A stretch of DNA of 32,000 nucleotides from Aquifex aeolicus VF5 (GTDB lineage Bacteria; Aquificota; Aquificia; Aquificales; Aquificaceae). The stretch spans positions 150,001 through 182,000 of the forward strand of contig NC_000918.1 in the NCBI RefSeq assembly GCF_000008625.1, written 5' to 3'. How positions within the stretch are numbered: position 1 is the first letter of the stretch; each line of letters opens with the position of its first letter. Position numbers and translations under genes: made by a program. A model generated the notes under the pieces. The model was not told where the DNA came from, did not search any database, and was given only the letters and a program-made list of their open reading frames with translations. Below are positions 1-32,000 of this stretch, in pieces.

Positions 1-1
1 A

Positions 2-274
2 ATCTCCGGACTTTCCAAACTCGTGAGAACGGTGAGAGCTTTTGCCCTGAGACCGCAGGTTCAAGAGAGGCTAACCGAAGAGATAGCGGACTTTCTGGAA
101 AAGGAACTAGAACCCAAAGGTGTGGGAGTAGTTATAGAGGCAGAACACCTCTGTATGTCCATGAGAGGGGTTATGTCTCCCGGACACCTCACGGTCACCT
201 CAGCCCTGAGGGGTGTGTTTTTAAAGGACATAAAAACGAGGGAAGAGTTTTTAAAGCTCGTTAAAGGCGTTTAA
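2..274 (+). CDS. folE: GTP cyclohydrolase I (FolE), C-terminal part; N-terminus lies upstream of the window
   Basis: The frame is open to the window edge. The conserved FolE core '...[13 protein letters not shown]...[15 protein letters not shown]...' is present, and the stop is at 272-274. Confidence 0.85.
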
Positions 275-1173
275 GGTATTGGAACCCTGCTTATGACTTC
301 CTTTAAGACCGCTTCCGCCTTCACTCCTTCCCTTACCTTTATCCTGTGGGGAATTACGTACTTAAGTAAGTCCAGAACGTCTTCCGGGACGACAAAGTCC
401 CTTTCCCTGAAGTAAGCCAGAGCCCTTGAGGCGTTCGCAAGGTGTATAAGACCCCTCGTGGAAACACCCAGAATAACCGAAGGGTGATTCCTGACCTCGT
501 TTCCTATGTTTACAATAAACCTTGCGACTTCCGGGGAAACGTATATTTCCTTTACTTCGTTTACAGTCCTTATAACTTCTTCGGGGGAACTTAAAACATT
601 TAGAGAACTTACCTTTTCCATGGGGTTTATCCCCTGAACTATCTGAACTTCGTCCTCTTCCGAAGGGTATCCCATACTGATTTTCATAGTAAACCTGTCG
701 AGCTGAGCTTCGGGAAGGGGGTAAGTACCGTAATACTCAATCGGGTTCTGAGTAGCTATGACGAAGAAGGGTTCGGGGAGTTTGTAAGTATTTCCGTCCA
801 CGCTCACCTGTTTTTCCGCCATAGCCTCAAGGAGGGCACTCTGAACCTTCGGCGTTCCCCTGTTTATCTCATCAGCCAGAACTACGTTACTGAAAATAGG
901 CCCCTTTTTGAACTCGAATTCCCTTGTTTTCTGATTGAACACGCTGACTCCGGTTATGTCCGAGGGAAGGAGATCACTCGTGAACTGTATCCTGCTGAAC
1001 GAAAGTCCAAGAACCCTTGCCAGAGCCAGAGCTAATGTTGTCTTACCCGTTCCGGGAACGTCCTCTATAAGGAGGTGTCCGCCCGATAGGAGACAGACGA
1101 GAGAGTTTTTTATAACTTCTTCCTTCCCCTTTATTACTTTCGAGACCTCAGAAATTATGAGGTTTATGTCCAT
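271..1173 (-). CDS. MoxR-family AAA+ ATPase
   Basis: 300 aa with Walker A 'GTGKTT', 'ADEINR', and the length and layout typical of the MoxR/AAA_3 family. Its stop overlaps the folE stop by 4 nt. Confidence 0.85.
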
Positions 1174-1199
1174 TGGTATAATTTTAAAAACAAGGAGGA
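1174..1199 (+). promoter_or_regulatory. Candidate extended -10 promoter and SD for lon
   Basis: TGgTATAAT at 1174-1182, AAGGAGGA at 1192-1199, GTG start at 1206. Called by sequence motif only. Confidence 0.35.
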
Positions 1200-1205
1200 G
1201 AAAAG

Positions 1206-3593
1206 GTGAACGAACTATTTCAAACCCCTCAGGTAGAAGCGGGAATTAAAGAATACCCCTTAATGCCTTTAAGGGACATAGTTATCTTCCCCACAATGGT
1301 TCAGCCTCTCTTTGTAGGAAGGCGTTTCTCAATAAGAGCTATTGAGGAGGCGAACAAAAAGGACAAACTTATATTCTTAGTTCTTCAAAAGGACAAAGAT
1401 GTAGAAGAACCTAAGGAAGAGGACATATACAAAGTCGGTGTGGTTGCCTACATATTAAGAACAGTTCCCATAGAGGACGCAAGAGTAAAGGTTCTCGTTC
1501 AGGGATTAAAGAGAGGGGTTATAAAGAAGCTCGAGTGGAAAGAAGACCACTACGTAGCCCAGGTAGACGTTATAGAGGAAAGGGACATCCCGCCCGAAAG
1601 CCAAACGATAGAGGACAAAGCCCTCATAAAGGCCGTAAAGGAATCCATAGACAAACTCGTCAGCCTTGGAAAACAGATAATTCCCGACCTCGTAGTTCTC
1701 ATAAAGGAACTCGAAGAACCCGGAAAGCTCGCGGATATGGTAGCCTCCATCCTTGATATAAAATCCTCACAGGCTCAGGAGATACTGGAAACTTTCGACC
1801 CCAGAGAAAGACTTAAGAAGGTTTACAAATTCCTACAGGACGAAATAGGACTCCTAGAAGTAAAACAAAGGATAAGCGAGATAGCAAGGGAGAGAATGGA
1901 AAAGGAACAGAGGGAGTACTACCTCAGACAGCAACTCAAAGCCATACAGGAGGAACTCGGAGAAGCAGGCGGAATAAAGGCTGAAATAGAGGAGTACACA
2001 AAGAAGTTTGAAGAAGTCAAAGAGTGTATGCCTGAAGAAGGGGTAAAGGAAGTAGAAAAGAACATAAAGAGACTAGAGAGACTGCACCCCGAGTCCGCGG
2101 AAGCTGGAGTTATAAGAACGTGGCTCGACTGGGTTCTGGACCTTCCCTGGTGTACGAGGACTGAGGACAATTACGACCTTGAAAGGGCAAGGGAAATTTT
2201 AGACAGAGATCACTACGACCTTGAAAAGGTAAAGGACAGGATAATAGAGTACCTCGCCATAAGGAAGTTAACTCAAGGTAAAGAAGCCCCAACTCAGATA
2301 CTTGCCTTTGTAGGACCTCCGGGTGTAGGTAAGACTTCCCTAGGACGCTCAATAGCGGAGGCCCTCGGAAGGAAGTTCGTAAGGATAGCTTTGGGAGGTA
2401 TAAGGGACGAGGCGGAAATCAGGGGACACAGGAGAACTTACGTCGGGGCAATGCCCGGAAGGATTATTCAAGCCATAAAACAGGCCGGAACGAAAAACCC
2501 TGTAATAATGCTGGATGAGATAGACAAGCTCGCCATATCCTTCCAGGGAGACCCCGCGGCTGCACTCCTCGAAGTCCTTGATCCGGAGCAAAATAAGAAG
2601 TTCACGGACCTCTACATAGGGATTCCCTTTGACCTCTCAGAAGTGATATTCATTTGTACGGGAAACAGGGCGGATACTATTCCCACACCGCTCCTCGACA
2701 GGATGGAACTCATAATGCTTTCAGGATACTCCGAAGAGGAGAAACTCTTCATAGCAAAGAAACACTTGATTCCCAAGTTAATTCCCCTCCACGGCTTTAG
2801 CCCGGAAGAGATCGAGTTTACGGACGAGGCTATTCTGGAGATAATAAGGGGCTACACGAGAGAGGCGGGAGTGAGAAACCTTCAAAGGCAGATTTCCGCA
2901 GTCCTGAGAAAAATAGCTGTAAAGAAACTACAGGGTGAGAAAGGTCCGTTTAATATAACCCCTGAGCTCGTCAGAAAACTCCTCGGAGTTCCGAGGTACA
3001 GACCTGAAAGGGAAAAGAAACCTCTCGTTGGGGTTGCCACAGGACTCGCATGGACCGAAGTAGGCGGAGAGATAATGTTCATAGAAGCCACGAAGATGAA
3101 GGGGAAAGGCTCGCTTGTTCTCACAGGTTCACTGGGAGACATAATGAAAGAAAGTGCTCAGGCAGCTCTCTCTTACATCCGCTCAAAGGCGGAAGACTAC
3201 GGCATAGATCCGGATATATTCTCACAGGTTGACGTTCACGTGCACGTTCCCGAGGGAGCGGTTCCGAAGGACGGACCATCCGCGGGTGTTGCGATAGCGA
3301 CCGCACTCCTATCTCTGTTTACGGACATTCCCGTGAGGATGGACGTTGCCATGACGGGAGAAATTACCTTAAGGGGAAGAGTGCTCCCCGTAGGTGGTCT
3401 GAAGGAAAAGATACTCGCGGCAAAGAGAGCGGAAATCTACGAGGTAATCCTGCCCGCTAAAAACAAAGACGAGGTTATGGAAGAACTCCCAGAGTACGTA
3501 AGGGAAAAGATGACTCTACACTTTGTAGATAACTTAGAAGAAGTGTTCAAGATAGCATTAGTGAGAGAGCCAAAGCCCCTCAAAGAGGCGTGA
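1206..3593 (+). CDS. lon: ATP-dependent Lon protease (LonA type)
   Basis: 795 aa with an N-terminal LON domain, Walker A 'GPPGVGKTS', and the catalytic serine context 'PKDGPSAG' followed by the conserved Lys region. GTG start preceded by an SD. Confidence 0.95.
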
Positions 3594-5067
3594 TCTCTAT
3601 AAGGTAAACCTCTCCCCTGTTCTGTATGGGGATCGTTCCCTTGCTCCCCGTTATTACAAATATCCTTCCTTCGCTATCCCTTACTATAGCCTGAATGGCT
3701 TCTTCAAACTTTCTTCCTTTGAGTTTAATCGCCTCGTAAACCTTTTCCTTTTTCCTTACAACGGTCCAGAGTTCCCCTTCCGTAAACTTTGTAAAGCCCA
3801 CAAGCTGGAATATGTTACTCGCCCTGTTTTTTGCTATTAGAGGTAAAACGTCCTTGTAAACTTTTGTGAAGTTCGGTCTAACGTAGAAGCCGTACTTGTC
3901 TCCTTCCGCATACTCGTAAACTCCGGGAACCTCCGCGGTTGTGTAGGAAAGTCCGAACCCGTCCTCCGTTAAAACCTCCTCATCGTTTACGTAAACCCTG
4001 AGCTGTCCGTCGTTGTCCACAAAAACGAGAACGTTGTTCCAGGCATTCGCACCGTCTACTCTAAAGTCTTCAGGAAGATTAAGGGCGTCTTTCCTTACAA
4101 GTTTATCACCTCGGAGCTCAAACCTGTAAACCTTTCCCCAGCTTCCTTTAAACTCCTGCCCTATGAGAACTTTCTTTCCGTTTTGATAGAAAAATCCAAA
4201 GAGGTATGGAACGTTTTTATCGGTAAGCATTAGGGAGTTTCCTACGGGACTAAGAACGGCGGAACTCGCCTCCCCGTTCGATATCATGTTTACGAGAACG
4301 GCAGACCTTCCTTTATTTTCGTAGCACACAACACCAACAGGATAACCTGTAGGAATGGCGTAAGATAGTACTTCAACAAAGTCGGTTTTTAGTACTTCGT
4401 AAACTTTTACTTTGTCGGAAAAGAGAACTACAAGGTAATCTTTCTTTCCGAAGAGTTTACAGATATCCGCAGATAGCGGAAGGCTCTCCAGACTTCTCAC
4501 AAACTTAGCCTTTAGGGCAAAGTCTTCAAAAACACCACCTCTTTTTGCAAAGCCCACACCGGAGTACTGGAAGAATGCAAGAGGTTTTCCTTTGTAAGAA
4601 ACACCGTAACCGTTTTCAAGTTCCTTTACCACGTAATCGCAGTTTTCAGAGTTCCTTTTTACATTTTGAACTACTTGACTGAGGGCGTAATACCCTTCGT
4701 CTCCTCCAATATAACACACACTACCAATTTTTAGCTTTACCCTATCACCGGGCTTTATTCCGTTGTTTTCTAAGGTTTTTGCCTCCGAAAAATTCTCTCT
4801 CGGCTTTATAACCTCTACTTCTCCTACCTTTTCTTCCTTGTATCCGAGAACTTTTTTCGTAACGGGGTGAATTATGGGCTTTTTACTCTGGAAAACTTCA
4901 AAGATCTCTCCGGGAAAGGCTTTTCCCCTCGGAAGGTCTATCAATACTTTTTCCCCTTCCTTTTCAACCACGTATCCGCTTCTCTGAAAGAATTCCAGAA
5001 GTTCTTTTGGAACTTGAGCAAAGAGAAAGGTACTTAAAAACAATATTAATAGACTAAGTGTACGCAT
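3580..5067 (-). CDS. Hypothetical secreted protein (cleavable N-terminal signal peptide)
   Basis: 495 aa. The N-terminus '[18 protein letters not shown]' looks like a signal peptide. No family recognised, though there are weak FG-GAP/beta-propeller-like '[10 protein letters not shown]' stretches. Its start overlaps the leuB stop by 14 nt, so it is probably co-transcribed with leuB. Confidence 0.6.
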
Positions 5068-6148
5068 CTTTTAACCTCTCTAAGTTTTCTAAAATCTTGT
5101 CAGTTATTTCCTTCGTGCCGACTTTTATGCAACCCTCAGAGTATATATCCGGCGTTCTGTAGCCCTGATTTAGTGTTTCCTCTATTGCCTTCTCTATCAG
5201 GTCGTGGGCCTTGTCCATGTTAAAGGAGTACTTGAGCATCATGGCGGCGGAAAGTATAGTGGCTATCGGATTTGCTATACCTTTACCCGCTATGTCGGGA
5301 GCAGAGCCGTGAACCGGCTCGTAAAGTGCGTACCTGTCCCCTATGCTCGCAGAAGGAAGCATTCCGAGGCTTCCCACAACAACTCCCGCTTCGTCGGATA
5401 GGATATCACCGAAGATATTTCCCGTGACTATAACGTCAAAGCTTGTTGGTCTCCTTACGAGTTGCATAGCACAGTTGTCAATGTAGAGGTGTTCCAGTTC
5501 AACGTCCGGGTAGTTTTCTTTTTCTTCCTCTACAATCTGTCTCCAAAGGGCACTTACTTCAAGGACGTTTGCCTTATCCACGCTCGTTAACTTCTTTCTC
5601 CTTTTCCTTGCAATTTCAAATCCTTTTCTAACTATCCTCCTTATTTCGTCTTCTGTGTACTTCATAGTGTTTATCGCGTACCTCTTTCCGTTTTCTTCAA
5701 AAATCCCCCTCGGCTCTCCATAGTATATTCCAGAGGTAAGTTCCCTTATAACGATCATGTCCGTTCCTTTTACGACTTCTTCTTTTAAAGGAGAAGAGGA
5801 TATCAGTGCGTCCCAGACTTTTGCAGGTCTGAGATTTGCGTAAAGGTCGAGTTCCTTTCTAATCCTTAAAAGTCCCTTCTCCGGTCTTTTATCGGTAGGA
5901 AGGTTGTCCCACTTCGGTCCCCCGACTGCACCAAGGAGTATAGCGTCCGATTCTTTGCATATCTTCAGAGTTTCTTCGGGAAGAGGATCTCCCGTTTTGT
6001 CTATCGCCTCACCGCCTATTAGCCCCTCTCTATACTCAAACTCAACGCCGTAAATCTCACCTATTTTGTCAAGAACTCTGAGGGCTTGTTCCACTATTTC
6101 TGGACCTATCCCGTCTCCTTTGAGTACTGCTATCTTGTATTTTTTCAT
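5054..6148 (-). CDS. leuB: 3-isopropylmalate dehydrogenase
   Basis: 364 aa. N-terminus '[15 protein letters not shown]', 'NLRPAK', and '[14 protein letters not shown]', typical of LeuB-type beta-decarboxylating dehydrogenases. Confidence 0.9.
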
Positions 6149-6459
6149 ATGATGTATTTTAGCAATAAAAACTTAGACGAATTTATTATAATTATGTTTA
6201 AGGGCTACAAAGCCCCTCCTGGCTCCTTGGCAATTGAATATGGTTTATGGGTCTCAATGAGTGATGCTTTGATGACGTGATGAAATGAAATCATGATGCA
6301 ATAGGGCTGAAGGGATTGAAAATCAAGGGTAAAAATTTTATAAAGGTATACTCAAGTTTGCAGAACCTCAGGTTAGCGGAAATTAACGTTCGTTTCGTGA
6401 GGGTCAGAAGTTTAATAAGTTATTGATAAAGCGTTATTTTTTAGACACAGGCGTGCAGG

Positions 6460-6766
6460 GTTCCTAATGTACCGTGTGGAGTTGAAACCCAGTCAGATTG
6501 AAGTTATCGTCAACTTCAAAATACGGTTCCTAATGTACCGTGTGGAGTTGAAACCTTGCTTTATCAGAGAATAGTATTCTTTCTATGTCTTCATAGTTTG
6601 TTCCTAATGTACCGTGTGGAGTTGAAACCTCTTGATAGTATCTGTTTTCCGCGTATTCCACGATTCTTTTGTTCCTAATGTACCGTAGTGGAGTTGAAAC
6701 TTCGGTGATAAAGGAGCATTTTTCACAAAAGAAATCAGTTTCTAATGTACCGTGTGGATAAAAATG
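6460..6766 (+). CRISPR. Small CRISPR array: 4 intact repeats plus 1 degenerate terminal repeat, 4 spacers
   Basis: The 29-nt repeat GTTCCTAATGTACCGTGTGGAGTTGAAAC occurs at 6460-6488, 6526-6554 and 6600-6628. A 30-nt copy with a 1-nt insertion (..CCGTaGTGG..) is at 6671-6700. A degenerate copy GTTtCTAATGTACCGTGTGGAtaaaaatg is at 6738-6766. Spacers are 37, 45, 42 and 37 nt. The repeat ends in GTTGAAAC and the degenerate repeat is at the right end, which suggests + strand transcription from an AT-rich leader at about 6290-6459. Confidence 0.9.
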
Positions 6767-6793
6767 ATTATTTGTGTTTAAAATTCTTTAGAA

Positions 6794-7891
6794 ATGCTTA
6801 CCGTGGGTATCCTCGGAGGTGGACAGCTCGGATGGATGACTATACTGGAAGGGAGAAAACTCGGGTTTAAATTTCACGTCCTTGAAGACAAAGAAAACGC
6901 TCCTGCCTGCAGGGTTGCTGACAGGTGTTTCAGAACAGGACAAATAAGTGAATTCGTAGACTCCTGTGACATTATTACTTACGAATTTGAACACATTAAA
7001 GATGAAGTTTTGGAAAAGTGCGAGAGTAAATTAATTCCCAACCCTCAAGCTCTTTACGTTAAAAAAAGCAGAATCAGGGAAAAGCTTTTTCTGAAAAAGC
7101 ACGGTTTTCCCGTGCCGGAGTTTTTAGTAATCAAAAGGGACGAGATAATAGATGCTTTAAAGAGTTTTAAACTTCCTGTGGTGATAAAGGCGGAAAAGCT
7201 TGGCTACGACGGAAAAGGACAGTACAGGATAAAAAAACTCGAGGATGCAAACCAGGTTGTCAAAAACCACGACAAAGAAGAAAGTTTCATAATTGAGGAA
7301 TTCGTAAAGTTTGAAGCGGAAATTTCCTGTATAGGTGTAAGGGACAGGGAAGGTAAAACGTACTTTTACCCTCAGCCATTCAATAAACACGAAGAGGGTA
7401 TACTTATTTACAACTACGTGCCCTATGCAAAGTTAAAAGAAGCTGAAGAAATAACTAAGAGGCTAATGGAGCTTTTAGATATAGTGGGTGTGTTCACGGT
7501 TGAATTTTTCCTGCTAAAAGACGGGAGAGTTTTAATAAACGAATTTGCTCCGAGGGTTCACAACACGGGACACTGGACCTTGGATGGAGCGTACACCTCC
7601 CAGTTTGAAAACCTCCTTAGGGCTATAACGGAAATGCCTCTTGGTTCTACGGAGTTAAAACTACCGAGCGGTATGGTGAATATACTCGGGAAATCTTATG
7701 AGGAAATCCCTCTGAAAGAAATCCTTTCCGTTGAAGGTGCAAAACTATACTGGTATGGCAAAGAGAAGAAACCAAGAAGGAAGGTAGGACACGTTAACGT
7801 GGTGGGAAGGTCAAAGGAAGAAGTAGTTGAAAAAGTAGAAAGAGTCTTCACACTTCTCAAAGGCTCAAGAGAAAAACTCCCAGCACCATGA
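6794..7891 (+). CDS. purK: N5-carboxyaminoimidazole ribonucleotide synthase (ATP-grasp)
   Basis: 365 aa. 'VGILGGGQLGWM' N-terminus, ATP-grasp core, and 'NEFAPRVHNTGHWT', typical of PurK. Confidence 0.9.
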   Translation: MLTVGILGGGQLGWMTILEGRKLGFKFHVLEDKENAPACRVADRCFRTGQISEFVDSCDIITYEFEHIKDEVLEKCESKLIPNPQALYVKKSRIREKLFLKKHGFPVPEFLVIKRDEIIDALKSFKLPVVIKAEKLGYDGKGQYRIKKLEDANQVVKNHDKEESFIIEEFVKFEAEISCIGVRDREGKTYFYPQPFNKHEEGILIYNYVPYAKLKEAEEITKRLMELLDIVGVFTVEFFLLKDGRVLINEFAPRVHNTGHWTLDGAYTSQFENLLRAITEMPLGSTELKLPSGMVNILGKSYEEIPLKEILSVEGAKLYWYGKEKKPRRKVGHVNVVGRSKEEVVEKVERVFTLLKGSREKLPAP

Positions 7892-8696
7892 TTATACTCG
7901 CCTTAAAAGCGTTCTTAACTTTTTCGCCGAAGAAGACCTTTCCGTAAAGGACGTCAAGGAGTATGGCCAGCCTTTCGGTGGCGGCAACAAATGAAGCGTA
8001 AGTGTAAATGTACGCCCACGTGTAGAATACCATCCCAAGGGAAAAGAACAGCCCTACAATTCCGAAGAACTTCCAGTCCGAAGAGAAGTCTTTAACCTCA
8101 AATCTCTTCACGAAAGGGATTAGAGCCAAGCTCATGACGAGGCAGTAATACCACGAAAAGAAAAACTGGTTACTGCTGACAACTGCAATTTTCCCTATTA
8201 CGACGTTCACGCCGAATAAGAAGGAAGAAAACAGGGCGTAAAGGACCCCTTTATTTAAGGTAAAGAAACTTTTAATGTTCTTTCCTGCGAGTAGTGTGGT
8301 TCCGTAAACTATGAGCAGTATTCCGAGCCAGTTTCTTAAGGAAAGAACTTCTCCTAAAACTATCCAGCCTGCGAGGGCGGAAAAAGCGGGCATTGTGGCG
8401 TAAAAAGGCATCGCAAGGGATAGGGGTGCGTACTTTAAAGACTTTATGAAGAAAATAGAGGCTAAAATTTCCGAGGGAAGCCATAAAAAAGTGGTTTTAA
8501 TCACGGTTTCGTTCAAATCCCAGTAAACTAAACCGAAAGGCAACAGCAGCAAAGCCCCGAGGGGAAATCTTATCCAGAGGACGAAGTTCTCTTCATAGCC
8601 TTTCAGAATGAGTTTTTTATTAAAAATGTCGTTGGTGGCCCAGAAGAAGGCAGAAAACAGAGAAAAGGTTATACCGAGTAGGTGATTGTATTCCAT
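7857..8696 (-). CDS. EamA/DMT-family transporter (about 10 TM segments)
   Basis: 279 aa, hydrophobic throughout, with two EamA-like halves. The start forms a TAATG overlap with the gatA stop. Confidence 0.75.
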   Translation of the reverse strand: MEYNHLLGITFSLFSAFFWATNDIFNKKLILKGYEENFVLWIRFPLGALLLLPFGLVYWDLNETVIKTTFLWLPSEILASIFFIKSLKYAPLSLAMPFYATMPAFSALAGWIVLGEVLSLRNWLGILLIVYGTTLLAGKNIKSFFTLNKGVLYALFSSFLFGVNVVIGKIAVVSSNQFFFSWYYCLVMSLALIPFVKRFEVKDFSSDWKFFGIVGLFFSLGMVFYTWAYIYTYASFVAATERLAILLDVLYGKVFFGEKVKNAFKASIIMVLGVFLLSL

Positions 8697-10132
8697 TAAG
8701 TGAGAGGTATTTTTTCGTAGTGTTTAAACTTCTGTTCCCATAAGTAGGAAATCTGAAGCAGGGTAGTTTCGTCCCAGTGCTTTCCTATGAGCTGCCCGCC
8801 TACGGGAAGCCCGTCTTTCCATGCTATCGGTATGGATATAGCGGGTAGTCCTGCGAGGTTTGCGGGAACGGTAAGTATGTCCGAGAGATACATCTCTATG
8901 GGGTTTTCAAGTCTTTCACCGAACTTGAAAGGTAGCGTCGGCGTAGTGGGGGAAGCTATAACGTCAACTTCCTCAAACGCCTTTAAGAAGTCATTCGTTA
9001 TAAGTCTTCTAACTTTCTGAGCTTTGAGGTAGTAAGCGTCGTAGTATCCCGCTGAAAGGGCAAAGGTACCGAGCATTATCCTCCTCTTTACCTCAGGTCC
9101 AAAGCCTTCGTCCCTCGTCCTTGCGTACATCTCAAATATGTCTTTGTACTCCTTAGCCCTGTATCCGTATCTAACTCCGTCGTATCTTGCGAGGTTTGAA
9201 GAAGCTTCAGAAGGAGCTATTATGTAGTAGGTGGGTATAGAGTACTTAACGTGGGGAAGGGAAACTTCCTTTATTTCAAAGCCTTCTTTCTCAAGCTCCT
9301 TTATAAAGTTTTCAAAGGCTTCTTTTACCTGAGGCTGGAGCTCGTACTCAAAGAATTCCTTTGGAAGACCTATTTTCAGACCTTTTACTTCCTTCTTTAC
9401 CTCTTCGCTCCACTCGGGAACGGGGACTTTTGCGCTTGTGCTGTCCTTTTCGTCCCAACCGCTTATTACCTCAAGCACGAGGGCTACGTCTTCCGTTCTC
9501 CTTCCGAACACTCCTATCTGGTCAAGGGAGCTTGCAAACGCCACGAGCCCGTACCTTGAAACTCTCCCGTAAGTCGGCTTTATACCTATGACTCCGCAAA
9601 AAGAGGCAGGCTGTCTAATGGAACCTCCCGTATCCGAGCCGAGGGACACCGGAGCAGACAGAACCGCAACGCTTGCCGCAGAACCTCCCGAAGAACCTCC
9701 CGGAACTCTTTCTAAATCCCAAGGGTTTTTAGTGGGAAAGAAGGCGGAGTACTCCGTAGAGGAGCCCATGGCAAATTCGTCAAGGTTAGTCTTTCCTACA
9801 ATAAGGGCTCCTGCTTTTTTAAGTCTCTCTATTACGGTCGCATCATAGGGAGCTACAAAGTTCTCTAGTATCTTGGAAGCACAAGTCGTTTTCTCTCCTT
9901 CAACGAGTATGTTGTCCTTTACCGCAATTGGAATACCAAATAGGGGGAGCTCCCTTTCTTTTAAGCTTTCCGCCTGCTTTAAAGCTTTTCCGTAGAGGGG
10001 TGTTATATAAGCCTTTACCTTTTCTTCCGTTTGGTTGTATCTATCGTAAAAACTCTCTACTACTTCCTTCGGAGAAACTTCTCCTCTTTTCAGGAGCTCC
10101 CTCAGTTCACTCAGGGACTTTTTCCAGAGCAT
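8696..10132 (-). CDS. gatA: Glutamyl-tRNA(Gln) amidotransferase subunit A
   Basis: 478 aa with the amidase signature 'GGSSGGSAASVA' and 'GSDTGGSIRQPA'. Confidence 0.95.
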   Translation of the reverse strand: MLWKKSLSELRELLKRGEVSPKEVVESFYDRYNQTEEKVKAYITPLYGKALKQAESLKERELPLFGIPIAVKDNILVEGEKTTCASKILENFVAPYDATVIERLKKAGALIVGKTNLDEFAMGSSTEYSAFFPTKNPWDLERVPGGSSGGSAASVAVLSAPVSLGSDTGGSIRQPASFCGVIGIKPTYGRVSRYGLVAFASSLDQIGVFGRRTEDVALVLEVISGWDEKDSTSAKVPVPEWSEEVKKEVKGLKIGLPKEFFEYELQPQVKEAFENFIKELEKEGFEIKEVSLPHVKYSIPTYYIIAPSEASSNLARYDGVRYGYRAKEYKDIFEMYARTRDEGFGPEVKRRIMLGTFALSAGYYDAYYLKAQKVRRLITNDFLKAFEEVDVIASPTTPTLPFKFGERLENPIEMYLSDILTVPANLAGLPAISIPIAWKDGLPVGGQLIGKHWDETTLLQISYLWEQKFKHYEKIPLT

Positions 10133-10144
10133 AGGAGTATTCTA

Positions 10145-10582
10145 TCACGCTTCCCCTATGTCCTCCCTTTCTACCTGTATGTTCTCAGGGTTGTACATGT
10201 CAACACCGTAAGAAGGCATGTACGTTCCGCTTTCCCTTTCTACTTCTTCCGCACACTTGGCGCAGTACCTTGTCCACGGAATAGCACAAAGTCTCGGTTC
10301 GGGTATCTCCTCCCCGCACCTTTCGCATATACCGTAAGTGCCTTTCTCTATCTTCTCAAGGGCGTAATCTATCTCTCTCAAGGTAGCTATTTCAACGTTG
10401 GATAAGTTGTCGAGGAGTTCCTCCGTGTAGGTCATCTGTCCTATGTCTTCCCAGTCCCTGGGTTCTTTTGATTCTTCCCCGAGTCTTTGCTGGGTTTCTT
10501 CTTTTTCTAAATACCTCTCCAGAATTTTAGCTTTCTCTTCAAGGAGCTTTTGCTTGCACTTTTCTAAGAGTTCTTTATTCAT
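10145..10582 (-). CDS. dksA: DksA/TraR-family C4 zinc-finger protein
   Basis: 145 aa with a coiled-coil N-terminal half and 'CERCGEEIPEPRLCAIPWTRYCAKC' (a CxxC...CxxC zinc finger). A strong SD (AAAGGAGGAGG) lies upstream. Confidence 0.8.
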   Translation of the reverse strand: MNKELLEKCKQKLLEEKAKILERYLEKEETQQRLGEESKEPRDWEDIGQMTYTEELLDNLSNVEIATLREIDYALEKIEKGTYGICERCGEEIPEPRLCAIPWTRYCAKCAEEVERESGTYMPSYGVDMYNPENIQVEREDIGEA

Positions 10583-10628
10583 CTCCTCCTCCTTTCAATA
10601 AGGAAAAAAATATAATCTGAGCGAAACT

Positions 10629-11309
10629 TCATTTCAAAACTTTTTTCGTCTTTATGTAGAAGATGTAAAGGTCAAGCTCTCCTAAGGAAAGACCGAGTTC
10701 TTTTGCCAGACTTTCCAGAGCTTTTTCAGCCTCAAGATAAACTTTAGGTGTTATGCTCTTTACCTGCCTTAGAAGACCTTTTTCCATTAAGAAACGGGAT
10801 ATGTGTCTGTCTATTATTGCAAGGTCCTTAAAGCCAATGTTCCTCAGAAAGTGGGAAGCTTCCTTGTAACCGAAGCCTTTTATTTTGTAGGGTGACTTTG
10901 GATCCGCGAGCAACTCCCTAATAACCTTGGAATTCTTTTCCTTCTCTATCAGGGACTTTACTTTTGGAAACTTTTCCCGTGCCTCCACGATTCTCTCTGC
11001 CCTTTGTCCTGCGTACCTGTGCCCGAACTTCCTGAACACTTCTTCAAGCTCTTCCTTCGTCTTGTTTAAAAAACCTTCCTCTCCTAAATGTGCCTGTATC
11101 TTTATACCGAGCGTGGCGGACGAGTTTGCGGTAAGGATACAGAAGGAGAGTTCCGAAAAGAGTCCGGCATCGTAATCTATGTCGAGAAAGGGTCTAAAAT
11201 CGAAGTGTGTCCATCCTTCCCTTCCCAGTCTTTCAAACTCTTCCATCCTCTGGTTTACGTACTTTTGAACCTCGGGTATTATCCTTTTTACTTCCTGAAT
11301 CGCGTCCAT
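10629..11309 (-). CDS. ogg: 8-oxoguanine DNA glycosylase/AP lyase, Ogg2-type (HhH-GPD superfamily)
   Basis: 226 aa. 'FCILTANSSA', and the HhH motif with catalytic Lys 'GFGYKEASHFLRNIGF' followed by 'IIDRHI' (Asp). Confidence 0.75.
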   Translation of the reverse strand: MDAIQEVKRIIPEVQKYVNQRMEEFERLGREGWTHFDFRPFLDIDYDAGLFSELSFCILTANSSATLGIKIQAHLGEEGFLNKTKEELEEVFRKFGHRYAGQRAERIVEAREKFPKVKSLIEKEKNSKVIRELLADPKSPYKIKGFGYKEASHFLRNIGFKDLAIIDRHISRFLMEKGLLRQVKSITPKVYLEAEKALESLAKELGLSLGELDLYIFYIKTKKVLK

Positions 11310-11324
11310 AGGAGAGAAATTAAA

Positions 11325-11744
11325 TCACTTTTCCCTTAAGTATTCCCGTGAAAAGTACTTGATTATGTGAAGCTTTATCCTTGAAAATGCCTCTTCCAAG
11401 GCTTTTCTTCTGGGTAGTTCCGCGAGAGAACCTGAAGGAAGAGAGTAGGGAACGGATGCGGAAAAGCTCTCCTCTCCCAAGCTTACACTCAAGTAAAGGG
11501 TGTAAGAAGACACTCTCTGCCTTGCAGAAATCGTGGAGGGTACTTCCCTGTAATTTGCCCTTACCTTTATCCTCAGCGTATTCTCCGTACACTTTACTTT
11601 AAAGCCTGCTTCAAGAACGTACTCTTCAACCTTTCTGATTATCGCCTGCTTTACGTAAGGGTCGTCGGTGTCAATCTCCGAAAAGTCCAAACACACCTCT
11701 TTTGCAAACAAAAAGAAGGGGAGTAAAAGTATCAGGAACCGCAA
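11325..11744 (-). CDS. Hypothetical exported protein
   Basis: 139 aa. The N-terminus 'MRFLILLLPFFLFAKEVC' is signal-peptide-like. The start overlaps the coaD stop by 13 nt. No family assigned with confidence; an LptE-like fold is only a guess. Confidence 0.55.
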   Translation of the reverse strand: MRFLILLLPFFLFAKEVCLDFSEIDTDDPYVKQAIIRKVEEYVLEAGFKVKCTENTLRIKVRANYREVPSTISARQRVSSYTLYLSVSLGEESFSASVPYSLPSGSLAELPRRKALEEAFSRIKLHIIKYFSREYLREK

Positions 11745-12217
11745 TTGAACTTCTCCCTCAGCTTTTGTTTTACGTAAGGATGAACCATATTATCCAGATC
11801 TCCGCAGTAAGACGCCACGTCCCTCACGATCGTTGAGCTTATGTGTATGTACTCCTGTGAAGGCATCATGAACACCGTTTCCACTCCCGCGAGCTTGTAA
11901 TTGGTGAGGGCTATCTGAAGTTCGTACTCAAAATCCGTAAAGAGTCTCACTCCTCTAACTATTACGTTTATACCTTCCCTCTTCATAAAGTCCACGAGGA
12001 GGCAGTCAAACATCTTGACCTCTACGTTTGGGATATCCTCCACCATTTTTTCAAACATTTTCACTCTTTCCTCTGCGTCAAAGAGTAGGAACTTTCTCGG
12101 TTTTTTTGCAACCGCAACGACCACTTCGTCAAAAATCCGCGCACTTCTCTTTACTATGTCCAAGTGTCCGTAGTGTGGAGGATCAAAAGTTCCTGGATAC
12201 ACTACTCTTTTACCCAT
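11732..12217 (-). CDS. coaD: Phosphopantetheine adenylyltransferase
   Basis: 161 aa. 'YPGTFDPPHYGHLDIV' (T/HxGH nucleotidyltransferase motif) and 'ISSTIVR'. Confidence 0.95.
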   Translation of the reverse strand: MGKRVVYPGTFDPPHYGHLDIVKRSARIFDEVVVAVAKKPRKFLLFDAEERVKMFEKMVEDIPNVEVKMFDCLLVDFMKREGINVIVRGVRLFTDFEYELQIALTNYKLAGVETVFMMPSQEYIHISSTIVRDVASYCGDLDNMVHPYVKQKLREKFNCGS

Positions 12218-12652
12218 ATTGATAATACTGTATCACCGTATTTCCTCTCTTCGGGTGCGTTAAAGTTCTTTTTCTTGTCGTGCTCAAGGATGAACACTCC
12301 ACCCTCTTCCAGCTTATTTAGGGCAAGTTTTATAAGTTCGTCGTACTTGTCGTAAATGTAAGGAGGGTCCGCAAATATCACGTGGGCTTTACCCTTCCAG
12401 TTTCTCAAAAAAGAAAGGGCATCCCCGACAATTACCTTTCCCTTAGTTTTCTTCTTTATTTCGTTTGCAAGTTTCCTGTTCTTTTCTACGAAAATGACCT
12501 TTGCACCCTCCTTTCCGCCTCCAGTCCAATCTGTCCCGTTCCCGCAAAGAGATCAACAAAAGTAAGACCGCTTATGTCTCCGAGTATGTTAAAGATGGCG
12601 TTTTTAACGATGGATTTCGTCGGTCTGAGGTAATTTAAACTTTTTTTTTCAC
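12202..12652 (-). pseudogene. rsmD: RsmD-like 16S rRNA (guanine-N2) methyltransferase, reading frame disrupted at two places
   Basis: My own translation of the - strand gives two pieces. One frame gives 'LRPTKSIVKNAIFNILGDISGLTFVDLFAGTGQIGLEAE' and then runs into a stop at 12486-12488. A second frame continues 'GAKVIFVEKNRKLANEIKKKTKGKVIVGDALSFLRNWKGKAHVIFADPPY...' down to 12202. The frame switch lies around 12505-12518. The N-terminal piece has no start codon. The only plausible one, GTG at 12652-12650, is separated from it by an A9 run (T9 on + at 12641-12649) and is out of frame by 1 nt. Confidence 0.65.
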
Positions 12653-12695
12653 AATTGTTGTATTATACTTTTATTTTGCCGAAGGAGGCAAAGTT

Positions 12696-12782
12696 ATGCG
12701 ACATGTAATTTTTGAGAAGCTTTTCAAAAACTTTTCAAGGGAGGATAGGAAATGGCAAAGACCCTCGGACTGCATATCCTAG
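12696..12782 (+). other. 28-codon upstream ORF overlapping the speH start (candidate leader peptide)
   Basis: ATG at 12696 preceded by GAAGGAGG (12681-12688, 7-nt spacing). Encodes MRHVIFEKLFKNFSREDRKWQRPSDCIS, with the stop at 12780-12782, 31 nt inside speH and in another frame. Confidence 0.3.
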
Positions 12783-13159
12783 CGGACCTTTACGGTGTGG
12801 ACGCGGATAAGATTGACCGCGTCGAAGATATCAGAGAGCTCCTTGAAGGAGCTGTAAAGTACGCCAACCTCACCAAAATTTCCTCCCATTACTACCAGTT
12901 CCAGCCCCACGGTGCCACAGGAGTTGTACTCTTAGCGGAATCCCACATATCAATCCACACGTGGCCCGAACACGGACTCGCAACCGTAGACGTTTACACC
13001 TGCGGTGACCCCTCCAAAGCCTACAGGGCAATGGACTACATAATCACCCAGCTCAATCCCAAGAGGATTGACAAACAAGTTCATGAAAGGGGAATAGTTG
13101 AAGAGGAAAGTAATCAGAGCGAGGCTGAAAAACTCCGAAGTATACTCCTTCAGGTTTAA
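12752..13159 (+). CDS. speH: S-adenosylmethionine decarboxylase proenzyme (class 1, SpeH type)
   Basis: 135 aa with the self-processing site 'LLAESHISIHTWPE' (Glu-Ser cleavage giving pyruvoyl). SD GGGAGG lies 7 nt upstream. Confidence 0.9.
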   Translation: MAKTLGLHILADLYGVDADKIDRVEDIRELLEGAVKYANLTKISSHYYQFQPHGATGVVLLAESHISIHTWPEHGLATVDVYTCGDPSKAYRAMDYIITQLNPKRIDKQVHERGIVEEESNQSEAEKLRSILLQV

Positions 13160-13192
13160 ACACCTCCTTCTCCTCCCTTAAAATAAATCCCG

Positions 13193-13678
13193 ATGAAAGT
13201 GCTCATAGTCTTTTACAAGGATCTGGAAAAAAATAAAGAGGAAATTCTTAACTTAATGAAGAAAAATTACAAATTGATTAAGAGAAAGCTCGGGATAGAT
13301 AACATTTACGCCTCAATTACGGAAGAATTTTTAGAAATTTTTTATTTATTCCCAGAAATATGCTTAATAAATAACACAAGGGGAACGCTGAACTTCGGTC
13401 TTTACAAAGGATTGAGGAAGTTAAAGGGAGACGACATACTCGTTGTAGACGCGGGGAAATCCTTTTCAGAGGGTAAATTCGAAAAAGTGCCTATGGGAGA
13501 CCTTCCTTCAATACTCATGGATAAAGAAAAGTGGGCTGGACTTGCCTACATACCGATGAGGGAGATGTACTACTTTATAAGGAGTTTGGAGGAAAACTTT
13601 GACAAGTGCATAACCGAGGCTTTTGAGACCTTAAAGAAATCTTATGGAATAAACTTTGTAAAATCGTTTATAAGTTAA
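13193..13678 (+). CDS. Hypothetical protein (weak resemblance to the central part of MobA-like nucleotidyltransferases)
   Basis: 161 aa. '[30 protein letters not shown]' resembles the middle of an NTP-transferase fold, but the N-terminal G-rich NTP loop is absent. Confidence 0.5.
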
Positions 13679-13681
13679 CTT

Positions 13682-14110
13682 ATGGTAGACGCTGATATTT
13701 TACTAATAGCATTCGTGGATACCATCGAGGGGGTTAAGAACTTAATCGGTGAGAGGGGAGCAGGGGCAGTTTTGAGGGATGCGGGAAGACACAGCGGTCC
13801 CAAACTGCTCGAAAGTCTGATAGGCAAGCTACCCGAAGAAGTCGATAAGGACACAGCGTTAAAAAGAACCGCTGCAATACTGAAAGAACTCGGATTTGCG
13901 GATGAAATTAATTACGGAAACGGAAAGTTCATAATTAAGAACGACGTGTTTACGGAAGCGGTAAGGGAGGACGTGAACGTACAGACACCCGTCGTTTACT
14001 TCCTCGCAGGACTCGTGGAAGGGTTCGTCCAATTCATGTCCAACGATAAAGTAGTACTAAAACCCGTAAAAGCCGAAAAAGGATACGTGGAGTTCGAAGT
14101 CAGTCCTTAA
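13682..14110 (+). CDS. Hypothetical protein, possibly V4R-domain-like small-molecule binding protein
   Basis: 142 aa, starting 4 nt after the previous stop. The C-terminal 'VYFLAGLVEGFVQFM...VEFEV' is reminiscent of V4R domains, but the assignment is tentative. Confidence 0.5.
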   Translation: MVDADILLIAFVDTIEGVKNLIGERGAGAVLRDAGRHSGPKLLESLIGKLPEEVDKDTALKRTAAILKELGFADEINYGNGKFIIKNDVFTEAVREDVNVQTPVVYFLAGLVEGFVQFMSNDKVVLKPVKAEKGYVEFEVSP

Positions 14111-15377
14111 CTTCCAAGAGGGCAATGCTCTCTATGTGGTAGGTTTGGGGGAAGTTGTCTATAAGTTTTAGTCTTTTCAGTTCGTATCCGCCTTTAGTGA
14201 GTATTTTTAAATCCCTGGCAAAGGTCGTAGGATTGCAGGATATATAAACTATTTTGTCGGGTTTATTCTTAAGAAGTAGGTCTCTTTCCTCCCTCAGTAA
14301 TCCGCTTCTCGGGGGGTCTACCACTACAAGGTTTATCACTTCCCCTATTCTCCTCTTGAGGTGCTTAAAAGCTGTTGCCTCTTCGAAGATGACGTTATCC
14401 CTGTTGTTGATTTTTGCGTTATACTCGGCGTCTTTTATAGCAGAAGGATTGGCATCCGCACCTTCTATGAAGTTGCCCTGCTCCGAGAGTGGTATGGTGA
14501 AAAATCCCACCCCGCAGTGAAGGTCAAGTCCCTTTTTGTAACTTTCCGAAAAATCGAGAACTTCTTTCAAAAAGTCTTCCCAGAGCGTGTAATTTACCTG
14601 AAAGAAGCTGTCGTTACTCACCCTGTACTGCCACTTTCCCACATCCATAAATATGTGTTCCCTACCCACCTTATACCTTTTTACGAGAGAATTCCCAACC
14701 TTTCCGTAATCGCCTATCCCAACAACCCACTCAGGTAGAACATTTTCAAGTATATTCTGGAGTAATTTCTCATCTGTATGGGTTATAGTTACGAACTTTA
14801 GAGTTGCTTCATCCCTTGTAGGGGAGTAATTCACGTGAACCTCTTGAAGGTCTTTGATAACTTTCAATACTTCTCTGATGTGTGGTATTAACTCGTTTAT
14901 CCTCTCGTGGGCAAGAAGGCATTCCTCAACGTCCACAACTTCCTTTACGTCCCACCTGTAAAACCCAACTCTGTTTTCCTGAATTTTGAACTGTACTCTT
15001 ACTCTGTAATTGAACTCCTTCTTTGAAGGGATTTCTCCCTCGTATGGAACCTCCTTTATCTTCCCAATTCTTTCTAGACTCTCAAGGAGTATGTCTTTCT
15101 TTGAACGGAGCTGTTCCTCGTAGTTTAAGTGCTGTATTTGACACCCTCCGCACTCACCGTAATAGGGACAGGGAGCCTTTCTTCTTGCGGGAGAGGATAT
15201 AAGTACTTTAGTGACTACGGCTTCCGTATAATCCTTTTTCTCCTTTACTACTTTTGCCTCTACCAGTTCTTTGGGAGACGCAAAGCGGACAAAAACTGCC
15301 TTACCGTTTAATCTGGAAAAACCGTAACCGCCGTAAACGAGTTTTTCTACAGTGAGTTTAAGAGGTTTGTCCTTCAT
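14100..15377 (-). CDS. rlmD: 23S rRNA (uracil-C5)-methyltransferase, RlmD/RumA family (TRAM + 4Fe-4S + SAM methyltransferase domains)
   Basis: 425 aa with an N-terminal TRAM-like domain, the Cys cluster 'CPYYGECGGCQIQH', motif 'LDLHCGVGFF', and 'VVVDPPRSG'. Confidence 0.85.
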   Translation of the reverse strand: MKDKPLKLTVEKLVYGGYGFSRLNGKAVFVRFASPKELVEAKVVKEKKDYTEAVVTKVLISSPARRKAPCPYYGECGGCQIQHLNYEEQLRSKKDILLESLERIGKIKEVPYEGEIPSKKEFNYRVRVQFKIQENRVGFYRWDVKEVVDVEECLLAHERINELIPHIREVLKVIKDLQEVHVNYSPTRDEATLKFVTITHTDEKLLQNILENVLPEWVVGIGDYGKVGNSLVKRYKVGREHIFMDVGKWQYRVSNDSFFQVNYTLWEDFLKEVLDFSESYKKGLDLHCGVGFFTIPLSEQGNFIEGADANPSAIKDAEYNAKINNRDNVIFEEATAFKHLKRRIGEVINLVVVDPPRSGLLREERDLLLKNKPDKIVYISCNPTTFARDLKILTKGGYELKRLKLIDNFPQTYHIESIALLEVKD

Positions 15378-16371
15378 CTTCTTTCTTTCTCAATTCTTCA
15401 AGCTTCTCAAAGTCCTTAGTTGAGAGCACGTCTATGTGCCAGCCTGTTAGCTTAGAAGCCAGCTTTACGTTGATGCCTTTCTTACCTATAGCCAAGGAAA
15501 GTTCTTCCTCGGGAACGGCAACTTCTGCCCTCTTCTCGTAAGGGAAAAGTTTTATCTTTTCTGGATGTGCGGGAGCAAGTGCCCGCTTTATTAATTCCGC
15601 TATATCGTCGCTCCACCTTATCACGTCTATCTTTTCACCACCCAGCTCTTCGGATACCTTTTGAATTCTCATTCCCTTTAAACCAACGACTATACCAACA
15701 GGATCCATCTTCATTTCCTTTGCTTCCACAGCCACCTTAGCCCTTTCTCCGGGAATTCTCGCAACTGCCTTTATCTCAACTAATCCCTCCTTTATTTCGG
15801 GAACTTCCTGCTCAAGTAGTTTTCTCAAAAAGTTAGGGTGCGTTCTTGAGAGTATTAAAACCGGCTCCCCTCTGCGCTTTCTCACCTCAAGTAAAAGAGC
15901 CTTTACCTTATCTCCCGTTTTAAAGTTATCCGTGGGGAGTTGTTCCCGTTTCGGGAGTATAGCGTCTATCCTTCCCAGATCAACTATAACGTCCCCATTT
16001 TCGAGAACTTTTCTTACTATCCCGTAAACTATTTCCCCTTCAAGTTCCTTAAACTCAAGGTATCCCCTTTCCTGTTCCGCCCTTTCAAGTTCTTTGTAAA
16101 ACTCTTCCTTTGCCGCATAAGCTGCCAATCTATTCAGATCCTCAGGGGATATATCTAAAGGAAACTTAAATTTCTTGTTCCCTTTTCTCCTTACTACGTA
16201 TACCTTGATACCTTCATCGGTAAACTCAACTTCCAGTTCGTCCCTGATTTTCTTCTCTTTCCTTATGGCTGTGATTATCGCGTTTTTTAGTGCACGCTCC
16301 ACAACTCTTTCCGGAAGGTCGTGTTCCGTTGCTACCTGCTCTATCAATTTTTGGAGCTGTGCCTTTACCAT
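15358..16371 (-). CDS. nusA: Transcription termination/antitermination factor NusA (no C-terminal AR repeats)
   Basis: 337 aa with an N-terminal NusA domain, an S1 domain ('GEIVYGIVRKV...GDVIVDLG') and two KH domains ('VGLKGMRIQ', 'AIGKKGINVKLA'). Confidence 0.95.
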   Translation of the reverse strand: MVKAQLQKLIEQVATEHDLPERVVERALKNAIITAIRKEKKIRDELEVEFTDEGIKVYVVRRKGNKKFKFPLDISPEDLNRLAAYAAKEEFYKELERAEQERGYLEFKELEGEIVYGIVRKVLENGDVIVDLGRIDAILPKREQLPTDNFKTGDKVKALLLEVRKRRGEPVLILSRTHPNFLRKLLEQEVPEIKEGLVEIKAVARIPGERAKVAVEAKEMKMDPVGIVVGLKGMRIQKVSEELGGEKIDVIRWSDDIAELIKRALAPAHPEKIKLFPYEKRAEVAVPEEELSLAIGKKGINVKLASKLTGWHIDVLSTKDFEKLEELRKKEDEGQTS

Positions 16372-16841
16372 CCTTCAATCTCCAGTCTTCCCTTAGCTAT
16401 AGCGGAAAAGGGTATGTGTAAAACCTTGCCCTTCTCCTTTTCGCGAATATCTATTATACCGTTTTTAACGTCCTCTATATAGCCGACTACTTCCCTTTTA
16501 CCCTCTATGGGTTCTTTAAGGATGAGTTTAACGAGCCTTCCCTTGAAAAAGTCGTAGTGTTCTACCTTGGTAAGGGGTCTCGTGAGTCCCGGAGAAGTTA
16601 TTTCGAGAAGGTAAGAGAAGGGTATTATATCCTCCACGTCAAGCAGAGCACTTACCTTTCTGCTAATCTCTTCACAGTCCTTTATAGTTATGCCTCCTTC
16701 TTTATCAGCAATAATCCTGAGAACCCAACCTCTACCCTCGGGCTTGAACTCAACGTCGAAGAGCTTAAACCCCATACCTCTGATAACAGGCTCTACTATT
16801 TCCTTAACCTTTTTCTCTATTTCCTCTCTATTTATTTCCAT
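16365..16841 (-). CDS. rimP: Ribosome maturation factor RimP
   Basis: 158 aa. 'LEITSPGLTRPL' motif. Canonical rimP-nusA order with a 7-nt overlap. Confidence 0.9.
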   Translation of the reverse strand: MEINREEIEKKVKEIVEPVIRGMGFKLFDVEFKPEGRGWVLRIIADKEGGITIKDCEEISRKVSALLDVEDIIPFSYLLEITSPGLTRPLTKVEHYDFFKGRLVKLILKEPIEGKREVVGYIEDVKNGIIDIREKEKGKVLHIPFSAIAKGRLEIEGW

Positions 16842-16935
16842 ACTATTTATTTTGTATTAATAAGAATAATAATAGGCGGCTATTTTCATGTGACAAATTT
16901 CAAAACCCATTGATTTTCAAGCTTTTCCCGAAAAA

Positions 16936-17164
16936 CTTTCCACAACTTTTCCACATGAACAACTTAAGTTATTTATAATTCGTAAGTTTTAAGTCACCGG
17001 ATTGTTTCGTAGTATGAATAACTTAAGAAGTTTTCCACATTTATCCACATTTTTAACGTAAGTAGTTTATACACCGTGGTTTTCTTTTGAGTAGATTGTG
17101 TCGTTATATGAACAACTTATGAGTTTTCCACAATTCTCCACATGTGAAAAGTGAGTTATCCACA
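16936..17164 (+). promoter_or_regulatory. Seven DnaA-box-like 9-mers in forward orientation
   Basis: CTTTCCACA 16936-16944; TTTTCCACA 16947-16955; TTTTCCACA 17031-17039; TTATCCACA 17041-17049 (perfect); TTTTCCACA 17124-17132; TTCTCCACA 17134-17142; TTATCCACA 17156-17164 (perfect). Confidence 0.75.
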
Positions 17165-17253
17165 TACCGAATAAAAAGTTTCATTGTACGAATAACTTAC
17201 GAAAAATTTAAAGGATTCTATGAATACATTGATTTTCAGGCAGGAGATTGTTT

Positions 17254-17318
17254 TGTGGAAAATTTGTGTGAAAATATGTGGAAAGATTGTGGATAATTTG
17301 TGGAAAAAATGTGGAAAG
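17254..17318 (-). promoter_or_regulatory. Phased array of 5-6 DnaA-box-like 9-mers in reverse orientation
   Basis: TGTGGAAAA 17254-17262; weaker TGTGTGAAA 17265-17273; TGTGGAAAG 17277-17285; TGTGGATAA 17288-17296 (perfect complement); TGTGGAAAA 17299-17307; TGTGGAAAG 17310-17318. Start-to-start spacing is 11, 12, 11, 11 and 11 bp. Confidence 0.75.
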
Positions 17319-17376
17319 AAGGAGAAGAAAAGCCTTGATTTTCACAGAGTTCTCAGGGGGTATGTGTTGGAATGCT

Positions 17377-17571
17377 TTAAGGTGATATTTCTACCCTCCC
17401 ATTATCGTCGTAAATGTACAGCTTTCCTTCCTCTTCGTCTTTAGTCCTCTTGTGAGAACCGTCGCAGAAGGGGAACTTTTTTGAAAGTCCGCACTGGCAT
17501 ATGTAGTAAGTTTCTTCTCCCGCCTCCAGCTTGTAAGGCCCTTTTTCTGTGAACTTAACTAATCTTGCCAT
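17377..17571 (-). CDS. CDGSH iron-sulfur domain protein
   Basis: 64 aa. 'CQCGLSKKFPFCDGSH' matches the CDGSH [2Fe-2S] signature C-x-C-x2-S-x3-P-x-C-D-G-S-H. Confidence 0.8.
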   Translation of the reverse strand: MARLVKFTEKGPYKLEAGEETYYICQCGLSKKFPFCDGSHKRTKDEEEGKLYIYDDNGRVEISP

Positions 17572-17585
17572 GGCTCACACCTCCT

Positions 17586-18155
17586 TTATTGAAGATTTTT
17601 AAAAACTAAAAAATAGTGGTAGGGATATACGTCAAGGTCTTCTTCAAGGACAAAGCCGTTATCTTCCATAATCTCTATTGCTTTTTCTTTCGGTATCCTT
17701 TCCTCCAGAGGAGGTCCTGCAGGTGAGGGAAGGGGATGCCAGTCTATAACCACTATCTTTGCCGCAGGTTTGGAAATCCTCTTTACTTCAGATAAAAACT
17801 CTTTCGGCTTTATCAGTTCGTGAATAAGATTAGCCATCAGGACTCCGTCGGCGATCTCATCGGGTAGAGGTATCCTGTCCTCCTCACACTTCACAAATTC
17901 TATGTTCTCTATTCCTTCCTCTCTTGCCCTCATTTCACAGACTTCAAGCATTTTTTCTTCGAGGTCAACCGCGTAAACCTTCTTAACCCTCTTGGCGAGC
18001 GGGAGGGTAAAGTAACCGGGACCACAACCAAGATCTACCCAGACTTCATTCTCCGAAGGATTTACAGCCTTTAAAAATACTTCTACACTCTGCCACTCAG
18101 ACCTTTCTGGGTTCAGAAGAACTTCCCAGTTCTCTGCAGGGAACTTAAAAGCCAT
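17586..18155 (-). CDS. Class I SAM-dependent methyltransferase
   Basis: 189 aa. Motif I 'VDLGCGPGYFTLPLA' and a post-I acidic residue in 'VYAVDLEE'. Substrate unknown. Confidence 0.8.
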   Translation of the reverse strand: MAFKFPAENWEVLLNPERSEWQSVEVFLKAVNPSENEVWVDLGCGPGYFTLPLAKRVKKVYAVDLEEKMLEVCEMRAREEGIENIEFVKCEEDRIPLPDEIADGVLMANLIHELIKPKEFLSEVKRISKPAAKIVVIDWHPLPSPAGPPLEERIPKEKAIEIMEDNGFVLEEDLDVYPYHYFLVFKNLQ

Positions 18156-18370
18156 CAGCCTTCCTCCGACGTGTTATAGAGAAAGCCTATCACATCGCCC
18201 TTAACTATCCCGGGTCCGGGGAGCCTATTCCATACCTGAGGTAGAACGAGAGGTATTGAGAAGAGCGTTGCGTCTACCTGATGATGGAAAACCCACTTCA
18301 TATCCTTTATACCCGGAAAGAGACCGAAGAGTCCAAACCATTTGGCGTAAACTTCATCCAGAATTACCAT
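18155..18370 (-). CDS. Hypothetical small protein
   Basis: 71 aa. The stop overlaps the downstream methyltransferase start by 1 nt, suggesting translational coupling. No recognisable family. Confidence 0.35.
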   Translation of the reverse strand: MVILDEVYAKWFGLFGLFPGIKDMKWVFHHQVDATLFSIPLVLPQVWNRLPGPGIVKGDVIGFLYNTSEEG

Positions 18371-18490
18371 AGCCCAGCCACCCGTTTAAGAGGCAAAGAG
18401 AAAATTGCCCATCTCCTTGTACGCTTTAGGAAATTTAAGGATATACAGAAATCCTGTCAAGAACTGAATTTTTTGTAATATACTATCCTT

Positions 18491-18860
18491 ATGGAAACTA
18501 AGAGTTCTCCTGTGATACTCAACGGTAAGGAGTACTACTGTCCCGTTGAGCTAGTCATAGATCTTATAAGCGGTAAGTGGAAGCTATTAATACTGAAAGA
18601 GCTTATGTCCGGCACTAAGAGGTTCTCTCAACTTCAAAGAGCTATACCCGGAATCACCCAAAAAAAAAATGCTTACCAAACAATTGAGAGAACTGGAAAA
18701 AGCGGGTCTTGTTCGTAGAAAAGTCTATCCGGAAATTCCGCCGAGAGTGGAATATAGTTTAACAGAGCTCGGTAAAAGTCTTGAAGAAATATTCAACGCC
18801 ATGCACCGTTGGGGTGAAAGGTATATGAAGAGTATGAAAAACGAAACAAAGGAATTATAA
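18491..18860 (+). pseudogene. HxlR-family winged-helix transcriptional regulator, frameshifted in an A10 run
   Basis: Two overlapping ORFs (18491-18718 and 18669-18860) together give the full HxlR pattern: 'CPVELVIDLISGKWKLLILKELMSGTKRFSQLQRAIPGITQKK' then 'MLTKQLRELEKAGLVRRKVYPEIPPRVEYSLTELG'. The break is exactly at the A10 tract 18660-18669. With 9 A's the frame reads ...GITQKKMLTKQL... without interruption. Confidence 0.8.
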
Positions 18861-18874
18861 TTATTTATCTGGTA

Positions 18875-18966
18875 GGAAGGGTGGCCGAGCGGTCGAAGGC
18901 GCGGCGCTGGAAACGCCGTGTACCCCGTTTGGGGTACCGAGGGTTCGAATCCCTCCCCTTCCGCCA
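18875..18966 (+). tRNA. tRNA-Ser (anticodon GGA), encoded CCA
   Basis: Hand-folded. Acceptor GGAAGGG/CCCTTCC; D-arm GCC-GAGCGGTCGAA-GGC; anticodon stem CGGCG/CGCCG with loop CTGGAAA; long variable arm GTACCCC-GTTT-GGGGTAC; T-arm GAGGG-TTCGAAT-CCCTC; discriminator G; CCA. Confidence 0.9.
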
Positions 18967-18974
18967 TTCCCGCT

Positions 18975-19889
18975 ATGAAAATCAGGATTGGAACTAGGAA
19001 GAGTAAACTCGCCCTGTGGCAGGCGAATTACGTAAAAGATTTCTTAGAAAAACACTGGGGTGTTGAAGTAGAACTCGTAAAGATAACAACAACGGGAGAC
19101 AAAATTACCGATGTTCCCCTTGCAAAAATAGGAGGAAAAGGACTTTTTGTTAAGGAGATAGAAAAAGCGTTGCTCGAGGGTAGTATAGACCTTGCGGTCC
19201 ACTCCTTGAAGGACGTCCCTATGGTTATACCCAAAGGTCTGAAACTCGGAGCTATAACAAAGAGGGAAAACCCCTACGACGTTTTAATATCGCGAAGCGG
19301 AAAGAAACTTTATGAACTTCCCTCGGGTTCTGTTATAGGTACTTCTTCTCTAAGGAGACAGGTTCAGATAAAGAAAAGGAGAAGGGATTTAAAGGTAGAA
19401 GTCCTAAGGGGAAACGTGGACACTAGAATGAGGAAACTGAAGGAAGGACTCTACGACGCAGTAATCCTAGCATACGCAGGTGTAAAGAGGATGGGTTACG
19501 AAAGTGAGATAACGGAAGTGCTTGAAGACTTCATCCCTGCGGTAGGACAGGGCTCTCTCGCAATAGAAATCAGAGAAGGAGATAAAAGGATAGAGGAGTT
19601 AATAAAACCTCTAAACAACGAGGAGAGTTTTCTCTGCGCAATTGCGGAAAGGACGTTCTTAAGGAGGCTTGAGGGAGGATGTCAGGTTCCCGTGGGAGCC
19701 TTTGCTAAGATAGAAAACGGAACTCTTAAGATGAAAGCCTTTATATCTGACATTGAGGCTGAAAGGTATATAGAAGGGTATAGAGAAGGAAATCCCGAGG
19801 AGGCAGAAAAACTGGGACTTTCACTTGCAGAAGAACTCTTGAAAAAAGGCGGGGAGGAAATATTGAAGGAAATATACTCTTCCCAATGA
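18975..19889 (+). CDS. hemC: Porphobilinogen deaminase (hydroxymethylbilane synthase)
   Basis: '[17 protein letters not shown]' is the canonical HemC N-terminus. The longer ORF from 18918 runs through the tRNA, so I chose the ATG at 18975. 'RGNVDTR' and 'GGCQVP' (cofactor Cys) are present. Confidence 0.9.
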
Positions 19890-20539
19890 GGTTTTTAGGC
19901 TTTGGAATTTTCTCTCCCGAAGAGAATATGAAAATAGACGAAGAATTACAGATTAAACTTGAAAATGGAGAAATTGAACCCTGTTTTCGCCTTTATAAAT
20001 GGAAAGGAGTATGCGTAAGTCTCGGGAGAAATCAGGAAGAAAAGGAATTTCCAGTAAAAGTAGTGAGGAGACCGACGGGTGGGGGAGCACTTTTACACGG
20101 CTGGGATTTGAGTTTTTGTATAGTGGACTACAAAAATGGGAGAAATTTTATGAGATTTTACAGGGAAGTATCAAAAATGTTTTACAATATATTTAAAGAA
20201 TTCGGTGTAAATTTAAAGTTTGAAAGGAATAAATCTTATAGTCTTCAAACCTATTACTGTTACTTTTTCCCAACTTTTGGGGAGCTTAAAACCGAAGAGG
20301 GAAAGAAGGTAGTGGCTATTGCTATGAGGGAATTGAAAAACACATTTTTACTTCACGGAAGTGTTTACGTGGATTTTGATTACAATTATGCCTCGAAGAT
20401 ATTAAATGTCAAGGAAGAAGAACTCAGGAAAAGAGTTACTACGCTTAAAGAGTTAGGAATATCCGAAGAGGACTTTAAAACACTACTCTGTTCTTACCTG
20501 TCCTCTTTGCGAGGTAGAGCTTTTCATCCGCACACTTGA
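19886..20539 (+). CDS. Biotin/lipoate A/B protein ligase family protein (LplA/LipB/LipM-like)
   Basis: 217 aa. '[14 protein letters not shown]' is typical of the family. ATGA overlap with hemC. The last 65 nt overlap the convergent GGDEF gene. Confidence 0.7.
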
Positions 20540-21491
20540 TGTATTCTTCTGGAGATTTTAAGCCGTTGTATACATCCGAGCACACGCCCACGCTTATCGT
20601 TACCCTTATCTCCTTTCCCTGCCAGCATATAGGAGTATTTTCCACTTCTTTTCTGATTTTTTCTAAAATCCTCACTGCATCCTTTAATTCCGTCGAAGGC
20701 ATGAGTATTAAAAATTCTTCACCGCCGTACCTGAATACGTAATCGGATCTTCTAAGGTTCTTCTTAATAATCTTTGCCACTTCTTTTAAAACCTTATCTC
20801 CAAATAAGTGCCCGTATGTGTCGTTTATCTTTTTGAAGTTATCTATATCAACCATCGCTATTGAGAAGGGGGTCTCTGTGTATAGAGAAAGTTCTAGGAC
20901 GTCTCTCAGTATGTAGGGTAAAACTCTTCTGTTTAGGAGACCCGTAAGCGGGTCAACTTTTAGCGCTTTTGAGAAAGACCTTATCTGCTTCAGTGAAAGA
21001 AGGGAAATTGCCCTGTAAACGTTTTTCATGTACTCGGAGTAGTAAAGAAGTGCATTTATGAAGTCTTCTTTTTCCACGTTTTCTATTAATTTTGCCTTTA
21101 AGTCCTTCAGAAGGTTTAACGTATCCCTCAAAACTTTCTTGTATCTAATTCTTTTTCCTGATAAGGAAATATACGCATCCCTTTTTTCAAGATTTGTCAA
21201 ATCGTTTAAGCGGTTCCTGATTTTCTTTAAGAACTTGAGTTCCCTTCTGAGGAACTTGATATCCTCCTTTTTCTCCGATACCCTTTCGAGTTCTCTGATA
21301 AGAATATTACTAAGTATGTTTATGTCCTTTGAAATTTCCAGCTCGAGGAATTCCTTGGAAATCTCGTTCAGAATCTCCAGAGCTTCTCTCTCGTCTTTTT
21401 CTTTCAGTTTCTTCCAGATGTCGTAAAGGGTACTTCTCTCGAGTTTCCACCTGAGTTCGTCCGTTAAGATGTCGTAATACTTCCTCTCCAT
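20475..21491 (-). CDS. Diguanylate cyclase (GGDEF domain) with a coiled-coil N-terminal region
   Basis: 338 aa. Active site 'RYGGEEFLILM', and an I-site 'RRSD' 5 residues upstream. No TM segment or recognisable sensor domain. Confidence 0.9.
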   Translation of the reverse strand: MERKYYDILTDELRWKLERSTLYDIWKKLKEKDEREALEILNEISKEFLELEISKDINILSNILIRELERVSEKKEDIKFLRRELKFLKKIRNRLNDLTNLEKRDAYISLSGKRIRYKKVLRDTLNLLKDLKAKLIENVEKEDFINALLYYSEYMKNVYRAISLLSLKQIRSFSKALKVDPLTGLLNRRVLPYILRDVLELSLYTETPFSIAMVDIDNFKKINDTYGHLFGDKVLKEVAKIIKKNLRRSDYVFRYGGEEFLILMPSTELKDAVRILEKIRKEVENTPICWQGKEIRVTISVGVCSDVYNGLKSPEEYIKCADEKLYLAKRTGKNRVVF

Positions 21492-21561
21492 TTATTTTCC
21501 CTACTTTAAATATAATCATTATCAGGAGTAATCTTATGGATGTATTATGATAAAAATCAAT

Positions 21562-21577
21562 AAGTAATTAATTACTT
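21562..21577. promoter_or_regulatory. Perfect 16-bp palindrome AAGTAATTAATTACTT (candidate operator)
   Basis: Self-complementary over all 16 positions. It lies 19-34 nt upstream of the ATG at 21596, between -10-like TATTAT (21543-21548) and the GAGGT SD. Confidence 0.4.
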
Positions 21578-21595
21578 TCATAGAGGTAAAAAAGG

Positions 21596-22732
21596 ATGTT
21601 TTACGTGTCTAAGGTGACGCCCTTCTTTTTTGCTCTTGCCTTGTTGAATTTATTAATTTCTCTATTCATAAGACTCTCTCAGGATACTTCCCTTTTCTTC
21701 GTGAGCCTCGTCTTCGGATTTGTAGGACTAACCTTAATGGGAGCTATGTACCAGATAATCCCGAATTCCCAAAACAGAAAACTTTCAATACCCAAAGTCT
21801 CTTATCTCGTTTTCTTCCTTATTCTCGTTTCCTTCTACGAGTTTTACACGGGCAATACGGAAAGCGGTTCCCTTTTCCTGTTTCTGGGAAGTTTAATCTT
21901 TTTCTTTCACCTGCTTTTAAACGTTAAAAACTTCTATCCCTTAACCGTAAGGTTTTTACTCGCCTCTATGATTTACCTGGTTCTTTCAGCCCTTTTCCTT
22001 TACCTGCATTTTAAAGGCTTTTTACCCGTTCAACTCTCCGTTCATACCCTAACCGTAGGTTCTATGCTGAACGCCATTTACGGGGTGGAACTTGCCTGGA
22101 TACCTATGCTCATTATGGAAACTCTGAACATAAGAAAGGGAGAAAAACTCTTTACGGCAAAACAGGTGAGCACTTTAGCTCTACTTCTCGCCTTCTGGAG
22201 TATGAATTACAAATTAATCGCTTTAGCGGGACTCTTGGAGTTTGGTGTAGCGCTTTACTTTCTTTATCTGAATTACGAGCTATTCAAGAGGAAAAGAATG
22301 CCGACACCTCCTCCAAACGTTGTGAAGATATTCCTATTTGCCCTCTTATTCCTGCCTTTGGGAATGCTTCTGGGTATCTTTTCCGCATCGCACGCTCAAG
22401 CCCTTCCTTTTTCTTTACGTTTGCACCTTGACTTAATCCTTTACGGTTTCGGAGCCTTTACTATTTTCGGGGGAATGCTTCACCTCCTTCCGAGGATAGT
22501 CTGGAACTGGAAGGTTCAGGAAAAGGAAAACCCAGGGTTTACCATGGGCGATCTGGTGAACGAAAGGGAATTACAAACTTTCTTGGAATACTCAGCCCTC
22601 CTTTACGCCTTATTTTTGGCTGTTGATTCCCTTTTTTCTCCGCTTCACGTCATTTCCACAGTAGTTTACCTCGTGATAATGGCTCTATTCCTGAAGGAAA
22701 TACACAAGGCTTTCCTTTACATCTTTAAGTGA
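21596..22732 (+). CDS. Hypothetical polytopic membrane protein (about 11-12 TM segments)
   Basis: 378 aa, hydrophobic throughout, with several intramembrane His residues. No family recognised with confidence; an NnrS-like assignment is only a guess. Confidence 0.6.
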   Translation: MFYVSKVTPFFFALALLNLLISLFIRLSQDTSLFFVSLVFGFVGLTLMGAMYQIIPNSQNRKLSIPKVSYLVFFLILVSFYEFYTGNTESGSLFLFLGSLIFFFHLLLNVKNFYPLTVRFLLASMIYLVLSALFLYLHFKGFLPVQLSVHTLTVGSMLNAIYGVELAWIPMLIMETLNIRKGEKLFTAKQVSTLALLLAFWSMNYKLIALAGLLEFGVALYFLYLNYELFKRKRMPTPPPNVVKIFLFALLFLPLGMLLGIFSASHAQALPFSLRLHLDLILYGFGAFTIFGGMLHLLPRIVWNWKVQEKENPGFTMGDLVNERELQTFLEYSALLYALFLAVDSLFSPLHVISTVVYLVIMALFLKEIHKAFLYIFK

Positions 22733-22883
22733 TTTCCCTCCCTATTTTACTTATTTCATGAGCATAAAATAATTTTATGGAGGTTATTAGATACTTTCGG
22801 GTTTACGCAAGAGAAAAGTTCGGCACAATGGTCTGGATAACTCACAAATGGAAAAAGTAAATTATGAGTTACATTATATTATT

Positions 22884-23318
22884 ATGATATTTTCTGATAC
22901 AGTCAGGTACGCTCTTATAGCCTTGGCTTACTTGGCCTTGAACAGGGACAGGTTAGTAAAGGTTGAAGAGATAGCAAAAGTGCACAAGATACCACGTCCC
23001 TTTCTTGCAAAGGTCATGCACGAGCTCTCGAAAAGGGGAGTTGTTTACTCGGTAAAGGGACCAAGGGGCGGCTTTTCACTTGCAAAGGAACCTGACAAAA
23101 TCACTATATGGGACATTATAGAACTCTTCGGGGATGCGTATAAATACGAGATGTGCTTGCTCATGCCTCACAAGTGTAGTGAGTTTGCCGATAACCCGTG
23201 CATAGTCCACCACAAGTGGGAAGAACTAAAGTCACAAATACAGGACTTCTTTAAGGGGACAACTATCAAGGATCTCATCAACATAGAAGAAAAGCACCTT
23301 TTCCCCGTTTCCCGTTAA
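22884..23318 (+). CDS. Rrf2-family transcriptional regulator with a probable Fe-S-ligating Cys cluster
   Basis: 'MIFSDTVRYALIALAYLA' is the typical Rrf2 N-terminus, so I prefer the internal ATG at 22884 over 22848. It has a wHTH domain and 'CLLMPHKCSEFADNPCIVH' (3 Cys plus His). Confidence 0.8.
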   Translation: MIFSDTVRYALIALAYLALNRDRLVKVEEIAKVHKIPRPFLAKVMHELSKRGVVYSVKGPRGGFSLAKEPDKITIWDIIELFGDAYKYEMCLLMPHKCSEFADNPCIVHHKWEELKSQIQDFFKGTTIKDLINIEEKHLFPVSR

Positions 23319-23337
23319 AAAGTATAGAATCAGGAGT

Positions 23338-23826
23338 TTACTCTTCCTTATACTCCGCCTTAGATGTAGCCGTTTCCCAGAGAACTACCTTAACTACCTT
23401 TACCTCCCCCAGTAGTCCCGCTTCTTCAAGTCTTTTCTTAAGAAAGTCATAAAAGAACTTTGCAAGGGCTTCAGCGGTGGGACAAAACTCCACTGGAAAT
23501 ATCTTCATTGCTCCGTACTTTTCTGCAACATCTTTTAATTCAGGGTACATAGGGTCGTTTACGTCTATGATAAAACTGTGGTCTATCTCCTCTATTAAAC
23601 CCTTGAGGGCGTTCTTTACGTGGTAAAAGTCCATTACCATGTCCTGCTCGCTTAAGGTGTCAGAACCCACAGTAACTTCCAGCACATAACTGTGGCCGTG
23701 GAGGTTTACGCATTTGTTAACAGGTTTTTCCTTCGTAAATTGAGCACCTCTTCCATATGTGAGGTTCTGCTTCCACACCCTGTGTCCCGCTTCAAACCTG
23801 AAGGTTTTGCTTATTTCCCACTTCAT
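23338..23826 (-). CDS. queD: 6-carboxytetrahydropterin synthase / 6-pyruvoyl-tetrahydropterin synthase family
   Basis: 162 aa. 'FRFEAGHR' and 'CVNLHGHSY' (zinc His triad and catalytic Cys), as in the PTPS/QueD family. Confidence 0.8.
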   Translation of the reverse strand: MKWEISKTFRFEAGHRVWKQNLTYGRGAQFTKEKPVNKCVNLHGHSYVLEVTVGSDTLSEQDMVMDFYHVKNALKGLIEEIDHSFIIDVNDPMYPELKDVAEKYGAMKIFPVEFCPTAEALAKFFYDFLKKRLEEAGLLGEVKVVKVVLWETATSKAEYKEE

Positions 23827-23859
23827 GATATCTTAAAAAGATTATAAGGAGGTTTCGTA

Positions 23860-24678
23860 TTGTTTCCCGAAGTTATATCAGTTTTCGGACTGAAAATCAG
23901 CCTCTACGGAATTTTAGTAGCCTTGGGCGTTCTGGTGGGATACTTCTTAGTTCTAAAGCTAGCAAAAAGGGAAGGTCTCAATACCAAAGCGGTTGAAAAC
24001 ACCTTCATGATAGCGGTTCTCTTTGGAGTTATCGGAGCAAGAATTGCGTACATATTAGAGCACCCCTACGAGTTTCACTCCTTAGTGGACTTCCTCGCCT
24101 TGTGGAAGGGTGGCGTTTCCTTTTACGGAGGACTTATCGGTGGAATAATCGGGGCTTTAATAGGAATTAAGGTATTTAACCTACCTCTCTGGAAATCCGC
24201 GGACATAGCCGCTCCCGCGATAGCCTTGGCACACTTTTTCGGAAGGCTCGGGTGCACTTCCGCCGGTTGTTGCTACGGAAAACCCTTTCCTTACGCCACG
24301 AGCAACGAAGTAGGCATTCACTTTTCGGATAAATTTCCCTTCTTTTACGTAGTTTTCCCGAAAGGTGCGGTAGCACCTCCCTTTACTCCACTCTACCCAA
24401 CCCAGCTCATGGAAGCCTTCGGGAACCTTCTTATTTTCTTCGTCCTGCTTTTTGCCTACAGATACAAACCCTTCAGCGGTTTCGTGTTTTCCCTGTACCT
24501 TATGCTCTACGGATTTGAAAGGTTTTTCTTAGAATTCTTCAGGGGAGTAACCCCTCCCATTCCGGGCATAGGGCTTACGTGGAATCAGGTCGTTTCACTT
24601 GTATTAATCGCAGGCTCTATACTTCTTATGTTCCTCCTCAAGAACCAGAAAAGTAATGTGGTAGACTATGAAGTATGA
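23860..24678 (+). CDS. lgt: Prolipoprotein diacylglyceryl transferase
   Basis: 272 aa. '[12 protein letters not shown]', 'HFFGRLGC', and '[12 protein letters not shown]'. The start is TTG and is uncertain. Confidence 0.9.
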
Positions 24679-25886
24679 AAATAGCTTTCTTGAGACCCGG
24701 TAAAATAGGCACTCCCGCGAACCATGTTTACGCACTCCTTGATTACTTAAGGGAAAAGGGTGCGGAAATAAGAGAGTACGACCTGAAAGAAAGAGACGTT
24801 AACGATGTTGTAAAAGAAATTGAAGAGTGGAAGCCTCTATTCTTGATGGACGTAAACGCCACGGGTGTGATAGTTGCTGAAAGGGATGGTAAGAAGCACA
24901 TACTTGCGGATATCCTCGGTATAGTGCACGTGAGTGTGTTTTTCGAAGACCCTCTTCTCTTCTTCCCGGCCTTTGAAGGAGTGGAAAAGCCCCAGAACTA
25001 CATAGCGTTTATAACCGAGTTAAAACACACGGACAGTTTAACAGCCCTCGGTATACAGAACATAAGCTACATATCACCATTCGTGGATTTAAAACAATTT
25101 CCCGAATCCGAAGGGGAGAAGGATATAGAAATAGCTTTCGTGGGACCGGTTGTTGATCCCCAGATAATACTAAACTCCGTTTCCCAGAACTACCCTCAGG
25201 AGATTATGCCCTTCTTTATTGAAACCGGAGAGTTTATGTTCAGAAACCCTGAAGTTCACATCCTGACTGCGTTTAATTACGTCTTCGGGCTCTTTAATCC
25301 CCAGATGCAGGAACAGTTCAACAAGTGGAGAGAACAGAATCCCTCAGCTTTCATGAGGTTTCTAAACGACATAACCGCTTACACCACTATGAGGAGAAGG
25401 ATGTACCTCCTTCACTTTTTAGACGGTATGGATGTAAAGATCCTCGGTGATTATCAGGGCAACCTCTTTGAAAACCACGAAGCCATAAAGGTAAGTTCCT
25501 ACGAGCAACTCCTTAAGTACTACTCACGTTCAAACATAACCGTTTACGTGTCGCCTCAAACCTATCCAACGGGACTCAGCGTTATTCCCTTAGAAATCCT
25601 GTACATGGGAAGCCTTCCCTTAATAGACTTCAAAGGGGCTATCCCAGGCTTTTTAAAACCCGGTGAGGAGATAGAAACCTTTGCACCTCTCGACAGGGCT
25701 GATCTAGAAGAGAAAATCGTTTTCTACATAGAGGAGAACAGGGAAGGTATAAACGAAATAGTTCAAAGGGGTAAGAAGGCGGTTCAGGAAAGGTTCACCG
25801 TAAAAGACAGAGGGGAGTTCGTATACAACGTACTTTCGGATGTTAAGAGACAGTACGAAGCGGCGCAAAAGGGACAGGTCAATTAA
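24675..25886 (+). CDS. Hypothetical protein (possibly CgeB-like glycosyltransferase-fold protein)
   Basis: 403 aa, with an ATGA overlap with lgt. Only a general resemblance to CgeB/DUF3880-type proteins, and no catalytic motif I can name. Confidence 0.5.
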
Positions 25887-26328
25887 ATTTCTTTAAGAAT
25901 TCCTTTATAAACTTAAGGTTTTCCCTTTTTATCCCTTCCCTCTTTAATAACTCTTCTTCGTTTTCTATCAATTCCGTGGCTTTCTCCAGAGCTTTGTGAG
26001 GTTTGTCTTCAGGTTTGAGAATTCCTAAGGAGTAAAATCCGTAAAGAACCTTTACAGCGTCTTCCATAATCCCTTCCATCATGGAGTCAAAGTTGTACTT
26101 CCTGTAAACTTCCTTTCTCCTTTCCTGAGGCAGTTTTAAAAGTTCTCTCGCAAAGGCAAATATCTTTACCCATGTTTTTAAGGTGTTTTCCCACTCTTCT
26201 TTAGGTAGTCCTTCGAGTTCTATGTTTATGAAATTCAAGGTGTACTTTGCCACGTACTCCTTTGCCTCTTCTAAGCTCCTGAAGGGAAGTTCATCTCTCT
26301 TTAAAAAGGTGCTCAAATCAAGCTTCAC
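25879..26328 (-). CDS. Hypothetical protein
   Basis: 149 aa, helical and K/E-rich. No recognisable family. Confidence 0.45.
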   Translation of the reverse strand: MKLDLSTFLKRDELPFRSLEEAKEYVAKYTLNFINIELEGLPKEEWENTLKTWVKIFAFARELLKLPQERRKEVYRKYNFDSMMEGIMEDAVKVLYGFYSLGILKPEDKPHKALEKATELIENEEELLKREGIKRENLKFIKEFLKKFN

Positions 26329-26370
26329 CTTTCTCCTCCTTTATTTAAGATAAGTGTAACTCTTACATAC

Positions 26371-26401
26371 TGATATAATCTTCTAAAAACTTTAAAGGAG
26401 G
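26371..26401 (+). promoter_or_regulatory. Candidate extended -10 promoter and SD for the aminotransferase gene
   Basis: TGaTATAAT at 26371-26379, AAAGGAGG at 26394-26401, GTG start at 26409. Confidence 0.35.
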
Positions 26402-26408
26402 TAGCGGA

Positions 26409-27572
26409 GTGTTTGAGTTTTCGGACAGGTTAAAGGTTCTCCCGCCTTACCTTTTTGCAGAACTCGATAGGAAGAAACAGGAGAAGATAGAACAGGGTGT
26501 GGACGTTATAGACCTCGGTGTGGGAGACCCGGACATGCCCACACCAAAACCCATAGTTGAAGCTGCAAAAAAAGCCTTAGAAAATCCTGAAAATCACAAG
26601 TACCCTTCTTACGTAGGGAAGTACGAGTTCAGGAAGGCGGTTGCAGACTGGTACAAGAGAAGGTTTGACGTTGATCTTGATCCAAACACCGAAGTTATAA
26701 CCCTTATCGGTTCAAAGGAAGGGATAGCACACTTTCCCTTAGCCTTCGTAAATCCCGGAGACATAGTTCTCTGTCCAGACCCTGCGTATCCCGTTTACAG
26801 AATTGGAGCAATATTTGCCGGAGGAACTCCATACACGGTTCCCTTAAAAGAAGAGAACAACTTCCTCCCCGACCTTGATTCAATTCCAGAAGACGTGGCG
26901 AAAAAGGCAAAGATTATATGGATTAATTACCCTAATAACCCCACTTCCGCACCACCTACCCTTGAGTTTTACAAAAAACTCGTTGACTGGGCTAAGGAGT
27001 ACAACGTTATAATAGCCTCCGACAACGCTTACTCCGAGATTTATACGGGACAGGAAAAGCCCCCTTCCATACTCCAAGTTCCCGGAGCCAAAGACGTAGC
27101 CATAGAGTTTCACTCCCTCTCCAAAACTTACAATATGACGGGATGGCGTATAGGCATGGCTGTAGGGAATAAGGAACTCGTTGCGGGATTAGGAAAGGTA
27201 AAAACGAACGTGGACAGCGGTCAGTTCGGAGCTGTTCAGGATGCGGGAATAGTAGCCCTGAACCTGCCCGAAGAAGAGGTGGAAAAGATAAGGGACGTTT
27301 ACAGGGAAAGAAAGAAGATAATGACGGAAGCCCTTGAAAAGATAGGACTCGAGATTTACAGGAGCGATTACACCTTCTACCTCTGGATAAAAGTACCGGA
27401 AGGATACACTTCCGCAGAGTTCGTGGGAAGACTCATAGACGAGGCGGGTATAGTTTGCACCCCCGGAAACGGTTTCGGAGAGTACGGAGAGGGTTATTTT
27501 AGGATTTCCTTAACAGTTCCCACCGAGAGACTCCTTGAGGCTGCGGAAAGAATTAAAAATTTAAAACTGTAA
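26409..27572 (+). CDS. PLP-dependent class I aminotransferase, probable LL-diaminopimelate aminotransferase
   Basis: 387 aa. N-terminus 'LPPYLFAELDRKK', 'NYPNNPT', and the PLP lysine in 'SLSKTYNMTGWRIG'. The specific substrate cannot be fixed from sequence alone. Confidence 0.8.
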   Translation: MFEFSDRLKVLPPYLFAELDRKKQEKIEQGVDVIDLGVGDPDMPTPKPIVEAAKKALENPENHKYPSYVGKYEFRKAVADWYKRRFDVDLDPNTEVITLIGSKEGIAHFPLAFVNPGDIVLCPDPAYPVYRIGAIFAGGTPYTVPLKEENNFLPDLDSIPEDVAKKAKIIWINYPNNPTSAPPTLEFYKKLVDWAKEYNVIIASDNAYSEIYTGQEKPPSILQVPGAKDVAIEFHSLSKTYNMTGWRIGMAVGNKELVAGLGKVKTNVDSGQFGAVQDAGIVALNLPEEEVEKIRDVYRERKKIMTEALEKIGLEIYRSDYTFYLWIKVPEGYTSAEFVGRLIDEAGIVCTPGNGFGEYGEGYFRISLTVPTERLLEAAERIKNLKL

Positions 27573-27612
27573 TCTCCCTTTCTCCTTTTCCTTTCTTTTA
27601 AGATTAAATCTT

Positions 27613-28299
27613 ATGAACGCCTGTGAGAGGTTATCCCGCGTCCTTGAGAGAATTCAGAAAGCCTGCGAGAGAGCGGGAAGGGGTGAGAACTGTGCGAAAC
27701 TTCTAGGAGCTTCTAAGACCGTACCTCCAGAAGTTATAAGGGAGTTTTATAACTGCGGACTGAAGGTTTACGGAGAAAACAGGGTTCAGGAGTTCCTCAA
27801 AAAGTATGAAGCCCTAAAAGATTTAGACTTAGAGTGGCACTTCATAGGGAGACTCCAGACGAATAAAGTGAAGTACCTTATGGGTAAAGTCGTCTTAATC
27901 CACTCCCTTGACAGGAAGAACCTCGCGGACGAAATACAAAAAAGAGCCTTTAAAAACAACATAGTTCAGGACGTTTTAATAGAGGTAAACGTGGGAGGCG
28001 AAGAAACGAAGGGAGGAGTAGAGCCCGAGAACTTAAAGGAACTCTTTGAGTACACTTTAGAACTTCCCAATGTAAAGGTTCTCGGACTCATGACCATACC
28101 TCCGTATCTTGAAAATCCCGAAGATGTCAGACCTTACTTCAGAAAACTCAGGGAACTGAGGGACGAGCTCCAAAGGGAGTACAACGTTGCACTTCCTCAC
28201 CTCTCCATGGGAATGTCCCACGACTTTGAGGTTGCGATTGAAGAGGGTGCAACTATCGTGAGAATAGGCACTTTGCTCTTCGGGGAGAGGAAGTATTGA
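27613..28299 (+). CDS. yggS: YggS-family pyridoxal-phosphate homeostasis protein
   Basis: 228 aa. 'LLGASKT' (PLP Lys), 'HFIGRLQTNKVK', and 'MGMSHDFEVAIEEGATIVRIGTLLFG'. Confidence 0.9.
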   Translation: MNACERLSRVLERIQKACERAGRGENCAKLLGASKTVPPEVIREFYNCGLKVYGENRVQEFLKKYEALKDLDLEWHFIGRLQTNKVKYLMGKVVLIHSLDRKNLADEIQKRAFKNNIVQDVLIEVNVGGEETKGGVEPENLKELFEYTLELPNVKVLGLMTIPPYLENPEDVRPYFRKLRELRDELQREYNVALPHLSMGMSHDFEVAIEEGATIVRIGTLLFGERKY

Positions 28300-28613
28300 A
28301 ACTAAAGTACAAGATATGGTTTGAGATAGACGGAGAGCCCGTAATAACGAAGTTAAAGTATGAGCTTCTTAAAAATATAGAAAAGACAAAGTCAATAAAG
28401 AAGGCTTCAGAACTCCTTAACATCTCTTACAAAAAAGCCCTTGAACACATAAAGGCTATGGAAAAAAGACTGGGTAAAAAAATAGTCGTAAGGGAGAGGG
28501 GAAAAGGGGCTTATTTGACAAAGGAAGGAAAAAAGTTAATGGAAATGTACGAGAGGGCAAAAAAGGAATTTGAAAAAACCGCCCGTTTAATTGAGGAGAA
28601 GGAGGGCATTTGA
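28296..28613 (+). CDS. ModE N-terminal-domain-like winged-helix protein (no molybdate-binding domains)
   Basis: 105 aa. 'WFEIDGEPVITKLKYELLKNIEKTKSIKKASELLNISYKKALEHIKAMEKRLG' matches the ModE/LysR-like N-terminal HTH domain. The start is TTG and overlaps the yggS stop. Confidence 0.7.
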   Translation: MKLKYKIWFEIDGEPVITKLKYELLKNIEKTKSIKKASELLNISYKKALEHIKAMEKRLGKKIVVRERGKGAYLTKEGKKLMEMYERAKKEFEKTARLIEEKEGI

Positions 28614-29963
28614 GGCTGTTGAGACGTACCTGTGGGGGAGTTTAATCCCTCCACTTTTCAGTTTTGGATTTTCGTTTATAGCCCTTTGAATGTCTTCTTC
28701 ACTTATCTTTAGTTCTTCTTTAGCCCTTTCGTACTCCTCAAAGGCTTTCATCTTTGCTTCGTAGAGCTTCATGAGAACTCTGCTCTTTACGTTAGCCTCC
28801 GCGTCTCCGGAAGTTTCCACCGCAACGAAGAGACTGCCTCCGAGGTCTTCTATCACTTTCGACTGAACACCGTCGCTCTGTGTGGAGGGCATGCAACCAA
28901 ATGGTTTTACGGATATTACCATGTGGGCTTTTTTGTGTTTAATCATGTATATGTGTTTTCCTACTTCCATGTGCCCCTCACCGCCCGAAAGCCTTACGTT
29001 GTAGTACCTGTTTGCGTACTGTGCGAGTTTTTTCTGGCTCTTTAATGGATCGGGTTTATTCCCCAGTGCCAGCCTGTAGAAGTTGTAAAGTCCCCTGAAG
29101 TAAACGTTCAGGGCTTTTAACGCCAGTATCGTCTTGAAAGCCTGCTTTCTATTTTTGAAAGCCTTTTCCTTAGTGTCGAGAATTTTTTCGTAAATCAGGT
29201 ACTCAATCCACGTGGATACGGGCTCAACTATCGGTTCCGCTCCCTCCTCTATAAGCCACTTTGCCATTCTGTAATTTCCGTCTCCTTCCGTAGTTTGTGC
29301 GAAGAACTCTCCCGTAATCTTTACCTTCGGTTTTGGCTGGAAGTAGTAAACCTTAAGATTGTCAAGCTTTCTCTTAACTTCCCTTAGGGCTTTAAATAAA
29401 CTCCTCCCGTTTCTGAGTGCCTCGTAGAGTATGTTCAGGCTCTCCTCCTTCCACATATCCGCGGAATTGGGAACTTCTTCGTACGGCTTTACTTTGTAGT
29501 AAACGTCGTTTATGAGGTCTCCGAGAATTACCGCCTTCATCAGACTCAAGAAAAAGTCCTTGTCGAACTTAAGTTCGCTTTCTCCCATTTCCTTTAGTAC
29601 AGCCTCACTCTGCTCGAAGGTTATTACTTTGAAGTCTCTAAAACCTGCGTCTTTTAAGGCTTTCCTGTACTCCATTTCGTACATGCCGAACCTGCAGGGA
29701 CCGCACGAGCCAGCTGTTACGAAGACGTACTTTTTCTCTATGTCTCTTTCGCCGCTTTCCCTCTTTTCCATCAGGTACTTTACGAGGTTTCCAACGGTGT
29801 AGTAAGTGGGGTTACACTGTCCTTTATTACAGAACTCCTTCCCCACTTTAAGGGCTTCGTTATCGGGAGTTGGAAGGGGTTCAACGTCGTAGCCCAGCCT
29901 CTCCATAGCCCCCTTTATTAAAAAGTCGTGAGCCTGAGTAAGTCCCCCGTAAAGTATCTTCAT
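28587..29963 (-). CDS. 2-hydroxyacyl-CoA-dehydratase-superfamily protein (HgdB/COG3581-like), third gene of the activase operon
   Basis: 458 aa. 'CNKGQCNPTYYTVGNL' and 'TAGSCGPCRFGMYE' Cys motifs, as in the C-terminal module of large activase-fusion proteins. 4-nt overlap with the upstream gene. Confidence 0.7.
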   Translation of the reverse strand: MKILYGGLTQAHDFLIKGAMERLGYDVEPLPTPDNEALKVGKEFCNKGQCNPTYYTVGNLVKYLMEKRESGERDIEKKYVFVTAGSCGPCRFGMYEMEYRKALKDAGFRDFKVITFEQSEAVLKEMGESELKFDKDFFLSLMKAVILGDLINDVYYKVKPYEEVPNSADMWKEESLNILYEALRNGRSLFKALREVKRKLDNLKVYYFQPKPKVKITGEFFAQTTEGDGNYRMAKWLIEEGAEPIVEPVSTWIEYLIYEKILDTKEKAFKNRKQAFKTILALKALNVYFRGLYNFYRLALGNKPDPLKSQKKLAQYANRYYNVRLSGGEGHMEVGKHIYMIKHKKAHMVISVKPFGCMPSTQSDGVQSKVIEDLGGSLFVAVETSGDAEANVKSRVLMKLYEAKMKAFEEYERAKEELKISEEDIQRAINENPKLKSGGIKLPHRYVSTASNALLLLN

Positions 29964-31378
29964 ACCGCTACCTCCCTTCTTTTTAATACTTCCTCTTCGT
30001 ACCTCTTCAAAAAGTAATCAATAGTCTCAACTCTTATCTTTATAGAACCAGAAGGTTTGTTTTCGTCCAGCTCGTGAAAGGTAAAGTAGGGAGTGTTGGT
30101 TTCTTCTAAGATTTCCTCTATTAACGAGTATATGGGGGCGTCGTGCCCGCACCTGAAGGAAGATAGGTCAACTCCTGCAAGGTTCGGGTGTCTTGCCGTG
30201 TACTTTGCCGCCCATACTTTCATGGAAGAATTTTCGCTGTAGCACTTCTTCCAGACGTCCCTTATATCCATAGGGTGTTCTATCCTTCCCTCCAAAATGT
30301 CCCTCTCAAATATCCTGTAAAGGATGTCCTCGTCCCTCGGAAGGCTCTCTATTGTAAAAATCGGGTAGCCCCTTTTGTTTATCTCGTCTAAGATTTCGTG
30401 GTTTATCCCCGGGTCGTTGTGGTAGGGTCTTCCAAGGAGAACTACTCCAACCTTTCCTTCCCTTTCCAGTCTCTCCAGAACTTCCCTTGCCCTTTCCCTT
30501 AAAGTTCTCCTGTACTCCTCAAGTGCCCTCAGACCTTCCCTTACCGCCTCCCTGTTTTCCTCTTTCGTTATTCCGAATAAGGGATTAAATACTTTGTAGA
30601 GTTGTCTCTCTAAGAGTTCCGTGTCTTCCAAATCCAGAACCGGGTCAAGGTATATCACTCCCCTTTCCCTGAATTCGTCCCTTTCCTTTGTAAAACTAGC
30701 CTTCACGACTTCGGGTGTTGCCGAAACTGTGGGACACGCCCAGTGCCCTTCAGCCTTGTATATCTCTCCCTGAAGTGTCCTTATACAGGGGAAAAAGATG
30801 ATGTTCACTCCTTTCTTTTCAAAAAGGAGGTTGTGAACGTGGGCTATTGCGACCTTTGAAGGGAAACACGGGTCTATTGATCCCCTCTTTGAGCCTCTTC
30901 TGTAGAGCTCTTCGCTCGTGAAGTCAGAAAAAACTACCTTTTTAACTCCGAGGGCTTCGAAGTACGTCCTGAAGAAGGGAGCGTAAGAGTATACGTTCAA
31001 GACTCTCGGAATTCCGATTACCGCGTTCTTCAAGAATTCAAGTTTTTTCTTCCTGAAGAAGTTAATTATTCCATTTTCCTTTACCACTTTTTTCGGTTTG
31101 TAGGACTTGAAGAGGAGTTTATTCGAAATCTCAACGAAGTTCGGGTACTTTTCCTGCAGGGAACTCCTTTCTTTTAGGAGTTTTTTTAGCTCTTCCTTGC
31201 TCTCCACTTCCCCTTTATCGCACGTGGCTATTATGAACCTCTTTTTTTCTTCGTTTACCTTGAGATCTATGAAGGTTCTTATGCACAGGTTCTTACAAAA
31301 GTGACAGCGGGTCTCCTCGCCCCTTATGGTTTCGTAATCAATCTTATCCAGGTTTTCAAAACCTATAAAGTTCGTCAT
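29960..31378 (-). CDS. DUF2229-type 'CoA enzyme activase uncharacterised domain' protein (COG3580-like)
   Basis: 472 aa. N-terminal 'CHFCKNLC', 'IGIPRVLNVYSYAPFFRTYFEALG', and 'FRCGHDAP'. 4-nt overlaps on both sides. Confidence 0.7.
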   Translation of the reverse strand: MTNFIGFENLDKIDYETIRGEETRCHFCKNLCIRTFIDLKVNEEKKRFIIATCDKGEVESKEELKKLLKERSSLQEKYPNFVEISNKLLFKSYKPKKVVKENGIINFFRKKKLEFLKNAVIGIPRVLNVYSYAPFFRTYFEALGVKKVVFSDFTSEELYRRGSKRGSIDPCFPSKVAIAHVHNLLFEKKGVNIIFFPCIRTLQGEIYKAEGHWACPTVSATPEVVKASFTKERDEFRERGVIYLDPVLDLEDTELLERQLYKVFNPLFGITKEENREAVREGLRALEEYRRTLRERAREVLERLEREGKVGVVLLGRPYHNDPGINHEILDEINKRGYPIFTIESLPRDEDILYRIFERDILEGRIEHPMDIRDVWKKCYSENSSMKVWAAKYTARHPNLAGVDLSSFRCGHDAPIYSLIEEILEETNTPYFTFHELDENKPSGSIKIRVETIDYFLKRYEEEVLKRREVAV

Positions 31379-32000
31379 ACTAATACTCCCTCCGCTTCTT
31401 TTACTCTCTTTGCTTCAAGGGCTGCACCTATTGCCCCTGCTACGCTTCCCATGGGGTGAACGTAAACCTTTGCTTCTGGGACTTTAGACTTTATGTAATC
31501 CACCTGAGCTTTTACCACCGCGAGGTTTTTATGGGTTCCTCCCTGAAGAACGAATACCTTTCCGAGCTTCCTCAAGTTCGGCTCCTGCATTACGTAAAGC
31601 CAGACATTCAAGGGCAGAACCTTTGCGAGTCCTGCCATTATCTCTTCCGCGGTCCATCCGAGTTGCTGGAAGTTAACTATGTCCGCCTCTAAAAATACAG
31701 CACAACCAAAGTTAAAGGAGGGACAGTACTTGGCTTTAAAAGCCACGTCCGCATACTCTTCCACCCTGTATCCGAACCTGTTTGCGGTGGACTGGAGGTA
31801 ATAACCGTTTCCAGCGGAACACTGGGTGTTCAGTCTAAAGTCTTTAACCTTTCCGTTCCTGAGGATTATGACCTTTATATCTTGCCCGCCCACGTCGCAT
31901 ATCACTTCCGCGTCGGGGAAAAACTTAAGGGCTCCGAGCGTGTGGGCTACCGTTTCAACTATTGCAACGTCTCCGCCGAAAGCCATCTTGAGAAGATCTT
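31375..32000 (-). CDS. BadF/BadG/BcrA/BcrD-type ATPase (HgdC-like activase), C-terminal part; N-terminus lies beyond the window
   Basis: The frame stays open past the listed Met to the window edge. It has the ASKHA-fold motif 'ICDVGGQDIKVIIL', and 'NTQCSAGNGYYL', 'VLQGGTHKN'. Confidence 0.8.
   Translation of the reverse strand, partial: DLLKMAFGGDVAIVETVAHTLGALKFFPDAEVICDVGGQDIKVIILRNGKVKDFRLNTQCSAGNGYYLQSTANRFGYRVEEYADVAFKAKYCPSFNFGCAVFLEADIVNFQQLGWTAEEIMAGLAKVLPLNVWLYVMQEPNLRKLGKVFVLQGGTHKNLAVVKAQVDYIKSKVPEAKVYVHPMGSVAGAIGAALEAKRVKEAEGVLV

Follow-up and report, generated by a model that had tools for sequence, protein, structure and literature searches.

A predicted chromosomal replication origin upstream of rimP-nusA and away from dnaA in Aquifex aeolicus VF5

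The locus and its counterparts in related genomes

The subject of this report is an intergenic gap of 535 bp at 16842-17376 of the window, by which we mean the whole 32-kb stretch of Aquifex aeolicus VF5 DNA that was analysed (NC_000918, 150,001-182,000); in genome coordinates the gap corresponds to about 166,842-167,376 of NC_000918. Its left neighbour is rimP (16365-16841, minus strand), whose start adjoins the gap and beyond which lies nusA. On the right the gap is bounded by the stop codon of a gene for a CDGSH iron-sulfur protein (17377-17571, minus strand), and a methyltransferase gene comes after that. The RimP protein encoded on the left is identical to that of VF5 (AAC06588.1 / WP_010880117.1 / UniProt O66619), and an identical rimP is also present in the sequencing runs ERR15087784 and SRR29904083. 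The first-pass annotation had placed the locus between rimP-nusA and a CDGSH-protein operon, and the ORFs and Pfam annotation of the flanks agree with this placement. It had also claimed that dnaA, dnaN and gidA are absent, and indeed none of them is found among the 17 window ORFs that were put through Pfam, so that no indicator gene from this set adjoins the locus; such adjacency is typical of origins, not obligatory. Mobile-element genes were likewise not seen beside the locus among the Pfam-scanned window ORFs. With respect to structured RNA, Rfam gave AdoCbl-II only, at 20 bits against a gathering score of 36.5, and we take this sub-threshold hit as a chance match.

By protein searches anchored on NusA and RimP, together with the members of the RimP cluster, we obtained seven further distinct loci from the Aquifex clade (L002, L082, L083, L132, L136 from A. 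pyrophilus, L137 and L138), whose RimP proteins are 84-93% identical to that of VF5. All seven have a gap of 515-620 bp upstream of rimP with 11-17 box-like 9-mers, while the overall identity of these gaps to VF5 is only 47-68%. The right flank is different: in six relatives obg diverges from rimP at this place (the L083 sequence stops before the right flank), and in VF5 one finds the 3' end of the CDGSH gene, with homology to the relatives ending near 17362. By this comparison, the right flank has been rearranged in VF5.

DnaA boxes

We searched both strands of the window for TTATCCACA, allowing at most one or at most two mismatches. At the looser threshold the gap contains 14 DnaA-box-like 9-mers, a density of 26 per kb compared with 3.0 per kb outside the gap in the same window. 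At most one mismatch is found in 19 matches over the entire window, compared with 5.4 +/- 2.6 in shuffled sequences, none of which (0 of 100) reached 19; nine of these 19 matches fall in 16947-17307. By density as well as by the shuffles, the cluster therefore stands well above background, the background being the rest of the window, as is expected of an oriC. The runner-up among 535-bp stretches of the window has 6 matches at up to two mismatches, and we considered it, together with a perfect box at 6753, as a second cluster. It was rejected, being a CRISPR array of five repeats in which the repeat contains GTGTGGAGT.

It had been proposed earlier that seven 9-mers lie in one orientation between 16936 and 17164, with perfect copies at 17041 and 17156, and that they occur mainly as pairs 10-11 bp apart. 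All seven were recovered, and so was the pairing: the forward set consists of three pairs, the partners being 10-11 bp apart and the successive pairs 94 and 93 bp apart. Pair 1 (16936-16955, plus strand) comprises CTTTCCACA at 16936 with two mismatches and TTTTCCACA at 16947 with one; pair 2 (17031-17049, plus strand) comprises TTTTCCACA at 17031 with one mismatch and the perfect TTATCCACA at 17041. Both pairs are kept in eight of eight genomes. Further to the right, at 17124-17164 of the plus strand, are TTTTCCACA at 17124 (one mismatch), TTCTCCACA at 17134 (one) and TTATCCACA at 17156 (none). Seven to eight genomes keep the boxes at 17124 and 17156, and the box at 17134 lies within an extra segment that only VF5 possesses. 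An eighth, weak forward box, TTATACACC with two mismatches, is found at 17067-17075.

The reverse array occupies 17254-17318 on the minus strand, and here too the mismatch search returned what had been described, namely five to six boxes with a perfect copy at 17288. The six boxes start at 17254 (one mismatch), 17265 (three mismatches, reading TGTGTGAAA), 17277 (two), 17288 (none), 17299 (one) and 17310 (two). Their start-to-start distances are 11, 12, 11, 11 and 11 bp, in line with the 11-12 bp given before. Depending on whether the weak copies are counted, there are seven to eight forward and five to six reverse boxes. In each of the eight genomes, four to seven phased reverse boxes occupy the corresponding place.

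Two further conserved motifs

In addition to the boxes, the gap contains two other conserved classes of motif. The first is a dyad, TTGAWWWTCARG, which is present at 16910 and 17229, with a near variant at 17335, and in three corresponding places in the relatives; as a class, TTGAWWWTCAAGG, it thus stands at three fixed places on either side of the box arrays. Copy 1 (TTGATTTTCAAG, 16910-16921) has an unchanged position in eight of eight genomes. Copy 2 is at 17229-17240. Copy 3 (TTGATTTTCAC) is followed by a conserved block, TTCTCAGGG, and the two together (17335-17360) form the right boundary of the conserved region that we discuss as an origin.

The second class is a 15-mer, TATRAAYAACTTAYG, of which there are six copies in the same region, in both orientations and flanking the box pairs. 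Two overlapping copies of TATRAAYAACTTAYG at 16954-16977 (starting at 16954 on the plus strand and at 16963 on the minus strand) correspond to inverted repeat I2. A plus-strand copy, TATGAATAACTTAAG, at 17013-17027 stands directly before box pair 2, and its core, AYTTA-GA, is conserved in the relatives; another, TATGAACAACTTATG, at 17107-17121 of the plus strand stands directly before box pair 3 and has zero mismatches. A reverse-oriented copy at 17057-17071 is overlapped by the weak box at 17067, and the remaining copy (17187-17201) lies, like dyad copy 2, in the central spacer that separates the forward and reverse arrays (17165-17253).

The left edge and the likely site of unwinding

Two AT-rich stretches had been noted in the gap, and both exist, but they are not equivalent. 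The A+T content is 78% in 16842-16900, 72% in the central 17165-17253, 69% in the gap as a whole and 56.6% in the window, so that the central stretch hardly exceeds the gap around it. In terms of stability only the left one stands out. Nearest-neighbour free energies place the stability minimum of all 30-mers in the 32 kb at 16844-16873: -26.7 kcal/mol, about 3.9 sd from the mean of -38.4 (sd 3.0), which points to an easily melted element beside the boxes. The central spacer has an ordinary stability of -31 to -37 kcal/mol per 30 bp. Since the minimum is on the left and the central spacer is unremarkable, the left tract is the better candidate for melting, and we regard 16842-16873, which includes the 5' leader of rimP, as a probable DNA unwinding element.

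Overlapping this tract, the plus strand carries an array of DnaA-trios, TAT TAA TAA GAA TAA TAA TAG, at 16855-16875; the trio nearest to the box, TAG, is 3'-GAT-5' when read in the other direction. A spacer of 13 nt follows (16876-16888), beginning with the GC cluster GCGGC, and then a DnaA box at 16889-16897 on the minus strand, TTTGTCACA (TGTGACAAA on the plus strand). In published unwinding modules the spacer length peaks at 10-13 bp. The relatives have G+C-rich spacers of differing sequence at the same junction. The trio-proximal box is degenerate in VF5, with two mismatches to the VF5-type consensus TTTTCCACA and two to three mismatches overall; five relatives have TGTGGAYAA or GTGGATAAA at this site, and in L137 and L138 the box is lost. 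The AATAATAATAG part of the trio array is conserved in seven of eight Aquifex genomes, the exception being L138 with AATAATAAAGG.

In a blind scan of the window, a hit required six NAN triplets, of which five or more had to fit [T/A]A[G/A], and, 3-16 nt further on, a box in the right orientation with at most two mismatches. On both strands of the 32 kb this pattern of trios, spacer and box is present once, at 16858, where 0.05 sites are expected from first-order random sequences. A basal unwinding system (BUS) calls for three or more trios no further than 16 bp from a box in the correct orientation; here, six to seven trios are found 13 nt from the box at 16889. Neither sequence reading nor the window scan gave any trio array upstream of 17254 and the reverse array, or any trios downstream of the box at 17156.

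There is also a candidate sigma-70-type promoter for rimP-nusA at 16869-16896 of the minus strand (TTGTCA, a 16-nt spacer and TATTAT; 10 of 12 consensus positions, as a pattern match only). It overlaps both the trios and the trio-proximal box, the latter coinciding in part with the -35 hexamer. Hence, the conservation of AATAATAATAG could reflect the -10 region of rimP instead of a trio function.

In the eight genomes these elements follow a common order: trios, the trio-proximal reverse box (absent from L137 and L138), a dyad, box pair 1, box pair 2, two more forward boxes, a dyad, four to seven reverse boxes in phase, and a dyad. Pairwise column identity is 73-79% in the boxes and 80-83% in the dyads, compared with 51-55% in the remaining columns. 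The layout is thus common to eight genomes of the Aquifex clade, and the boxes are more conserved than the spacers between them.

One may ask whether the origin melts between the converging arrays, in the central spacer, with the left tract serving only as the promoter of rimP. The central spacer is indeed 72% A+T and flanked by both arrays, the left box is poorly matched in VF5 and lacking in L137 and L138, and the left tract doubles as a candidate promoter. In our opinion central melting is nevertheless rather unlikely: the spacer has -31 to -37 kcal/mol per 30 bp, compared with -26.7 on the left, it has no trio array beside a correctly oriented box, and it carries conserved motifs that resemble protein sites (the 15-mer and the dyad) and is not plain AT-rich DNA. 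A placement of the unwinding element in the central AT stretch is therefore not the one we adopt; with its trios, its GC-started spacer, its oriented box and the least stable DNA, the left AT tract is the likely unwinding site.

A probable origin at a distance from dnaA

An origin has been predicted at this locus before. Pelliciari et al. 2021 (NAR 49:7525, PMC8287927) list in their Table S1 a BUS for NC_000918 under the DoriC entry ORI97017010, at 166,906 to 166,854, with a spacer of 13, seven trios and a score of 19. The string given there, written 3' to 5', is CAAAACTTT AAACAGTGT ACTTTTATCGGCG GATAATAATAAGAATAATTAT. When reversed, this string of 52 nt equals window positions 16855-16906 letter for letter, and our trios are identical to the seven listed; the left-edge module had been read from the sequence before the table was found. 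Because the string of ORI97017010 matches our window in this way, the locus is a published prediction, and what we describe is correct but not new. There is no substantive difference between the locus in DoriC and in the 2021 survey and ours, except that Table S1 gives the left-edge module only. DoriC chooses origins from genome-wide Z-curve asymmetry, the distribution of boxes and the neighbouring genes. The oriC of A. aeolicus VF5 is also drawn by Yoshida et al. 2023 (PMC10325909), where the legend of Fig. 9B calls it long and distinguishes DUEs that are experimentally determined from those that are predicted. Our literature search, of partial coverage, found no experimental mapping by marker frequency, DnaA footprinting or unwinding assays. 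What is added here is the comparison across the genus, the phased reverse array, the modules of 94 bp and the two extra motif classes. The anatomy and statistics of the sequence, how far it is conserved and the exact match to the published prediction are direct observations.

The dnaA loci of the genus look different. No box cluster is present near dnaA in A. pyrophilus (L129), within 10 kb upstream and about 10 kb downstream, or in L131, an aeolicus-like contig, where 5 kb on the upstream side and 10 kb on the downstream side were covered; any stretch of 500 bp in these two has at most two boxes. The genes around dnaA are tightly packed in both, the intergenic gaps beside it being 90 bp or less. 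In A. pyrophilus, the rimP locus and dnaA are on separate contigs, at least about 155 kb apart. In VF5, RimP and DnaA are 40 apart in their RefSeq numbering, which suggests, from the numbering alone, a distance of roughly 40 kb. As a separate observation, L131 has a lone perfect box 23 bp upstream of dnaA.

Outside the genus, we found no box cluster upstream of rimP in more than 40 loci of other Aquificaceae genera (RimP at most 73% identical), and given this absence the position is specific to the genus. No box cluster was seen beside dnaA in a contig of Hydrogenobacter thermophilus either.

Taken together, the box cluster, the trio module, the DNA stability, the conservation and the DoriC and BUS predictions at the same place support the view, already expressed in the first-pass annotation, that this is a chromosomal origin located away from dnaA. 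We would put the probability at about 0.85 that the gap upstream of rimP-nusA serves Aquifex aeolicus VF5 as oriC, its DnaA-dependent chromosomal origin. Counting against this are the degenerate state of the trio-proximal box in VF5 and its absence from two relatives, the possible promoter role of the conserved AATAATAATAG, and the lack of a cluster upstream of rimP in other Aquificaceae genera. Strand asymmetry offers no support either. GC and AT skew in the 32-kb window follow gene orientation, with no clean switch, and the genes of the right flank are about 53% co-directional with a rightward fork, as counted from the ORFs. Since the published A. aeolicus chromosome has almost no replication-linked skew, and its arms are unequal, the skew test would be weak even on the scale of the whole genome.

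A further possibility is that DnaA binds here without replication starting here. The locus would then be a titration site, or a site that regulates DnaA-ATP, of the datA/DARS or B. subtilis cluster type, or else a divergent promoter of rimP-nusA and obg under DnaA control, and the origin would be elsewhere. Clusters of DnaA boxes away from origins have been described in other bacteria (PMC2533591), the candidate rimP promoter does overlap a box, in six relatives the region separates the divergent and growth-rate-linked genes rimP and obg, and neither the skew in the window nor the near-nil published skew backs an origin. We consider this improbable, however, given that 14-17 strictly phased boxes are found here together with a trio module and the stability minimum of the window, that the genome-wide procedure of DoriC chose the same place, and that the dnaA loci of the genus (L129 and L131) have no box cluster to offer instead. 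As for chance, low-complexity repeats or what is left of a mobile element or a plasmid iteron origin, all without a part in chromosome replication, the region is repetitive and the right flank of VF5 is rearranged, but we give this next to no weight, since no shuffle reached the observed box count, what is repeated is the canonical DnaA box, eight genomes keep the architecture, element for element, at one chromosomal site next to rimP, and no mobile-element genes were seen on the flanks among the ORFs scanned.

If the gap upstream of rimP is indeed the origin, DnaA binding, the melting site and firing may be pictured as follows, by analogy with better known origins; these steps we infer. Domain IV of DnaA (the A. 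aeolicus protein retains the DHTTV recognition helix) would bind the three forward pairs, which should face the same side of the helix, since a spacing of 93-94 bp is about nine helical turns. ATP-DnaA would fill the six reverse boxes cooperatively, their distance of 11-12 bp recalling the E. coli arrays of low-affinity boxes with 2-bp spacing. DnaA on the trio-proximal box (16889-16897) could then seed an oligomer at the left edge, which would extend over the 13-nt spacer with its GC start to reach the trios TAA TAA GAA TAA TAA TAG, capture the trio strand and open the unstable AT tract at 16842-16873, where the helicase would be loaded. Given the overlap between the candidate promoter and this module, rimP transcription and DnaA occupancy probably influence each other.

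A. aeolicus DnaA is a structural model for bacterial initiators, both as an ATP-dependent helical filament and in complex with single-stranded DNA. Its chromosomal origin has so far been only predicted, and the exact positions of boxes, trios and melting tract would allow the DnaA structures to be tested on native DNA. The layout common to the genus, a change of box sequence in L138 (see below) and the extra motif classes provide a ready-made mutational map. As DoriC and the 2021 survey list the locus already, it adds little as a discovery, and has moderate value as a guide to experiments on a structurally important initiator.

Comparison with known origins and DnaA-binding loci

The left edge shares the order and orientation of its elements with B. 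subtilis oriC (incC, with DnaA-box#6/#7, a GC cluster, trios and an AT-rich region), and a module of this kind has been described in further bacteria as well. Common to Aquifex and B. subtilis are a box, a short spacer that starts with G+C, repeats of 3'-[G/A]A[T/A]-5' with GAT nearest to the box, and an AT-rich tract. In B. subtilis, however, the spacer is of 4 nt and comes after tandem boxes, whereas in Aquifex it is of 13 nt and comes after a single degenerate box; moreover, the Aquifex origin is not bipartite around dnaA, and its function is predicted from sequence.

With E. coli oriC the locus shares many boxes in two opposed groups, gaps of about 2 bp (an 11-bp phase), which support cooperative filling by ATP-DnaA, a terminal unwinding element next to a box of TGTGGATAA orientation, and a dnaA gene that is not adjacent. 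The opposed sub-arrays of E. coli-type origins, which the first-pass annotation had brought up, are therefore present in so far as there are phased arrays in opposite orientation, but the Aquifex arrays converge (forward pairs, then reverse boxes), unlike the left and right layout of E. coli. Nor does the 535-bp gap contain a single GATC site, and the dyad is a poor fit to the IHF consensus, unlike the IHF site of E. coli, so that the Dam/SeqA type of origin with GATC and an IHF site is not what is found here. The neighbours differ as well: gidA and mioC in E. coli, rimP and CDGSH or obg in Aquifex.

Thermotoga maritima offers another hyperthermophile origin with box repeats beside an AT-rich unwinding element, and with trios listed in Table S1 of PMC8287927. 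According to PMC10325909, which cites Ozaki et al. 2006, this is a compact minimal origin of 149 bp, with a 12-mer box, AAACCTACCACC, and it has been opened in vitro. The Aquifex origin, in contrast, has the canonical 9-mer box, spans about 500 bp and is known as a prediction from its sequence.

Like datA/DARS of E. coli and the DnaA-box clusters of B. subtilis, the Aquifex locus is a box cluster outside the dnaA region. Those loci carry few boxes and are not known to contain trios or an unwinding module. The Aquifex gap has at least 14 boxes, the trio module and the tract of minimum stability, and does not resemble a non-origin cluster in this respect.

Box switch in one lineage and motif copies in a CRISPR leader

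Two minor points may be new, namely the two conserved motif classes and a lineage in which all boxes are TTATCGACA. In this lineage, L138, every homologous box reads TTATCGACA, with seven perfect copies and zero copies of TTATCCACA; such a concerted change is expected if one protein reads all boxes. We considered a matching change in the recognition helix of DnaA and rejected it as an explanation on the DnaAs obtained: all those of the Aquifex clade share the same helix and keep KDHTTVIHA, and none of them could be confidently assigned to the L138 lineage.

We tentatively suggest that the dyad and the 15-mer could bind one or more origin-binding or architectural proteins of Aquificae, and, separately, that the box switch in L138 might imply an initiator with an altered or relaxed reading of box position 6. 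The motif classes, their copies in a CRISPR leader and the L138 switch are leads, not conclusions. The dyad was also considered as an IHF site (WATCAANNNNTTR) and rejected, as the last position fails in the copies that we read by eye in the window and three relatives; in the same by-eye reading, the dyad fits WATCAANNNNTT except for the final purine.

In E. coli, IHF acts at oriC as well as at CRISPR leaders, and the Aquifex dyad and 15-mer are likewise found in both places. The dyad occurs twice in about 143 kb of other Aquifex DNA, one of these occurrences being at 6316, in the leader of a small CRISPR array. The same leader, 10 kb from the origin, has a copy of the 15-mer with two mismatches at 6414.

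Conserved motifs accompanying the DnaA boxes

Besides DnaA boxes, the predicted origin upstream of rimP-nusA contains two further repeated motifs. The first is a dyad-symmetric motif, TTGAWWWTCA(A/G)G, with copies at 16910, 17229 and 17335. It occupies the identical three positions upstream of rimP in six other Aquifex-clade genomes (L002, L082, L083, L132, L136 and L137, L136 being A. pyrophilus), and in every Aquifex origin these fixed positions bracket the DnaA-box arrays. The dyad is scarce outside origins, and in our opinion it may be the site of a DNA-binding protein. IHF was considered for this role and rejected, because the motif fits the IHF consensus poorly.

The second motif is a 15-mer, TATRAAYAACTTAYG, present in six origin copies, four in forward orientation (16954, 17013, 17107 and 17187) and two on the minus strand (16963 and 17057). 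It precedes the forward box pairs and, inverted, comes after them, and the inverted repeats between the box pairs are built from its copies.

Variation of the boxes within and beyond Aquifex

Compared with its relatives, VF5 has more degenerate DnaA boxes (16936-17318): only three are perfect, and the others are mostly TTTTCCACA or CTTTCCACA. Perfect TTATCCACA boxes number 6-11 in five relatives, while L132 has only three, as in VF5. In the Aquifex-clade lineage L138 (2353-2893; JGI Ga0072504_122105) all origin boxes are TTATCGACA, with seven perfect copies of that sequence and none of TTATCCACA, so that position 6, which is normally invariant, has changed in concert.

Among the loci of other Aquificaceae genera (L003-L010, L084-L128 and the Hydrogenobacter thermophilus-like dnaA locus L139), a TTATCCACA-type cluster was found neither upstream of rimP nor at distances up to 6 kb from dnaA. 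These genera either use different boxes or have their origins located elsewhere. For H. thermophilus TK-6, the listed DoriC-based basal unwinding system depends on one box with a single mismatch.

On an aeolicus-like contig (L131), a single perfect box (4989-4997) precedes the dnaA start by 23 bp, in keeping with autoregulation; in A. pyrophilus no DnaA box is present at the corresponding place.

A CRISPR array that resembles DnaA boxes

Five repeats (GTTCCTAATGTACCGTGTGGAGTTGAAAC, the last copy degenerate) make up a small CRISPR array at 6460-6768, which is flanked by a leuB/icd-like gene and by purK and has no adjoining cas genes. Its repeats look like DnaA boxes, and because of this mimicry we rejected the perfect box at 6753 as a DnaA box and assign the window's second-densest run of box-like matches to the repeats rather than to a DnaA-box cluster. 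The leader (about 6150-6459) carries one copy of the dyad, at 6316, and a weaker copy of the 15-mer, with two mismatches, at 6414 on the minus strand.

Flanks of the origin

In six relatives (L002, L082, L132, L136, L137 and L138) the origin separates rimP from a divergently oriented obg. In VF5 that place (about 17362-17376) is taken by the 3' end of the CDGSH gene, and obg is absent among the scanned right-flank ORFs of the window. A rearrangement breakpoint lies directly at this edge of the origin.

On the opposite side, a candidate sigma-70-type promoter of rimP-nusA, a good match (TTGTCA, 16 nt, TATTAT), lies on the minus strand at 16869-16896. Its -35 element overlaps the trio-proximal DnaA box (16889-16897) and its -10 element falls within the DnaA-trios (16855-16875); rimP transcription and origin opening may be coupled.

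Farther along, the window has a tRNA-Ser (GGA) gene (18875-18966); the listed ORF at 18725-18967, which overlaps it on the opposite strand, is unlikely to be a gene.

Follow-up and report, generated by a model that had tools for sequence, protein, structure and literature searches.

A split activase, DUF2229 and dehydratase-fold operon of Aquifex aeolicus as a candidate source of its ether lipids

On the evidence assembled here, it is rather likely that a TetR-adjoined three-gene operon of Aquifex encodes an ATP-driven, low-potential iron-sulphur reductase which belongs, as a thermostable enzyme split over three polypeptides, to the PlsA/PlsR-Ger group and makes the ether lipids of this organism. 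Membership of the PlsA/Ger family, as judged from the sequences, is solid and is not new, because modules and cysteines are shared with that family and Ger homologues have previously been listed in the Aquificae (Sci Adv 2022). The role of the operon as the source of its host's ether lipids is plausible but unproven, and the operon is a candidate for this role because Aquifex has, on separate genes, the modules that other bacteria fuse into one large enzyme converting membrane ester lipids to ether lipids. If the assignment is true, the operon accounts for the ether lipids of the hyperthermophile A. aeolicus. The new elements are the separate clade to which the operon belongs, the invariant residues peculiar to the third subunit of this clade, its frequent gene fusion and fission, and its co-inherited TetR.

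The window analysed is a stretch of 32,000 nucleotides whose encoded proteins are 100% identical to A. aeolicus entries, which identifies the source organism and agrees with the Aquifex-like organism considered in the initial annotation. It contains the following features of the operon.

28587..29963, minus strand: aqX, open reading frame of 458 aa
29960..29978, minus strand: translational coupling signal at the aqD/aqX junction (ATGA at 29963-29960; Shine-Dalgarno AAGGGAGG at 29978-29971)
29960..31378, minus strand: aqD, open reading frame of 472 aa, DUF2229 subunit
31375..31393, minus strand: translational coupling signal at the aqBB/aqD junction (ATGA at 31378-31375; Shine-Dalgarno GGAGGGAG at 31393-31386)
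31375..32000, minus strand: aqBB, C-terminal 207 codons and stop codon, frame open to the window edge; PF01869

The three minus-strand genes with 4-nt overlaps at 31375-31378 and 29960-29963 that had been annotated initially are borne out by the open reading frames and by inspection of the junctions. Both junctions (aqBB stop/aqD start and aqD stop/aqX start) read gtATGA, so that start and stop codons share 4 nt at each, and the aqD and aqX starts are each preceded, at a distance of 6-10 nt, by a Shine-Dalgarno sequence of the GGAGG type. The 5' part of aqBB lies beyond the window, and the complete gene is found on a near-identical contig (L001, 8169-10004), where the TetR gene (L001 7613-8188, outside the window) overlaps its start by 20 nt. 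The gene order is TetR-BB-D-X, with neighbouring genes overlapping.

The first of these genes had been described as a partial BcrA/HgdC-type ATPase. The type stands, since the in-window part of aqBB matches BcrAD_BadFG (PF01869) in a Pfam search with an E value of 8.2e-57 over model positions 77-271, but the complete gene encodes a double, tandem BcrAD_BadFG (ASKHA) ATPase of 611 aa with a TetR gene upstream. Its cysteines C127, C166, C464 and C503 are invariant in 24/24 sequences; Cys464 and Cys503, the cluster ligands of the second domain, fall inside the windowed part. The DUF2229 pattern and N-terminal CxxCxxxC previously noted in the 472-aa protein are both present: aqD carries IGIPRVLNVYSYAPFF at residues 121-136 and C25-x2-C28-x3-C32 near its N-terminus, and it matches DUF2229 (PF09989) in the Pfam search with an E value of 6.5e-61. 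Together with C53 the N-terminal cysteines make up a four-Cys module, which is followed by a core of the HAD/BCR/DCCP fold with invariant C171, C215 and C410, and all seven cysteines are kept in the 8 aligned sequences (8/8), 4 of which come from the other two clades discussed below. The proteins carry the source annotations “activator of 2-hydroxyglutaryl-CoA dehydratase” and “acyl-CoA dehydratase activase-related”.

The 458-aa protein, aqX, contains both of the motifs reported for it, CNKGQCNP at residues 45-52 and GSCGPCRFG at residues 85-93. Cys50, Cys90 and Cys357 are invariant throughout the compared systems, and Cys87 is invariant in the Aquifex clade only. Its earlier description as HgdB-like holds at the level of fold but not at that of sequence: aqX has no Pfam or NCBIfam match, HGD-D included, even at E <= 10, whereas its AF2 model (pLDDT 86.8) has a HadC/DCCP-like fold with Foldseek matches to DCCP (7yyl, the top match), HadC (3o3m_B) and BzdNO (8s02). 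Among the domain families proposed initially for HMM searching, BcrAD_BadFG and DUF2229 were thus recovered and HGD-D was not, the Pfam search finding PF06050 in neither aqD nor aqX. In terms of known systems, aqX would be a catalytic-type subunit, the counterpart of PlsR or of the C-terminal third of fused PlsA/Ger.

The aqD model (pLDDT 87.7) likewise has DCCP (7yyl/6eno) as its top Foldseek match, with further matches to MbdON (9g87) and HadBC (3o3m), and both models fit the fold of the 2-hydroxyacyl-CoA dehydratases, benzoyl-CoA reductases and double-cubane proteins (AlphaFold and Foldseek). Like HadBC/HadI, HgdAB/HgdC, BzdNOPQ and MbdONPQ, the Aquifex system has an ASKHA activator that would be driven by ATP and carry a [4Fe-4S] cluster as a bridge, and, like the dehydratases and class I benzoyl-CoA reductases, it has a paralogous pair of catalytic subunits of one fold with a predicted three-Cys cluster each; unlike these enzymes, it has a fused tandem activator, an additional N-terminal four-Cys module in aqD, no sequence-level match to them in the phmmer and Pfam searches and an unrelated gene context. 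The Aquifex system also shares its superfamily with another ATP-dependent reductase, DCCP with DCCP-R of Carboxydothermus hydrogenoformans (6eno, 7yyl), but DCCP resembles aqD and aqX at the fold only (TM-score about 0.4, 9-13% identity). Each subunit of the homodimeric DCCP bears a six-Cys [8Fe-9S] cluster, whereas Aquifex has different subunits, D and X, with three conserved core cysteines each.

These top matches, and source annotations that name a dehydratase activator or activase, would suit an enzyme resembling DCCP or the dehydratases and benzoyl-CoA reductases and acting on CoA esters or small molecules in energy or carbon metabolism. This is very improbable, and is the least likely of the readings considered: the fold matches are all remote (TM-score 0.3-0.5, 9-13% identity), D and X lack PF06050, the scores of the operon proteins against the NCBIfam equivalogs for benzoyl-CoA reductase stay far under the cut-offs, no CoA-transferase, 2-hydroxyacid dehydrogenase or aromatic-degradation genes occur among the neighbours of the Aquifex operon, the two activator domains are fused, which is also the arrangement in PlsA and Ger, and A. 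aeolicus lives as a chemolithoautotroph (PMC3917532). A phmmer search of PDB sequences gave no match linking the operon proteins to dehydratases or benzoyl-CoA reductases. Nor do the proteins behave as bona fide 2-hydroxyacyl-CoA dehydratases would, since HGD-D is not matched and the surrounding genes are not those of a dehydratase.

The modules BB, D and X tile fused PlsA-type proteins of 1450-1600 aa in unchanged order. In the 1475-aa fused protein of Listeria, BB corresponds to residues 1-575, D to 583-986 and X to 1009-1354, and the same order is found in the fused proteins of Collinsella, Haliovirga and Acetoanaerobium and in the two-gene (BBD + X) system of Fusobacterium, whose D/X split point is that of PlsA-PlsR in C. 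perfringens. The resemblance to PlsA/PlsR (CPE1194/1195 in C. perfringens; a single fused protein in Listeria and, as EF1327, in E. faecalis) is therefore one of full-length collinearity, as seen with the Listeria protein, and the 14 cysteines invariant in the 24 systems compared (4 in BB, 7 in D and 3 in X) are all common to PlsA-type proteins. Collinearity and cysteines uphold the proposal of a PlsA/Ger-like system, but the Aquifex modules stand in a clade of their own: each of the three forms a separate clade (clade A) with 99-100% NJ bootstrap against the Listeria/PlsA-type and Haliovirga/Spirochaete clades, in trees and alignments whose PlsA-type side consists of relatives of the experimentally validated enzymes, such as the Listeria protein. 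Identity to the other two clades is 30-38% for BB, 27-31% for D and 20-26% for X (30-34%, 28-29% and 23-26%, respectively, to the PlsA-type proteins). About half of the X positions that are invariant in clade A differ in the PlsA-type relatives, mostly to other conserved residues (for example G48 to D, N51 to Y, H331 to W, K353 to Q and S360 to N).

The roles initially ascribed to PlsA/PlsR as plasmalogen synthase and to Ger in ester-to-ether conversion are found in the literature (PMC8788747, PMC13159169, PMC9702350), and Ger/PlsA turn ester into ether on expression in E. coli (PMC13159169, PMC11150832, PMC12838417). Ger (T. maritima Tmari_0479 / AGL49404; D. alkenivorans SHJ90043) has, like the Aquifex operon, two BcrAD_BadFG domains, DUF2229 and a C-terminal dehydratase-like part, although it is a single polypeptide of about 150-160 kDa and its C-terminal part has published small HGD-D/DUF2229 Pfam matches, whereas the Aquifex modules lie on three polypeptides and aqX has no such match. 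Its products are saturated sn-1 alkyl ethers, with diethers also in D. alkenivorans, and the same type of lipid is reported in Aquifex: the presence of ether lipids in Aquificales, asserted initially, agrees with reports of alkyl glycerol mono- and diethers, including C18/C18 diethers, in A. aeolicus (PMC4339782, PMC3917532). The product of PlsA/PlsR is instead a vinyl ether. An enzyme that resembled PlsA/PlsR and halted at the alk-1-enyl ether, with no saturated alkyl ether, would share its module set with PlsA-PlsR of C. perfringens and with the two-gene system of Fusobacterium, and Ger and PlsA are stated to be currently indistinguishable from sequence (PMC13274423); it is nevertheless very unlikely here, as the ethers described in Aquificales in the papers cited are alkyl mono- and diethers and not plasmalogens (PMC4339782) and clade A stands apart from the clade holding the Listeria PlsA-type protein.

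The mechanism that would follow for an ether-forming Aquifex enzyme is modelled on the HgdC/BcrAD activators, the 2-hydroxyacyl-CoA dehydratases and published work on PlsA/Ger. BB would hold one [4Fe-4S] cluster between its domains (C127/C166 and C464/C503), reduced via ferredoxin or flavodoxin, and upon ATP binding and hydrolysis would pass an electron to a D-X heterodimer, in which D would provide a relay site of four cysteines at its N-terminus as well as a catalytic-type cluster with three, and X a second three-Cys cluster. At the D or X cluster the sn-1 (perhaps sn-2) ester carbonyl of a membrane glycerophospholipid would undergo reduction and dehydration, giving a vinyl ether that is reduced further to a saturated alkyl ether, the overall ester-to-alkyl-ether conversion costing 4 electrons and 4 protons with the loss of one water. 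The product would correspond to the alkyl glycerol ethers reported for A. aeolicus.

The TetR protein is orthologous across phyla (34-40% identity over its full length), and in a profile search it finds its closest solved relatives in YsiA (1vi0) and in FadR of B. subtilis (3whb), with E values of about 1e-22. Regulators of the FadR/YsiA type are acyl-CoA sensors, and the TetR probably serves the operon as an acyl-CoA-responsive repressor. PlsA-type loci likewise have a TetR gene upstream (PMC9702350), including those of E. faecalis and Collinsella, the Collinsella protein being only distantly akin to the clade-A TetR.

A different function within the same architecture, in which the iron-sulphur machinery of clade A acts on some other carbonyl or unsaturated compound and not on a phospholipid ester, appears unlikely but deserves real weight. 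A fatty acyl-CoA or acyl-ACP thioester is one possible substrate, and is consistent with the operon because its regulator is FadR-like. Such divergence would fit the separation of every module in the trees, the low identity and altered invariant residues of X, and the hosts of the clade: the literature places Ger/PlsA in anaerobes (PMC13159169) and describes Ger as confined to them, whereas Aquifex respires oxygen, as do Tepidiforma and the source of one contig with cytochrome oxidase genes, so that aerobic and microaerophilic hosts are represented. It would also fit a patchy distribution in Aquificales, where ether lipids are reported more widely. The expected co-occurrence of operon and ether lipids across the order looks incomplete among the close homologues: Thermocrinis ruber is also reported to have such ethers (PMC4339782), yet among homologues of at least 58% identity A. 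aeolicus is the only named Aquificales isolate, and no contig exceeds 0.33 Mb. Against a diverged substrate stand the metal-ligand cysteines and module order held in common with PlsA-type proteins, the TetR genes upstream at PlsA-type loci, the ether lipids of the host, for which no alternative candidate enzyme is known, and DUF2229, which is tied in the searchable literature to Ger only and hence to ether-bond formation.

It counts against the ether-lipid role that no lipid-synthesis gene constantly adjoins the operon in Aquifex and the other clade-A loci compared. Carriers of clade A include Tepidiforma thermophila and Brevibacillus laterosporus, and its modules are found in several arrangements. 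Rosetta-stone fusions, which speak for that role, occur as BBDX (P0263), X-BB-D (P0279) and D-X (P0252) and as X joined to a GltD/NfnB-like NAD(P)H oxidoreductase and a ferredoxin (P0243); in some Aquificales MAGs, as a point against it, the X gene lies away from BB-D.

The three open reading frames described in the initial annotation were found as stated there, together with the 4-nt overlaps between them and the sequence motifs quoted from their products. Within the window the genes, designated aqBB (tandem BcrAD_BadFG ATPase), aqD (DUF2229 protein) and aqX (third subunit), are arranged as follows.

Genes of the operon in the window
28587-29963, minus strand: aqX, open reading frame of 458 aa
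29960-31378, minus strand: aqD, open reading frame of 472 aa
31375 to the window edge, minus strand: aqBB (partial), open frame with its final 207 residues inside the window

At the aqBB/aqD and aqD/aqX junctions the sequence gtATGA makes each start codon overlap the preceding stop by 4 nt, and GGAGG-type ribosome-binding sites lie 6-10 nt 5' of the aqD and aqX starts. The products of aqD and aqX show 100% identity to proteins of Aquifex aeolicus. The entire aqBB gene is present on a near-identical assembly contig (L001), where it encodes 611 aa with two BcrAD_BadFG domains and is preceded, with a 20-nt overlap, by a gene for a TetR-family protein of 191 aa. The joining of the TetR gene and aqBB on this contig to aqD-aqX gives a unit of the order TetR-BB-D-X.

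The domain content of the operon corresponds in part to that proposed in the initial annotation, which had described an activase, a DUF2229 protein and an HgdB-like protein. The BcrAD_BadFG domain (PF01869) was recovered in aqBB, both in the part inside the window (E 8.2e-57, model positions 77-271) and as two stretches in the full 611-aa protein (E 6.8e-99), and DUF2229 (PF09989) was recovered at residues 121-345 of aqD (E 6.5e-61); the HGD-D domain (PF06050) was found in neither aqD nor aqX. The aqX protein gave no match to Pfam or NCBIfam even at E <= 10, and the HGD-D or DUF2229 fragments published for the C-terminal part of glycerol ester reductase (Ger) were not found in it by Pfam at that threshold. 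Conserved cysteines are present in all three subunits. In BB, C127 and C166 of the first domain and C464 and C503 of the second are kept in 24 of 24 sequences, and these four residues reproduce the pattern of the bridging cluster in HgdC-type activators. In D, the N-terminal module C25-x2-C28-x3-C32...C53 and the residues C171, C215 and C410 are kept in all eight sequences compared, and in X the same holds for C50, C90 and C357 (11/11), with C87 invariant solely within the Aquifex-type proteins. A hydropathy scan of the operon proteins revealed no typical transmembrane segment (maximum 19-residue Kyte-Doolittle mean 1.41).

The account in the initial annotation of an anaerobic plasmalogen synthase (PlsA/PlsR) and of Ger built from the same modules is borne out by the literature (PMC9702350, PMC12838417, PMC13159169, PMC11150832). 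Plasmalogens are the product of PlsA-PlsR of C. perfringens (CPE1194/1195) and of the enzymes that facultative anaerobes encode in a single gene (PMC9702350, PMC12838417). Ger of T. maritima and of D. alkenivorans yields 1-O-alkyl ethers when expressed in E. coli, the D. alkenivorans enzyme also yielding dialkyl ethers (PMC13159169, PMC11150832). The published Ger architecture consists of BBD followed by small H/D fragments, and in the searchable literature DUF2229 is mentioned solely in the Ger/ether-lipid connection. The Aquifex proteins tile in order along a 1475-aa protein of Listeria, BB covering residues 1-575 (31.5% identity), D 583-986 (27.7%) and X 1009-1354 (23.4%), and the same order is found against the fused proteins of Collinsella, Haliovirga and Acetoanaerobium and the two-gene form of Fusobacterium; aqX aligns to Collinsella residues 1145-1537, Haliovirga residues 1057-1442 and the 404-aa product of the second Fusobacterium gene. 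The PlsA/PlsR-Ger systems carry a tandem BcrAD_BadFG pair, then DUF2229, then a PlsR-equivalent, and aqBB-aqD-aqX contain all three in the same order and share the cysteine ligands in each module. Membership of the operon in the PlsA/PlsR-Ger family is well supported, and such membership of the Aquifex system is already implied in the literature. What is new is that the unannotated X subunit and the conserved TetR partner have been recognised, together with a structure of three clades marked by clade-specific residues and a history of repeated fusion and fission.

A search of the PDB with the aqX and aqD sequences gave nothing significant, and a fold search was therefore used. AlphaFold2 models generated from family alignments were confident, with pLDDT values of 87.7 for D and 86.8 for X, and Foldseek matched both to the same set of PDB structures: the double-cubane cluster protein (DCCP; 7yyl/6eno), the (R)-2-hydroxyisocaproyl-CoA dehydratase HadBC (3o3m), BzdNO (8s02) and MbdON (9g87). 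These matches have probability 1.0 yet are remote (TM-score 0.3-0.5, identity 9-13%); the best match of both is DCCP (E 3e-5 and 6e-4, TM-score about 0.4), and the model of aqX resembles HadC/DCCP in fold. By these models D and X both belong to the ATP-dependent radical dehydratase / reductase superfamily, as two subunits that have diverged. A profile-profile comparison of D with X for paralogy gave no signal (probability 3%). DCCP, the catalytic protein of the DCCP/DCCP-R system, is a homodimer in which each subunit has a six-Cys [8Fe-9S] cluster; D and X are two different proteins, each with three conserved core cysteines.

The possibility that the operon encodes a bona fide 2-hydroxyacyl-CoA dehydratase or benzoyl-CoA reductase was rejected. 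For a dehydratase of the HgdAB/HadBC type, aqD and aqX lack both a PF06050 match and a PDB sequence match and the fold likeness is remote, the activator is a 611-aa tandem protein and not a single-domain homodimer of ~260 aa, and around the operon lie genes for TetR, EndoIII, a ModE-like HTH protein and YggS, with no CoA-transferase or 2-hydroxyacid dehydrogenase among them. For a class I benzoyl-CoA reductase (BcrABCD / BzdNOPQ), the NCBIfam equivalog cut-offs for BcrA, BcrD and BzdQ are not reached, the scores being 78.8 bits against a cut-off of 578 for TIGR02259, 57.7 against 312.85 for TIGR02261 and 43 against 380.2 for TIGR03192.

The relationship of the Aquifex operon to the rest of the family was evaluated with distance-based neighbour-joining trees of 24 taxa, calculated for BB, D and X separately and concatenated, and built without the experimentally validated sequences AGL49404, SHJ90043, Q8XL48/47 and Q835P9. 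Every one of these trees separates three clades with 99-100% bootstrap. Clade A contains Aquifex and its relatives, with members in Aquificae, Chloroflexota (e.g. Tepidiforma), Acidobacteriota, Planctomycetota, Nitrospirota, some Spirochaetota and Brevibacillus; clade P contains Listeria, Collinsella, Fusobacterium and Acetoanaerobium; and clade H contains Haliovirga, Hypnocyclicus, Spirochaetes, Fibrobacter and deltaproteobacterial metagenome-assembled genomes (MAGs). In this 24-taxon comparison, identity to Aquifex is 37-62% in each of the three modules for the Aquifex-type systems, whereas for the Listeria and Haliovirga types it is 30-38% in BB, 27-31% in D and 20-26% in X. A homologue search seeded with Haliovirga returned a Spirochaete / Fusobacteria / deltaproteobacterial clade, with neither Thermotoga nor Desulfatibacillum in it. 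An exhaustive search with aqX gave 1812 representative clusters at E <= 1e-3 and just 187 at E <= 1e-30. Among the matches listed, the near relatives of aqX stand alone, with lengths of 450-550 aa and 50-60% identity, and come from Chloroflexota (Tepidiforma thermophila), Nitrospirota, Spirochaetota and others, and those of aqD outside Aquificae are mainly BBD fusions with ~50% identity, from Acidobacteriota, Planctomycetota and Chloroflexota.

Of the X positions that do not vary within clade A, about half are occupied by different residues in clade P, most of which are conserved there. The clade-specific positions are 48, 51, 54, 55, 87, 89, 98, 99, 226, 227, 231, 331, 333, 336, 351, 353, 360, 363, 364, 367, 384 and 387. 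Together with the clade distinction, these residues supply a testable sequence criterion where Ger and PlsA are held, in a 2026 paper from the Ger laboratory (PMC13274423), not to be distinguishable by sequence at present, and such a criterion bears on the reading of bacterial ether-lipid biomarkers.

The modules of clade A are joined in many ways. Three separate genes occur in Aquificae and on one metagenomic contig, a near relative of which has BBD fused with shared synteny, and BBD with a separate X occurs in Tepidiforma, Brevibacillus and several MAGs; further clade-A proteins are a canonical full BBDX fusion (P0263, 1579 aa), a circularly permuted X-BB-D fusion (P0279, 1623 aa) and a D-X fusion (P0252). 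The order of modules in clade A is therefore not fixed, as the first two show, and these 'Rosetta-stone' fusions indicate that the three modules act together. In an ENA metagenome protein of 1271 aa (P0243), X is fused to a Fer4_20/Pyr_redox_2 region (a GltD/NfnB/DPD-like NAD(P)H oxidoreductase) and, at the C-terminus, to a 2x[4Fe-4S] ferredoxin, a fusion which suggests that these reductases have an NAD(P)H-linked electron supply of their own. Two contigs with common flanks, comprising two PmbA/TldD genes upstream and DUF4438 and LytB genes downstream (L030 4456-10014 and L024 4712-9452), differ in that one carries TetR with separate BB, D and X and the other carries fused BBD with X, a difference due either to a recent fission or fusion event or to a frameshift in the assembly.

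In some Aquificales and Aquificota MAGs X lies apart from BB-D, or BBD is fused. An Aquificales MAG (L010 3617-8086) has TetR-BB-D followed by a Crp/cNMP-binding regulator where X would be, in an Aquificota MAG (L016 4117-8549) the gene after a fused BBD of 1058 aa encodes a GGDEF protein, and on a further contig (L021 8001-9332) a lone X gene with 61% identity to aqX adjoins a gene for a pyridine-nucleotide-disulfide oxidoreductase (Pyr_redox_2), so that X is sometimes unlinked from BB-D, or possibly absent. In Planctomycetota MAGs (L011 3482-10894, also L012-L014), an Rrf2-family (Fe-S type) regulator gene takes the place of TetR upstream of BBD, and a gene for a 436-aa HEAT-repeat/PDZ protein lies between BBD and a longer X gene (674 aa).

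The TetR gene is the sole recurring neighbour in eleven clade-A loci, which contain no recurrent lipid-biosynthesis neighbour. In Aquifex, in Aquificales MAGs and at four loci of other lineages it lies immediately 5' of the clade-A genes, and the encoded proteins align full-length with the Aquifex TetR at 34-40% identity (E 1e-38 to 1e-46). The solved structures which best match the clade-A TetR profile are YsiA (1vi0, E 9e-23) and FadR of B. subtilis, the 'fatty acid metabolism regulator protein' (3whb, E 6e-22), followed by 6azh, 5gpa/5gp9, 3lwj and 6el2; 1vi0, 5gp9 and 6el2 are likewise acyl-CoA-binding FadR-type regulators. Such FadR-like relatives fit a fatty-acyl-linked function for the operon but are no proof of one. 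In Tepidiforma a GT4 glycosyltransferase gene lies immediately upstream of BBD. The clade-P fused gene of Collinsella aerofaciens (1593 aa, L026 847-7728) also has a TetR-like gene upstream, whose product is only distantly related to the clade-A TetRs, and it has downstream a 3-hydroxyacyl-CoA dehydrogenase gene, a fatty-acid-metabolism neighbour of a kind seen at none of the clade-A loci.

The lipids of the hosts bear on the product of the operon. According to Jahnke et al. 2001, as quoted in PMC4339782 and PMC3917532, A. aeolicus contains both ester and ether phospholipids, the latter including monoethers and the diethers C18/C18, C18/C20 and C18/C21:1, and PMC4339782 reports the same ethers for Thermocrinis ruber. 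The Ger study (Sci Adv 2022) found a Ger homologue in all alkyl-ether producers examined except Acidobacteria, and lists Aquificae among the phyla with such homologues. Among the matches listed with at least 58% identity to aqX or aqD, A. aeolicus is the only named isolate and all the others are MAG or metagenome contigs of at most 0.33 Mb; vertical orthologues in the completed Hydrogenobacter, Thermocrinis, Persephonella and Sulfurihydrogenibium genomes would be expected at this level. The matches listed reach down to ~48-50% identity, below which more divergent homologues may lie, and a genome scan by exact 8-residue words gave 14 loci, all in MAGs.

On this evidence it is somewhat more likely than not that the operon encodes a split Fe-S ester reductase, driven by ATP, to which A. 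aeolicus owes its alkyl glycerol ethers. The main rival, rather improbable in our estimate, is that clade A has diverged in substrate or product: the collinear modules and common cysteine ligands stand on the side of ether formation, and the clade-specific X residues and the oxygen respiration of carriers stand on the other. As described, Ger is an enzyme of anaerobes (PMC13159169), while clade A occurs in oxygen-respiring organisms, including Aquifex, Tepidiforma (with catalase-peroxidase and heliorhodopsin genes near the locus) and the source of a contig with cytochrome oxidase genes. Clade A is marked by its own invariant X residues, a co-inherited TetR, oxygen-respiring carriers and an occasional NAD(P)H oxidoreductase fusion, and it is conceivable, if doubtful, that it represents a third lineage within the PlsA/Ger superfamily, distinct in function, and not simply a split Ger. 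Were that so, the clade-A enzyme could be an ester reductase that is compatible with oxygen and makes the sn-1,2-dialkyl diethers of Aquifex, and it could bear on the ether lipids of aerobic soil bacteria; alternatively, its substrate could be other than phospholipids.

The favoured assignment to an ether-forming ester reductase will not surprise a specialist, and its value is that the system is a tractable one in which to study a still unsolved enzymatic mechanism and the source of the Aquificales ether lipids. The non-isoprenoid alkyl glycerol ethers of Aquificales were described by Huber et al. 1992 (as cited in PMC4339782). Ger expressed in E. coli is found mostly in inclusion bodies (PMC11150832). 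A hyperthermophilic version that nature has already split into three polypeptides of 458-611 aa, with no predicted membrane segment, would be a practical starting point for enzymology, spectroscopy and structures.

The ModE-like / LysR-type HTH protein (105 aa, 28296-28613, plus strand; TIGR00637 E 3.7e-14, HTH_1 E 1.9e-9) is encoded convergently to aqX. The 3' ends of the two genes share 27 nt, and there is a 4-nt overlap between the start of the HTH gene and the YggS-like gene upstream of it (27613-28299). Genes for Lgt (prolipoprotein diacylglyceryl transferase, PF01790) and a Glyco_trans_1_2 protein, with a mutual overlap of 4 nt, are found ~3 kb from the operon (23860-25886, plus strand); they are the sole lipid-related neighbours, and their presence is probably coincidental. 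The tRNA and Rfam scans of the window found nothing relevant to the operon, and the single RNA gene detected by ARAGORN and Rfam is a tRNA-Ser (GGA) at 18875-18966 on the plus strand. Since the mechanically listed GTG reading frame at 18918-19889 begins inside this tRNA, that gene probably begins further downstream.
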